Positions 1-64,000 of a DNA stretch of 64,000 bases are shown here, one piece after another. Position numbers and translations under genes: made by a program. The stretch lies in assembly GCF_009914755.1 (NCBI RefSeq), contig NC_060928.1. One strand, written 5' to 3'. The notes under the pieces were generated by a model. That model was not told the origin of the DNA. It did not search any database and saw only the letters and a program-made list of their open reading frames with translations. This DNA is from the human T2T-CHM13v2.0 reference genome, Homo sapiens. Each line of letters starts with the position of its first letter. Positions within the stretch are counted from its first letter, which is position 1.

Positions 1-1190
1 AATTAACTCAAGATGGATTAAAGACTTAAATGTTAGACCTAAAACCATAAAAACCCTAGAAGAAAACCTAGGCAATACCATTCGGGGCATAGGCATGGGC
101 AAAGACTTCATGACTCAAACACCAAAGCAATGGCAACAAAAGCCAATACTGACAAATGGGATGTAGCTAAACTAAAGAACTTCTGCACAGCCAAAGAAAC
201 TATCAACAGAGTGAACAGGCAACCTACATAATGGGAGAAAATTTTTGCAATCTATCCATCTGACAAAGAACTAATATCTGGAATCTACAAAGAACTTAAA
301 CAAATATACAAGAAAAAAACAAACAACCCCATCGAAAAGTCAGTGAAGGTTATGAACAGACACTTCTCAAAAGAAGACATTTATACAGCAACAAACATAT
401 GAAAAAAAGCTCATCATCACTGGTCGTTAGAGAAATGCAAATCAAAACCATAGTGAAATACCATCTCCCTCTAGTTAGAATGGCGATCATTGAAAAGTCA
501 GGAAACAGCAGCTGCTGGAGAGGATGTGGAGAAACAGGAACACTTTTACACTGTTGGTAGGAGTGTAAATTAGTTCAGCCATTGTGGAAGACAGTGTGCC
601 CATTCCTCAAGGATCTACAGCCAGAAATACCATTTGACCCAGCGATCCCATTACTGGGTATATACCCAAAGGATTATAAATCATTCTACTATAAAGACAC
701 ATGCACATGTATGTTTATTGAAGCACCCTTCACAATAGCAAAGACTTGAAACCAACCCAAATGCCCATCAGTGATAGACTGGATAAAGAATATGTGGCAG
801 ATATACACTATGGAATGCTATGCAGCCATAAAAAAGGATGAGTTCATGTCCTTTGCAAGGACATGGATGAAGCTGGAAACTATCATTCTCAGAAAACTAA
901 CACAGGAACAGAAAACCAAACACCGCATGTTCTCACTCATAAGTGGGAGTTGAACAATGAGAACACACGGACACGGGGAGGGGAATATCACACACTGAGG
1001 CCTGTTGGGGAGTAGGGGTCTAGGGGAGGGATAGCATTAGGAAAAATACCTAATGTAGATGACGGATTGTTGGGTATAGCAAACCACCACAGCACATGTA
1101 TACCTATATGACAAACCTGCATGTTGTGCAAATGTATCCCAGAAAGTACAATAAAAAATTTAAATTTAAATTTAAATTTAAAAAAAGGTA
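1..1190 (+). mobile_element. L1PA-type LINE-1 3' end (end of ORF2, 3' UTR, degenerate A-tail); continues upstream of the window
   Basis: ORF2 C-terminus ...KHRMFSLISGS* ends at 953. It is followed by the G-rich 3' UTR (GGGGAGGGATAGCATTAGG) and an A-rich tail with TTTAAA repeats. Confidence 0.95.
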
Positions 1191-1199
1191 AAAAAGTAC

Positions 1200-1513
<314 letters not shown>

Positions 1514-1799
1514 TGATATTTTTTACATAGTTAAAATAGTCACAGAAATACTCATTCGTATTTAATACACACAATTAGTCTTTAGGGTTTTCTTGAATAT
1601 GTACTCATGATTCAATTAAATGTTGAGTTGATTCATGCACACACACGTGTGTAGGTGTGGGTATGTTTTGTGTTTTATTTAACCATTTTAATGCTATTAT
1701 TGATAGGCTATTCAGTGAATTAAAAAAAATTATCCTAATACAGGTTCTCAAACATTTATAAAGGTATTTTTAAACACAAATGCATTTTTTCAATAATTA

Positions 1800-2390
1800 T
1801 ATTAAATATTTTATTTGTTCATTAATTTATTTAGCAAATTTTATTGAGTATAATTTGGCACTAGGATGATCAACAGGCAGATAATACAATTAGTAAATAA
1901 AACAGATAACAATTTCCTGTACTTCTGGTGATTATAGTCTAGTTCAGCAAGACAGATGCTAATACAATAAGTAATAAAATACACAGTATATTAGAAGCAA
2001 TGGATACCAAAAATAAATAAATAAAGCTAAGAAGGATAACATTAAATATTGAGGGCTATTTGCAATTTAATAGAATGCTTCCCTGAGAAATTGTCAGTTC
2101 ACCAAAAATGTAGTAAGGATGAGAACAGGGGCCAAACAGAAGGATATGAAAAGCACTGTTTAGTGAGTCAATCAGTATTGTACTTACAGTGAGGGAAGAA
2201 CAAAAAGAAGGCAAGAGGTACTGGGATGGATGTAAGCAACAGAGAGGGAGAAGCTGATGTCCATGAGGTAATGCTGTGTGTTGAGGAATCTGATTGTGAC
2301 AACCTTTTAAGGAAATGTTAAGGGGATTTGACTGTCATTCCAAGGGAGGTAGAAAGCTATGGGAATATTTTAAGAAGCCATGTACCTCTG
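1800..2390 (-). mobile_element. L2 3' fragment (ancient)
   Basis: TTCATTAATTTATTTAGCAAATTTTATTGAG resembles the reverse complement of the L2 3' end. Highly diverged. Confidence 0.55.
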
Positions 2391-3769
2391 GCTTCTGATG
2401 AGTTTGTACTTTGTTATTCTGGCATTGAGAAAACATATAGATGTGAGCATTGTTTTCTAGCGATTTACAGTAAGTATCCATAAGGACAATGAACCAACCT
2501 TAGTCATCATGCTGCACACCATACAAAAACAGCATGCCCTTAACCCATTTTATATCCACATTGGCCAGGGTTTCTTTGAAGAAATCCCCAGAATTACTGA
2601 AATTGATTATTTCACACTAAGAAGAAGAAGAAAAAAACTTCAAAATTCTAGCATGAATTTTGTCCAAACCATAAGGAAATTTATCTGCAGATATATGTGC
2701 CTAAGCAGAAATTTCTTCCTTTAAAAATAATTTTACCAGCTTTTTTAAACCCAAAAGATGCCGTATTAATGTGGATTAATTTATTGGCTGAATTTTGTAG
2801 TAGCTCCTCTACTACTGTATTTTTGAGTCACTGTACATTCTTCTTAAAAGGAAACTGTGAATTGTACTTTGGGATATTATCTGGACCAACTCTCATGTCA
2901 AGGAGACAGTGCTTGATATTTCTAAGCTGTCCATGGAACTGCTCTAAGTTCACAGCAGTGACAGATGTTTTTGCTTTTCCATATTTTTATGGCTCATTTA
3001 TTATTTCAAAGGCCATATAAGAGTAAAGGCTATTTATGAGTGAAGAGGGAAAACATATTAATTTGCAATGTATGTTCACATTGTTATCTTTTTCCAAGTG
3101 TTTTCATGACCTAAGAACATTCTGAATCATAGAATAACCTCCTTAAGTCATCTAATGTATATAGTTGCATTTTCACTTTTTTCCTCTAAAATATACATAT
3201 TTTTCTCCATAAATCTACTAATAGAGAGATAGGAAACTTTATTCATTATATAATCTAATCATATTTTTAACAGAAAAGTATGCTACTCCATAAAGTAACA
3301 TGATACTTATAAAAGCATGAATGAACTATTGTTTGAAAGATAATAAAACTTTCAGAATGTCCAAGACATTCTTGATAATCTCAAGAGAACTGCCAAATAA
3401 AAGAAGTTCTTTGAAGGTGAAAATGTTTTAATATTTCATTACCATCTACTATATGACACTAAACTGAGCTTAGAGACTGAAAAATATTTAGAAATTTCTA
3501 AAACAACTCAACTAATGATATCAACATGTTACAAATGTATTTTCATAAATCTCCAAACACGGGGACATGTTTACCTAGACACATTTATGTGTTTGAAGAT
3601 ACACACACACACACATACACACTCACACACAAAATTCTTCTAATCTATAAACAAGCCATGATTTGAACATATATGCTATTATTTCATCCTTGACTCCCTA
3701 TCCTCCCTAAAGTCACCTGTCCTCTATATCAAATTAATCAAAAGTACAGCAAATGGTAAAGTGGACAGC

Positions 3770-3965
3770 AATCCAGGCTTGCCACTGAACAAATTGTGCA
3801 ATCTCAAGTAATTTATTTATATTCCATCCCTCAGTTTCCTCATAAAGTGGAGATAATAATAGCATCTCTCACCCTGGTCTTTTGTGATTGTTAATTACTA
3901 GTGTACAGAGAGAATTTGCAATTATACCTGGCACACAGTAAGCTTTTGTAATGATTAACTGTTAT
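3770..3965 (+). mobile_element. MIR
   Basis: MIR core CCTCAGTTTCCTCAT...GATAATAATAG and tail CCTGGCACACAGTAAG. Confidence 0.75.
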
Positions 3966-3998
3966 TATAATTACCTCTGTTGAGCTAAAATAATGAAC

Positions 3999-4210
3999 AA
4001 AAGGAAGAGTTAAAAGGGACATTTTTTTTTGTATTGGTGGTGGGCAACCCATTAGGGATTGAGTCAGTAAATTCAAAGGAAACTACACAGAGCTGCTAGA
4101 TCCTGTGGAAGTGAGAGACAAAACTAGTATAATTTTATAGAAATAATTTTAATTTTAGATGCAAGGATGAATGTAGCTAAGAACAATGAAATTCTTACCA
4201 ATTAGTGATT
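3999..4210 (+). repeat. Copy 1 of a diverged ~210-bp local duplication (copy 2 at 5347-5560)
   Basis: Colinear similarity, e.g. AAATAATTTTAATTTT.GAT...GGATGAATGTAGC.AAGAACAAT.AAATTCTTACCAA in both copies. Confidence 0.8.
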
Positions 4211-4259
4211 TAGTCTAAAGGGAGCTTCATGACACAGAAAAAAGACTAGAGATTTTATG

Positions 4260-4475
4260 AATATTTCTGGGCTCTCTATTTTGTGCCCTTGATATATGTG
4301 TCAATTCTTTTACCATTACCACACTGTCTTGATTACTGTAGCTTTGTAGTAAGTTTTGAAGTCAACTTGTGCCAAGTGCTCTGACTTTGTTCTTTTTCAA
4401 CACTGTTTTGAATATTCTGGGTCTTTTGCCTTCCCCTATATTTAAAATCAATTTCTCAATATCCTCAAAATAGCA
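4260..4475 (-). mobile_element. Old L1M ORF2 fragment
   Basis: ACCACACTGTCTTGATTACTGTAGCTTTGTAGTAAGTTTTGAA is typical antisense L1M sequence. Confidence 0.75.
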
Positions 4476-5346
4476 TAGTAGGGTAATCAGAAAACAACTG
4501 TAAAATGCAATAAACAGTGTTATATCTAGGATCTATCAGTCATGCATACTACAGGGATGTGGGTAGCCTCACTGAAAAATCTTTCATCTTGTCGATCATG
4601 TTTCTGCAACTCCTTGACCACAAGGATTTACAGAAAATGTTTTACTATAAACATTTTCTATAAAAAAGTTGATTTTCTAGGAATATTTTAGAAAATATTA
4701 ATTAATTAATTAATGCATTAAATAATGAATTATTGATTAGTGGATAAATCCTTGCAATGAATTATGCAAAGCCATTTTGTAAGAATCAAAAGCAAAGCAA
4801 TTTCTCTAATAGTTCATTTTATAACATATTGTTGATGACACATGTAAATATTGTTTATATATTTTCCAAATCTATTTCCTTAGTTTCTTTAACATGTTTT
4901 TTAAGAGAAGTATTAAAACTCTCAATACTTTTCATTTGAAACAAAAATGTTTCAATCTTACCCATTGATAAGGAATCATTATATTCCATCTAACACTCTG
5001 TTTCTATGAATTTCATCATTCAAAATTAAGGTTGTCATTGGTTTCACATTTTAAACTCTACTTTCCTCAGCTAAAAACTTCAGGCATTTAAATACTGATA
5101 GTGAATGTTATATTCTCTCCCAGCTTTAAACAATTGTTTCTTTTTTCAGCATGTTTATTTCAGTAAATGTTTAAAAAACTATCTTTAGAATTTGAAGTGT
5201 ATTTTTTTTAACTGCTCATACTCTCAACTATTTGTTTTGTTGTTCTTTCTCCATTTTCTGGTACAAGATAAAAACGAACAGTATAAATGAACATATATAT
5301 ATGTGTGAATGTATATATGTATATATACATTCACATACATACAGAC

Positions 5347-5560
5347 AAAAGAAAGAGTTAAGAAGGCAATTTTTGGTATGGATAGTGGGCATAACATTAT
5401 GGAATACAGTCAGAAAATTCAAAAGAAGCTGCATAGAGCAGCTGGATTCTGTGGAAGTAAAAGACGAAACAAACATAAAAACTTCATGAAAATAATTTTA
5501 ATTTTTGATATAGGGATGAATGTAGCAAAGAACAATAAAAATTCTTACCAAGTAGCGATT
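5347..5560 (+). repeat. Copy 2 of the diverged local duplication
   Basis: Colinear with 3999-4210. Confidence 0.8.
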
Positions 5561-5931
5561 ACACAGCTTTGACTGCATTGTAAATTGTTCACACTATAGT
5601 TCTAATTAATCTTTAACTTAACGCTTATACTGATATTTTTTACAAATTTCTTGAGTGATTGTATCTTCTTGGTTCTCTTTTTGTTGATTTTCAGTTGTAT
5701 TATATATATTAAAATTTATTGAATTTTATTGAGATTTTGTGACATTATGTAATTATGTTTTTTCTAGGCTGTTAAGCATAGTAAAAAAAAAACCCAGTAT
5801 ATTATTTGTTTGCAAAATCCCAATAGAATCTAAGCCCTAAAATATAAATAAATAGTAAAAAAATGTTGTAGGTCTCTAAGATTTTTTTTAATGAAAATCA
5901 TAATAGCGTCTGTGCTTTAAAAGCTTAATTG

Positions 5932-6250
<319 letters not shown>

Positions 6251-9049
6251 CTAATAGATAATAATGAAGTGACAGTCTGAATGTAATTTTGCTGAAAATA
6301 TCTGCATTTAGATAATTTGTAAAGAACTAAAATTTAGGAACTAAGATTAGAGAGAGGATTACTTGAGTCTCACCACTGATTGTTTAATTATGTTTTATGT
6401 CTATTGATTGATTATATGGTTGTTTTTTCTGGCAAAATATTCATTTTTTAGGATTATTTTCTGAAGATTTATTTTATGGCTTTGTTTTGGCTGTTTTTGT
6501 TTCTTTATGTGCCTTGTTAGTTTGAGTTGAGATCCATGAATCTGAAAAAACAACCACATCTCCTGGTCTTTGTGAACTGACTTTATAGAAGGAAAGATCT
6601 TCACCAGCCAGTCCAGCTGGAGATGCTGGGGGCCTCCCACACTTTTCTCTCAATGTGCTTTCCCTAGACGTGTATATGTAAATTCTCCACTATAGTGAAT
6701 TTGCTTCTTTCTTTTTTCAGGTGCTTATATTTCTTGCTCCCTCGGGTGTGTGTCTATGGTCCTGTAGGTTCTCTGGGTCCGCTGTATGCCTCCCAATTCA
6801 TTTTCTTTCTCATCAGTCCCCAGGCATGTAGAGTCCTGTCGATGCTCTAAGACAGGTGAGACAGAGACCAATCCCTCAGGAATCTCTCTAAAAAGATAGA
6901 ATTTTGAACAAACACTCCATTCTTGTTTTGTTTTGTTTTTTTCCCCATTCCTCCCATTGCCCCTTGAGGGAGAAGCTGTCATGCTCTAACAGCTTTGCCT
7001 GCTGTACAGCAGGGCCTCTGAGCACAGCAGGTCATCTAGCTCTGTTTTGTTCTCAGTGGTCCCCAGGCATCTAGCGTACGTTGGGTCTCATCAGCACTCG
7101 GAGACAGCTGAGACAAAAAAGAGTCCCTTGGGTGATTTTCAAGAAACTAGAATGTTTGTCTCATGCTACATTCTTTCCTTCTCCTCCAAGAGAAGCCGTT
7201 GAGAGCTGGATTTTCTCCCCTGGCTCAATTCTGAGCCAGAGGGAGGGGCGATGGCCAGTGAGTGCCATGAAATTTCCTACAAACATGTATACAGCTAGTT
7301 TGTACCTGCCTGTGGTGGTGCAGAATCCTCTCCCTCATTCCCAGAATTTTCACAAAGGGAATTGGTCCACATATTGTTGAATCCGTGTCTCTCTGTGGAA
7401 TAAATGATCTGAGTCTCCCAATTCTATCATCTTTCTGACATCATCTCTAATCAATGGCTATTCTTGACTTGGACTTTGCATGTTATATTTTCTTCTAGCT
7501 TATATAGTGTGGAGAAAAACACAGCCTGTGTCTGTAGCTATGTTAAACAATAAAAAGATGATGAATGGGCTACAAGAGGGAGGGAGAGGAGACAGGCAGA
7601 GGGAAAGAAAATGGGAGCAGGGCGGGGGGGTAGAGAGAGAGAGAGATCTCACTTTGTAAAGCAAGGCAGGATATTTCTGGCATCCATATCAAGAGGTTGA
7701 AAATTAGGCAGATTTTTTTGTCTGGAAAATAATTGAAGGACACGTTAAGACCTTGTGCAGTTGCCGAAGAATGACATTTATTTATGAGCATAAACACACT
7801 GTGTTTTTCAGCGGTGTTCCACCATGAATTAAAAACAGAAAGGCTAAAAGCAGATACCTGTGAATCAGAGCCTAAAATTATGGTATATTCTCTGATCAGA
7901 AATATTTCAATAGGCACAGAAGACCTACAGATTAACATTTTATTATATTTGTAATTGAGCATAACTGTCAGATTTTGCCATTATTATAACCAATTTAACA
8001 TCAGTTCTTAATTTTTAGGCAGAAATATATAATTATAAAAGTTTCCCTAAGTAGAAATATATGAGCAACTGCAGTAGATATAACAAGAATCTAGACATAA
8101 GAAAATGAAATAATAATAGTAAAATTATTGAGAAAGGAAAGATTTTTTAAGATTCTAATGTCTTCCCAGAAGTTAAGACTCTAAAAGTCATGGTGCTGTT
8201 ACTTGAAAATAAAATATAATGAGATTAACCTTTATCTTCTAAAAGAGATTGCCTTTTAAAGAGGAAAGATTGTAGTTGAATTTTGGACTGTTTAGTCATA
8301 ACTTTTACTTATTGTGATCTGGAAGGCAAAATGGGACACAAGGATTTGAGATTATATGATACGTTTATCTCATCTTCGTGTTTGCTGCAAAATTTTCTTA
8401 AAATCTCTAAACCCAATGATGTCTGTCTCAAAGTTTAGGTAGATTTTAGTGGTTGTCAGAATGTGGTCTATGAATCAAATGTATTTCTGATGAGAAGCCC
8501 AGAGATTACTTTAAAATGTAGTAATCTGAGTTTTCAAACTGGCCATCTACATTGTGGGTTGTTGTTCAGGTGGGGTGGGGGGCAAGTCAGGCTTTAAAAG
8601 TTGACGTCAAAAAGTTCACTGAATGAGAAATTTGACTTCCAGGTGAAATAAAATAGTATAGCATGGTGCATTCTAGTCATCAATAATAGAAATGCTGAAA
8701 AAAATATGAATATATTAGCTTAAAGTCTTCCTTAAGTGCTAAGTCATTAGATATTGTAGATGCTATAAAACTAGAGAAGAAAGACCCTCATAGGCAATCT
8801 GACTTCTGCAGCCATTTTACCCTGGGGACAATTGCTTATTTGGGCATGGGCAGGAGGGTGAGGCTGTGAGCACAAAACTATATATGAACAATGCAGGGGA
8901 ACAGAAAAACCAGCAGAGTTCTGTCCAAACAATTTGAGATCTTGGAGAATTTGACTAGCTTTACTCTCAGGATATTTGGTGAATTCTGGCCAAGAATGCA
9001 GCCTACACTTAAATTAGCAAAATCCCTGATGGAATTAAAATGTTCAGAA

Positions 9050-10780
9050 ACCATATCATCTGACTAGCAGAATGACTTTCTTTCATTAGGGAGGAAGATA
9101 TTATCATTTAAGACTCTATAATTTTTCTACACAATGATATCTAGATAATAAAATCACCCGGTATGCCAAAATACAATGCAACATGATTTCTTAAAATCGA
9201 CAGTATAGACAAACACTATAAAAAATTCTTAAGGGATCCAGACCTTGATGGTAACTAACAAAGCTTCTAAGGGCACTATGGTAATGTGTTCAAAATATAT
9301 AGAAAAAAATAAAGAAAACAGAAGAAATAATGAAGAAGGTAACCAGATAATGAGAATCTACAAAATTATTAAACAGAAGTTTTAGAAATTAAAATTACAA
9401 TAACTAAAACTAAGATCCCATTAAAGCAATTTAAGAACACAGTATACATAACAGAAGGTGTGCTATTAAACTAGAAGACAGGTCAATGGTAAATGTAATG
9501 CAAAGCACTGGAGTAGGGGCAGGGGTGGGACAATGGAGTGCCACATCCTGAAAAGAGGGAGGGGAGGTAGGAGAGAGAGAGGTAAAAGAGTGAAGAGATC
9601 AATCATTCTTGGAACTGGAGCCACACAGAAAAGAGTATGAAAAATGCAGAAGAACACTTAAATGATAATGACCAATAATGTTTCAAAAATGGGTGCAACA
9701 TTAACAGATTTCAGAAGCACAGTAAATGCCTAGCTGAATACCACGCCTAGACACATCACAGTAATAGTGTTGAACACTAAAGACAAAATAAACAAGTAAA
9801 AGCAGTAAGGGAGGAAAAAAACATTTTCTTCAAGGGATAAGTGATAATAATAACCATTGTATTATAATATAGCAAAGATGCATGTTGTAATTTACAGGGT
9901 CCTTTCAAAAGGAATATTAGACATATGGTATGAGCTAAAATTTAATAGAGAGTAAAAATGGAGCAATAGGAAATTATAGATTAATCCAAGGGCAGGCAAA
10001 GGAGAAGAGAAAAAAAAGCATTAAAAAATAAATAAAACAAATGAACAGAAAATTAAGATGGTAGTCACATTACATATGTAGATGTACACACACACACAAA
10101 CACACACACACACACGTGACTGTAATTATATGGTCGCAGGTAGCAGTGACTACCTAAGGCTGGGGCATGAGAATAAGAAGAACTTACCAAACAGTTGTAG
10201 GTAAAGAAAGGCAGATTTATTAGAGAAAGTATGAAAATATGTTGCAAGGTTACAACCGGCAGGCCAGCAGAAAGAATCTGACTGCAAGGAAACAGAGGCT
10301 TGCTGAGGATTTTATAGAATAGTGCTTAGGCTATATGTTGAACTTTGTGTGGTACTGATAACACCAAGATTTCAGTGAGCTAACTTGCAAGTGTCTTGTA
10401 ATAAGTTGGGCACAGGAAGATTGTGAGTTATTTGTGTAGGAGGGCTATATTTCCTGGATCATGAAGAAAGGCGGACTTAGAGCTTATCTGCCTTCTCTTT
10501 TTGCTTTGCCTCAGTACTGCCAGCCAGACTCCTTTTCTCTAATTAGGACTCCACATATATGAGCTATAACTGAACTAAATACCATAAGTAAAAGAGTGAG
10601 AATGTCATATTGGGTTTATAAAGCCAACTTTGGAAAATAAAATACACTTTAAATATAAAAACAGAGAACTTGTAAATGAAAGAAGAGTAAATGAAAGAAA
10701 AGAGACACCATGTAAATATAAATCAAAGAACAAAAATGCTAACAAATACTGCGGAACTATATTCAATTAAAGGGCACACA
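9050..10780 (+). mobile_element. Ancient L1M ORF1/ORF2-start remnants, interrupted by a solo LTR
   Basis: A-rich strand with L1 ORF1-like motifs (CCTAGACACATCACAGTAA...). Very diverged. Confidence 0.5.
10131..10555 (-). mobile_element. Solo LTR, ERV1-class (family not assigned)
   Basis: Minus strand begins TGTGGAGTCCTAATTAG and ends ...CGACCA. It has an AATAAA near its 3' end and a 4-bp TSD TATA (10127-10130 / 10556-10559). Confidence 0.75.
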
Positions 10781-10832
10781 GGGTCTGGCTCCTGTAACAA
10801 AACCTATATATGATTTTTCAGGTCCTACCATA

Positions 10833-11030
10833 GGCAAGTCCTCACTTAACATTGTAGATAAATTCTTGGAAGCTTCAACTTTAAGTGACACAATGTACAA
10901 CAGGCCCTCAAATAACTCTGCTTCCTTCAATGCTGTTGTTTTCTTATAACATTGATGAGAAAAAAAAAAGTTGGTTTGGTGATATGTCTTTTCCTTTAAA
11001 GTTGTAATTTCCAATAACCTGTTGACATTT
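10833..11030 (+). mobile_element. MER82-like (Tigger family) DNA transposon fragment
   Basis: AAGTCCTCACTTAACATTGTAGATA..TTCTTGGAA..ACTTTAAG resembles the MER82 terminus. Confidence 0.55.
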
Positions 11031-11136
11031 GGAAGCCTGTTTATCCGGGGCCTTTGGCTGAAGCCTTCCTCAGGTCCTTCTGCTGAGATTTCTTTATGAG
11101 GGAGAAAGTGGGCTTGAGGACATTTCTTTATTATGA

Positions 11137-13649
11137 GTCAGTACCACATTTCAATGTACTTCACTTCATTGTGCTTTGCAGATATTGCATTTTTACTAAT
11201 TGAAAGTTTGGAGTAATTCTGCCTCAAAGAAATCTACCAGCACAATTTTTCCAACAGCATGTGCTCACTTGGCATCTCTATCACATTTTAGTAATTCTTG
11301 CAATATTTCAAAATTTTCAATTATTGTTGTATCTGTTATGGTGATCTGTAATTAGCAGTCTTTGGTTTTACTATTGCAATTGTGGGGGATGCCACAAACT
11401 GTACCCATATAAGACACAACTTAATTGATAAATGTTGTGTGTCTTCTGACTACTCCACTGAACAAGCATTCCCCTATCATCTCTCTTTTTCTCCTCAGGT
11501 CTTCCTCTTGGCAGAAATAAAAAATAATAAAATTAAGTCAATTAACCACTACAATGGTCTTTAAATGTTGAAGTGAAAGAAAAAGTTGCGTTTCTCCCAC
11601 TTTAAATCAAAAGCTTGAGATTATTAAGCTAAATGAGGAAGGCACATGGAAAGCAAGACGGAACAAAAGTTAGGCATCTTGCCCCCAACAGTTAGCCAAG
11701 CTGTGAATGCAAAGGAAATGTGCTCAAAGGAAATTAGTATTGCCACTCCAGTGAACACACAAATGATAAGAAAGAAAGGCAGCTTTATTGTTGATATGGA
11801 GAAAGCTTTAGAAATCTGGATAGAGGATCAAACCAGCCACAACATTGCCTAGAGGCAAAACCTAATTCAGAAAAAGGCCCTACTTCTCTTCAATTGTATG
11901 AAAGCTGAGAGAAGTAAGGAAGTTGAATATGAAGAGTTTGAAGCTAGCATAGGTTGGTTCATGAGATTTAAGGAAAGAAATTGTTTCCATAACTTATAAG
12001 TGCAAGGTGAAGCAGCAAGGTCTGATGGAGAAGCTGCAGCACCTTATCCAGAAGACGTAGCTAAGATAATTGATGAGGTGGCTACACTAAACAACAGATT
12101 TCCAATGTAGACAACACAGCCTTCTATTGGAAAAGAATGCCATCTTGAACTTTGATACCTAAAGAAGAAAAGTCAATGTCTGGCTTCAGAACTATGAAGA
12201 ACCAGCTGACTCTCTTGTTAGGAGCTAATGCAACTGTGGAATTTAAGTTGAAACAAATGTTCATCTATCACTCTGAAAATCCTAGGGCCCTTAAGAATTA
12301 CGCTAAATCTACTCTGCCTTTGCTCTAGAGATTAAATAACAAAGCCTGGATGATTGCAACAATCATCAACAAAGGCTAGATGATTGCTAGCATGTTTTAG
12401 CCATAATGTGTTTTAATTAAGTAATGTACATTGTCTTTTAGACATAATGCTATAGCACAGAAAATAGACTACAGTATCATGTAAACATACTTTTATGTGC
12501 ACTGGTTAACTGAAGTATTTTAAGTCCACAGTTGAGACCTACTGCTCAGAAAGTAAAAGATTCCTTTCAAAATATTACTGCTTATTGGCGATGCTCAAGA
12601 GCTCTGACAGAGATGTACAAGAAGATTAATGTTTTCATGCCTGCTATCACAATATCTATTAGAAAGCCCATAGATCAAGGCATAACTTTGACTTTCAAGT
12701 CTTATTATTTAAGAAATACATTTTATAAGGCTGCCATACATAGTGCTTTTGCTGGTGGATCTAGGGAAAGTGAATTGAAAATCTTCTGGAAATGATCCAC
12801 CATTCTTGATGCCATTAAGGACATCTGTGACTTATAGGAGCAGTCAGTGTACCAATATTAACAGGAATTGGAAGAAGTTGATTTAAACCTTCATAAATGG
12901 CTTTGAGGGGTTCACAAATGTCATAAAGTATGGAACTGCAGATGTGGTAGAAATAGCAAGAGAACTAGGATTAAAAGTAGAGCCTGAAGGTGTGACTGAA
13001 TCGCTGAAATCTCATAACCAAACTTGATTGGATGAGGAGTTGCTTTTTATGGATGGGCAAAGAAAGTGATTTGTTGAGATGGAATCTACTCCTGGTGAAG
13101 GTGCTTTGAATATTGTTGAAACGACAATAAAGGATTTAGAATGTTATGTAAACCTAGTTGATAAAGCAGCTGCAGGGCTTGAGAAGATTGACTGCAATTT
13201 TGAAAGAAGTTTTACTATGGGTAAACTGCTATTAAATAGCATTGGCTTCTACAGATAAATCTTTCATGAAGAGTCGATTACTGTGGCAAACTTCATTGTT
13301 ATCTTATTTTAAGAAATTACTACAATCACCGCAACCTTCAGCAACCACCATTATGATGATTCAGCATCAATCAACATCGAGGCAAGATCCTCCACCAGCA
13401 AAAAGTTTGCAACTACTTGAAGGTTTAGATGATTGTTAGCATGTTTTAATAATGATGTATGTTAATTAAGTTATGTGCATTGTCTTTTAGACATCATGCT
13501 ATTGCACACATGATAGACTACAGTATCATGTAAACATAACTTTTATGTGCACTGGAAAACCAAAAACATTGAGTGGCTCATTTTATTGTGATATTCACTG
13601 TATTGTGGTCCTCTGGAACCAAACCTATGATATTTCCAAGGTATGTCTG
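11137..13649 (+). mobile_element. Near-full-length Tigger1 (pogo/CENP-B-like transposase pseudogene)
   Basis: Disrupted transposase frames ([11 protein letters not shown]; [17 protein letters not shown]). The 3' TIR ...AAGGTATGTCTG is followed by TA. Confidence 0.93.
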
Positions 13650-14099
13650 TACTAAGTTCTTTCCTACTCCTAGACTTTCCTTCTCCAACTCAACAACCCC
13701 CAGGTCTGTAAAGCTACAGATGCCTTTACTTTATGGCTCCCTTGGAAGTAAAACAACCCCTGTGTCTGTGCAGATCTAACTGCACCACTCAGTGGGGAAA
13801 AATTGGAGCTGGTCAGGAATGGAGAGGGAATGGGGACCAGTGCTTTCTCAGGCTTAGCCTCTTGCTTATTTATACTATCACAGTAAGTGGTTAAAGGCTT
13901 GACTGTTACATTCTTTTGCTTGTTTTCTCAATTGGCTACTCCAACATCTGGCAGCTCAGCTCTCTTGAATCCAGCTGAGCTTCTGACATTGTGCATTAAG
14001 GAAAGAGGCATTCTAGAGATAATGAGGGACTGTCATAATGATAAAATCCTCCCTGAAGAAATCCTTATTCCAAATCTGTAAGCACATTCTATGTAAAGT

Positions 14100-14830
14100 A
14101 AAAATTAAAAAAAAAACATATAGAGATAATGGGGGCCATCTTCATACCTTTCTCAACAGCTAATAGAACGAGCTTTGGGACAAAGTGTCAGTAAGGATAT
14201 AGTACATCTAAAGAACACAATTTACCAACTTTACCTAACTGGTATAAATGGAACACAGTACAAATCAATTTCATAAATGATTTTACAGTAGTAACTACAG
14301 CTCAATGTATGAATGGCCTATGACCTAGCTATTCCACTCATAGAAAAATACTCTACAGAATATGTACACATTTTCACCAAAGATACGCACTAGAATGTTC
14401 GTAAGTTTGTGGTAGCAAAAGCATGAAAATTAGTAAATTCTTAAGAGTAGAAAAATGGAAAAATGATTGTAATACATGTTTATGCAATTGATTATAATTC
14501 AGCAAAGAAAATAAATACAGCCACTCAACAATTTGAATAACTTGCAAATATGATGTTAAGTGAAAGAAGACAGATATTAAAGCACATACACTTTATGATG
14601 TCACTGATATGAAGACCAAAAACTGGAAGAATGAATCTCTGCTGTTACAAGGCAGGATAGTTGTTATCCATTAGCAGAGGATGCTAAAGGGGGCACATGT
14701 GTAGCTCTCTTGAGCAGGAATGTTCTTTTTGCTATGTGTGCTGATTGCAAGTGAGGAAAAATATTGAGCTCTTGATAGGTACCTTTTTTCTGTGTTCATA
14801 TTATACTTCAATGAAAAATTTGAAAATAAT
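14100..14830 (+). mobile_element. Old L1ME fragments and 3' end
   Basis: ATGACCTAGCTATTCCACTC and AAGTGAAAGAAGACAGA motifs. Confidence 0.65.
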
Positions 14831-15653
14831 AATATTGGAGTTTAGAATTTAAAGAGTTTTTAAAAATTAATACATTACAAATAATTACAGGAGAAAAGTT
14901 ATTGTGTAGCCCTCAGTGTCCATCTAAGATCCATAGATGGGGCTTTAATCTCTCAGTGAGAGCTGGTTACATGAAGATAACACTGTTACTGGATACAGAT
15001 ACAGCAAGTTGTATTTCTACTGCTATAAACAAGAAACTCTTGACAATAAAAAATCTTGATATAATCATTGCTACTGCTGCATATAGAAAAGTAATGCAGT
15101 TGTCAATGCCTCATTCAACCATTTCCTCCCTCTCTCCTCCCATCCACTTCTACTAGAAAAAATTTACTCAGTTCTTAGTCTTTCATGCCACTGAGTTCTG
15201 ATTCAATGTGCTGGAGGGTGATTCATAGCCTCACTTTCTATCTTTAAGGGAATCTTGCACAGAGAGTCCAGAGCATCTGTGTAGGGATATTTGCTCTGCC
15301 TTATGGAGACAGAACTTGCCCATTTATAGGTACTGGGGCCTGAGGAATTGTTAAATAGAGAGTTTCATCCTCACAAATGTTGACAAATGTCCATACCTTA
15401 ATGTATCTATGATGGATTTAATTTCAATTTGGTTATGCTAAGACTACATTTCCCAGAATCCTTTTCCTCATATACTTCTGGGTTGCAGTTTACTAAAACT
15501 GAAGTTGAGAAAAACAGGAGGGTTAGGGAAGCAGCAAAAACTATGCTCTATTGGTTACTGGTGCTGAGAGACAGAACTGTAGAACACACAGAAGCAATAA
15601 CCATGAAGAGCCAGCAGCTTTCTGTAGGCTTCTACTCCTTCTCCAGCAGCAAT

Positions 15654-15656
<3 letters not shown>

Positions 15657-15695
<39 letters not shown>

Positions 15696-15980
15696 AGACA
15701 GGGTCTCCCTCTGTCGCTCAGGCTGGAGTGCAGTGGTGCACTCTTGGCTCACTGCAACCTCCCCCTCTCAGGTTCAAGTGATTCTCCTGCTGCAGCCTCC
15801 CAAGTAGCTAGGATTACAGGCACCCACCACCACGCATGCCCGGCTAATTTTTGTATTTTTAGTAGAAATGGGGTTTCACCATGTTGGCCATGCTGTTCTC
15901 GAACTCCTGACCTTAAGTGATCCGCCCACTTCAGCCTTCCAGAGTGCTGGGATTACAGGCTTAAGCCACTGCGCCCGGTC
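15657..15980 (-). mobile_element. AluS with a 38-nt pure poly(T)
   Basis: Full reverse dimer. TSD AGCAATAACT / AGCAATCACT. Confidence 0.96.
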
Positions 15981-18900
15981 AGCAATCACTATTCTAACAG
16001 GGCATTGCTAGCTTCCAGATTTGCAACAAACCCAGGGAAAACTAGTTTAGATGCACCAGGGTGAAAGAATGTTGCATTATCAAATCTAACTAATGCTATG
16101 GCATTCATTGATTAAAAACCTGTTTAATTCTTTTATATTAAATGGTTTATATTTAGTGATAACAAATATTTTTAGTTTTAAAAACAAATTTTCATTCTTA
16201 ACTGAAGTAGTTTAGAAAAAAAATAGGTTAAGAGTTACATTACCATTTGTTAAAGGTAATGAGTTTTAATTTGAAAAATAAAATTCAGACACTTGCTAGT
16301 CTTGACAAAAAGAATAAATAAATATGAAGCATAACATATTTTGAACAAACAATTTCTAAATGAATTCCATTTTGAGAACAATTTTAAGACAATAACCTTT
16401 TGTCCTCTCTAAAAATGGGAGTTGATATTTAAAATATTTAGATGTATCTAATGCATGGAATATGGGAGAATGTTTATTACTGTCTCAATTACAAAAACAC
16501 TATATTAAATTATTGTTTAAGCTGATTATATAAGTAAGTGTAGCCCTTAATTATTTCATTGTTCCTCTGTAGCATCTTTATTACATTCTGAAAATGCAGT
16601 CACAGAATATGACATTTACCTGAGGGCAATGGTTCTATTCCATTTTATGGCTACAGCTTAGGTGTCCAAGAGTGAATATGAGAATCATAAAGCATTTCTC
16701 ACCCAAAAAGGAAGGTCAAATTTATGATCCAGTGTAAATCCTCAATCAATTGGAAATATCAAGAAATATGCTTCTTACATTTTTTAAACCTAAATACAAA
16801 ACAAGACTACAACAAAAGATTAAAATCATTTGGTGAGTTTATATTTTTAATTATAATGTTGGATTTTTTTAAAGAACATGTATGGTCAATAACATTGGTA
16901 TTTTCTGAAACAATTTATTGTTATATTTTCTTAATTATTTTTATTGTGCATATTATTATGACTAACTATTATTCAAGGTTTCATATGATTGAAATATTAA
17001 ACCACTTTGTTTTATTATCTCTTTTAGTTCTACTTGGATGTATAATGTCTCAAGATAGTATTCTGTTATTACTCCAAGTATTATAAAAATGATTTTGAAA
17101 TTATTTTGAAGATTAAAATGGATTTTCACTTAAACACAATAAATAATTACTGTGCAAATACCAAGACAATGTGTTGTAAGGTAAGGTATTGTGAGCATTA
17201 CAAATTTGAATAAGGCACTGCCTTCCCATATTTTCATTTTAATTCATTAATAAAATATCTATAGTTGGTATGCAGTGAGTTTCATCCATACATTATTTTA
17301 ATAACACATGTAAAGCTTTTTGTAACTTAATGTGTTATAAAAGACCTTGAGTTACCCTGTCTCCTAACCCCTTTTTTCCATGATTTAGAATTAAGTATAT
17401 ATCCTTGAAGGAGGTGGTGTGGGGTTAACAAATGGGTAATTTTCTTTTCTTTTGGGAAAAAAACAGTTTGGTTTCATAAAGACAGTGTTTATGTTAAAAG
17501 AAAAAAAATTACGTTGTTTTCTAAATCCATACCATATTTAAATAATATTACTCTATTCCTGAAACATTGGAAAGAAAACGAGCTAAAACTTAATGGCAAA
17601 TATTTCCAAGATAACTTTGTGATGTAGTGCAAATTGTAGGGAGTAGGGGAGACTTAAAATCCAACAAGTACTTGAAATTGAGGTACAAACAGCTAACAAA
17701 ATACAGTCCTTCAGGCTTCAAAACATTGCACACTCTCTGAAATGCCAGAAGCACTATTTATTTCTTCCCTTTTTGCCTTATTGCACACTGTCCCCAGATG
17801 ATGTTGTATGAGGTATAAATTAGACAGTTTATTGAATATACTTTTAGTCCATCTTCTATAACACACAAGGCATCACTTTCAAGATGTCACTTCAGAAGAA
17901 TAAAGGCAGACTAGAGCAATATTTTAAGTCTGGGTAAAAAATGGTTTGGAAAAGTTCAAGTACAATATTGTTGTGATAGCTCAGTAAGATACACAGAACA
18001 CTGAATGCAATTTTAACATGACTATTGAGTCAGTTTTCTGTATTTGCATAAAATCTGCTGTAATAGATGCATTTCACTCATGAAAAATGTGGGGGTTCAG
18101 TCATAAATTTATCCCATTCAGCTTATGCTTTGCCTTTACTATCATCATTATTTCCAAATAATGACTTACACAAATCTCTCCATTTTTGCTGGATCATGGA
18201 GAGAGACAATTAATGGTGAGTGTGGAATAATTCACTTATCTTGTGTATTTGATGATTATAACAAGTCAGACTCTATATACTTTACATTTTTAAGAAAATA
18301 GTGCTAAAGTTACTTTTAGAATGAGTGGGACTTTCCAACTCACATATTCAGTCATAGCAGGTAACACTTACACAGAGATACAGATTATAAGACGAGTATA
18401 TAAATGGCTGTTTCAATTCTAACAAAAGTACCAGGAGTTATATAGTAGTGTCTCTAGTGTTTACAATACTCAGGCAATTGAAAGAAAAAAAGACTTTGTT
18501 TAGTCTAAACTAAAATGTGTTTTGAGAATACATAACTACTTGTAAGTAGGCTTGGATATCTTTTCAGAAAAAGTTAAGACAGATGTAAATAATATGAAAA
18601 GAGAAATGCATATAGATTTTTTAGATGAAAGAGGGGAGCACACAGCATCCCAAATTGTGATATCGTTTTTGCCTAAGCACCAGGGGTTTTAGGGAAAAAG
18701 ACACGTTCAGTGAATAACACCGTGAAATAAATTCATTGAATGTTTGTTTTTAAATTTTTAAAATAAATCCTGAAAGTTTCTAGTGAAGTATACAAAGAAT
18801 ATTGTCTATTCTAAGGCAGCAGAGAGAGCATGCCTGGAACAGAAATTGTCTGCTGACTACGGGGTTCAAGGTTTCTTACTCAACTGTATGGAAGAAATAA

Positions 18901-19163
18901 TCTGACTGGAGAGAAGACTGAGATGAGGAAAGAAATTTCTGAATCAGTACCATGCCTTTTGTTTGTTTGTTTATTTATTTGTTTTTCTTCCTTCTCAGAA
19001 TTACTAAAAGAATAGAATACCAAAAAGGGAACAATGATGGCCGAGTTTCCTCTTAGAGGACAGTACTGATCCATCTGTGTCTTTGCGTATGGTTGTGAAG
19101 GTGATACAGGCCAGGTTTACCATCCATCTGACCCTTCATCATAACAAACAAACCTATGTTCTT

Positions 19164-20131
19164 TGTGGGGAAAAGCAAGAGAGATCAGATTGTTACTGTG
19201 TCTGTGTAGAAAGAAGTAGACATAGGAGACTCCATTTTGTTATGTACTAAGAAAAATTCTTCTGCCTTGAGATTCTGTTAATCTATGACCTTACCCCCAA
19301 CCCCGTGCTCTCTGAAACATGTGCTGTGTCAACTCAGAGTTGAATGGATTAAGGGTGGTGCAAGATGTGCTTTGTTAAACAGATGCTTGAGGGCAGCATT
19401 CTCCTTAAGAGTCATCACCACTCCCTAATCTCAAGTACCCAGGGACACAAAAACTGTGGAAGGCCGCAGGGACCTCTGCCTAGGAAAGCCAGGTATTGTC
19501 CAAGGTTTCTCCCCATGTGATAGTCTGAAATATGGCCTCATGGGAAGGGAAAGACCTGACCGTCCCCCAGCCCGACACCCGTAAAGGGTCTGTGCTGAGG
19601 AGGATTAGTAAAAGAGGAAGGAATGCCTCTTGCAGTTGAGACAAGAGGAAGGCATCTGTCTCCTGCCTGTCCCTGGGCAATGGAATGTCTCGGTATAAAA
19701 CCCGATTGTATGCTCCATCTACTGAGATAGGGAAAAACCGCCTTAGGGCTGGAGGTGGGACCTGCGGGCAGCAATACTGCTTTGTAAAGCATTGAGATAT
19801 TTATGTGTATGCATATCTAAAAGCACAGCACTTAATCCTTTACATTGTCTATGATGCAAAGACCTTTGTTCACGTGTTTGTCTGCTGACCCTCTCCCCAC
19901 AATTGTCTTGTGACCCTGACACATCCCCCTCTTTGAGAAACACCCACAGATGATCAATAAATACTAAGGGAACTCAGAGGCTGGCGGGATCCTCCATATG
20001 CTGAACGCTGGTTCCCCGGGTCCCCTTATTTCTTTCTCTATACTTTGTCTCTGTGTCTTTTTCTTTTCCAAATCTCTCGTCCCACCTTACGAGAAACACC
20101 CACAGGTGTGTAGGGGCAACCCACCCCTACA
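19164..20131 (+). promoter_or_regulatory. HML-2 LTR (LTR5_Hs type), 968 bp
   Basis: TG...CA termini and the canonical 968-bp length. TATAAAA at 19694, ATGCAAAG (OCT4-type motif) at 19854, AATAAA at 19956. Many CpGs are retained. Confidence 0.96.
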
Positions 20132-20133
20132 TC

Positions 20134-20151
20134 TGGTGCCCAACGTGGAGG
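20134..20151 (+). other. Primer-binding site, tRNA-Lys
   Basis: TGGTGCCCAACGTGGAGG lies 2 nt after the LTR end. Confidence 0.92.
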
Positions 20152-20236
20152 CTTTTCTCTAGGGTGAAGGTACGCTCGAGCGTGGTCATTGAGGACAAGT
20201 CGACGAGAGATCCCGAGTACGTCTACAGTCAGCCTT

Positions 20237-20245
20237 ACGGTAAGC
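20237..20245 (+). promoter_or_regulatory. HML-2 major splice donor
   Basis: ACG|GTAAGC in the leader just upstream of the gag ATG, the expected position. Confidence 0.75.
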
Positions 20246-20274
20246 TTGTGCGCTCGGAAGAAGCTAGGGTGATA

Positions 20275-21302
20275 ATGGGGCAAACTAAAAGTAAAATTAA
20301 AAGTAAATATGCCTCTTATCTCAGCTTTATTAAAATTCTTTTAAAAAGAGGGGGAGTTAAAGTATCTACAAAAAATCTAATCAAGCCATTTCAAACAGAA
20401 GAAGATAGCGTTTCAGTTTCTGATGCCCCTGGAAGCTGTATAATAGATTGTAATGAAAAGACAAGGAAAAAAATCCCAGAAAGAAACGGAAAGTTTACAT
20501 TGCGAATATGTAGCAGAGCCGGTAATGGCTCAGTCAACGCAAAATGTTGACTATAATCAATTACAGGAGGTGATATATCCTGAAACGTTAAAATTAGAAG
20601 GAAAAGGTCCAGAATTAGTGGGGCCATCAGAGTCTAAACCACGAGGGCCAAGTCCTCTTCCAGCAGGTCAGGTGCCCGTAACATTACAACCTCAAAAGCA
20701 GGTTAAAGAAAATAAGACCCAACCGCCAGTAGCTTATCAATACTGGCCGCCGGCTGAACTTCAGTATCGGCCACCCCTAGAAAGTCAGTATGGATATCCA
20801 GGAATGCCCCCAGCACCACAGGGCAGGGCGCCATACCCTCAGCCGCCCACTAGGAGACTTAATCCTACGGCACCACCTAGTAGACAGGGTAGTGAATTAC
20901 ATGAAATTATTGATAAATCAAGAAAGGAAGGAGATACTGAGGCATGGCAATTCCCAGTAACGTTAGAACCGATGCCACCTGGAGAAGGAGCCCAAGAGGG
21001 AGAGCCTCCCACAGTTGAGGCCAGATACAAGTCTTTTTCGATAAAAATGCTAAAAGATATGAAAGAGGGAGTAAAACAGTATGGACCCAACTCCCCTTAT
21101 ATGAGGACATTATTAGATTCCATTGCTCATGGACATAGACTCATTCCTTATGATTGGGAGATTCTGGCAAAATCGTCTCTCTTACCCTCTCAATTTTTAC
21201 AATTTAAGACTTGGTGGATTGATGGGGTACAAGAACAGGTCCGAAGAAATAGGGCTGCCAATCCTCCAGTTAACATAGATGCAGATCAACTATTAGGAAT
21301 AG
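20275..21302 (+). pseudogene. gag: HML-2 gag, truncated in capsid, with an in-frame matrix deletion and a +1 frameshift
   Basis: MGQTKSKIKSKYASYLSF... at 20275. NLIK is joined directly to PFQTEED. The A7 run at 20467-20473 shifts the frame. The Gag frame continues to ...IDADQLLGI. Confidence 0.95.
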
Positions 21303-21388
21303 AACAAAATGGAGTCTCCTATGTCTACTTCTTTCTACACAGACACAGTAACAATCTGATCTCTCTTGCTTTTCCCCACATTATATGA
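20453..21388 (+). CDS. gag: 311-aa open frame: Gag SP1/p15 plus capsid N-terminal part, fused to an antisense-U3-encoded tail (translation unproven)
   Basis: ORF track. Contains the PTAP late-domain motif and the CA start PVTLEPMPPG. The C-terminal EQNGVSYVYFFLHRHSNNLISLAFPHII is mostly from the inverted LTR piece. Confidence 0.45.
   Translation: MKRQGKKSQKETESLHCEYVAEPVMAQSTQNVDYNQLQEVIYPETLKLEGKGPELVGPSESKPRGPSPLPAGQVPVTLQPQKQVKENKTQPPVAYQYWPPAELQYRPPLESQYGYPGMPPAPQGRAPYPQPPTRRLNPTAPPSRQGSELHEIIDKSRKEGDTEAWQFPVTLEPMPPGEGAQEGEPPTVEARYKSFSIKMLKDMKEGVKQYGPNSPYMRTLLDSIAHGHRLIPYDWEILAKSSLLPSQFLQFKTWWIDGVQEQVRRNRAANPPVNIDADQLLGIEQNGVSYVYFFLHRHSNNLISLAFPHII
21303..21380 (-). repeat. Inverted copy of LTR nt 1-78 (first copy)
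   Basis: Exact reverse complement of 19164-19241. Confidence 0.97.
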
Positions 21389-21586
21389 GGACATTATTAG
21401 ATTCCATTGCTCATGGACATAGACTCATTCCTTATGATTGGGAGATTCTGGCAAAATCGTCTCTCTTACCCTCTCAATTTTTACAATTTAAGACTTGGTG
21501 GATTGATGGGGTACAAGAACAGGTCCGAAGAAATAGGGCTGCCAATCCTCCAGTTAACATAGATGCAGATCAACTATTAGGAATAG

Positions 21587-21664
21587 AACAAAATGGAGTC
21601 TCCTATGTCTACTTCTTTCTACACAGACACAGTAACAATCTGATCTCTCTTGCTTTTCCCCACA
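21587..21664 (-). repeat. Inverted copy of LTR nt 1-78 (second copy, forms the element end)
   Basis: Exact reverse complement of 19164-19241. Abuts the TSD. Confidence 0.97.
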
Positions 21665-22149
21665 GTTCTTCTTTGAGTGAAAAAATACAGTGCAGGCAGT
21701 TGTAATTGTCTCTCAGTGAAAGGTAGGCACTAGGATACTGAGTTAGATTTACTGAAATGAGTCCTCAGAACAGCACAACATGGAGTATACAAGTCAGACA
21801 TGTCTTCAAAGTTCTGGAAGACATTTCATCAAAAGCAGAAACTTAAACCCAATTTTAATCTGCTTTGTGTCCATTATATTTCCTGTCTGTTGACATGGAC
21901 ATCCTCCTTTTCTCTTGCACCTGACTTATTACAACAAGTCTAGGTCTGAATCAGTTATTCCACCAAGAATCCTAGAAAGGTAGATTTTTGAAATAATCAC
22001 CATCTTTTCAAATTTCAAATATCAAGTCATAGATTTGACAAACTGAATTCAGAGCTCTTTTGAATAAATCCTTATTTTCTGGTTCTTTCATCTCCTGTAA
22101 CCTCAAGTGAAACTTATCCATCAATTTTTCACTTGTGCCTACATCTAAG

Positions 22150-22454
22150 TGTGATGTGCTGTCACTCTTGACTGAATTAAACAATACCTAGAAGACTGGT
22201 AAAGCACTATTTGGGGCTATGTCTGGGATGACGTTTTCAAAGGAAATAATGTGTGAACCTGAAAGACTAGCCTGTTGTAGGACTTCTCAGCCTCCATAAC
22301 TGTGTGAGCCAATTCCCATCATAAATCCCTTCTCATAAATCCTTATCTATCTGTCTATCTGTCTGTCTGTCTATCCATCCATCCATCTATCTATTTACAT
22401 ATATATATATATATATATATATCCTCTTCGTTCTCTCTGGAGAACACTAATACA
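22150..22454 (+). mobile_element. MLT2-type (ERVL) LTR remnant with internal (TCTA/TCTG/TCCA/TA)n microsatellite
   Basis: CCTCCATAACTGTGTGAGCCAATTCC and terminal CTCTGGAGAAC.CTAATACA. Confidence 0.75.
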
Positions 22455-22535
22455 TGAAGTCACTATAATTTGTGGATTTCTGACTCTCTAATATTCCTTT
22501 TAATTAGTCCAATGTATTGTATTTTTAACTCCTAT

Positions 22536-23212
22536 TGAGAGGTGAAGCCAGCTGGACTTCTGGTTCAGGTGGGGACTTGGAGAACTTTTCTGTCTAGCTA
22601 AAGGATTGTAAACGCACCAATCAGCACTCTGTAAAAACGTACCAATCAGCGCTCTGTGTCTAGCTAGAGGATTGTAAATGCAGCAATCAATACTCTGTAA
22701 CAACACCCCAATCAGCACTCTGTAAAATGGATCAATAAGTGGAATGTGGGCAGGGCCAAATAAGGGAATAAAAGCTGGCCACCCCAGCCAGCAGTGGCAA
22801 CCCTTACATGCTGTGGAAGCTTTGTTCTTTCTCTCTTCACAATAAATCTTGCTGCTGCTCACTCTTTGGGTCTGCACTACCTTTATGAGCTGTAACACTC
22901 ACTGCGAAGGTCTACGGCTTCACTCCTGAAGTCAGTGAGACCATGAACTCACTGGGAGGAACAAACAACTCTGGACATGCCACCTTTAAGAGCTGTAACA
23001 CTCACTGTGAAAGTCTGCGGCTTCACTCCTGAAGTCAGCAAGACCATGAACCCACTGGAAGGAAGAAACTCCAGACACATCTGAACATCTAAAGGAACAA
23101 ACTCCAGACACACCATCTTTAAGAACTGTAACACTCACCGCGAGGATCCACAGCTTCATTCTTGAAGTCAGCAAGACCAAGAACCCACCGGAAGGAATAA
23201 ATTCCAGACACA
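22536..23212 (+). promoter_or_regulatory. 5' LTR12-type LTR with tandem CCAAT repeats
   Basis: TGAGAGGTGAAGCCAGCTGG...CCAGACACA. Repeated CACCAATCAGCACTCTG units, AATAAAA at ~22767, AATAAA at 22841, and repeated GTAACACTCAC...GAAGTCAG units in U5. Confidence 0.93.
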
Positions 23213-23215
23213 CTT

Positions 23216-23233
23216 TGGCGACCATGAAGGGAC
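23216..23233 (+). other. Primer-binding site, tRNA-Arg
   Basis: TGGCGACCATGAAGGGAC directly follows the 5' LTR and is near-complementary to a tRNA-Arg 3' end. Confidence 0.85.
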
Positions 23234-24180
23234 TGTCACCAAGCAGTGAGTACCATCAGACCCCTTTCACTTGCTATTCTGTCCTATTTTTCCTTAGAAT
23301 TTGGGGGCTAAATACCAGGCACCTGTTTGCCAGTTAAAAGCGACTAGCACGGCCACCAGACTAAAGACATGGGTGTCAGGCTTTCTGGGAAAGAGCTCTC
23401 TAACAACCCCTGACTCTTCAGAGTTGGGAGCATTAGTTTGCCGGGAACCAGCTTCTGCTTTCCCTGTACTTCTGGGCTGAGCCAAGGGTAGACAGAGAGG
23501 AAAGCCATTCAGCTCCGGGGTCCCAACAACAACTTGGGTGACCCTGTGACCATGAGTGGAACTCTCAAAGTCATGTCACCCAAGCGAGACTCGCTCATCT
23601 ATCCTATCTATCCTGACCCTTGCCTCCTGGGTCCTAATGCCTGTCAGACAAACTTCCTCTCACCTCTCTTCTCTGAGGCTAGTCCCGCTTCCGAAAACCA
23701 CTCCCTGTTTCTGGTGCTTTTCTACTTTCTCCTATAAGAATGATTTCTAGTATAAACTCCAGGACTCTATTCCCTTCATTAGACACCCGGGCTCACTAAT
23801 CACAAAGACATAATTTTTGCCCAAAGTCCCATCGGGGTGGTGGGGACTATCTTATCCGGAATTTTAGGATCCCTCCTCAGACTAGCAGGCCTAACAAAAG
23901 CTATTCCTGGAGCTAGGATACAGGGAGCTTCAGAAATGGTATCCTTCCTATTCAAGTGAGGACAAAAGGTGTCACTCTTCCAACCCTGGAGATCCCTTCC
24001 CTCCCTCAGGGTATGGCTGTCCACTTCATTTTTGGGGTATAACATCTTTATAGGACAGAGGTAAGGTCCCAATACTAACAGGAGAATGCTTAGGACTCTA
24101 AAAGTTTTTTGAGAATGCATCGGTAAGGGCCACTAAATCTGACCTTCCTCAGTCCTCCTTGTGGTCTAGGAGGAAAACTA

Positions 24181-24415
24181 GTGTTTCTGCTGCTGCGTTG
24201 ATGAGTGCAACTCTTCTGATCAGCAGGGTCCAGGGACCATTGCAGGTTCTTAGGCAAGAGGTGTTCCTGCTGCTGTGTTGGTGAGTGCAACTATTCCAAT
24301 CAGCAGGGTCCAGGGACTGTTGTGGGTTCTTGGGTAAGAGGTGTTTCTGCTGCTGCGTTGGTGAGCACAACTATTCTGATCAGTAGGGTCCAGGGACCAT
24401 TGAGGGTTCTTGGGT
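24181..24415 (+). repeat. Three 80-bp tandem repeats in the ERV9 leader
   Basis: Units start GTGTTYCTGCTGCTG at 24181, 24261 and 24341. Each contains ATCAGYAGGGTCCAGGGAC. Confidence 0.9.
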
Positions 24416-24462
24416 GGGGGAGAAACAAACAAACCAAAACTGTGGGCTGTTTTGTCTTTCAG

Positions 24463-25923
24463 ATGGGAAACACTCAGACACCAACAAGCTCACCCTTGAA
24501 ATGCATCCTAAGCCATTGGGACCAATTTGACCCACAAACCCTGAAAAAGAGGCAGCTCAATTTTTTTCTGCACTATGGCTTGGCCCTGATATTCTCTCTC
24601 TGATGGGGAGAAATGGCCACCTGAGAGGAGTATAAATTACAATACTATCCTGCAGCTTGACCTTTTCTGTAAGAGGGAAGGCAAATGCAGTGAAATACCT
24701 TATGTCCAAGCTCTCTTTTCATTGAAGAAGAATACACAACTATGCAAAGCTTGCAATTTACAACCCACAGGAGGACCTCTCAGCTTACCCCCATATCCTA
24801 GCCTCCTTATAGATCCCCTTCCTATTAATGATAAGCCTCCTCTAATCTCCCCCACCCAGAAGGAAACAAGCAAAGAAATCTCCAAAGGACCACAAAAACC
24901 CCTGGGCTATCAGTTTTGTCCACTTCAAGCTGTAGGGGGAGGGGAGTTTGGCCTAACCAGGGTACATGTCCCCTTCTCCTTCTCTGATTTAAAGCAGATC
25001 AAGGCAGACCTGGGGAAGTTTTCAGAAGATCCTGATAGTTATATAGATGTCCTACATGGTCTAGGGCAAAACTTCGATCTCACTTGGAGAGATGTCATGC
25101 TACTGTTAGATCAAACCCTGGCCTTTAATGAAAAGAATGTAGCTTTAGCTGCAGCCCGAGAGTTTGGAGATACCTGGTATCTTAGTCAAGTAAATGATAG
25201 AATGACAGCCAAAGAAAGGGACAAATTCCCTACTGGTCAGCAAGCCATCCTCAGTATGGATTCCCACTGGGACCTCGACTCAGATCATGGGGACTGGAGT
25301 CGCAAACATCTGTTGACCTGTGTTCTAGAAGGACTAAGAATAATTAGGGAAAAGGCCATGAATTAGTCAATGATGACCACCATAATTCAGGGAAAGAAAG
25401 AAAATCCTTCTGCCTTCCTCAAGTGGCTATGGGAGGCCTTAAGAAAACATACTCCCCTGTCACCCAACTCACTTGAGGGTCAATTGATTCTAAAAGATAA
25501 GTTTATTACCCAATGAGCCACAGACATCAGGAGAAATCTCCAAAAGCGAGCCCTGGGCCCTGAACAAAATCTGGAGGCATTATTAAACCTGGCAACCTCG
25601 GTGATCTATAATAAGGACCAACAGGAACAGGCCCAGAAGGAAAAGTGAGATCAGAGAAAGGCGCAGCCTTAGTCATGGCCCTCAGACAAAAAAACCTTGG
25701 TGGTTCAAAGAGGACAGAAAATGGAGCAGGCCAATCACCTAATGGGGACTGTTATCAGTGTGATTTGCAAGGACACTTTAAAAAAGTTTGTCCAGTGAGA
25801 AACAAGCTGCCTCCTCGCCCATGTCCACTATGCTGAGGCAATCACTGGAAGGTGCACTGCCCCAGAGGACAAAGTTTCTCTGGGCCAGAAGCCCCCAACC
25901 AGATGATCCAACAACAGGACTGA
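24463..25923 (+). pseudogene. gag: ERV9 gag with multiple stops and frameshifts
   Basis: MGNTQ... start, PPY late motif, CA segment [25 protein letters not shown], zinc knuckle CYQCDLQGHFKKVC. Confidence 0.92.
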
Positions 25924-26156
25924 GGGTGCCCGGGGAAAGTGCCAGCTTATGTCATCACCCTCACTGAGCCCCAGGTACATATAACCATTGAGGGCCAGGA
26001 AATTGACTTCCTCCTGGACACTGGTGCAGCTTTTTCAGTGTTAATCTCCTGTCCCAGACAGCTGTCCTCAAGGTCCGTTACCATCTGAGGAATCCTGGGA
26101 CATCCTGTATCCAGGTATTTCTCTTACCTCCTCAGTTGTAATTGGGAGACTTTGCT
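25924..26156 (+). pseudogene. pro: ERV9 protease, N-terminal part
   Basis: FLLDTGA active-site motif at 26008-26028. Confidence 0.88.
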
Positions 26157-26340
26157 ACAGATAGTAAGTATGCTTATCTAATCCTACATGCCCATGCTGC
26201 AATATGGAAAGGAAGGGAGTCCCTAACCTCTGGGGGAACCCCCATTAAATACCACAAGGAAATCATGGAGTTCTTGCATGCAGTGCAAAAACCCAAGGAG
26301 GTGGCAGTCTTACACTGCTGAAGCCATCAAAAAGGGGAAG
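26157..26340 (+). pseudogene. pol: pol RNase H fragment (RT deleted), followed by a GA-rich tract to ~26520
   Basis: TDSKYAYLILHAHAAIWK directly follows the truncated protease. Confidence 0.8.
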
Positions 26341-27129
26341 GAGAGAGGAGAACAGCAGCATAAGCAGCTGGCAGAGGCAGGGAAAGACCAGCAGAAAGGA
26401 AAGAGAGAAAGAGAAAGTCAGACAGAGAGAGGAAGAGACAGAGACAAAGAGGGAGTCAGAAAGAGAGAGACAAAGAAGAAGTCAAAGAGAAAGAGAGATG
26501 GAAGTAGTAAAGAAAAAAACCGTGTATCCTATTCCTTTAAAAGCCATGGTAAGTTTAAAACCTATAATTGATAACTGAAGGTCTTCTCTGTGACCCTGTA
26601 ACACTCCAATACCACCTTGTTGACAGTGTAAACAAGGGCATAGCCCGAAAGCACTGAGGCCACTGACAACCAGTAGCCTTCCTATCAAAAATCCTTAACC
26701 AAGCAGGTTTCCTAACAAGGGACCTAAATCTTAAGGTCCAACCAGACATAGGAGGAGCTCCCTTCAGGACAGGATGATAGATGGTTCCTCCCAGGCGATT
26801 AAGGAAAAAGACACAATGGATATTCAGTAAGTGATAAGGAAACTCTTACAGAAGCAGAGTTAGGAAAATTGCCTAATAATTGTCTGCTCAAACATGCAAG
26901 CTGTCTGGAATCAGCTAAACCTTAAAGTACTTACAGAATCAGGAAGGAGCCATCTATACCAATTCTAAGTTAATATAGACTGAATGAGGTTTTATTAATA
27001 GCAAAGAAAAATTAAAATCCCAGACTTACAAGGTTTTCAACTACAGTAAAGTTTGCTAAAAGTTAACAGTGTAACATGTATTATCCTACTACCACACACT
27101 CTCAAAGGATTTCTTAGACAGTTTACAAG

Positions 27130-27672
27130 AAATGATGAAATCTATCCTTACTCTACAATCCCACATAGACTCTTTGGCAGCAGTGACTCTCCAAAATTGC
27201 CAAGGCCTAGACCTCCTCACTGCTGAGAAAGGAGGACTCTGCACCTTCTTAGGGGAAAAGTGTTGTTTTTACACTAAACAGTCAGGGATAGTACGAGATG
27301 CCACCCGGCATTTACAGGAAAAGGCTTCTGAAATCAGACAACACCTTTCAAACTCTTATACCAACCTCTGGAGTTAGGCAACATGGCTTCTCCCCTTTCT
27401 AGGTCCCGTGACAGCTGTCTTGCTATTACTTGCCTTTGGGCCCTGTATTTTTAACCTCCTTGTCAAATTTGTTTCCTCTAGGATTGAGGCCATCAAGCTA
27501 TAGATGATCTTACAAATGGAACTCCAAATGAGCTCAACCAACAACTTCTACCGAGGACCCCTGGATCGACCCACTTGCTGTTTGGTTGGCCTAGAGGGTT
27601 CCCCTCTGGAGGACACTACCACTGCAGGGCCCTTTCTTCACCTCTATCCAGTAGGAAGTAGCTAGAGTGGTC
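27130..27672 (+). pseudogene. env: ERV9 env transmembrane subunit remnant
   Basis: Immunosuppressive-domain motif LQNCQGLDLLTAEKGGL plus CX6CC (CTFLGEKCC). Premature stop at 27375-27377. Confidence 0.92.
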
Positions 27673-27710
27673 ATTGCCCAATTCCTAACAGCAATTGGGG
27701 TGTCCTGTTT

Positions 27711-27720
27711 AGAGGGGGGA
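27711..27720 (+). other. Polypurine tract
   Basis: AGAGGGGGGA immediately before the 3' LTR. Confidence 0.85.
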
Positions 27721-27721
27721 T

Positions 27722-28429
27722 TGAGAGGTGAAGCCAGCTGGACTTCTGGTTCAGGTGGTGACTTGGAGAACTTTTCTGTCTAGCTAAAGGATTGTAAATG
27801 CACCAATCAGCACTCTGTAAAAATGCACCAATCAGCACTCTGTGTCTAGCTAAAGATTGTAAATGCACCAGTTAGCACTCTGTAAAAACGCACCAATCAT
27901 CACTCTGTAAAATGGACCAATCAGCACTCTGTAAAATGGATCAATCAGTGGGACATGGGAGGGGCCAATAAGGGAATAAAAGCTGGCTACCCCAGCCAGC
28001 AGTGGCAACCCTCTCGGGTCTCTTCCATGCTGTGGAATATTTGTTCTTTTGCTCTTCACAATAAATCTTGCTGCTGCTCACTCTTTGGGTCCGCACTACC
28101 TTTATGAGCTGTAACACTCACTAGGAAAGTCTGTGGCTTTACTCTTGAAGTCAGCAAGACCACGAACCCACCAGGAGGAACAAACAACTCTGGACGCACC
28201 ACCTTTAAAAACTGTAACACTCACTGCAAAGGTCTGCGGCTTCACTCCTGAAGTCAGCAAGACCATGAACCCACCAGAAGGAAGAAACTCCAGACACACG
28301 TGAACATCTGAAGGAACAAACTACAGATACACTATTTAAGAATGGTAACACTCACTGCGAGGGTCCACGGCTTCATTCTTGAAGTCAGTGAGACCAAGAA
28401 CCCACTGGAAGGAATAAATTCCAGACACA
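27722..28429 (+). promoter_or_regulatory. 3' LTR12-type LTR
   Basis: Colinear with 22536-23212, with one additional CCAAT unit. Confidence 0.93.
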
Positions 28430-28432
28430 TTT

Positions 28433-28450
28433 TGGCAATCCAGATGGGAC
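28433..28450 (+). other. Second PBS-like (tRNA-Arg 3'-end complement) after the 3' LTR
   Basis: TGGCAATCCAGATGGGAC sits at the same 3-nt spacing from the LTR end as the 5' PBS. Confidence 0.75.
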
Positions 28451-31381
28451 ACACTACTAGTTATTAAGAAAATTCAAAACAGTAGTCAATATTTTCCAAA
28501 GAACATTTCTTTAAATTCATCAATCTAATTAAAACATGTTTTTCCCCAAATGTGACACCAGTTTTGGGGTTATATTTAAAAGTAGAATTTCATTATCCTC
28601 ATTTATAAAATATAAATATCCTCATTTATAAAATATATCTGTCCAAAGAAGGTAAAACTTTCTCTCACCTCTTCATCCTGGCACATTTCTCATTTTTTTT
28701 AAACTCTCAGTCAATAGTTTTTCCTTGACACACACACAATATCATGTTAGATATATATATAATATATCATATAATATATAAACAATATATAATATGTAAA
28801 CAATACAATACATGTAATATTATATATTATTTATAAATAAAATAGCATATATAGCAACCAAATTTCTTGAGAAGGTTTGCAAATGTTTAGGCTTTCTCAA
28901 AGCCACTATTTCCAAAGTGAATTTCTCAATCAAACTTCAGTGTATGGCATATAACTCACTCTATTTCGTGATGAATTACTACCATAAACATTGATTTTGA
29001 GGTTCAGCCATTGATGCCCATTCAGGCTTCTGGGAACTTAATGGAGGGTCACTATGGTATCTAGGAAGCAAGAGAGTAAGAGGGTGAAAGCATGATTTGT
29101 GAGCAGAGCTCTCAGACTCTATTTTTCTAACCAATCACATCACCACTTTGTTAGGGTACTTTCTGTTAGTATGCTGTATCCGGAACTCCTTTTATCCACC
29201 CTAGAGTTTCAAAATATGAGACAAGAAAACAGGGATCAGGGACTGATTTTAGTGTCTAATATTGATTGATTTCCTCTTTCAGTTCTTTTCAAAGAACTCC
29301 CTGTACCTTTCTAAAGGATAAATATATATAAAACACTTACCAGACAGCTCTCCATTTTATCTGGGGTTGCACTTCAAAATCTGGCAAGAATGGTAATTCC
29401 TCCATCAAGAGTCCATTTCAGAAATCAATAGTTAAACAGCTACACAGGGGTCCTGTATTTTGTGAAAAGACCAAATCTAGAGTCTGATTTCTAGAAACAC
29501 ACCCAGAAATTAAGGCGATTATGTTTTATTCTGTTTTCCTCATTCATAACATTTTGCTTTTCCATAGAAGTGCTACTTTGTAACTTTCTTTAACTTTATC
29601 ACATATCATTTCAAATTAATTTATTTTCTTATTTTATTTCTACTGCTTCAGCCCCTTTTTGCTTTCCCTAGAAGTGGCTTCTCAGGTGCCAAGAATGTAA
29701 TAAGCCTCCAATAATATTAATTGAATAAAGGAATAAACCACCCATGCTTCTGACAATAAACTGAAGTCTAATTATTCTACCATAAAACTAGACTTTGTAA
29801 AACAAGTCCATTACTTCTTCTGAATATCCTTTGTTCAAAATATTCTTAATAATGTTATTTCAAGTATGTTACCTAGCAATTATATTTAGATTCATAACTT
29901 CTTGAGCCCATTTTACAATAACAGAGACACATTTTTATTCATAATTATTTTGCATATTCATTTGACATGTTTGATATTTTTAAAGTTCTTTATATTTTCA
30001 CATAAATAATTGCGAGACTGCATTGTGTTTTATTGGAAAATATAATGTATTCTATTCATTCTCTGGATTATTTTTATCAAGGACAAAACAATCTTTAAAA
30101 ATGTACTTGATAAATTGGGTTAGTTTGTCTGTAATAACCTAAATAGTAATTCTAACTCAGTACTATTGTTTGTGTGATCAGTACTATTGATTCATTAACA
30201 TACTAAATCTTAAATTATTAGAGAAATCTAATGCAGTTTGAAAGATATGATAGACTAGACTGAAGTAGATACAGTGAGGAAAATAAGGGATTATTACATG
30301 GAAGAGTATTTGAGCTATTTTTGTTGGAAAGAGGTATGCATAGCATACTTGAAGCTGATAGAGAAAGCCAGCAACAAAATTGTAAATGGCTTAAGTGTGT
30401 GTTTGAATTGATAAAATTCTCAAAAAAAATTTGTAAAAAAAAAAAAAAACGATGCTCACAAGCAAAATGAAAATAATTGTTGAAAAGGTATGTTGCACAT
30501 CACCATCTCTAAATAAATATATTCAATTTGTATTTTTGTCTTATCATGGGGAATGCCCACATAGAAAACAAAAAAGAAAACTAATGGACAAGTGGACAGA
30601 CTTAGAAACAATTTTAGAATAGCCTACAGTGGGGAAGAAACTGGAGAATCCAGACTAAGAATAAAGACACAGCTAAAAAGTTAGAACAAGATATCCAAGG
30701 TACCAGACAATTTTTAGTGAGAATGCAAGGAATTATAATCAATATAGCTCTAGAAATTAGCACAAAGGTATCTGAGTCTAAGGTTGCAGGGATGGTAATG
30801 CTCACAGACTACATAGAAAAGCACATGCGTTCTTGGAATTGGTAGCATCACATCATAGCATGTCAGTTCCAGGGGAGGCACATATGTAAGAGCAAAATGA
30901 GTCTCAGTCTACAAAGAGGTTTTAACTATTATTACAGATGCAGACTAGAAATCCAGATACAGAAACTAAGAGAATAATAGAGTCATTTAATCTGGGACTT
31001 CCCAGAAATCTGGAATAGAAAGTTTACAGCTGGAAAATCTGTAATCTCTTATGCAAGATAAAGAAAGAGGTAAGCATCAGTGATATCTGGAGTTTACTTC
31101 TAAAAACTTGTAAGAACCAATGGTTAAATTTTCAGGAATTTGGAAACTAGTTGTTAAGCATGGCATTTTGTGAAACCCAGATAAAGATGAACTCAGGAGA
31201 GGACACCTAACCTCTCTGAACTTCATGTAATGCATATTGTTTTATTTTTACTTTTACTTTGGGTGTTTTGCTGTAATAAACGTTGGCTATGAGTATAACC
31301 AGAGTTATACAGATGTGAGTCCTCCTAGATATTTCCCCAACTTTCAGATGGTTGTGGGATTTCTGAAACAGACTTGAATAT

Positions 31382-31428
31382 TCCTTTCTTCCTTCCCTCT
31401 CTCCCTCTCTGTCTGTCTGTCTGTCTGT

Positions 31429-31466
<38 letters not shown>

Positions 31467-31800
31467 TCCTTCCTTCCTTCCTTCCTTCCTTCCTTCCTTC
31501 CTTCCTTCCTTCCTTCCTTCCTCTCTCTTTCTCTCTATCTCCTGTCTCTCCCCTGCCCCCCTCTCTCTCTCCCCCGCCCTCTCTCTCTCTCTATCCGCTT
31601 TGCCTCTTTTGCAAATTTTCCCCGCTGCCTCTTTGGACATTTGCAAAATACCTTCAGAGTAACACGCAGGTTAGGGATTCAATCAACCCTGTCTCTCTCT
31701 CTCTCTCTGTCTTCCCTCCCCCTCCCTCTCCCTCCCCCCTCCCTTCTGTTCCCTTCCGCTCTCCCCGCTCTCCCCTCCTCTCCCCTTCCCTTTCCTTCTG
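31382..31800 (+). repeat. Polypyrimidine compound microsatellite (TCTG>CCTG>CCTT>CT)
   Basis: Seen directly. Occupies the tail position of the adjacent minus-strand Alu. Confidence 0.92.
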
Positions 31801-31804
31801 ATAT

Positions 31805-32010
31805 GGATTGGGTTCTCACTCTGTCACCCAGGCTGGAGTGCAATGGCACAATCTTCGCTTACTGCAACCTCGATCTCCTAGGCTCAAGTGATGCTCCCAC
31901 CTCAGCCTCTCGAGTAGCCCAGACTGGTCTCCAACTCCTGAGCTCAAGTGATCCACCCGCTTGGCCTCCCAAAGTGCTGGGATAACAAGCAAGAGCCACC
32001 GCGTCTGGCC
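31805..32010 (-). mobile_element. AluJ-like, with internal deletion of the linker region
   Basis: GAGTAGC joined to CCAGACTGG. GGCTCAAG is J-type. Confidence 0.88.
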
Positions 32011-32666
32011 AGTTCTTTGAAAGTGTAATGTACCTTGTTGCAGGTCACCTTTCATACTTTACCCTTGAACACCTGCTGTGACTTGAATCTGATTATAGGT
32101 CTAGAAGTAGACTCACCCGCAGGGGTAGGTCCTGAGGAGAATCAGTAGTGTGTGCAAGGCACTTGCAGAGGCCATATTTCAGGGGAGGCTGACATGCTTA
32201 GGCAGGAATGAAAGGGCTGCTTCTCCTGGCAAAGAAGGCTCGGCAGAATTTAGGAGTTGATATTCCCAGCTCCATCGGGATGCTCTATGTCCCCATTCCA
32301 ATTTTCAGTATCCAATTCCTTCCTAATCAGTGCCCTACCTTTAAAATAACACAACCTGTGAAATTGGGGCTTGAATTTGCTTTATCATTCACCCATTCAC
32401 AGGATGAGACTCTGGATTTGGTTTTCATAAATCTCATCACTGCAGGTACAGGTCATAAGGGATTTTTCTAGGAAAGATACAGAAATTTGGGGATCACTAA
32501 TGAGGAGCTTGTGTGGGGAATTTTAAGACCTGAGCTCATTAGCTCATTATTTTCTTTCATCATTGTTTTCCAATACACTTACGACCAAACATAAAATACC
32601 ATGATATACCCTAAGTTTAACTAAAATGTTCTAAGGCTACAAATAGAAGGACATCCAGAAGTTTAC

Positions 32667-32689
32667 CATATATATATATATATGTATAT

Positions 32690-32720
<31 letters not shown>

Positions 32721-32760
32721 CACACACATATATATACATATATAAGATATATTATACGTA
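32667..32760. repeat. (TA)n/(CA)n microsatellite
   Basis: Seen directly. Confidence 0.85.
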
Positions 32761-32943
32761 AGTACATATATATTATGTAAAATAAATATATAAAATTTTG
32801 ATATTTTATATATAAAGTATAAAATATTTGATTAGGCATATCTAATAGCAATATTTTGTGTATCTTGATTGCCACAATATGCCTTGTACAACGAATGCTT
32901 TCTTTATCACTGGAAATAGAGTTATTAGTACCTTTAAATCTAG

Positions 32944-33294
<351 letters not shown>

Positions 33295-33344
33295 TGAATT
33301 CAGAACATATAACCTCAAGATTCTGTTCCTGTAGAACCACATCC

Positions 33345-33755
33345 AGTACTTAAATTTGGGTTAGAGTTCAACCAGAGAAGAAGAAGCAGTAGGAGATGTA
33401 TTTAAACAGATTTATTGCAGTAACTTGGTGTGTGTGATTGTGGGGCTGTTCAAAATTCGTACAGCAGACCATCTAGAAGGGCAGGCTAGCATTCTTGGGC
33501 ATGAGCTGAAGCTGCCATAGAGAGGAAACATTTTTTTCTTGTTCAGGAAAAACTCAGCTCTGATTTTAAGGCCTTTCAACCAACTGAATCAGGCCCACTA
33601 ATATTATTCAGGTTAATGTTCCTTACCTAAAATCAATTGCTTATGTATTTTTATCACATTTACAAAATATCTTCAGAGTAACTCATAGATTAGGGATTGA
33701 CTGAATCACTGGGGACTGTAGGTTATTTATATTGACACATTTAAAGACTATTGCA
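33345..33755 (-). mobile_element. MLT2-type LTR
   Basis: AAGGCCTTTCAACCAACTGAATCAGGCCCAC...ACAAAATATCTTCA...TTGACACAT. Confidence 0.75.
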
Positions 33756-33948
33756 TGTGTTTAAAAAGGAAGTTATATTCATGTTACTGTTCTCTTCACT
33801 AGTCGCTAGTTGAAATATGACAGGGGTTGACAATATAACACTTAAATTTTTTCATGTATAAGTACTTATTTTGAAGATGGAGTTACATTTGCAAACTTAG
33901 ATTGGCTTCAGAATATCTTTTGAGACTTTAAAGAAATATTGCAAGTCA

Positions 33949-34100
33949 GGCTGGGCATGGTGGCTCACGTCTGTAATCCTAGGACTTTGGGAGGCCAAGG
34001 CAGGAGGATCCCTTGAGCCTAGGAGTTCGAGAACAGCGTGGGCAACATAGGAACACATGGAGACCCGCTCTCTTAAAAAAAAAAAAAGAAAAGAAAAAAA
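33949..34100 (+). mobile_element. Alu monomer (FLAM-like)
   Basis: Left arm only, with A-tail. TSD-like AAATATTGCAAGT / AAATACTGCAAGT. Confidence 0.85.
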
Positions 34101-36970
34101 TACTGCAAGTGATATTGCCATAAAAAAGGCCTTATTTCTGTATAACCTGCCAGAAAATCCACATCGTAAAAGAGCCTTCTCTTGAAAAAGGTTGGGACAG
34201 GGACAAAGTAAAGCAATTGCTAGATTAAGTAACTATTATAGCCACTATTCCCCTAATAAAAATATTGTCTTTTCTAATTCCTGAATGAATAATACGGTAT
34301 ATTTTTATGTTTCAGTCCTATATCATGCTTCTCTACCAAGTCAATATACAGTGGATCTTTAAAACTGAAGCAACAGAAGGAATACACGGGGTGAAGTTTT
34401 CTATTGACATAAAAGACATCCGTTTTTCACAATTCTATGATTTATAAAATAAAGAAAATCATTATTTTTTTTCAATAGAACATTTGAGGCTTTGAGAGAG
34501 AATATTGGTATTTTGTTGTCAACAATGGATTAGGAGTGTGATGACACGCCAGGTATTAAGTTAGTTGCAGCAAAAAGCAAATGGATACTATTTGAAAAAG
34601 CTTAAAATGTTTGCAGTTTGTAGCTCTTAAAATCGGTAAAATAACTTTCACTTTGACTACACTAGAAATTTGACAAGAGCAAACACACAGAAGCCATAAA
34701 CACCTTCGAAAGTAAAATATTTAGCTCAAATTAGAGTTGAGCAGATAGTAATGGAAGTGTGTGTAAATATATATGAGTGTGTGTATATATACACATATAT
34801 GTATATACATATATGTGTACTATATATGTGTACACAGATAAACATATAATTAAAAATATTATATTGAATTTGAGGTTGGGACTGAAATTTCTTGAAAGAC
34901 AGTATTTCCGCATTTCACATTAAAATGCATATTGGGATTTAATGGAGTTATAGGAAAGAAGTGAAACAATTACTCAATCAATCAATGAAACACTAAAAAA
35001 AATACCTGCTGATGAAGAATAACCACAGGGGACTAATTACAGAGACAGAATCATAGAAATATACCTGAAGAGATTTAAATAAAATATAGTAAAAATATTC
35101 AAGATTAAGGAGAATTCAGGTCTTTAACAGGTTATTTGATTTATTTAAAATAGATTAATAATTAGTGACACAATAAGAACACTTACAGGTAACTAATATT
35201 ATGATAATTTTAAAAGAAGCCAAAGAATTGCCCCCCCAAAGCAAATTCTGAACTTAAATATAAATAAATAATCCTAACTTTATACCCATTTTGTGCCAAA
35301 TTTACATAAATATGTGGAAAATAATTCATGTAATTTTCAACACTGTATTTTAATTGTATACCTTTAATGGAACATATTTTAAGGACAAAGAGAACTGCAA
35401 GACAATCTTGAACTTTATTTAGTATTCTTGTTGGTATGGTATTCATTTTGTAATTCTGAAATCACTTCATCAGTACTGAATGAAACCTCAAATTAATAAA
35501 GATATATTGATAAGGTTGGAAACCAAAATTTTTACTGAAAAAGCAAGGAAATAAAGAAAAATTTGGTAAGATAGCTGAAACTGGAGCATCGATATGAAAT
35601 TCAATATGAAATATATATAATATATTTATATATATACATATATAGTGCTCAACAAGTAATAGGGTCATGTCCACAAGAAAAGCAGCCAATTTGTAATGGT
35701 TTCTACTGGTCTAAGTTTGGATACCATAAGCCTCAAAATAAGATTAATAATAATAATATTTATGGTATATTCAATAATAACTTGAACTTTCAAAATCTGT
35801 TAGTCTATAGTTATACTCAATAAAAGATGAAGGCGGAAAGAAAAGTACTTCTTTACTGAAGAATATCCATTAATTAATAGATGAGGAATGATAAAATGAG
35901 AAACTCCCAATGTAGTTTACTCAGACAGAGATCACCAATAGATGTTAAAACCATGGAGTGAAAGATTGCTGGGGGACAGGATATATATACAGTTTCAAAA
36001 TGTCACCTCACAGATTACTTAGTAATTACAAAGGGAAGTATATGCTTTTTCCTAGGAGATAGCTGTCACTTGGCATCTTAACCAAAAAGAGATCAAGCTT
36101 GGCACCACCTAATCACCAATAGCAGAACATCTTGACATTACATAGTTTTAGATGTGACGCAATAGGAAGTACGGAATATCCACTCTATGGTGTTTTGTCA
36201 GCAATGTTGGACCTAAATCAAGCCTTGAGGAATAGCAAGATGAGTCCACAATGCAGAATGTTCTGGAATGGCCTGGATCCTTCAAAATTTTTGTGCCAAG
36301 AACAATAAAGAGAAATTGGGATGGGGCAGGGGGGTTTCAGATATTTAGAAATTAAACAGTCATCACTTATGTGATGACTTATGTGAATATTTATTGGTTT
36401 CTGAATAAGAAATCAGGTAAAAATAGGGGAAAATCGGTGAACTTTGTTGATTTACCATATATTGTGTGCTGTTAAATAAAAGTCGATGTTCTTCAGTGTG
36501 CTAATGGTGAATGCATTTGCGTACACAAATGTCCTTCTTTGGAAATTTTGCTTAATTATTTAGAAGTGACGTTGCACTATGTGTGCATCTTAGCCTCAGA
36601 TAGTTGGCAAGAGGGAGTGGTTTATGTGAGACGGTCTATAAAGAGAATGTATTTTTTCCAATATCGGCCATCAAGTTGCAATATGAAGAGAATAAATATA
36701 TAATGGAGGAAGAAAAAACTTGGTCAAGGGGCATGCATCAGCATTCTTTTAAGGAAGTTTTCAGTAATTTTCTTCATGATATCTCTGTTGATTCCATTGA
36801 CCAGAATTTTGCCATACACCTACATGTCCACAAGAAAGACTGAAAATATAGGGCTCTACTCTGGTCCTGACTAAGGATAAATGTGAAGGGTCTATCATTG
36901 AGATAGAGGAGAGAATAGATATTGGGACTAAATTAGCAACATTAAGACCTGTATAGAAATTACGAAACTT

Positions 36971-37311
<341 letters not shown>

Positions 37312-38197
37312 TTACAGAACTTACGAACAACTAAGTGTTCACAGATGTTCTTTCATATTCCTCCAGTTTCAATAAAAACTCTTGCTCCTTGGTTAGGTCC
37401 TATGTTCTGTTTCTAACAAAATTCAGGTAAATGACAAGTCCATGGCAGTGCTTTTCTTATTTTTGAAAAATCAAGTTGATTCTTCCACAGAAAACATATT
37501 TCAAATAGATTTAATTCCTCAGGGGGATGACACAGCACATAAGAAGGAGGCTTAGTGCAGTGAAGGAAGATGAGGAGTTGAAGAGAACAGCGGTGTCCCG
37601 GGAAGGACTGAGAAAGAAGTTCTTGTCCATTTCCACGAAGGAGAAAATTTAGAGGAGAGAAGAAAAAAGGGCCTGCCCAAAACTAGATTTTCTGGGAGAT
37701 TTTTGAGTTAGTATTTGGAAGTGAGGGAAGGAGGAAGGAAGGGAAAGAGGGGGATAATTTTTTTTTCTGTATCTACCTTTAACAGTGGTTGTGAGTTATG
37801 CCTGTGGCATAAAATTCCTAGAGCTCTAGTCTACTAAATTGTTGAACAGCTTAGAGTTCATCTGAGATGGTAGCCTTTATAATGAACAGTAGTTAGAAAG
37901 GATATAGTCCAACAGTTTTCAATTAGTGAGTTCATAGTGATACCCTTGATTTAATTTGATATTTATTGAATGTCTGCTTACATTCTTGGTGTAGTACTTA
38001 TTTGGGAATTTGCAGACTAAAAATATGCATTTCCAGATTTTAAATTGCTTATGGTCTAGTGGAAGAAGCGCTACTTCCAAATCTAACAGCCAAGTGTATT
38101 ATGAAAGCACAGAATTAGATATGTTTTCTGAGCAAGTAAAGAACCAGAGACGTCTTTTAAAAAATAGAAGCTGAACTAGACTATAAAAGGATGAAAA

Positions 38198-38500
38198 GCT
38201 GCCCATGGTGGCTCACGCCTGTAATCCCAGTGCTTTGGAAGGCCGAGGCCAGAGGATTGCTCAAGGCCAGGAGATTGAGGCCAGCCTGAGCAACATAGTG
38301 AGCCCTCATCTCAACAATAAATACAAAAATTAGCTGGATGTGGTGGCACGTGCCTGTGGTCTCAGCTACTTGGGAAGCTGAGGTGAGAGGATTGCTTGAG
38401 CCTGGGAGAATCTAAGGCCACAGTAAGCTGTGATCGCATCACTGCATTCCAGCCTGGGCGACAGAGCAAGACCTCATCTCACGTAAATAAATCAAATAAA
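38198..38500 (+). mobile_element. AluJ
   Basis: GAGGATTGCTTGAGCC diagnostic. TSD-like AAAGGATGAA. Confidence 0.92.
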
Positions 38501-38710
38501 GGATGAACCAAATGAGCTAGGAAAAAGCTACAATATATAGTCACAGAAGACAAAGGACATGAAGAGAAAGTATTACACGTTAGAAAAAAATGTAAGTGAC
38601 TTGCTGCAGGTACAACATGCAATATTAGACACAGACTGGCAAAAAATAAAGTTGCATAGGAAAGTTGTGACAATATAAAGAAAGGCTTTGAAGTTATTCC
38701 AAAAAATTTG

Positions 38711-38713
<3 letters not shown>

Positions 38714-38747
<34 letters not shown>
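38714..38747. repeat. (TG)n microsatellite
   Basis: Seen directly. Confidence 0.9.
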
Positions 38748-38750
<3 letters not shown>

Positions 38751-38879
38751 GTTAACTTCTAATTTCTAGTTTTCTGAGGCATAGAATTGGTCTATTCATC
38801 ATCTAATTCCTGACATTATTTTACCATTGATCAATGCATTGCTCACTTGCTTGAATATAAGTATGTTTATATTTGTTTG

Positions 38880-41800
38880 TTTTTAAAAATATAATTATCA
38901 ATATAACACTCACCCAATATGACAAATAAAATATTGACAATAATTCATTTACTCCAATATGATACAACCCAACTCTATTTTCCTACCTTCAAGCACCCAG
39001 GATAACCATGATCTTAAATCTGTTGTTGTCATTGTTTCTCTTAAAAATTTTAGTTTGGTTACATTTCTAAGTATTACTATGAGGTGTCTTGGTTTCATAT
39101 TAGATATTTTAATTTTGTGGAAATAGTAACACATTTTATGTAGTCTTTTGTGATTTTTAAACCAAATATTATATTCATATGATTCATCAACATCACCATA
39201 GATAGCTGTGGTTAATTTTTAATTTTTCATTGTTTTAATGTCTCACACTTGGTTTAGCCATTCCCCTGTTGATAGGCATATTTCTGCTATTCTGAAGAAT
39301 GCTGCTATTAACGTGCTTGAGTATTATCTTAGAATACATTTATATTTGTTTTTCTTTTATATGTACTAAACAGTGAAAATCATGGATAGTAACAAGTATA
39401 AAATCTAAAATTTCCAAGCTAATGTAAAATTATATTTAAAAATGGCTGTACAAACTGGTACAATATCTGCAGTCTACAGTAAATGAGTTTGTGATTAATC
39501 ACATTCTTTCAAGCACGTGACGGTCTCATACTTGATTTTTGTCTTGAAAAATATGTGAAATTAAATCTTGTTCTGGTTTCAATTTCCATTTATCTGATCA
39601 TAAATATGATTGAGGTTTTTATTTTCATACTGATCTGTAGGAGTTTTTTTTATATTTCTTTATTGGTTATATGTGTTGCAAATATATTCCTCTACTGTGA
39701 AACTGGTATTTTCAATTTCTATGAAATGCTTTTGATTTAGAGCTTTCTCATTTCAATGTCATCCCAGTTGTCATTTTTTTTTGTTTTATAAATGAAATTT
39801 TTTTTTTATTTAGGAAATGCTTCATTACCACAAGCTCAGAAATACATCAATTAAATTTTACAAAATTTCTTAAAATACTACTTTTACATTTAAATTCTTG
39901 GTTTATATAGATTTAACTTTGTTAATGATGTAAGAAGGGAATCCAAGTGCATTTATTTCATAAGAATTTTTTTTGCTCTATGTATTAAAAATAATTTTTA
40001 ACTGAACTTCCAAGCTAATTCTGCCATGTTACAAAGAGCTGCAAATGACTGTCTTTGAATTCTAGTCTGTAAGTAAAATTATTCAACTATGTTCCATTAA
40101 TATATTATATTATAATTAATACTATATTAATTACTGTGGTTTTATAAGTCTTGATATCCTGTAGTGCAAGCATTCTTTCCTTGCTATTCAGAAATGTCTT
40201 GGTTTCTTGTCTAATTTACCTCTCACATAAATCTTTGAAATATTTTATCAAATACTACAAAAAAAGTATTAGCATTTTTTACTTGAATTGCATTAAATCA
40301 ATTAAATGGAAATAATTGCGAAAAATCAGTAGCTTTACAATATTTGTTTTTTCTATTCATAAACATGAATCTTTTCCTATTTCCTTAGATTTTTATATTT
40401 TCTATGAAAATTTGCATAGTTTGTCACATAAAAATATTAAACATTTCTTGTATTTTTTCAAAATATATATATTCTTTGGGGTTATTCTCATAGTTTACTC
40501 TTAGTTTGTTTCAAAAATATAGAATTGCAACTTACGTCTGTATATAAATCACATATTAAGAAATGTTACACATTTTCTTATTCTAATAGTTTTGTTTAGT
40601 TTTAAAATGTATACTATTGATTTTTTGAGAATAATGACAACTGAATTTCCTCTTAACCAACATTTATGACTCCAATATCACTGAGATAGTTGTTCTGCAA
40701 TTATGAATTTATATTGCATTTTGTCATATATATTTTTGTTTATTGAAATTATCATACAAGTTTTCTACCTGATCTCTTGTTGTGTGAATTTCATTCTAAA
40801 TTCTTTACATAATAAAACATCCTTGTCCTACTGAGATTAACCTAACATAGTCATTGTGTATTTGCTTTTTTATAGTTTTGGAATCAGTTTGCCATAATTT
40901 TGTTTAAGATATAACCTTTTTCATAATAAATATTAGTATTGTGATATCAGAAGTGTGTTGGCCATCCAACCTATGAAAATAATGCATCTGTCCAATTATT
41001 TAGGACTTCTATAATTCCTCTCATTAATGTTTTGAATTTTCAGTGTAAAGATGTTGCATATACTGTGTTAAATGTATCTCTAAGTATTTTATGTTCATGC
41101 TATTTTAAATGATATATTATCAGCCCCATAAAACAGAGTAAGAAAAAAATAAATGCTATATTAAAATTTTAATTTCCCTTGATAATTGTTAGTATAAAGA
41201 AAAAACGAATTTTTCATATTGACACTAAATCTTGCAAACTTGATACTAGTAACTTTTTTGGAGATTCTTTAAGATTCACTAAGTATACAATCATATCATC
41301 TACAAATAAAGACAGTTTCTTTATTTCTTTCAATCTGTGAAATCTGTATGTCCTTACTTTCTTTTTCTTGCTTAATTGAAATAGCTAGTATCTCTAATAT
41401 AGTGTTGAGTATAAGGTCTGGGAGCAGATACCCATGCCTTATTTTTGACCTCAGAAGGAAATAACTTTGTATTTCCTCATGGGTATAACATTAGCTATGA
41501 GATTTTTATTGATGATCTTTACCTGTTTGAGAAAGTTCCTTACTATTCCTAATTTACTGAGAGTTTTAAAATTATATTTTTATTTAATTAGGTGGAACTT
41601 TATATTTGTGGATTATATTGAATTTTCAAACATTAAGCCAACCTTGATTTATTATCCTTTTTATTTATTATTGGATTCTATTGGGTAATATTTTGTTTGT
41701 GATTTTTGCATCTGTTTTAGTGGTTTTCCTTACTTGGAATGATTTTGGTTTATAATGGTAGTGTGAACCTTATAAAATAAGCGAGACAATACATCTTCTG

Positions 41801-43400
41801 CCTTTACTTTTCAGAAAGAGTTTTTGTGTGATTGATATTCCTTCTTTCTCAGATTTTTTCATAGAAGTCACTATTGTATTATCTGACTTAAATGTTCTTT
41901 GTGAGAAGCTTTTTAATTACTAATACAAGTTTGAGTTTCTTTTTAAGTTAATTTTGTCTATTTGCATCTTTCAAGGAATCTTTCCAACTCCCTTATCAAG
42001 TTTACTAGAATAAAATTCCTCATAAGCCTCTCTTATGATTCTTTTATAGTCTATAGGCTTGTTGTGAGGTCTTTCCTCTCATTATTGATACTGCTTATTT
42101 GTGTCTTCTCTCTTTTTATCTTACCAGATTAGCTAATGGCCTATGAATTTTTATTAATTTTTGTTTCAAAAAATAGCCTTTGGGAATATTAATATTTTTC
42201 CTTTTCTATTTTCTATATCAATTATTAATATTTTTAATTATTCCTTTCCTCAAAAAGCCTTGGGAATAATTTTTTAATCTACTTTCTAAGGCAGATGGTT
42301 TGATTATTGACAGATACAGTCCCCTTTTTTTAACATAAGAACTTAAACTAAAAATCTTCCTTTAAACACCTCACTAGCTATATCCCACAAATTTTGATAT
42401 GTTGTGTTTATATTTTTAATCAGTCCAATATATATTCTAATTTATCACAGATTCTCCTTTTTTCATGGGTGATGTATTCTGTATCATATATTTAAATATA
42501 TGATAATTTTCTAGGTAAATTTATGTTACTGATAATTTAATTTAAATCAGTTGTGATCAGCATGATCTGTATATTTTAATTTCTTGAGTCTTGTATTATG
42601 GCACAATATGTAATCTATAAGAGTGGATATACCATGTACAATATAAAGCATATGTATACTATAGTTTTGGGTTTAATATAATAAGACATCTATTGGTTAA
42701 GGTCAATTGAAAGAACTGTTCAAACATTCTATAGGCTTAATGATTTTCTCTTTGTTCTATTAGTTATTGAGAAGAGTATTGAAATACTAAACTATAATTG
42801 CCAGTTGGTCTATTTTTCCACATGTTAATATTGCTTTATATATTTTGACATCTGTAATTTCATGAAACACATTTAGGATTGCTATTGCTTTTTAATAAAA
42901 TGATACCTTCATCATTATACATCATTTTTCTCTAATAATTTTTTTTCTCAAGTCCATGTTATCTGATATCACTATAACCATTTCAGATTTCTTGGGTTTG
43001 GCTGTACTATAATAAATGTTTTTCTTTGTTTTATTTTTAATCAATGTATATCTTTATATTTTAAATAGGTTTCTTAAAAATATTTAAAAGTGGATTTTTT
43101 TCACTCTGGCAAATTATTTCTTTTGCTTGGATTTATGTGATTTATATTTAATGTAAAATTCAATATAGTTTCATTTAATCTAACATCTTACTCTATACTT
43201 TGTATATGCTGTAAACATTTTTAAAATTTTTTCTTCATTTTTATTATTGTGGTAATTTTCAAAACTGTTTCATCTCTAATATTGGATTCTTAACTATGCT
43301 TTTTTCTTTTTATTCATTGCTATGCAGTATATAATTTTTATTTTTAAGTTATCATATCTTATTTTCAAATATTATTATATTACTTTATCTATGATATAAT
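38880..43400 (-). mobile_element. Cluster of ancient L1M/L1ME fragments
   Basis: T-rich strand with antisense L1 motifs (ACAATCATATCATCTACAAATAAAGACAGTTT; AAGTTCCTTACTATTCCTAATTTACTGAGAGTT). Confidence 0.75.
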
Positions 43401-45049
43401 TGTTTATTGTGAAAGGTTAAATACATTTCTTGCCATAACATTCTGACCAGAGTGAACATTCATGACAGCTATGATTAATTACAGTGATAAAATTGACAGA
43501 ATCATAAAAGGTAAATTACAAATGCAGGCTGATAAATACTAAATCTGTTGAAGTAATTCCTCAGTTCCTAAAGAAAAAAGTTTTATTGTTTTAATGTTCT
43601 GTGTCTTTTAATGCAGACACTATGTTCTGTATAATGAATAGCTTTTAATAATGGTCCATTGAAAGCAGGAAGTCACTCGGTCCCAAGAAAGCCAGAAAAG
43701 AATGGTCCTTGTAAATACTACAGACAGTCATCGGGGTCCTGGCACAACTGCTGAGGAAAGCTCTGAATTCACTATACTACGTAACAAGGGCAATCTCATC
43801 CTGTATTGGATGTAGAAAAATAGCATATATCTTTAGCTGCTCTATGGGTTTATCTATATATTTTCCAGAAAAAAAAATATGTCACATTAAAATGAATGCA
43901 TAATAGTTTACTTGAGCATTATACATCTAGGATACTGGAGTAAGAGTTCTGTAAGGACTCTTTTTGGTTAATCTTACCTGCCATACATATTCAGTAGTTA
44001 TAGAAGTATCTAACATACACTAAACACTTTAAACACTTAATGTTTATGATAAATGTCTGAATATGAATAATTAAAAGTAGATACACAGTGAGTAAACCTT
44101 GTCTTAATCACAAAATTGTCCTGTTGACAGCAACTTTTGTTTGATGATCTATGTACCTAAAATACAGGTACACACATAAAATATGTTTGTAACTATATAT
44201 GGAAGTTTAAAATGGTCAAAACAATTTAATTAATTCACAGACAATCACATATCACATATAAAGACTCATTCACTGATATGTTGACAGTCTCTGGCTAAAT
44301 TATTGTTTTGTAATCTTCAACCTACCTAAACAAAATTCTCTATTTCTGGAAAATTATTGTAATCAATTGCAGCACTAAAGTTTGATAGCCTGTGATAGGC
44401 AATTTTCATTCAGCACTCTCCTATATGTCTTTCAGGGGAAAAAGATATTACAATAAGAAAGAATCTGGGACAATTAGCAAATCAAACTCAAGGATCAATC
44501 CAGTCCAATTATACTTTTAATAGTGTGGAAGATGTTTTCTTCTACATTCGTCTTATTAAAGAGATAACAGAAAAGAAAATTGAACATGACAGTTCCACTT
44601 TTGTGGCAATTATTAGTGAAAAAAATGTTGAATGTAAAACTTTCCATTCTTCTTGTTGGAAATTTAAATCTGATTTTCTAATGATAGCTTTTTTATGAAA
44701 TCATACTTTGGGTAATCTCCAAGATGAAATAGAAGAGTCTTACAAATTAATTGCTATTGTCATCATTAGTGACTTCAAATAATATGTAAAATGGCTCCTT
44801 TAATGTAATATATTTAAAAAATGATATTCTGTTAGTATACATAAATTATTGGTACTATGAGAAAAAGAGCAACTATACATTTTAAAAAATATTGTATTTT
44901 TTAAACAAAATACTACTTTTAACCTAATAATAAAATCTAGGAATATTAACTGAATAATTATTCTTTTTATAGGCAATAGGAAATAGTCAATAATCATTTT
45001 TGGTTGAGAAAGTAAAAAAAAAAACTAAAGATAATACATTAAGCTATTA

Positions 45050-45870
45050 TTTTTTATTTCATTGAAGTATAGTATACATACTAAAAATTGCATATTGTAA
45101 CTGTTTGAGGTAATGTGTTTTCAAAGAGTGAACAAATCCATGTAATCAGCACATAGATCATGAAAAGGAAATTGCCAGCATTTCTCAACCCTCTCCTACA
45201 TCCATGTAGTCACCACTTGAGTAAGGACAATCACTCTCTGAAGTCTAAAATGATATATTACCCTTGCCTATTTTTAATTATATATAATGCTGTCATAAAG
45301 CCAGTATACTTTAATATCTGGTATCATTTCTTCAACATGACTGTGAGCTTTATTAATGGTATTGTTGATAATTTTGATTTTCAAATTCTCAATTCTGTAT
45401 ACTATCACATTTCATTAATTTACCATAAATTAATTTTCCATACAGCTTCCGATAGATGTTTGAGTCAATTTAAATATTTGGTTTCTGAATAGTGGTGCAA
45501 TTAAGATTTTTGTGTATGGGGTTTAAATAATATATACACACAGTTTTGTTGGGTTAATATTGCTAAACATTTTTCTTGAGTTACTGTACTATTTTTCACT
45601 CTTTTCTTCAATGTGGAATTACAGTTGTTCAACATTTTCTTTCACAGTTGATGTTAATTTCTTTTTATCTATTTACTAGAGGCTTTAGTAGCCATATACT
45701 GACATCACAAGCAAATTTAAATTACACTTTCATAAAGACTAATAAAGTTGGATATTCTTGTTTGTAAAATATCTCTTCAGGGTTCTTTTTGCCAAATTTT
45801 CTATTGATTTTCTACATTTTTGTTACTGATTTGAAACATTCTTTATATTCTGTACATAATTATTTTCCAA
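45050..45870 (-). mobile_element. L1ME 3' end fragment
   Basis: TTGAAGTATAGTATACATAC...AAAGAGTGAACAAATCCATGTAATCAGCAC. Confidence 0.65.
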
Positions 45871-48800
45871 ACAAGGAACAGACAACTGTGAGGAAACTCA
45901 TCAAGTTTCACTGAAGGGGAAAAGCCAGAAATTTCTAAATGCCAGAGAGAAAGATACATGTGGTTTTGATAAACAAGTACAGAAACTAGCACACTGGAGA
46001 GCTGCTTAGACAGGTGATAGAGGCAGAACTCCAGGCAGTGCAAAGCCTAGAGGGTTTGGTGCAAGAGGGCCTGTAGTGGAACACAGCCTGGGATATCCAC
46101 CCCAAGGTTTGCCATAATTCCCTAGGAGATTTTAGCCTTAGGAGAATTGTCAAAGCTGAACAGAGCAAGGGCTGTCTTTTCCATGAGAGATCTGGTCTGA
46201 CCTGAGCATCCCTTTGTCTGCTGGCCTCTCATGGGGCCCCAGCCAGGTCAAACTTGCTTTCAGTGTAGCCTTGGGTGCCCAGCAAGGGGGCTTCCTGGGG
46301 GCCTGCATCATAGCTCCTGCAGTGGAAGACTACACCTCACCATCAGAAAGCCCCAGCAAACTGGCACTTGCCAATGTACACCAGCTCACCAGCACCTTCC
46401 CCACACCACAGCCTCCTATGTGCTGCTTTGCAAGCATGCAATCACCCATGGCCACCCCCCACATTGCTTGACCAGCACACATGCACATAGGTAGACCTTG
46501 CCTCCACGTCCTTGCTGGTGCATGTGTGCATGTGCCTCCTCACTGTGCCAATGCTGCTGGCATCAGTGCTCCCCACTGTGATGCCATTGTCAATGTGAAA
46601 GTGCACCAGGAGACCAATAGCTCTGCCCCCCTGCCCTGTGCCACCATTGCTACCCATGTGATCACATGCACGGAGACCACCAGTCCCATGCCCACTGGTT
46701 TCCTGCTTCCACACAGACACTATTGGCCCCATCTCTTCACCCTTCGTGCCATGCCACCATTGCTGCCACTGTAAACACCCACAAGAGGGCTGGCACCCTA
46801 TGCCTGCCAGCAACCCCCGTCAGCTGACAAGTGTGCACCAGACTGCACTGCTACTGCTACTGGCAAATGTAAATGAGCACTGATTTTGTTGCCACTACCA
46901 GACAAAGCACTTTGGCTAGCCCCACCCATCAGAGTGTTGTGACCAACAGAGAACACCTTGACCTCTGTAGAATAGCAGGTTCCCAACATCAAGGTGCCAG
47001 AGAACAAATCAGGGGGCCTAATATTAGCCCCCCAGATTTAGAGCACACAGCACAGGAATCCAGAGCTGAGCCTTGACCCCCTAAAATCTTCCAGAAACAA
47101 AGCCAGCCAACTAAACCTACTTTATTCAGTGATCAAACCCCCAAGGACATCAAAGAAGATAAAAGAAACAACAACAAAAAAATAAAATTTATCCATTAAA
47201 CATCAACTTCAAAGATTGAAGGGATATCAGCCTACAAATATGAGAAAGCATCAGCACAAGAACTCTGGCAACTTGAAAATCCAGCGTGTCTCCTAACCTC
47301 CCAAAGACTATACTAGCTCCCCAGTAATGGTTCTTAGTAAGACTGAAATGGCTGAAATAACAGAAATAAAATACAGAATATGGATAGGAATGAAGATCAT
47401 TGAGATTCAGTAGAAAGTTGAAACCTAATTCAAAGATTTTAAGGAATACAATAAAACACTACAGGATATGAAGGACAAAATGGCTACTTTAAGAAAAAAC
47501 AAACATCTCATAGAGCTGAAAAACTGACTTCAATAATTTCAGAATACAATCAAAAGTATTATAAGCACAATCGACCAAGCTGAAAGAATTTCAGAGCTTG
47601 AACACTGGCTATTCAAAATGACTCAATAAAGACAAAATAAAGAAAAAAAAATAAAGAAGGAAAAACAAAACCTCCAAGAAATATGGAATTATGTAAAGAG
47701 ACCAAATCTATGACTCAATGATGTCCCTGAAAGAGAAGGACAGAAACCAAGCAACCTGAAAAACATATTTCAGTATATCATCTATGAAAATTTCCCCAAC
47801 CTCCCTAGGGAGGTCAACATTCACATTTAGGAAATACAGAGGACCCTTGCAAAATGCTGCACAAAAAAAATCATCAACAAGACATATAGTAATCAGATTC
47901 TCCAAGGTCAAATAAAGAAACACGTTAAAAGCAGCTAGATAGAAGGGGCAAGTTACCTACAAAGGCAATCCCATCAGCCTAACAGCAGATCTTTCAGCAG
48001 AAATCTTATAGGCCAGAAGAGATTGGGGCTTATATTCACCATTCTGAAGGAAAATAATTTCCATCTATGAATTTCATGTCCAAGCAAGCTGAAATTCATA
48101 AGTGAAGGAGAAATAAGAGGCTTTATGAACAACCAAATGCTGAGGGATTTTTTTTTTTTTTTACCACCAGACTTGCCTTAGAAGAGGTCCTGAGGGGAGT
48201 GCTAAATATGGAAAGGAAAGACTCATAGTGGCCATTACAAAAACATACTTAAATGCATGGATCTTTGACACTGTAAAGCAGCCACACAAAGAAGTCTGCA
48301 TAATAACCTGCTAGCAACATTATGACAGGATCAAATCTTCACATATCAATACTAACTTTGAATGTAAATAAGCTAAATGCCCCAATTAAAAGGCACAGAG
48401 CAGCAAGCTGCATGAAGAAGCAAGACCTAATGGTATGCTGTCTTCAAGGGAGCCATCTCACATGCAGTGATGCCCATAGGATCAAAGTAAAAGGATGGAG
48501 AAAAATCTAGCAAGAATATAGAAAAAAGAAGATAGAAAAAGATTGCAGTTATAGTTTCAGACAAAACAGATTTTAAAACAAGAAAGATGAAAAAAGACAA
48601 AGAAGGGCATTTCATTATGGTAAAGGGTCACATCAACAAGAAGACCTAACTAATCCTAAATGTATACAAACCAAACACAGGAGCAACCAGATTCATAAAG
48701 CAAGTTCTTAGAGACCTACTAAGAGATTTAGATAACCACACAAAGATAGTGTGAGACTTTAACATCTCACTGACAGTATTAGACAGATTATTGAGGCAGA

Positions 48801-49479
48801 AAACTAACAAATGTATACGGGACCTGAATTCAACATGTGACCAAATATACTTAACAGACATCTATAGAACTCTCCACCTCAAAACAACAGAATGTATATT
48901 ATTCTCATCTGCACATGGCACATACTCTAAAATTGACTACACAATTAAGCAAAAAACAATCCTGTGCAAAATATATATAAAAAAATAAAGCATGAGATTA
49001 TACCAACCATACTCTCAGACCACAACACAATAAAAATAAAAATAAGTGCTTAGAGAATCATGCAAAACCATAGAATTGCATAGACATTATTATGTAACAT
49101 GCAGTTGAGAGTTAAGGACAAACTTTCAGTGTTAGAGTATACTTATGTCAGAAAAAAAAAATAGAAAAAGTGTAATTCCCTAAAGCTACATTAAGCAACA
49201 TTTTTTAAAAAGTAAAAGAAAACTCTTAATAATGCCTCTCAGGCTGCCTTAACTGACATAGTAGAGATGTAATAAAATGTTCCTGAAAGCTAAGAGAAGC
49301 TAAATGACTATAATAAAAATACAGTAGACAGCATATTATACTAATCAAAAAGATTAAATGCACTGCTTTTAGAAAAATACCACTTTGAGAAAATAATTTA
49401 TACATCTCGATTGACAACAAAATAACTGTATAAATTGCTAATAATATACAAGCCATTAATCATGAAGAAGGTAATGATG

Positions 49480-49710
49480 GTGGTTAATATTTCCCAAGCA
49501 CTTTGTGCTATTAGTTTTTTAGATTATTCATTTACTTTTCACAATAACTTATGAGATCATTATTATTATACCTATTTTACAGATGAAGAAACTGAGACAC
49601 AGAGGAGTTAAGTCATTTTTCCACGGTCACAAAGCTAGTAAGTGACAGTTGCAGAAATCAAATCTAGGAAATCTGGCTCTGGAACTCCTGCTCTTTATCA
49701 GTATACTTAA
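49480..49710 (-). mobile_element. MIR inside the insert in the L1
   Basis: TTTTACAGATGAAGAAACTGAGACACAGAG...GGTCACAAAGCTAGTAAGTG. Confidence 0.88.
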
Positions 49711-49765
49711 ATTACTCTTTGGAGACTGAGGTGGCTGATATTGAAGAGTAAAACAAAGCTGCATT

Positions 49766-50078
49766 TCTTTTTCTTTCTTTCTTTTTTTTTTTTTTTGAGA
49801 CAGAGTCTAGCTCTGTTGCCCAGGCTGGAGGGCAGTGGTATAATCTCGGCTCACTGCAGCCTCCGCCTCCCAGGTTCAAGGGATTCTCCTGCCTCAGCCT
49901 CCTGAGTAGCTGGGACTACAGGTGCGCACCACCATGCCTGGCTGATTTTTGTATATTTTTAGTAGAGACGGGGTTTCACCGTCTTGGCCAGGATGATCTC
50001 AATCTCTTGATCTCGTGATCTGCCTGCCTCGGCCTCCCAAAGTGCTGGGATTACAGGCGTGAGCCACTGTGCCCGGCC
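49766..50078 (-). mobile_element. AluSc-like
   Basis: Full reverse dimer. TTGGCCAGGATGATCTCAATCTCTTGA. Confidence 0.94.
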
Positions 50079-53000
50079 TTCTTTTTAAAAAACAAGTTTG
50101 ATAATACTGCTCAATTTCAAAATAATAAGAAATCTAACGTTGCCATGGAATTCCAACAAATAAATAATATATAATTTTCACTCTCCATTTGATGGGATAA
50201 TTTGCTGATGGGACAATTTACTATGCAAATTGTCTACAAAATAAAATTATGCATGCTAAAAAAGAAGAAATTACATAACCTGCTCCTGTATGACTTCTGG
50301 GTAAATAATAAAATTATAATTACAATCAATAATGTTTTTGAAACAATGAAAACAAAGATACAACATATCAGAATCTCTGGAACACAGCTAAGGCTGTGTT
50401 AAAAGGTAAGTTTATAGCACGAAATACACACATCAAAAAGTTAGAAAGAATTCAAATTAACAACCTAAAATCACAATCAGAGGAAATAGAGAAACAAGTA
50501 CAAACCAACCCTATAGCTAGCAGAAAACAAGAAATAAGCAAAACTAGCACTGAACTGAAGGAAATTGAGATGCAGAAAACCATATTAAGATCAAATAATC
50601 CAGAAGCTGGTTGTTTGAAAGAATGAATAAGATTGATAGACTGCTAGATAGACCAATAAAGAAAAAAAGGGAGAAGATCCATATAAACATAATTGGAAAT
50701 GACAAAGAGGACATTACCATTAACCCCCAGTAAATACAAAAAAAAATCAGGGATAACTATGAACACCTCTGTGCACACGAGCCAGAAAACCTAGAAGAAA
50801 TGAAAAAAATTCCTGGAAATATACAACCTACTAAGATTGGACTAGGAAGAATTAAATCCTTAATAATGAGTTCCAAAATTGAATCAGTAATAAAAAGCCT
50901 ACCAACAAGAATAAACCCCTACCAACCAGAATGAAGCCCCAGACAAGATGCATAGCTGAATTCTACCAGATGTATAAAGAAGAGCTGGTACTTTTCCTAC
51001 TGAAAGTATTTCAAAAAATTGAAGAGGAAGGTCTCCTCACTAACTAATTCTATGAGGCCAACATCATCCTAATAGTTTAATGTGGCAGAGGTACAACAAA
51101 CAAAAGAAAACTTCAGGCCAATATCCTTGATAAACATAGATGCAAACATATTCAATAAAATACTTGCAAACTGAATACAGCAGCACAACAAAAAGCTAAT
51201 CCACCATGAACAAGTAGGCTCTATCCCTGGGATGAAAGATTTGTTCAACATACGCAAATCAATAAATGTGATTCATTACAAAAAGGGAACTAAAAACAAA
51301 AACCACACGATTATTTCAATAGATGCCAAAAAGGCTTTCAATAAAATTCAACATACCTTCATGTTAAAGGAACATACCTCAAAATAATAAGGACCATATA
51401 TAACAAACCTACAGCCAACATCATACTGAATGGGCAAATGCTTAAAGAATTCCTCTCAAAAACCAGAACAAGACAAGTGTGTCCTCTCTTATCACTCCTA
51501 TCCAACATAGTACTGGAAATTCTAGCCGGAGGAATCAAGCAAGAGAAGGAAATAAAATGCATCCAAATGGGAAGAAGGGAATCAAACTATCTCCGTTTGC
51601 AGATAATATAATTCCATACTTAGAAAATCCTACTGTCTCTGCCCAAAAGCTCCTTGATCTGAAAGGTAACTTCAGCAATGTTTTAGGATACAAAATCAAT
51701 GTACAAAAATTAGTAGCATTCCTATACACCAACAACATCCAAGCTCAGAGTCGTCAGGAATGCAATCTCATTCACAATAACCATAAAAAGAATAAAATAC
51801 TTAGGAATACAGCTAACCATGGAAGTAAATGTTCTCTACAACAATAATTACAAAACACTACTGAAAGAAATCAGAGAAGACTCAACAAATAAAAAGACTT
51901 TCCATGCTTATGGTTAGGAATAATAAGTATTGTACCATACTGCTCAAAGCAATTTACAGATTCAATGTTATTCCTATCAAACTGCCAATTACATTCTTCA
52001 CAGAACTAGAAATTTAAAAAAGAATTTCAGGTGTAAAAAAAAAAAAGCCTGAATAGCCAATTCAAATTTAAGCAAAAGAAAGAAAGTTGGAGGAGTCACA
52101 TTACTTTACTTCAAACTACACTATAAGGTTTCAATAATCAGAACAGTATGGTACTGGTAGATAAATAGACACATAGACCAATGGAACAGAATACAGAGCC
52201 GAGAAATAATGCTGCACACATACAACCATCTGATATTCAGCAAACCTGACACAAACAAGCAATGGGGAAAGGACTTCCTATTTACTAAATGGTACTGAGA
52301 TAACTGTCTAGCCAAGTGCAGAAGGTTGATACAGAACCCCCTTCCTTTCGTTATATACAAAAATCAACTCAAGGTGGATTAAAGACTTAAATGTAAAACT
52401 TAAAACTATAAAAACCCTGGAAAATTACCTAAGAAATACAACTCTGGACACAGAACCTGGAAAATATTTCATAATGAAGAAGACAAAAGCAATTGCAACA
52501 AAAACAAAAATTGACAAATGAGACCTAATTAAAGAGTTTCTGCAGAGAAGAAGAAACTCTCAGCAGAAGAAACAGACAATCTACATAATGGGAGAAAATA
52601 TTTGCAAACTATGTTTTTGACAAAGGTCTAATATCCAGAATCTATAAGGAATTTAAACAAATTAACAAGCAAGAAACAAACCTCCCCATTGAAAAAGAGG
52701 CAAAGGACACAAAAGGACATTTTTCTAAAGAAAACACACATGCAGCCAACAAGCATATGAAAAAATCCTCAACATCACTAACCATTAGGTAAATGCAAAT
52801 CAAAACCACACTGAGATACCATCTCACACCAGTCAGAGTGGCTATTATTAAAAAGTCAAAAAGTAACAGATGCTGGCAAGGCTGTGGAGAACAGGGAATG
52901 ATTATACATTGCTGGTGGAAATGTAAATTTGTTCAGTAACTGTGGAAATCAGTTTGGTGATTTCTGAAAGAACTTAAAACAAAACTTCCCATTGGGTATT

Positions 53001-53734
53001 GTGCTTATTACCTGGGCTACCCAATAATCTGTATACCAAGCCCCTGTCACAAACAATTTACCTATACAACAAACTTGCACATGTACCCCTGAACCTAAAA
53101 TAAAAGTGAAAAATATATAAGTAAAAATTAAAATGAAGATAAAAAATAAAATAAAATTTGTATTACCATTAAAAAAAGAATTAAAGGAAACTGAAAATAG
53201 GATCAGTCTAAGAAGCATGATTAGTTAGAATGATGTGTCTGTGACATTTAAGTGTGAGTCAAGGCTCAGGGATTGAGCTATCTTCCATACACTAGAATTA
53301 TATAATAATATGGTTTTGTGATATAATCATTTATAGCATTATGTTATAGTATTATAGCACATCATAATATAGCATGATATTAATAATGTAGGCTGCAAGG
53401 CTCGTGAAGTTGAAATTTAATGCCAGAACAGGATATTTTTTATGTAACAATGAGTCAAAAGTGTAAAGTGGCATCAAATAAAGGGGAAAACACTTTGTTC
53501 CAGGAGACACTACATTTTGGTTTCTCTATTTCTTCATTTATTCAATAAACATGCCACGTTTCTTTCTTTCTTCATAAGCAACTATTTGGGCCATAATAGA
53601 TTGGAATGCTGAAACAATAAAATATGCCCAACACTAAAAAAAGAATGAAATATCTCGAAATACAGCTAACTAAAGTGCCATTTTTACATTTTTATCAAAT
53701 CGTACCAAAGATATAGACGATCTCCATTATTTTT

Positions 53735-54019
53735 TATTTTATTTATTTTTTTTGAGAGGGAGTCTCCCTCTGTCGCCCAGGCTGGAGCGCAGTGGCGCGA
53801 TCTCCGTTCTCTGCAAGCTCCGCCTCCCGGGTTCACGCCATTCTCCTGCCTCAGACTCCCGAGTAGCTGGGACTACAGGCTCCCGCCACAACACCTGGCT
53901 AATTTTTTGCATTTTTAGTAGAGACGGGGTTTCACCATGTAAGCCAGGATGGTCTCGATCTCCTGACCTCGTGATCCTCCCGCTTCGGCCTCCCAAAGTG
54001 CTGGGATTGCAGGCCTGAG
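53735..54019 (-). mobile_element. AluY, slightly 5'-truncated
   Basis: GCAAGCTCCGCCTCCCGGGTTCACGCCATTCTCC diagnostic. TSD GATCTCCATKATTTTT. Confidence 0.95.
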
Positions 54020-54034
54020 GATCTCCATGATTTT

Positions 54035-54315
54035 TGAGTTTTGATGCTAACGTTGATCACTTGTCTGAAGTGTTGTTTGCCAGTTTTCCTGCTGTACTGT
54101 AAAGGTGTTCTTTGTTGTTGTGTTCCATCTAGTACTGTTTGAAAGGAAGTCACTATGTGCATGGCAAATTTAAGGGGTGGGAATTATGCTCTCCCTCATG
54201 TAGGATGGAATATCTACATAAATTATTTGGAATTTTTTGTATAGAAGAGTTATCTCTTCTTCATTTTAAAATGTATTTAGTCATTTATTGTTATTAGTAT
54301 GGACTCATGGATATC
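54035..54315 (-). mobile_element. L1MC-type 3' UTR fragment
   Basis: GGAAGTCACTATGTGC...TATCTACATAAATTATTTGGAATT...AGTATGGACTCATGGATAT. Confidence 0.7.
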
Positions 54316-55732
54316 TTACCAGATTAAGAATGTTTGACATAATTCCGTAGTAAACTTTTAATATCAACAGAGTTGTACTGTTTTTAGAAATCAAATTTAT
54401 ATGCACTTATCTTATAAGTATTTGAATGATAGTATATTTGTTCTGTGCTAATATACATATTTAACTACAGACATTTGAGCTAATAATATACAGAGGTAAT
54501 CAATGGGTAATATTTTAAAAACTTAAGTGAAAATAATTTAGTCTTCTGAAAACATTTGTTATCTTTGTGCTTTTGTCTATATGCAAATGTGTTAGCTCTT
54601 CATAACATTTAAATTAAGGGGCAAATAGGTGTAAGAAACAGGCATTGTCATAAATATATTTTCAAGATTATATTTATAATTTTCTAAATGGTATCTACTA
54701 TTATTTAGTGTGTACTATTATTAGTGACTTCATAAAAGTTTATAATTAAACTATATGCATATTAAAATGTATTTCAGTTTGTTTTCATAAAAGAGGGAAG
54801 TTTATCGGTAACAGAGTAGAGAAGACTGTTAGCACATTACAAAATGTTATTTGGATTAAAAAGAGAAGCTAAATTTTCTAATATCTGTGCATTTATTTGA
54901 CATTGCAAGTGGATTGTAGGACCCTCTATGCATGCACTATCCATAAAGTCTTCTAAGTGTTTACAAAAGAGTTACATAAGCCCTCATCTTATGCACTACA
55001 CTCCCAATAGAGGTGTCTATGCTTTTCCGTTTTCATATTGTTATTTACAAAAACATATTAACTGAATCATTCAGTCTTGTCATCATCTGCTGATTTTTGC
55101 TCTTCTCTAACACTAGCCTGAATTTTCCTGCTGTACATTAAAAGCCACAGATCAGATATTCTAGAAGAAACATCAGGAAGTATAGTTTTTCATATTTTAT
55201 TTTGTGATAAGTATATGATGAAGGTCCTTTTCCTTTCTTTGTTATTCTGGTTTCAACTGTGCTTTTATAATGGGTCAGGCTTAGAAAAACCACCATTGTC
55301 CTTTGATAAATGCCATTGAATTAAATTTTTAAAATTCTAACAGCAACAGATTTGTGAAAAATCAAACCAAATTTGCAGATAGTGTCACTGCTAGAGTTTA
55401 TATTGATTCTAATGAAAGTATTATTTATACCTGAATTTATATCTATGTATAGGTGACCTTGTTTGCAAAACTACTCAGATGGTTGCCAGATATTTTATAG
55501 TTATTTTGTTTTTATGTAGATACAACTACTCACATAGGTGAATATAAATCAGCTCTCCTTCACACCAGGGTCTAATTACTTAAAACCACGTGGGTAAAAC
55601 TGAAGATGACTAAAGCATAATAGTCAAAGAAAAGTCTTATTTAATTAAGTATTTTAAAGTCCCTGTTTTATGTATGAAAAAAACAGTGTCTATAAAGTCC
55701 TGTCCCTCAAACTTGTACCTGTTTTGTTCTGA

Positions 55733-55734
55733 GT

Positions 55735-55766
<32 letters not shown>
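55733..55766. repeat. (TG)n microsatellite
   Basis: Seen directly. Confidence 0.9.
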
Positions 55767-55770
<4 letters not shown>

Positions 55771-56369
55771 CATCTTCAATTGTCTCAGATACATATGTCA
55801 TAATGTAAATTAAGTCATAATGTAAACACTACCATATATATAGATATATATACACACACGTTGAGACAATTGAAGGAATCCAAAATCCATTTCTGAAGTT
55901 TTATAAAATATCTCCAGAAGATAAAGTTACTTTTCTGTCTTTGGTATGTTTAACATTTACATATGACCCTTGATATTTATTTTGAACATCAATAAAAAAT
56001 TATTTGTTTCATTAATAAAATTTATTATACCTACACTGTATAATCTATACATATTTTTAAATAACAAATATAGCAATATATATGCTAGAAAAGCCTAAGT
56101 ATAAATAAAAATTTTCCTGAAACTAAGTCATTCTCACAGTGATAAGAATTTGCCTGGATAATCTGCATTAATAAAGCAAGAAGCTTAAAGAATAATATCA
56201 GTTCATCAACAAATTTTGTTTAGTGTGTGTTGTTTTATAAATAAGTCTAATTTCCACAAATACAGGAAATGTTAATATAGATTGACTCAAATTCAATTCA
56301 TGACACCAGCGCAAAATGCATACATACCTTTCTTTACAAAAACAAATTTATCTGCATTAAGAGAGGAAC

Positions 56370-57820
56370 TTTAGATATACAAAAAGATGCTCAACATTAT
56401 TAATTATTGGGCATATACAAATCAGTTCCACTAACGATATCATTTCACACCCATTAGAATGGCTATTATCAAAAAGTCAAAAGATAAATGTTGAGAAGTG
56501 TGTGGAGAAAAGTGAAGTCTTGTACACTGTTGATGGGAATGTAAATTGATACAGTCATCATAGAAACAGTATAAAGGTTTCTACAGAAACTAGAATTATC
56601 ATATGACCTGGCAATCCCTCTCGTAAACATATAGTCAAAGGAAATAAAATTATCACGTCCTAAAGGTATCTATACTCCTATCTTTATTTCAAAATTATTC
56701 ACAATAGCCAAGATATGAAAACAACCTAAGTCAGTCGATAGGTTAATGGATGAAGAAATTGTGGTGCATGTGCACAATGAAATATTATTCAGCCCTGAGA
56801 AAGAATGAGATGTCCTTTTTCACAACATGGATGGGCCTGGAGGACATCATGCTAACTGAAATAAGACAGACACAAAACGAGAAATCTTGCATGATCTCTC
56901 TTATAGGAGGAATATAAAACAAAAATGAAAAATATACAGACGGTTTCTGGCTTATGATGGTTTGACTTACAATTTTTTGACTTTATATAGGTGCAAAAGT
57001 GATAGATATTTAGTAGAAATTTTTTAGTAGAAATTTAGTAGAAATTTTATTTAAAATTTTGCATGTTGATATTTTCTGGGCTAACAATATACAGTACAAT
57101 AAGACTGGCTGTGCAGTGGCTGGGCATGGCTGTGATGCTGGGCAGTGGTAGTGAGCCACGGCTCCGTTAGTCCTATGATCATGAGGCTAAATATCAGGTA
57201 CTGTACTCTGCCATATACTGTATTCAATAAATTATATGAGATATCAAACAGTTAATTATAAAATAGCCTTTCTGAAGGATGACTTTGCCCAACTGTAGGC
57301 TAAAATAAGTGTTCTGAGCAGGTGCAAGGTAGGCTAAGCCGAGCGCAGATGTTTGGTAGGTTAACAGTATTAAATGTATTTTCACTTTAGGATTTTTTTA
57401 ATTTATGATGGCTTTATCAAGGCTTAACCCCATGAGAAGCTGAGGAGCATCTGTCCAGAGATAGAAAACAAAACAGTGGTTACCAGGAAAGAGGAGTTAC
57501 AATAGAAGGAAATGAGATGTGGTTCATAGGATACAAAGTAGCAGATATGTAGGATGAACAATTCTAGAGTTCTAATGGTACAACATGACGACTATAGGGA
57601 ATAAAACTGTACTGTATTTGAGATCTATGCTAAATGAGTAGATGTAGCTGCCCTTGACTCAAAACCAAAACCAAAATAATTGGTAACTATGTGAGATGAT
57701 GGATACGTTAATTTGCTTGAGTACGGTAAAGCTTTTACTATATATACATGTATGTATTTCATAACATCATGTTGTTTACCTTAAATATACACAGCGAACG
57801 TTATTTGAAAAATAAAAATT
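56370..57820 (+). mobile_element. L1MA-type 3' end interrupted by MER47
   Basis: CACAATAGCCAAGATATG, CTGGAGGACATCATGCTAA, GTAACTATGTGAGATGATGGATA. Confidence 0.85.
56937..57453 (-). mobile_element. MER47/Tigger5-type non-autonomous DNA transposon
   Basis: Termini TA|CAGACGG... and ...GAGGAGCATCTG. Confidence 0.8.
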
Positions 57821-59817
57821 AAAAGAGGGACTTCAAAAATTGTTCCAGTCTTAAAATGGGATATAACTTTGTGGTCTAATGTGATTAGCTGATCCTCTGG
57901 GAACAAAATTAACATTCCTGAAATGATGCTTGAGCAATTTCCTGATGGACTCTAATGAGCGTGCTAGACCTTCTTGGAAATTCATTCAAAGAAAGTCCAT
58001 TTTGCCAAGATCCTTTAAAGACCTTTAACCAGTCTTGCAAGGAATCTAATGAACTTTAAGCGATGTGTTTTGTTCTTATTGCAGCCTAAAAATTGATATG
58101 TAACATTTTTTACTACCACGATCAACAACTGCCAAAAGGGGATCTTTTTCGGTTAGCTTTTACATAAAGCCTCTACTTCTAGCAAACTTGAAATAAAATT
58201 GATTCATGATCAAAATTAACTAAGACTTGGTAATCTTTAATTATTACATGTGTCACCATTATTGACAATTATTTTAAGTATCTAAATCTTTTGCCTGCAT
58301 ATGTTTTATAATATTATTCCAAATTGTTATTTGCTTTCAAACTTTATTATTTCCCAATTTATAACACTTTATTTCTTTGATTTAAAGCAATTTAGATTTC
58401 TAAATCATGAGGTCCCTGTTATGGTTATAAAAATAAAAATAACATTTTTTTCACCAAATTCAGTTAATATAGACTGCTAAAAAAAAACAAAAAAAAATGC
58501 AAATGAGCAACAAGAACAAATGAACTAACAAGAACAAATAAAACACAACTTCCCCGTCTAAGGCCAGATGACAAATCACAGCATATCTTGTTTTTTCCAT
58601 TAAGTAGTGCATCTACTCCGTTAATGAGATAAAGGCTTTACAGATAATAATTATGACTACCAAGATAATATAAATAAACAATATCACATGTTCTTCAAAC
58701 AAGATGATATAAACTACCCCCAAAGTCACTCACCACAATTATGAGCAAAATAAACATTTTTGAGTGATGTTCAAAATCAGAATAAACAAAACTTTTCAGT
58801 TGGTATTTTAAAACAGAACATTAATTACAAATCAATTTTAAAGAAAGCAGAAAAAGAAAAAAGTGACAAAAAGAAAGAGAGAAAGGAAACAAATATTTTG
58901 AAATGTTAATATATTAGGTAGGTTAAAATAATTTATAGTTGCAAACTGTTGAAACTATCACAAAATGCTACAAATAAATTTCTTCTAAATGAAAATATTT
59001 TACCTTTTAGAAAATATCTGTAAGAAATGATTTTCTATAATGAATATTAAAAGGATACATTTTATGATTATGTGACACTATGCAATAAATTTGATTTCTT
59101 AGTACAGTAATACTATACTATATTACTCTATGGTAATAATATAGAGTTACATATTTCTGTGAAAAAATAAATATTTGTGCTGTGTTATTCAAAGATAGAG
59201 AAATGTTTGTCTTCCTCATATCAATTTAGCAATACTTTCTTCTACTGCTCCCTTCTTGCACTCTCTCTCTCGCTCTGCTTTTATTTTGCAACTTATTTCT
59301 TGTATTTATCTCTTCTTCCCTTTGCCAAAGACACCCCTCTTTTTAGGAAAAATCTTTAAAGACCTTTATTGGATTTCTAAGGAATCTACTGATTTCTTAT
59401 CAAACGTTTTGTTTGTTTGTTTTGCTCCAGGTTAACAGTTGATTGTAGTCATCTTTTCACCTATAGTTTTGTTTTCTCTCTTTTCTATTATGCTTCTTCC
59501 TTTTTTTCACTCTCCTCCTGTTCAAATACCTTATGAAATTGTATTGTCTCTTATACCAAATACAATTCTATTCTATCTGCTGAGCATGATTGTATGAAGT
59601 TTGGAATTTTGAGCTTTTGATATTGTGGTAGTCTTTACATTATGATTTAACTTATTTTGTATCTATAGACTAGGTGTTAATTTTTATAGTAATGTTATCA
59701 TCTACAAATAAAATAATGACCGTTTCCTAAAACTTATTTGTGTAACTGCCTATTTGCATTCATCATCTAGACCTTCCAGATGAATGCAGTAATGATGTAG
59801 TTGAACAGACGCTCTTA

Positions 59818-60062
59818 ACTCTGGGAGGCCGAGGCGGGCAGATCACCTGAGGTCAGGAGTTCGAGACCAGCCTGAACAACAAGGTTAAACCCTGTCTTTA
59901 TCAAAAATACAAAAATTAGCCAGGCATGGTGGCGGGCGCCTGTAATCCCAGCTTGAACCCGGGAGGTGAAGGTTGCAGTGAGCCAAGATCACACCACTGC
60001 ATTCCAGTTTGGGTGACAGAGCAAGACTCCATCTAAAAAAAAAGAAAAAAGAAAAAAGAAAA
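59818..60062 (+). mobile_element. 5'-truncated AluS with a short right-arm deletion
   Basis: TSD GAACAGACRCTCTTA (59803-59817 / 60063-60077). CCCAGCT is joined to TGAACCC. Confidence 0.93.
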
Positions 60063-60689
60063 GAACAGACACTCTTACAAAATTCCTGAAATTTTACTAA
60101 ATTAAAGGCACTCTTTCAGCTGCCCCCGGGGTTTTAAAAAATCTACTTTTCTCAGAACTTTGGCCTTTGAAGGAAGACAGTTTCCCTTGTAGAAGGGGTC
60201 AAGTGTGAGACTCAAAGTTAGACAACGACACTGAGAATTGTCTCCATCTATGGTTGTTAAGAAGAGACCAGAATGGTCACACAAAATTCTTCTCCAGAAC
60301 TTACAGCTTTCTATCACCATTTGTGTTGAAGACCAACCATTGTAATTTTATTACATGTTTTATACCTGCTTCTTCCTTCACCCAAGAAGGATTAAACTCC
60401 CTTCATTTGCTCCAATCTGGTCACTATGCAGTCAACATAATCTCTTTTCTGTCCTTTCTCTTTTTACCTACTTCTAAAATCTTTCCTTTCAGTCCTTAGA
60501 AACCAGTGATTGTCAGAAAAATAATGTAACCAGGCAACTTCTCTTAACATTGATATTCTTCCTCAAAACGTGTCTTTCTCTGGAGTCACTTTACCCCCTG
60601 TAAGCCTTATGCAGTAGATATATTTTCTTCTCCCTCCCACATTGCCATTGGAGTTTAGGAGAGATAAGTACTCTAGATTTTACATAGCC

Positions 60690-60830
60690 ACCACCTGGGG
60701 TACCTTAAAAACAATAATGACCTCTAAATTCTAATTTCATCAGAATCACTAGGGATGAGATTTACACATTCGTATTTATTAAACTATCCAAAAGATTCCC
60801 CTGTGTAGCTACGTTTGAGAGCTACTGCCT
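60690..60830. mobile_element. MER5-like hAT MITE remnant
   Basis: CACCTGGGG...ATCAGAATCACT...TTTGAGAGCTACTG. Confidence 0.5.
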
Positions 60831-62354
60831 AGGTTCTCACTACCATTTGAAATTTATTCTCATTCTCCTTCCTCTAAACACTCTCACTTTTAATTTAGTC
60901 TCAAAACCGTACATTGCTATCTGATTTTTTTTTCAATTGCTGTTACCCACTCTCCACCAGAAATTTTCCTTCGTTTTTCATAAGATTTTATCTTTTGGAT
61001 CACTATCACTCTTAATAGCACTATTATTTCTTAATATTAGTTAATTTTAATATATATTTTGTAATTCTGATGAAAACTTGTCTTCTGCTTTACGTATCAA
61101 CCATTCATTTTCATAATAATTTCTAGCTTTTTATTAGCAATAATAAAAACATCTACATAATTTTAATTTCAAATGTTACATTCTCCAGCCACACAGTTTG
61201 GTCTTTCTTGTTCTTTCTGTGTAGTATCCCAACCTGAGCAGTCTATTTTTTTTCTAAATTATCTCTATTGATTCCAATTTTATTATACCTTTCACTCCTT
61301 CATCACCAGGTAACATATGTGGAAATAGGAGAGAAAGAGGAACAAGACTCCAACATTTAGAGTAAAAGAGTTGAAAGGAAATTGGCAAAATAATAATAAT
61401 AATAATAATAATAATTGAGAATCAACATCCAGTGAGATAGAGAAAAAACACGGAAAATTAAGTGGGGGAAACATTTCATGGAGGAGAAAGTAATCACTCT
61501 GTCAATAGCTGCTGACCCGGTAAACAAGAAAAAGACCTAGAAGAAATTATTTGGTTTGTCAATGTGAAAGTAAATGTCTTTATGATAAAAGACTTATTTA
61601 TTTGGTATAAAATTGGGATTAAAATGAGTTTACAAATTAATGTGGGGAGAGAGATTGGAAATAGTGAATACAGATAACTCATTTGAGATTGTCTACAGAT
61701 GTTTTTATGCTGAAGAAGGAAGGATTGCTGATGCAATATACTTTATTAAAGTGACAGGAAAGATATTTGTGGATGCTCTTATTTACAAGACATTTATATA
61801 TTTTACAACCATTTCTATCTTAATAGATCTGATACAAAGCTTATTTTCTTTACTCATGATTTATCCTAAGAATGACCCTAAATCCCTCTGGTAGCTCATA
61901 TGGAAACACTTGGAGTCATCTTTGAGTCCCTTCTTTCTCTCACATTCTAAATCTAATTCATCAACAAGTCATACTGGCTCTTATTTAAAATATATTCAGA
62001 ATAAGACAACTCCTCTTCATCTGCACTACTATTAGTAGTTTCTGCTTCCCCATATAATTATTGTTTCTGCTTCCCCATATAAATTCTAGTCTCAACAAAG
62101 CTAAGTGAACCAGGTAAACTGTAAGTTACATAATCTTATTTTTCTTCTCAAAACACTTTATTGGCCACTTTGCAATCAGAGTAGAAATCAAAGTCCTTAC
62201 ACTGAGCTCTAATTCCTTGTCTAATTTGTCCTTCATCAGTTTCTTCTATGTGCTCTTGGCTCACTTACCTCCAGTCACACTGGCTTTCTTAATGTTTCTT
62301 TAACTCACCAGGCAGGTCTTACCTGCTTCGTAATCTTTGCTCTTGTTTTCCTCC

Positions 62355-62685
62355 ACGTATAGGAGTGGCTTTTAAAAAACAGAAATTTATGTCTCATAGT
62401 CCTGGAAACCCGGAATTCTAAGATCGATGTCCCAGGAGATTTAGTGTCTGGTAAGAGCCCTCTTGTTTTTTCATAGATGACTGTCTTTCTGCTTAGTCCT
62501 CACAAGGTAAAAGGGGGCAAGGAAGCTCTCAGGAGGTCTCTTTTCTAAGACCACAAAACCTATTAATTAGGCTCCGCCATCATGATCTAATCACTTCTCC
62601 AAAAGCCCATCTTCAAGTGCCATCACATTGGGGATTAGGTTTTAACACATGAATGTGAAGGGGGCACAAGCATTTAGTCTTCAGA
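62355..62685. mobile_element. MLT1-type MaLR LTR
   Basis: AACAGAAATTTAT.TCTCATAGT...CCATCACATTGGGATTAGGTTT.AACACATGAAT. Confidence 0.8.
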
Positions 62686-62748
62686 AAATCTTCATGAAGC
62701 AATTCAATCTTTCATCTTCTTCAAGTCTTTGCCAAATATCGTATTCTC

Positions 62749-62866
62749 AGCCGGGCGCGGTGGCTCACGCCTGTAATCCCAGCACTTCAGGAGGCTGAGG
62801 TGGGCGGATCAAGAGGTCAAGAGATCAAGACCATCCTGGCCAACATGGTGAAACCCTGTCTCTACT

Positions 62867-62905
<39 letters not shown>

Positions 62906-63078
62906 TTAGCTGGGCATGGTGGCACGCACCTGTAATCCCAGCTACCCAGGAGGCTGAGGCAGGAGAATCGCCGAGAGGCGGTTGTTGCAGTGAGCCGAGA
63001 TCGCACCACCGCACTCCAGCCTGGAGACAGAGTGAGACTCCGTCTCAAAAAGCAAAACAAAACAAAACAAAAAACAAC
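62749..63078 (+). mobile_element. AluSc with (CA)n expansion in the linker
   Basis: GAGGTCAAGAGATCAAGACCATCCTGGCCAACATGG diagnostic. Confidence 0.95.
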
Positions 63079-64000
63079 TCTCTTATTCTCAAAAGCTTTT
63101 CTCGACTGCTCAATTCAGAATTGTACTGTATACTTTATCCATCCTTTCCTGTCCGTACTCTTCTCAAAGACAACTACGTCCTTCTAAAATAAAATTTACT
63201 TTTCAAAATTATTTTCTGTCCACCCTATACCCTGTATAATGCAAGTGCAATTAGGACTTAAATTCTTTTGGCTACCTTTTCTTTTTCACTGCTATAACTT
63301 AAGCTCTTAGTGCCAATGCCTATGTCATGCTTTTACAAAGCTAAGTTTCAGCAGTTGCTGTAAGAAAAAGTGAGTGGCACATGAAAATCAGTGTGGAACA
63401 GGAAATAAGGTTTTCCATGAATAATTGGATTCCAGTGTTTGTTAAACAGAAGCTAAGTTATTATTAGTATGTAAGTACATATTAAATTCTGTGGGCTAAC
63501 ACCATAATACAGGCAACTATAATACATGATATTGATTTTGGCTTAGGAGTTTCACATAAACATTACCTAAATACTAAGAACTCTCTTGTCTATAAGTGTT
63601 CTGGGAAACCTACATCAAGATCAGTTCTCCTAGAAGATGGAACCTAAGGAATAATCATGAATTAGCTTGGCTGGCCATTGGGTTAGAAGGATTTCTGTTT
63701 GCCTGATGCTTATAGAAATCCCAGAATCCTGTTTCTGGCAAGTTGTTTGATGTCTTACATGAAACTTACACTCTAGGTGTGGTCAGTACATCAGAAAGAC
63801 CAGAAAGCTGGGACTTCTTCAAGTCAGATAAGAAGTTATACTTACATGTTTTTTTCTTTCCTGATTATAATGATTTGTATAATATCAAGCTTCTTAAGAG
63901 TTGTATATGTCCAAATAATTTTCAAAAAGCATGCAACATCTGATTGAAATCTAACCATCCTTCAGAAAACAACTAAATATTTCTTTAATAAGTAGTAAGT

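What the first reader, a model, noticed from the sequence alone, without database searches (positions are those of the whole stretch)
19158..21670. HERV-K(HML-2) element apparently integrated through two U3 ends, giving terminal inverted repeats and a perfect 6-bp TSD
Seen: the left end is LTR nt 1. The right end is the exact reverse complement of LTR nt 1-78 and finishes in the att dinucleotide CA. GTTCTT flanks both sides. Established: HML-2 integrase makes 5-6-bp TSDs and normally pairs one U3 end with one U5 end. Inference: the rearrangement happened before integration, during reverse transcription, and the intasome accepted a U3/U3 substrate. A post-integration deletion or inversion would be unlikely to leave an exact att end against an intact TSD. 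The result is a 2.5-kb germline retroviral relic with DNA-transposon-like architecture that cannot reduce to a solo LTR by direct-repeat recombination. It resembles a catalogued short human-specific HML-2 locus (I recall 4q32.1, unverified), so the locus is probably known even if this mechanism is not.
Basis: partly seen in the sequence, partly recalled or inferred. Interest (0 to 1): 0.85.

Follow-up and report, generated by a model that had tools for sequence, protein, structure and literature searches.

The report
Known HERV-K relic with two U3 ends
This is a catalogued, broken human endogenous retrovirus copy (HML-2 4q32.1, also called HERV-K124) that seems to have been inserted by both of its "left" ends after a copying error, a rare but already published oddity.

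Summary
An HML-2 element lies at 19164-21664. It starts at LTR nt 1 and ends in the exact reverse complement of LTR nt 1-78, finishing in CA. GTTCTT flanks both sides.

- The last 568 bp are a perfect 2 x 284-bp tandem repeat, each unit being 206 bp of gag plus the 78-bp inverted U3.
- gag carries a private 168-bp deletion.
- gag also carries a frameshift.

The locus is in print. Subramanian 2011 lists it as 4q32.1. Shin 2013 describes it as HERV-K124, giving the same 968/1171/78(reversed)/206/78(reversed) anatomy and the GTTCTT duplication. Shin calls the mechanism unresolved and cites a 2002 Hughes and Coffin paper on a transposon-like ERV element. The two papers disagree on whether chimpanzee shares the insertion.

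My reading is that integrase inserted a DNA with U3 ends on both sides. That DNA arose from a homology-guided template switch. The gag/U3 junction sits at the only near-match to U3 nt 66-76 in 9.4 kb of reference provirus. The internal repeat junction uses the exact viral DNA terminus, so the duplication probably formed before or during integration.

A genome screen found no second such element among 232 exact U3 starts. Interest is low to moderate.

The parts
19158..19163 (.). Left copy of the 6-bp target-site duplication GTTCTT
   Evidence: Read directly. Shin 2013 Table S3 gives the same duplication for this locus.
19164..20131 (+). Complete 968-bp HML-2 5' LTR (TG...CA)
   Evidence: 98.3-98.7% identical over 19164-20395 to 6 of 7 reference proviruses. 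Start and end junctions were compared with L002, L005 and L009.
19164..19241 (+). Left arm of the terminal inverted repeat (U3 nt 1-78)
   Evidence: the repeat finder pairs I1 and I2, 78 nt, 100% complementary. Confirmed by script.
20132..20274 (+). Primer-binding site and leader
   Evidence: The sequence after the LTR end is collinear with the reference proviruses.
20275..21302 (+). Broken gag remnant. It has a private 168-bp deletion (junction overlap 20386-20395) and a one-base insertion near 20467 that shifts the frame. It is cut off inside the capsid N-terminal domain.
   Evidence: BLAST and junction print. Indel list. ORFs. Pfam Gag_p10 covers profile 2-34 of 85, at 22.2 bits against a cut-off of 23.9; Gag_p24 covers profile 2-92 of 128, E 1.4e-29.
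21303..21380 (-). Internal copy of the inverted U3 nt 1-78. Its outer end (CA) is joined directly to gag position 21097-equivalent.
21097..21664 (+). Perfect tandem duplication of 2 x 284 bp (206 bp gag + 78 bp inverted U3). The boundaries share no bases with the neighbouring sequence.
   Evidence: the repeat finder D1. TRF period 284, 2.0 copies, 100%. Boundary bases checked.
21381..21586 (+). Second copy of the last 206 bp of the gag remnant
   Evidence: Same as the 'internal 206' of Shin 2013 Table 3.
21587..21664 (-). Terminal inverted U3 nt 1-78, forming the right end of the element and ending in CA
21665..21670 (.). Right copy of the target-site duplication GTTCTT

Best explanation
This is the catalogued HML-2 locus 4q32.1, also called HERV-K124. 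It is a dead, non-coding retroviral relic.

Proposed origin, in four steps:
1. During reverse transcription, a plus-strand DNA primed at the polypurine tract had the authentic U3 nt 1 as its 5' end. After 78 nt it left its template.
2. It re-annealed through U3 nt 66-76 to the one nearly complementary plus-sense site in gag, then copied gag, leader and LTR back to the left end. The result was a short linear DNA with a U3 att end on both sides.
3. The last 284 bp were copied a second time while the U3 end was still a free DNA end. This could have been a further end-to-internal template jump or the resolution of two overlapping plus strands.
4. The viral integrase processed both CA ends and inserted the molecule, making the 6-bp GTTCTT duplication.

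Shown: the anatomy, the duplication, the microhomology and the target duplication. Inferred: which enzyme acted, the order of events and the timing.
For: - Both ends carry U3 nt 1 against an intact 6-bp duplication.
- Junction homology: the 11-nt U3 nt 66-76 has exactly 1 antisense site within one edit in 9,354 nt of a reference provirus, scanned as three separate pieces. That site abuts the junction.
- Junction direction: the product keeps the U3 version of the imperfect homology plus two mismatched terminal bases, then continues in register with gag. This fits a strand that grew from U3 into gag and was extended without trimming. There is no comparable homology on the gag side of the junction.
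- The repeat junction joins the last base of the U3 end (CA) to gag with no shared bases on either side. One partner was therefore the physical end of the viral DNA.
- The two bases after CA at the repeat junction match what an unprocessed U3 end would carry, judging from the polypurine tract of a reference provirus. They also match gag, so this is ambiguous.
- The 168-bp gag deletion lies between short direct repeats and keeps the 3' version, as a minus-strand switch would. It is absent from all 7 reference copies.
- hg19 shows the same 968/1171/78/206/78 layout, so this is not a CHM13 assembly artefact.
Against: - Nothing here shows which polymerase made the junctions. Host replication-based switching or end joining could give similar products.
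- The two 284-bp units are identical in CHM13 and differ at 1 position in hg19. From the element's own 8 private substitutions in 2,137 nt, I would expect about 2 differences if the duplication were as old as the insertion. Zero has a probability of roughly 0.1, which mildly favours a younger duplication or gene conversion.
- The same 78-nt switch appears twice. That needs either a repeated identical jump or re-copying of the first product.
- The empty site was not seen here, and two papers disagree on whether chimpanzee carries the element.
Confidence: 0.6

Rival explanations
1. U3/U3 integration occurred, but the substrate was made by host end joining rather than reverse transcriptase. A broken viral DNA (LTR to gag) and a short U3-end fragment were joined by microhomology-mediated repair. 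Alternatively, the U3 ends of two separate molecules were inserted together and their inner ends were then joined.
For: A microhomology sits at the junction. Retroviral integrases need only about 20 bp of an LTR end (passages of PMC7240061). In vitro they pair ends of separate donor molecules (recalled).
Against: The junction keeps two mismatched bases beyond the homology and stays in register with gag. End joining would normally trim such a 3' flap. This rival does not explain the 284-bp repeat any better.
Confidence: 0.15
2. An ordinary provirus, or a K108-like tandem provirus, integrated normally. Later inversion, deletion and template switching in the genome reshaped it. This is one reading of the 'LTR inversion and template switching' sketch of Shin 2013.
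For: Shin 2013 frames the locus as two internals and three LTRs. The identity of the repeat units suggests a recent event.
Against: A genomic rearrangement would have to break exactly at U3 nt 1 and at the first base of the right target copy. An inverted copy of the left junction would carry the complement of the target duplication, not GTTCTT. The two 78-bp pieces and the two gag pieces are exact copies of one another, so a single 284-bp duplication is simpler than independent truncations.
Confidence: 0.07
3. A snap-back inverted dimer of viral DNA, with full LTRs in inverted orientation at both ends, was integrated through its two U3 ends. The unstable palindrome then collapsed in the genome by an asymmetric microhomology deletion that left only 78 bp of the right arm.
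For: This gives the same two U3 ends and target duplication. The microhomology at the deletion junction also fits.
Against: A hairpin has only one duplex end until it is replicated, so a dimer is hard to make before integration. It needs an extra step. It does not explain why the repeat junction uses the exact U3 terminus.
Confidence: 0.06
4. This concerns the repeat only. The 284-bp tandem duplication is a late genomic event, such as replication slippage or unequal exchange, unrelated to integration.
For: There are 0 differences in 284 bp in CHM13 and 1 in hg19. Tandem duplications are common.
Against: The right boundary of the repeat coincides to the base with the end of the viral DNA. It has no microhomology. 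For a random breakpoint this is a coincidence of the order of 1 in several hundred.
Confidence: 0.2

Closest known systems
HERV-K124 of Shin et al. 2013 (PLoS One 8:e60605), which is HML-2 4q32.1 of Subramanian et al. 2011
   Same: It is the same locus. hg19 chr4:161579938-161582439 is described as 5' LTR 968, internal 1171, LTR 78 reversed, internal 206, LTR 78 reversed, with target duplication GTTCTT. These numbers match the window exactly.
   Different: Shin treats it as two internals plus three LTRs and calls the mechanism unresolved. In the passages and section I read I did not see the U3/U3 integration inference, the junction microhomology, the 168-bp deletion, or the point that the repeat boundary is the viral terminus. 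I did not see their Figure 1B.
[quoted passage not shown]
   Same: By its title, it describes an ERV-derived element with transposon-like architecture. Shin 2013 cites it as the source of a mechanism for LTR inversion.
   Different: The paper is not held. I saw only the title in a reference list. I cannot tell whether it concerns this locus or proposes U3/U3 integration.
HML-2 7q22.2 (HERV-K126 of Shin 2013)
   Same: It is another young HML-2 relic whose LTR is inverted relative to its internal sequence. Its breakpoints lie at landmarks of reverse transcription.
   Different: It has a full LTR plus 21 nt of primer-binding site, followed by 3.9 kb of internal sequence in inverted orientation. 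That sequence ends exactly at the first base of the primer-binding site. The far end has no att site and there is no 6-bp duplication.
HML-2 insertions with long target-site duplications (Kahyo et al. 2017; Mamedov et al., cited there)
   Same: Kahyo's Table 2 lists this locus with a 206-bp 'duplicated sequence flanking LTR5_Hs'.
   Different: Here the duplicated 206 bp is viral gag, not host target. The 78-bp piece it flanks is repeated too. The true target duplication is the 6-bp GTTCTT.
Cut-and-paste DNA transposons and MITEs
   Same: They share terminal inverted repeats ending TG...CA, a short target duplication, and insertion by a DDE-type enzyme.
   Different: The element has no transposase gene. 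The repeats are retroviral U3. It is a single copy with no family: it is the only such pair among 232 exact U3 starts. There is no sign that it moved again.

Membership tests
HERV-K(HML-2) provirus, young LTR5Hs-type group | LTR of about 968 bp, TG...CA, closely similar to LTRs of known HML-2 proviruses | tested here: met
   968 bp. 98.3-98.7% identity over LTR plus leader to 6 of 7 reference loci. The subgroup name is taken from the literature, not tested.
HERV-K(HML-2) provirus, young LTR5Hs-type group | Primer-binding site, leader and gag collinear with HML-2 | tested here: met
   gag is 98.2-98.8% identical to 7 of 7 reference loci. Pfam Gag_p24 E 1.4e-29.
HERV-K(HML-2) provirus, young LTR5Hs-type group | 5-6-bp target-site duplication | tested here: met
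   GTTCTT lies on both sides. Other classical HML-2 insertions in Shin Table S3 have 5-6 bp.
HERV-K(HML-2) provirus, young LTR5Hs-type group | Two LTRs in direct orientation bounding gag-pro-pol-env | tested here: not met
   There is one full LTR only. The internal part stops in the gag capsid domain. The right end is 78 bp of inverted U3.
Solo LTR | A single LTR directly flanked by the target duplication | tested here: not met
   1,533 bp of leader, gag and inverted U3 lie between the LTR and the right target copy.
Tandem provirus of the K108 type (LTR-internal-LTR-internal-LTR) | Three LTRs in direct orientation from LTR-LTR recombination | tested here: not met
   The second and third 'LTRs' are identical 78-bp inverted pieces. 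They lie inside a perfect 284-bp tandem repeat.
Class II DNA transposon or MITE | Terminal inverted repeats plus target duplication | tested here: met
   78-bp perfect repeats and a 6-bp duplication.
Class II DNA transposon or MITE | Own transposase, or a family of copies mobilised in trans | tested here: not met
   The only ORFs are gag fragments. Among 232 exact U3 starts in the assembly, no other outward-facing pair within 25 kb has this structure. The chr8 pair, 18.7 kb apart, was not inspected.
HML-2 insertion with a long target-site duplication (Kahyo 2017) | Host target DNA of tens to hundreds of bp duplicated on both sides of the element | tested here: not met
   The duplicated 206 bp aligns to HML-2 gag of all 7 reference loci. 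The host flanks are unique and share only GTTCTT.

The most novel reading that the evidence does not exclude
The element is a base-resolved germline fossil of a retroviral intasome that used two U3 ends. Its substrate would have been built by a chain of reverse-transcriptase template switches: polypurine-tract start, homology-guided jump at nt 78 into gag, then a return to the U3 terminus. This would show that in vivo HML-2 integrase will insert any DNA bounded by no more than 78 bp of U3. It would also show that terminal duplications of viral DNA can arise before integration, as a mirror image of the 'long target duplications' reported for this family.
Probability: 0.55. Interest if true: 0.45.

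Novelty: already known. Interest (0 to 1): 0.3.

Why it matters
The element is an inert relic with no gene nearby, so it has no evident function. Its value is as a natural record of two steps of retroviral replication going wrong and still ending in a heritable insertion.

It supports, in a germline, what is known in vitro: integrase needs only short att ends and does not require one U3 and one U5.

It also corrects how the locus is filed. It is not a tandem provirus, and it is not a long-target-duplication case.

For annotation and expression studies, two points matter. The locus has one intact LTR that cannot collapse to a solo LTR. Its 284-bp repeat could vary in copy number.

Tried and rejected
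- Empty site by paralogy: I searched the assembly with 400 bp of each flank. Each flank is unique apart from one 35-nt chance hit, so there is no paralogous empty site. No ape genome is available in these tools.
- Screen for other U3/U3 elements: the first 20 nt of U3 gave 232 exact matches, split as 63+61+63+45 by upstream base. A script found outward-facing pairs within 25 kb at three places.
  - This locus.
  - chr3:104.41 Mb, which is a separate solo LTR with its own CTGTCC duplication.
  - A chr8 pair 18.7 kb apart, which I did not inspect.
- Two same-orientation pairs that I inspected are a nested LTR-in-LTR insertion (chr8:91.8 Mb) and two full LTRs 2.3 kb apart (chr11).
- The screen misses copies whose first 20 nt are mutated.
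- Literature: only Shin 2013 discusses the structure. Hughes and Coffin 2002 and their 2005 Genetics paper are not held.
- I rejected the idea that the 206-bp repeat is a long target duplication, because it is gag.
- I rejected an assembly artefact, because hg19 has the same layout.
Full report
**What is there**

The window is T2T-CHM13 chr4:163990001-164054000 (hub note). The element runs from 19164 to 21664, 2,501 bp in all. Its parts, in order, are:
- a complete 968-bp HML-2 LTR (19164-20131)
- primer-binding site and leader
- a gag remnant starting at the ATG at 20275 and ending at 21302
- the reverse complement of LTR nt 78-1 (21303-21380)
- a second copy of the last 206 bp of the gag remnant (21381-21586)
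- the inverted 78 bp again (21587-21664)

GTTCTT lies at 19158-19163 and at 21665-21670. Both 78-bp inverted copies pair 78/78 with the left end, and position 79 does not pair. The stretch 21097-21664 is a perfect two-unit tandem repeat of 284 bp. The bases just outside its boundaries do not match each other, so the boundaries are exact.

**Family and state**

I searched the assembly with the 1,171-bp internal part. The search returned 93 matches, with 40 of 86 candidates scored. The best of them are other HML-2 proviruses at 96-99% identity. Against seven fetched copies:
- LTR plus leader is 98.3-98.7% identical in 6 of 7. The seventh, L003, lacks most of its 5' LTR.
- gag is 98.2-98.8% identical in 7 of 7.

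Relative to all seven, the element lacks 168 bp of gag after 20385. The deletion lies between short imperfect direct repeats, and the 3' version of the repeat is kept. The element also has a one-base insertion near 20467 that shifts the frame. Pfam finds only the start of Gag_p10 (below the curated cut-off) and positions 2-92 of 128 of Gag_p24. The relic is non-coding.

**The gag/U3 junction**

A reference copy continues past the junction with a 12-nt stretch. That stretch equals the complement of U3 nt 66-76 with one extra base. The element instead carries the U3 version, preceded by U3 nt 77-78, and is otherwise in register with gag.

I searched the antisense of a reference provirus for U3 nt 66-76, allowing one edit. 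The provirus was scanned as three separate pieces totalling 9,354 nt. There was exactly one site, and it abuts the junction. Queries that included nt 77-78, or that were longer, found none.

The homology lies on the U3 side of the junction. The product also keeps two mismatched bases at what would be the 3' end of a U3-sense strand. I infer three things:
- The growing strand was U3 nt 1-78 in plus sense. Its 5' end is set by the polypurine tract and is therefore the authentic att end.
- It re-annealed to plus-sense gag.
- It was extended without trimming.

This is what a non-proofreading polymerase such as reverse transcriptase does. It is less like end joining. This is inference, not proof.

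**The repeat junction**

The internal junction joins the terminal CA of the inverted U3 directly to gag at the base equivalent to 21097, with no shared bases. In a reference provirus the polypurine tract ends in a run of A before U3 nt 1. An unprocessed U3 end would therefore carry two more bases, and these happen to equal the first two gag bases at the junction. The junction thus fits either a processed or an unprocessed end.

Either way, one partner was the physical terminus of the viral DNA. A later genomic duplication would have to break at that base by chance. I therefore place the duplication before or during integration.

One finding counts against this. The units are identical in CHM13 and differ at one position in hg19 (Kahyo 2017 Table 2). 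From the element's own 8 private substitutions in 2,137 aligned nt, I would expect about two differences if the duplication were as old as the insertion.

**Integration**

U3 nt 1 lies against an intact 6-bp duplication on both sides. This is what a concerted integrase reaction on two U3 ends would leave. An inverted copy of the left junction would carry the complement of the target sequence, not GTTCTT. A genomic inversion or fold-back therefore does not explain the right end.

**Age**

The 8 private substitutions (3 at CpG) are in the range of proviruses listed as human-specific: 7, 8, 8 and 14 for the copies at 22q11.21, 10p12.1, 1q22 and 12q14.1. This does not settle whether chimpanzee shares the element.

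**What is in print**

- Subramanian 2011 (PMC3228705; Table 1 row and footnotes seen) lists 4q32.1 at hg19 chr4:161579938-161582360. It gives oldest common ancestor as chimpanzee and age as N/A. That range stops before the last 78 bp.
- Shin 2013 (PMC3625200; passages, all of section 5 and supplement passages seen) names the locus HERV-K124. It gives the 968/1171/78 reversed/206/78 reversed layout and the duplication GTTCTT. It marks no polymorphism in its panel and classes the locus as human-specific. It says the mechanism 'is not clearly resolved', speculates on 'LTR inversion and template switching', and cites Hughes and Coffin 2002.
- Hughes and Coffin 2002 is not held. I know only its title.
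- Kahyo 2017 (PMC5488345; abstract and sections 11 and 13 seen) lists the locus among 'long duplicated sequences flanking LTR5_Hs' (206 bp, one mismatch, pre-integration site not determined). My alignment shows that the 206 bp is gag, not host target.
- Searches for other accounts found none.

**Screen for similar elements**

The first 20 nt of U3 occur 232 times exactly in the assembly, 107 forward and 125 reverse. Outward-facing pairs within 25 kb exist at three places:
- this locus
- chr3:104.41 Mb, an unrelated solo LTR with its own 6-bp duplication
- a chr8 pair 18.7 kb apart, which I did not inspect

By this narrow test the architecture is unique in the assembly.

**Verdict**

The core inference, two U3 ends and a pre-integration rearrangement, is the best reading. 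The locus, its odd layout and its target duplication are already published.
- the junction homology and its direction
- the point that the repeat boundary is the viral terminus
- the refiling of the locus as neither a tandem provirus nor a long-target-duplication case

Noticed in passing
L013 (G000:C7:106061500-106069500), positions 773-5674: HML-2 7q22.2 has a full LTR plus 21 nt of primer-binding site in one orientation. This is followed at once by about 3.9 kb of internal sequence in the opposite orientation, ending exactly at the first base of the primer-binding site. There is no second LTR, and the flanks (TTAGAG and GCAGTT) do not match. It looks like another aberrant reverse-transcription product. 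Shin 2013 lists it as K126 with a reversed LTR.
   Followed up: partly
L016 (G000:C8:91806900-91809600), positions 1006-2701: Two U3 starts lie 119 bp apart in the same orientation. One HML-2 LTR is split after about nt 122 by a second complete LTR, making a nested LTR-in-LTR insertion.
   Followed up: partly
L014 (G000:C3:104412000-104418500), positions 4500-5468: A solo HML-2 LTR lies in inverted orientation 2.8 kb downstream of the 3q12.3 provirus. It has its own CTGTCC duplication, so it is an independent insertion and not a U3/U3 element.
   Followed up: yes
window 22344-22423: A (TATC)n microsatellite of about 20 units at 85% matches lies 0.7 kb downstream of the element.
   Followed up: no
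window 21097-21664 versus hg19: The two repeat units are identical in CHM13. Kahyo 2017 reports one mismatch between the 206-bp copies in hg19, so at least one variant distinguishes human haplotypes inside the repeat.
   Followed up: no
G000:C8:144988689 and 145007345: An outward-facing pair of exact U3 starts lies 18.7 kb apart on chr8. It was not inspected and is probably two unrelated LTRs.
   Followed up: no

What the first reader, a model, noticed from the sequence alone, without database searches (positions are those of the whole stretch)
21097..21664. Perfect 284-bp duplication whose breakpoint lies exactly at the att CA
Seen: two identical units (gag 206 bp plus inverted U3 78 bp). The internal junction is ...TTTTCCCCACA|TTATATGAGG, so the exact LTR terminus is joined to gag with no TSD bases included. 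Inference: random slippage rarely breaks exactly at an integrase end, so this may be an integrase-made joint (autointegration into viral DNA) followed by chromosomal integration. A TCCCC microhomology just before both junctions (CTCCCC|TTAT vs TTCCCCACA|TTAT) allows an alternative slippage model. The repeat could also vary in copy number now.
Basis: partly seen in the sequence, partly recalled or inferred. Interest (0 to 1): 0.7.

Follow-up and report, generated by a model that had tools for sequence, protein, structure and literature searches.

The report
Known HERV-K124 provirus with inverted end
The repeat is real but belongs to an already described, broken human endogenous retrovirus (HERV-K124), whose odd right end was likely made by copying and repair errors around the time the virus inserted rather than by its integrase.

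Summary
The perfect 284-bp tandem repeat is real (21097-21380 / 21381-21664). It is the right end of HERV-K124 (HML-2, 4q32.1). Shin 2013 described it with the same 968/1171/78inv/206/78inv layout and TSD GTTCTT, so GRCh37 also has two units and it is not a CHM13 artefact. The element is present in 584 of 584 haplotypes of a pangenome preprint, which does not count the units.

Junction anatomy added here: the gag|inverted-U3 joint and a 168-bp gag deletion both have imperfect homology only on their right side (7 and 5 of 6000 random pairs score as well). This fits a plus strand primed at the PPT jumping onto sense gag during reverse transcription. K126 shows the same kind of jump. At the duplication joint, the two bases after CA are those an unprocessed U3 end would carry. 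A free viral end, re-copied or ligated as a repair flap, explains the exact breakpoint better than autointegration, which would need three att ends. The homology support for this step is weak (64 of 2099 sites), and a later duplication stays possible.

Verdict: known locus, refined mechanism, low interest.

The parts
19158..19163 (+). Left target-site duplication GTTCTT
   Evidence: same TSD in Shin 2013 Table S3
19164..20131 (+). Complete 968-bp 5' LTR (TG...CA) of HERV-K(HML-2) K124
   Evidence: 96.4-99.3% identical to 29 other LTRs picked by best match; start equals chr4:164009164 in the pangenome table
20134..20151 (+). Primer-binding site directly after the LTR (label recalled)
   Evidence: same position and core in other proviruses
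20275..21302 (+). Broken gag: first frame closes after 91 codons; the gene is cut off inside capsid
20386..20387 (+). Junction D: 168-bp deletion in gag between imperfect direct repeats; homology to the right of the crossover
   Evidence: among the 75 matches only this locus and one 86% identical older element span it
21097..21302 (+). Unit 1, gag (capsid) part, 206 bp
21302..21303 (.). Junction A: gag joined to inverted U3; 11 matches, 2 mismatches and 1 gap to the lost gag on the right side
21303..21380 (-). Unit 1, inverted U3 positions 1-78
   Evidence: 100% match to 19164-19241
21380..21381 (.). Junction B: U3 att CA joined back to gag 21097, no TSD bases; the next two bases equal those of an unprocessed U3 end
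21381..21586 (+). Unit 2, gag part, 206 bp, identical to unit 1 in CHM13
   Evidence: 1 mismatch in hg19
21587..21664 (-). Unit 2, inverted U3 1-78; forms the right end of the element and a 78-bp terminal inverted repeat with the left end
21665..21670 (+). Right target-site duplication GTTCTT

Best explanation
This is the known provirus HERV-K124, whose inverted-U3 end was likely made by a reverse-transcriptase template switch, and whose 284-bp repeat was likely made at the free viral DNA end at or just before integration by polymerase re-copying or flap ligation, not by integrase. Step 1 (inferred, about 0.8): a plus strand primed at the PPT ran 78 nt, jumped by imperfect homology onto sense-strand gag and copied leftwards, probably skipping 168 nt at a second imperfect repeat. 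Normal completion then gave a short linear DNA with a U3 att end at both sides. Step 2 (shown: 6-bp duplication against TG and CA; inferred: concerted integrase action on both U3 ends). Step 3 (inferred, about 0.65): the right end was duplicated once. Either repair synthesis across the integration gap displaced about 284 nt of viral strand and the flap was ligated instead of cut, or the run-off top strand slipped back. Both put the joint exactly at the viral terminus with no TSD bases. I slightly prefer the flap route because it needs no invasion of duplex DNA; the sequence cannot separate the two.
For: Junction A has homology only on the right: score 14, reached by 7 of 6000 random pairs; left side score 3, P 0.25. 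The product keeps the U3 letters in the homologous tract, so the U3 strand was the primer (same continuation in 12 of 17 loci; the other 5 lacked the exact anchor). The observed site is the only distinct site in a 3.2-kb relative where the last 20 nt of U3 1-78 pair that well (-10.2 kcal/mol). Junction D points the same way (5 of 6000). K126 has an LTR plus an 18-nt PBS copy joined through 8 shared bases to antisense internal sequence that stops at the PBS border: the same kind of jump in the same family. A 6-nt duplication is the HML-2 norm (Lee and Bieniasz 2007, passages). Junction B has zero microhomology with the chromosomal flank and 2 nt with the PPT-side bases. Plus-strand strong-stop switching between co-packaged genomes is proposed for HIV-1 (PMC9278108, passages). 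Loss of FEN1/Rad27 gives duplications at 3-12 nt repeats (PMC13644597, one passage).
Against: The homology at junction B is modest: 64 of 2099 positions score as well even with two extra bases, and the duplex calculation did not pair the terminal bases. How many PPT-side bases stay on HML-2 linear DNA could not be checked (Brady 2009 not held). The copies show 0 copy-specific differences in CHM13, where 1.7-2.4 are expected if all are as old as the insertion (P 0.09-0.18). Both units share one substitution (21183/21467) found in only 1 of 17 relatives. Both points lean mildly to a later duplication. A 284-nt flap is far longer than the yeast cases I recall (up to about 100 bp). The U5 end and the inverted U3 end share the last 3 bases, so the TSD alone does not prove that integrase used the U3 end. 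One-sided homology is also compatible with DNA-level repair. Nothing here was observed directly.
Confidence: 0.55

Rival explanations
1. The 284-bp unit was duplicated long after integration by a replication slip. The 78-bp terminal inverted repeat could fold into a stem whose base lies exactly at TG/CA and so guide the breakpoint.
For: Units identical in CHM13 (P 0.09-0.18 if as old as the insertion). One near-private substitution is shared by both units. The inverted repeat ends exactly at the termini.
Against: No microhomology with the chromosomal flank at junction B. An unguided break at that one base is roughly a 1-in-several-hundred event (my estimate). hg19 has two units with 1 mismatch. 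No polymorphism is listed in 80 people typed with flanking primers, although that PCR was scored for presence, solo LTR and empty site.
Confidence: 0.22
2. One reading: integrase joined a processed U3 CA end into viral gag DNA (autointegration), and the product then integrated into the chromosome.
For: The joint is exactly at CA with no inserted bases. The 2-nt match to the unprocessed end has about a 6% chance rate.
Against: It needs three att ends, two behind the same junction A, which was seen only here. That means two identical aberrant molecules, or a half-site reaction plus extra replication. Ordinary autointegration gives deletion or inversion circles (established chemistry, recalled). 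An integrase joint would not predict the PPT-side bases or the TCCCC offset match.
Confidence: 0.1
3. A normal provirus integrated first. Later a replication fork switched template at the 3 bases shared by the U5 end and the inverted U3 end, copied 78 nt of U3 and switched again into gag, deleting most of the provirus while keeping the TSD. This may be close to the 'LTR inversion and template switching' of Shin 2013, whose figure I could not see.
For: Shared terminal ACA plus an offset CCCC. The right-sided homology at junction A fits this direction too. Subramanian 2011 lists the locus as shared with chimpanzee.
Against: It needs two aberrant switches, one confined to the last 3 bases of the LTR. 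No full-length or solo-LTR allele in 584 of 584 haplotypes. Three rearrangements within 1.3 kb of a young element are simpler as one faulty reverse transcription. K126 shows the reverse-transcription route exists in this family.
Confidence: 0.12
4. Assembly artefact of T2T-CHM13.
For: The two copies are 100% identical.
Against: The same layout is in hg19, with one mismatch between copies.
Confidence: 0.01

Closest known systems
HERV-K124 / HML-2 4q32.1 (Shin 2013 PMC3625200; Subramanian 2011 PMC3228705)
   Same: Same locus, same segment lengths 968/1171/78 inverted/206/78 inverted, same TSD GTTCTT; Shin proposes LTR inversion plus template switching.
   Different: Nothing in structure. In the parts I read they give no junction-level homology and call the mechanism unresolved. 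The two papers disagree on human-specific versus chimpanzee-shared.
Kahyo 2017 'long TSD' list (PMC5488345)
   Same: Lists the same 206-bp pair at 4q32.1.
   Different: Treats it as a putative 206-bp duplication flanking the 78-bp LTR piece; the true TSD is the 6-bp GTTCTT outside the element.
HERV-K126 (7q22.2)
   Same: LTR inverted against the internal region, U3 end outward; joint consistent with a plus-strand DNA jumping to a sense template.
   Different: Whole LTR plus PBS copy jumped, only one att end, no 6-bp TSD, no terminal duplication.
Aberrant HIV-1 proviruses with one host-joined end (Varadarajan 2016, PMC5041404)
   Same: A free viral 3' end primes on viral DNA through short homology and appends viral sequence.
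   Different: Those lose the short TSD at the aberrant end; K124 has a clean 6-bp TSD and CA at both ends.
HERV element with inverted LTR ends 'resembling a DNA transposon' (Hughes and Coffin 2002; title only seen, paper not held)
   Same: Cited by Shin as precedent for LTR inversion in HERV-K.
   Different: Could not be compared in detail.
Shared-LTR tandem arrays such as K108 (PMC13648407)
   Same: Tandem duplication in an HML-2 locus.
   Different: Those arise by unequal LTR-LTR recombination and repeat a whole provirus; here the unit is 284 bp with unique junctions.

Membership tests
HERV-K(HML-2), young LTR5Hs type | 968-bp LTR nearly identical to young HML-2 LTRs | tested here: met
   96.4-99.3% to 29 LTRs, best 7 differences in 968
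HERV-K(HML-2), young LTR5Hs type | HML-2 gag/capsid after the PBS | tested here: met
   PDB HML-2 capsid E 2e-74; 8-29 differences in about 916 bases to 17 other copies
HERV-K(HML-2), young LTR5Hs type | Human-specific insertion (empty site in apes) | not testable with these tools
   Shin 2013 says human-specific, Subramanian 2011 says chimpanzee-shared; no ape genome available
HERV-K124 locus | Position, segment lengths and TSD | tested here: met
   chr4:164009164 = window 19164; lengths and GTTCTT match
Integrase-made chromosomal insertion | TG...CA ends directly against a 5-6 bp duplication | tested here: met
   6-nt norm; caveat: the last 3 bases are shared with the U5 end
Autointegration product | att CA joined directly to internal viral DNA | tested here: met
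   junction B; not specific, since the next two bases also match an unprocessed end
Autointegration product | Second viral end joined 5-6 bp away on the other strand (deletion or inversion circle geometry) | tested here: not met
   no second internal att joint in the element (self-comparison)
Reverse-transcriptase template switch | Short homology between donor 3' end and acceptor, donor letters retained | tested here: met
   junctions A and D
Reverse-transcriptase template switch | Arises before integration (present in the founding allele) | not testable with these tools
   only one haplotype is held; the pangenome table gives 'fragment 584/584' without structure
Flap-ligation duplication (rad27/FEN1 type) | 3-12 nt direct repeat at the ends of the duplicated unit | tested here: inconclusive
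   5+2 matches around a 3-nt bulge; 64 of 2099 positions as good; terminal pairing not in the minimum-energy duplex
Variable-number tandem repeat | Copy number varies among haplotypes | not testable with these tools
   two units in CHM13 and hg19; unit counts not given in the texts read

The most novel reading that the evidence does not exclude
K124 is a germline fossil of a single faulty infection: a plus strand jumped onto sense gag to give a DNA with two U3 att ends, integrase inserted it normally, and host gap repair ligated a 284-nt viral flap, duplicating the viral end. This would be the viral-side mirror of the long target duplications seen at other HML-2 sites. K126 would be a second fossil of plus-strand jumping, making such jumps a recurrent route for HML-2 endogenisation.
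Probability: 0.3. Interest if true: 0.45.

Novelty: already known. Interest (0 to 1): 0.22.

Why it matters
The locus and its duplication have been in print since 2013, the element is defective and intergenic, and no function is suggested. What remains is mechanistic: Shin 2013 left the origin unresolved. The junction homologies give a concrete order of events and a cheap test (unit counts in existing long-read and archaic data). If right, it shows that an HML-2 DNA with two U3 ends could be integrated in the germ line and that integration repair can duplicate the viral end. It also corrects the listing of the 206-bp pair as a long TSD.

Tried and rejected
Assembly artefact: rejected from hg19 descriptions.

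A parental provirus carrying junction A: none among the 40 best of 1047 candidates; this is a lower bound.

Inherited 168-bp deletion: none of the closely similar copies among 75 matches spans it; one 86% identical older element on chr13 does.

Simple TCCCC slippage from the processed or integrated end: it would lose ACA, and 387 of 2099 positions score as well.

A post-integration change at LTR position 79 hiding a 2-nt microhomology at junction A: K124's base is the common one (23 of 29 close LTRs; 6 of 29 carry the base that would give the microhomology). A second co-packaged genome remains possible but untestable.

RNA structure of the repeat: none beyond shuffles (z 1.04).

Dating by copy identity: uninformative below about 3-6 My depending on rate.

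Papers: Brady 2009 and Hughes and Coffin 2002 were not held. PMC10871260 and PMC4379556 gave nothing on structure. Earlier scan findings were not available.

Full report
Observation. Tandem Repeats Finder and an exact extension give two identical 284-bp units, 21097-21380 and 21381-21664, with no shared base beyond either boundary. The last 78 bp of each unit are the exact reverse complement of 19164-19241, the first bases of a complete 968-bp LTR at 19164-20131. The first 206 bp encode HML-2 capsid. The whole element is 2501 bp and is flanked by GTTCTT on both sides, directly against TG and CA.

Identity. This is HERV-K124 at 4q32.1. Shin 2013 (PMC3625200; I read passages, part 2 of 5 of the text, Table S3 and one row of Table S4; Figure 1B only as legend) prints the same lengths and TSD for hg19, marks no polymorphism, calls the mechanism 'not clearly resolved' and suggests LTR inversion plus template switching. 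Subramanian 2011 (passages) lists the locus as chimpanzee-shared, in conflict with Shin. Kahyo 2017 (parts 2-3 of 4, one supplement row) lists the 206-bp pair with 1 mismatch in hg19. A 2026 pangenome preprint (abstract, passages, part 8 of 10 of the supplement; its data archive was not visible and may hold per-haplotype sequence) gives chr4:164009164-164011582, 'fragment 584/584', with no solo-LTR or non-carrier call and no count of the units. The artefact reading is excluded.

Junction A (21302|21303, gag to inverted U3). Other copies continue gag here with a stretch that matches the inverted U3 at 11 positions with 2 mismatches and 1 gap; BLAST runs 13 bases past the junction for that reason. 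The continuation was the same in 12 of 17 loci, and 5 lacked the exact anchor. An anchored score of 14 on the right was reached by 7 of 6000 random pairs; the left side is at chance (P 0.25). In a 3.2-kb relative the observed site is the only distinct site where U3 59-78 pairs that well. The product keeps the U3 letters, so the strand carrying U3 1-78 was the primer (inference). That is what a plus strand started at the PPT would be.

Junction D (20386|20387). A 168-bp gag deletion (168 in 3 of 6 relatives, 165 in 1, anchor missing in 2) also has its homology on the right (5 of 6000). No closely similar copy among 75 matches spans it. It fits leftward synthesis on a sense template but could be a later event.

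A second case. K126 on chr7 has a full LTR and an 18-nt PBS copy joined through 8 shared bases to antisense internal sequence, which ends at the PBS border (donor view from 2 copies). This is the same kind of jump, made by full plus-strand strong-stop DNA (inference). Switching of that DNA between co-packaged genomes is proposed for HIV-1 (PMC9278108, passages).

Junction B (21380|21381, the finding). The joint has no homology with the chromosomal flank. At the inverted PPT|U3 border of 4 of 4 other proviruses, CA is followed by TTT; junction B has CA followed by TT. The joint can therefore be read as a processed end or as an unprocessed end with 2 shared bases, with TCCCC pairing across a 3-nt bulge. 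The support is modest: 387, 153 and 64 of 2099 positions score as well for CA, CA+1 and CA+2 ends, and the minimum-energy duplex left the terminal bases unpaired. The length of the unprocessed HML-2 end could not be checked.

Mechanism. Autointegration needs three att ends, two behind a junction found only here among the 40 candidates scored, and its ordinary products are circles (recalled). A free end needs only one junction A. After strand transfer, the viral 5' end at the right side is unjoined; over-long displacement synthesis and ligation of the flap would copy the terminal 284 nt with the joint exactly at the viral end. FEN1/Rad27 loss gives duplications at 3-12 nt repeats (PMC13644597, one passage), and FEN1 is only tentatively linked to integration repair (PMC3104679, passages). 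A slip of the run-off top strand gives the same product. Host-primed aberrant ends in HIV-1 lose the short TSD (PMC5041404, passages), unlike K124.

Evidence against. Seven near-private substitutions lie in 1855 single-copy bases. At that rate the repeated segments should show 2.4 copy-specific differences, or 1.7 after allowing for CpG; CHM13 shows 0 (P 0.09-0.18). Both units share a substitution seen in 1 of 17 relatives. hg19 has one mismatch. The 78-bp terminal inverted repeat ends exactly at TG/CA and could guide a later break. The U5 end and the inverted U3 end share their last 3 bases, so a post-integration inversion could also keep the TSD. I give 0.55 to the combined early model, 0.22 to a later duplication, 0.12 to a later inversion and 0.10 to autointegration.

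Novelty. The locus, the inversion and the duplication are known. I did not find the junction-level reading, the match to the unprocessed end or the K126 parallel in searches. The library lacks most subscription papers, including Hughes and Coffin 2002 (title only), which may hold a similar model. No gene or annotated element lies at the site, and gag is broken. Interest 0.22.

Noticed in passing
G000 chr7:106062272-106067173 (L023, L044, L056): HERV-K126: LTR plus an 18-nt PBS copy joined by 8 shared bases to antisense internal sequence that ends at the PBS border; it looks like mis-jumped plus-strand strong-stop DNA. The 12-13 bp that Shin 2013 calls L1 sequence may be this PBS copy.
   Followed up: partly
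L013 (chr13:25723794-25723893): An older HERV-K-like element (81-86% identical) spans the same gag deletion site, perhaps an independent loss at the same imperfect repeat or a shorter gag type.
   Followed up: partly
window 22591-28450: A second, older LTR pair (89% identical over 300 bp, 5219 bp apart, 66- and 103-bp internal repeats, an 80-bp repeat between them); resembles LTR12/ERV9 (label recalled). Largely unmasked in the NCBI file.
   Followed up: no
L038 and L039 (chr11:63518001-63520543): Two HML-2 LTRs in the same orientation 2343 bp apart, 98.2% and 96.4% identical to this LTR, with different flanks.
   Followed up: no
window 19164-21664: Published sources disagree on whether the locus is human-specific (Shin 2013) or shared with chimpanzee (Subramanian 2011); its LTR is about 99% identical to LTRs of human-specific copies such as K103 and K119.
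   Followed up: partly
L007, L019, L023 versus L003-L006, L008: Two PBS sequence variants occur among young HML-2 copies.
   Followed up: no

What the first reader, a model, noticed from the sequence alone, without database searches (positions are those of the whole stretch)
28421..28457. tRNA primer fossil after the ERV9 3' LTR, from a different tRNA-Arg than the 5' PBS
Seen: the 3' LTR (…CCAGACACA) is not followed by host DNA. It is followed by TTT-TGGCAATCCAGATGGGAC-ACA and only then the candidate TSD CTAC (vs CTAT at left). The 18-mer has PBS length and spacing but a different core (CCAGATGGGAC) from the 5' PBS (CATGAAGGGAC). From recalled human tRNA sequences these match the 3' ends of tRNA-Arg(CCG)-type and tRNA-Arg(TCG)-type isoacceptors respectively. 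Established: plus-strand synthesis copies 18 nt of the primer tRNA up to m1A58, and this copy is normally absent from the 3' end. Inference: the primer was not removed, its copy was retained, and integrase used a new CA end. This would record the primer actually used, mismatched to the genomic PBS.
Basis: partly seen in the sequence, partly recalled or inferred. Interest (0 to 1): 0.7.

Follow-up and report, generated by a model that had tools for sequence, protein, structure and literature searches.

The report
Primer-tRNA stamps on ancient retrovirus ends
This ancient human endogenous retrovirus (ERV9) ends in an extra 24-base piece that matches the tail of a host tRNA, and 17 other copies carry the same kind of piece, likely a fossil record of which tRNAs once primed the virus's copying.

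Summary
The 3' LTR ends CCAGACACA-TTT-18mer-ACA, then CTAC (left site CTAT). The 18-mer matches a tRNA-Arg(CCG) gene end 16/18; the 5' PBS matches other Arg(CCG)/Arg(TCG) genes 17/18.

It is not a one-off. Genome searches found five solo LTRs with the same trailer, each with the target duplication directly after ACA (three 4/4, two 3/4). They also found 12 5' LTRs carrying two or three PBS units joined by ACA-spacer, matching several Arg tRNAs and Lys-CTT.

The ACA is a re-copy of the LTR end, not tRNA, so plain primer retention does not explain it. The unit is likely a primer copy re-joined to the LTR terminus during plus-strand transfer.

How it reached the 3' end is open. Inheritance from a tandem-PBS parent primed at the distal site is favoured (about 0.5).

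I found no description in ten library searches, but the two main ERV9 papers were not read. New variant of known aberrant strand transfer.

The parts
22532..22535 (+). Left target-site copy CTAT
   Evidence: Sequence directly before the LTR's TG
22536..23212 (+). 5' LTR, LTR12-type, TG...CA, long U5 variant (GAAGGAA before the end)
   Evidence: About 90.8% identical to the 3' LTR, 609 of 671 aligned bases; family name LTR12 is recalled
23213..23233 (+). Spacer CTT plus single 5' PBS (type Y, CATGAA core)
   Evidence: 17/18 to Arg-CCG and Arg-TCG gene ends plus CCA; followed by leader like 38 of 38 other Y-type sites read
23234..27710 (+). Internal region, about 4.5 kb, deleted and broken by stops; env remnant at 27075-27374
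   Evidence: Only short open frames; PF00429 TLV_coat E 4.8e-28; the other five pieces gave no retroviral family
27711..27720 (+). Polypurine tract
   Evidence: Sequence; the PPT-LTR junction pattern has 186 genome matches, control 0
27722..28429 (+). 3' LTR core, ending at the ordinary CACA
28430..28432 (+). Spacer TTT, normally lost from the 3' end at integration
   Evidence: Same spacer as at most 5' PBS sites
28433..28450 (+). 18-base PBS copy, type X (CCAGAT core)
   Evidence: 16/18 to the Arg-CCG gene at C17:68.9 Mb (L036) plus CCA; also 16/18 to an Arg-CCT gene
28451..28453 (+). ACA: second copy of the LTR terminus, giving the new CA end
   Evidence: Not tRNA read-through; the same ACA joins units in 12 5' arrays and ends 5 solo trailers, one of them as GCA
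28454..28457 (+). Right target-site copy CTAC (3/4 to CTAT)

Best explanation
The 3' LTR carries an extra spacer-PBS-ACA unit inside its integrated end; the unit is likely a copy of a primer tRNA re-joined to the LTR terminus during plus-strand transfer, and it likely reached the 3' end because a parent genome with tandem PBS sites was primed at the downstream one. Step 1 (inferred): plus-strand strong-stop DNA ends in GGGAC after copying 18 bases of the primer. It re-anneals by GGAC to the U5 end (GGAC-ACA-TTT) instead of PBS to PBS, giving LTR-TTT-PBS(primer)-ACA-TTT-PBS(genome) at the 5' LTR. Such arrays are shown at 12 loci. Step 2 (inferred): array genomes were copied again, since arrays hold up to three different units. 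Step 3 (inferred): priming at the distal PBS turns the proximal unit into part of U5, so the 3' LTR ends PBS-ACA and integrase cuts at the new CA. The new end is shown by six target duplications. Step 4 (inferred, needed for this locus only): the 5' array collapsed to one unit across its direct repeat of up to 18 bases, leaving the Y core.
For: Trailers and arrays use the same unit and the same joint. The order X then Y, the parent this locus needs, is seen in L067, L076 and L084 and, more decayed, in L068 and L071. LTR-proximal units are X in 13 of 18, Lys-CTT in 3 and Y-like in 2, while single sites are about 42 X to 104 Y (Fisher p 1.7e-5; loci not independent). So the proximal unit is enriched for one tRNA, as a primer copy would be. 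L084 holds three units matching three different tRNA ends, which needs more than one round. Solo-LTR trailers need only standard steps once an array exists. LTR pair identity (90.8%) equals that of array proviruses (89.3-91.3%), so this is one insertion. The first two bases after the PBS vary in 83 single sites while the third is T in 80, which fits an error-prone junction there.
Against: None of the 9 located 3' ends of array proviruses has a trailer (8 clean ends with target duplication, L062 short by about 7 bases). The only full provirus with a trailer, this one, has a single 5' PBS, so a collapse must be assumed. The three triple arrays with a known 3' end were not primed distally. No two-unit trailer was found. 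The LTR tree is star-like and ties no trailer to an array lineage (trailers 6 changes of 6, arrays 9 against 9.2 shuffled). No orthologue or empty site could be read.
Confidence: 0.5

Rival explanations
1. Same-round retention with slip-back. A type X tRNA primed a type Y genome and stayed on the minus strand. The finished plus strand copied it again at the right end, slipped back by GGAC to copy ACA-TTT, and integrase cut at the new CA; repair kept the looped strand. The 5' PBS heteroduplex resolved to Y.
For: It predicts exactly this locus (X trailer, single Y PBS) with no collapse, and agrees with 0 of 9 array proviruses having a trailer. Partial PBS (2-15 nt) at 3' HIV-1 junctions is reported in Mre11-deficient cells (PMC2797772, passages). 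Three ERV9 proviruses have a single Lys-CTT PBS followed by ERV9 leader, which points to mismatched priming.
Against: It needs several rare steps together (retention through transfer, slip-back, integrase acting ten bases from a 24-base loop, loop kept); my rough product falls below the observed rate (inference). The HIV junctions were partial and the three read at both ends had short or missing duplications, whereas all six trailers are whole 18-mers with ACA and 4-base sites.
Confidence: 0.35
2. Exchange after integration: a provirus with a 5' array recombined between its LTRs, pairing the unit's GGAC-ACA with the 3' LTR end. This leaves a solo LTR with a trailer, or moves the unit from the 5' to the 3' LTR.
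For: Arrays outnumber trailers among full proviruses, 12 to 1, and 5 of 6 trailers are solo LTRs, which are recombination products. A swap gives this locus's X at 3' and Y at 5'.
Against: Only about 7 bases of homology lie at the distal end, and a full provirus would need a double exchange. Not tested.
Confidence: 0.09
3. Slip at the start of minus-strand synthesis copied a genomic PBS into U5, or the trailer is the stump of a second, deleted tandem provirus, or it is host sequence.
For: The target duplication here is only 3/4 and the empty site is unseen.
Against: A minus-strand slip predicts array and trailer together, seen in 0 of 9. Six independent loci end at the same base with target duplications, about 6e-8 by chance.
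Confidence: 0.06

Closest known systems
PBS remnants at 3' provirus-host junctions of HIV-1 and MLV (Sakurai 2009, PMC2797772; passages read)
   Same: PBS-derived bases beyond the 3' LTR end.
   Different: There they are partial (2-15 nt for HIV-1), in repair-deficient cells, with micro-homology and abnormal duplications. Here the whole 18-mer is followed by a re-made CA end and a 4-base duplication, at six loci in the human reference genome.
Aberrant second-strand transfer with tRNA read-through in HIV-1 proviruses (PMC12657518; passages read)
   Same: Plus-strand strong-stop DNA carrying a tRNA copy lands out of register.
   Different: There it reads past m1A58 and lands downstream, deleting sequence. 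Here it stops at 18 bases and lands just upstream, adding a unit.
Alternative tRNA priming and PBS variation (HIV/SIV, PMC6450007, abstract; HERV-W PBS types, PMC5016936, passages; mouse ERVs, PMC7472051, passages)
   Same: The primer copy can replace the genomic PBS, and more than one tRNA type occurs per family.
   Different: Those are single-site replacements. Here old and new sites sit side by side in arrays of two or three.
Dual-PBS HIV-1 genomes from culture of PBS mutants (recalled; not found)
   Same: Two PBS sites in tandem after U5.
   Different: Laboratory mutants. I recall no natural endogenous arrays or 3' trailers; unverified.

Membership tests
ERV9/HERV9 provirus with LTR12-type LTRs | Paired TG...CA LTRs, PBS, PPT and retroviral env | tested here: met
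ERV9/HERV9 provirus with LTR12-type LTRs | Best match to the curated HERV9/LTR12 models and a subfamily call | not testable with these tools
tRNA-derived primer-binding site | 18 bases complementary to a host tRNA 3' end including CCA | tested here: met
   16/18 to Arg-CCG gene L036; many sister units 17-18/18
tRNA-derived primer-binding site | Anticodon differs from that of the 5' PBS tRNA | tested here: inconclusive
   The 5' PBS fits Arg-CCG and Arg-TCG alike; the trailer fits Arg-CCG or Arg-CCT. The tRNA gene differs; the anticodon may not
Integrase-made end | Terminal CA followed by a 4-base target duplication | tested here: met
   3/4 here; 4/4 in three and 3/4 in two solo LTRs
Integrase-made end | Empty site lacks the unit | not testable with these tools
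   No primate relatives are held (header)
Simple retained-primer junction | PBS, whole or partial, or tRNA read-through joined directly to host DNA | tested here: not met
   ACA intervenes at all six trailers (one GCA); read-through would give TCGAACC; 83 of 83 single sites go on into leader
Offspring of a distally primed tandem-PBS parent | 5' array and 3' trailer in the same provirus | tested here: not met
   The window has a single 5' PBS; 0 of 9 located array 3' ends have a trailer. A collapse has to be assumed

The most novel reading that the evidence does not exclude
Older ERV9 kept a running log of its primers: each misaligned plus-strand transfer pushed a copy of the tRNA just used in next to the LTR, so arrays read newest to oldest and name at least six tRNA ends (five Arg types and Lys-CTT). 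This locus is the one full provirus where the primer of a single infection (X) and the genome's own PBS (Y) are both preserved, at opposite ends.
Probability: 0.35. Interest if true: 0.65.

Novelty: new variant of a known kind. Interest (0 to 1): 0.5.

Why it matters
Primer choice of extinct retroviruses is normally inferred from one PBS, which cannot separate the primer from the template. Arrays and trailers keep both, so primer promiscuity, isodecoder preference and PBS switching (Arg to Lys) become countable in genomes. They also indicate that integrase accepted a re-made end 24 bases out, and that LTR ends and target duplications are likely mis-annotated at such loci. No effect on a host gene is suggested: none is annotated in the window.

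Tried and rejected
Rfam scan of 28300-28700: four weak matches, all below gathering score, nothing relevant.

Nine extra candidates from the looser search (59 matches, control 8) were read: two were further arrays (L084, L085), two were 5' PBS sites joined to internal sequence by deletion (L086, L089), two belong to a different LTR (L087, L088) and three look like chance (L090-92). L075 and L078 carry a PBS inside a longer U5 duplication and were left out of the array and trailer counts.

A general any-tRNA tandem pattern (39 matches, control 5) showed no further tRNA type by its matched strings; its other hits were not fetched. The LTR-end count (3384) includes an internal U5 repeat and is only an upper bound.

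The tree of 42 LTR 3' halves was unresolved; the bootstrap had not settled; L084, L085 and all Y-type single loci other than the window's were not in it. The 3' LTR of L076 was not found in the stretches read; those of L070 and L085 were not looked for. ARAGORN miscalled two intron-type genes (L096 as Pyl, L099 as Leu); the L096 loop reads CT-TCT-A, which fits Arg-TCT.

Recombination between two unrelated proviruses was set aside because LTR identity is ordinary for this group.

Full report
Observation. The window holds a 5.9-kb deleted provirus: 5' LTR 22536-23212, PBS 23216-23233, broken internal region with an env remnant (PF00429, E 4.8e-28), PPT, and 3' LTR 27722-28429. The name ERV9/LTR12 is recalled; no repeat library was held. 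After the 3' LTR's CACA come TTT, an 18-mer, ACA and CTAC; CTAT precedes the 5' LTR. The LTRs are 90.8% identical (609 of 671). By the formula in PMC5016936 (passages) that is roughly 35 million years, uncorrected for CpG decay. It fits ERV9 entry over 30 million years ago (PMC8767690, passages).

Which tRNAs. I searched the genome for tRNA gene ends and named them with ARAGORN. The trailer (type X) is 16/18 to the one Arg-CCG gene found with that end (L036), one change being CpG-type. It is also 16/18 to an Arg-CCT gene without that excuse, and 13/18 to the type of the 5' PBS. The 5' PBS (type Y) is 17/18 to both Arg-CCG and Arg-TCG genes. So the two tRNAs differ, but the anticodon may be the same. 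Reading on past 18 bases of the tRNA would give TCGAACC; the window has ACA. The LTR ends (G/A)GAC-ACA and the PBS ends GGAC, so the ACA is the LTR terminus written again.

It recurs. The pattern LTR end-spacer-18mer-ACA gave 18 matches, control 1. They are: this locus; five solo LTRs with host DNA and the target duplication right after the ACA (L066, L072, L074 4/4; L065, L073 3/4); ten 5' LTRs with tandem PBS units followed by leader; and two PBS copies inside a longer U5 duplication, left out below. A looser search added two arrays among nine candidates read. Chance for six sites to reach 3/4 is about 6e-8. All 17 arrays and trailers whose U5 end was visible have the long U5 variant (L069 decayed), whereas 12 of 25 single X-type 5' LTRs have the short one. 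L085's first unit has no visible LTR end in the stretch read.

What the units are. Arrays read XXX (L061, L069), X-Y (L067; more decayed L068, L071), X-Y-Y (L076), X-Y-ArgCCT (L084), X-ArgTCT-like (L077), Lys-Y (L062), Lys-X (L063), Y-like-ArgTCG (L070) and a decayed triple (L085). Trailers are five X and one Lys-like. Genome-wide there are 54 X and 109 Y matches. All 42 single X sites and the 38 exact Y sites read go on into leader, as do three single Lys-CTT sites; the inexact Y matches were not read. LTR-proximal units are X:Y-like 13:2 against about 42:104 at single sites (p 1.7e-5). The 104 assumes that unread matches are single, and the loci are not independent.

The other ends. I located the 3' end for 9 of 12 array proviruses. 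Eight end at the ordinary position with a target duplication (seven 4/4, L069 3/4; L063 reads AA for CA); L062 is about 7 bases short; none has a trailer. L076's was not found; L070 and L085 were not sought. The LTR tree is star-like and clusters neither arrays nor trailers, so repeated origin is allowed but not shown.

Mechanism. Established: strong-stop plus DNA copies 18 primer bases and then transfers by PBS pairing. Inferred: its GGGAC end sometimes pairs with the U5 GGAC instead and copies ACA-TTT, which inserts the primer copy next to the LTR. The enrichment of one tRNA at that position, and the variable first two bases after the PBS in 83 single sites, fit this. For the 3' trailer I favour inheritance (0.5): an array genome primed at its distal PBS makes the proximal unit part of U5, which explains solo trailers by standard steps. 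L084's three different units imply that array genomes were copied again. Against it, this locus needs a 5' collapse and no array-plus-trailer provirus was seen. Same-round retention with slip-back (0.35) fits this locus directly but needs more rare steps. These odds are my judgement, not a computation. I put about 0.9 on the shared core: a primer-derived unit inside an integrase-made end.

Known work. Partial PBS at 3' junctions is reported for HIV-1 and MLV in repair-deficient cells (PMC2797772, passages). tRNA read-through with misplaced transfer is reported in HIV-1 reservoirs (PMC12657518, passages), and rare alternative priming in vivo (PMC6450007, abstract). PBS variety is described for HERV-W and mouse ERVs (PMC7472051, passages). 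Term searches within PMC3185550 and PMC1084362 showed nothing on dual PBS; dual-PBS HIV-1 mutants are recalled only. Ten library searches listed no description of ERV9 PBS arrays or trailers; most hits were seen as listings only. The main ERV9 papers were not read: Lopez-Sanchez 2005 was not held and Costas and Naveira 2000 was seen only as a reference. No supplements or repeat-database notes were seen, so prior mention is possible.

Verdict. A real, recurrent fossil of aberrant plus-strand transfer in older ERV9; a new variant of a known kind; interest 0.5. The wider find, tandem primer arrays naming several tRNAs, is worth more than the single locus.

Noticed in passing
window 19165-21664: A separate LTR with a Lys-type PBS (about 20135-20152) and a truncated gag, which I recognise from recall as HERV-K(HML-2). 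It ends in a perfect 284-base tandem duplication at 21097-21664, either recent or an assembly artefact.
   Followed up: no
L161-L163 (C3:49256598, C3:51883637, C9:98308029): ERV9-type 5' ends with a single Lys-CTT PBS followed by ordinary ERV9 leader: a complete primer switch.
   Followed up: partly
L075 and L078: A Y-type PBS sits inside a duplication of about 120-130 bases of U5: likely the same misaligned transfer landing further upstream.
   Followed up: no
L086 and L089: The 5' PBS is fused directly to internal sequence through short shared words, removing the leader.
   Followed up: no
83 single PBS sites, L001-L030 and L106-L163: The first two bases after the PBS vary (TA 41, TT 12, AA 10, CA 10, CT 5, others 5) while the third is T in 80.
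   Followed up: partly
L076, about 2230-2283: The triple-PBS provirus breaks off after about 700 bases of leader into an inverted LTR start; no 3' LTR was found in the next stretch read.
   Followed up: partly
L087 and L088: The X-type PBS also follows a different, non-LTR12 end, so another family seems to use the same tRNA.
   Followed up: no
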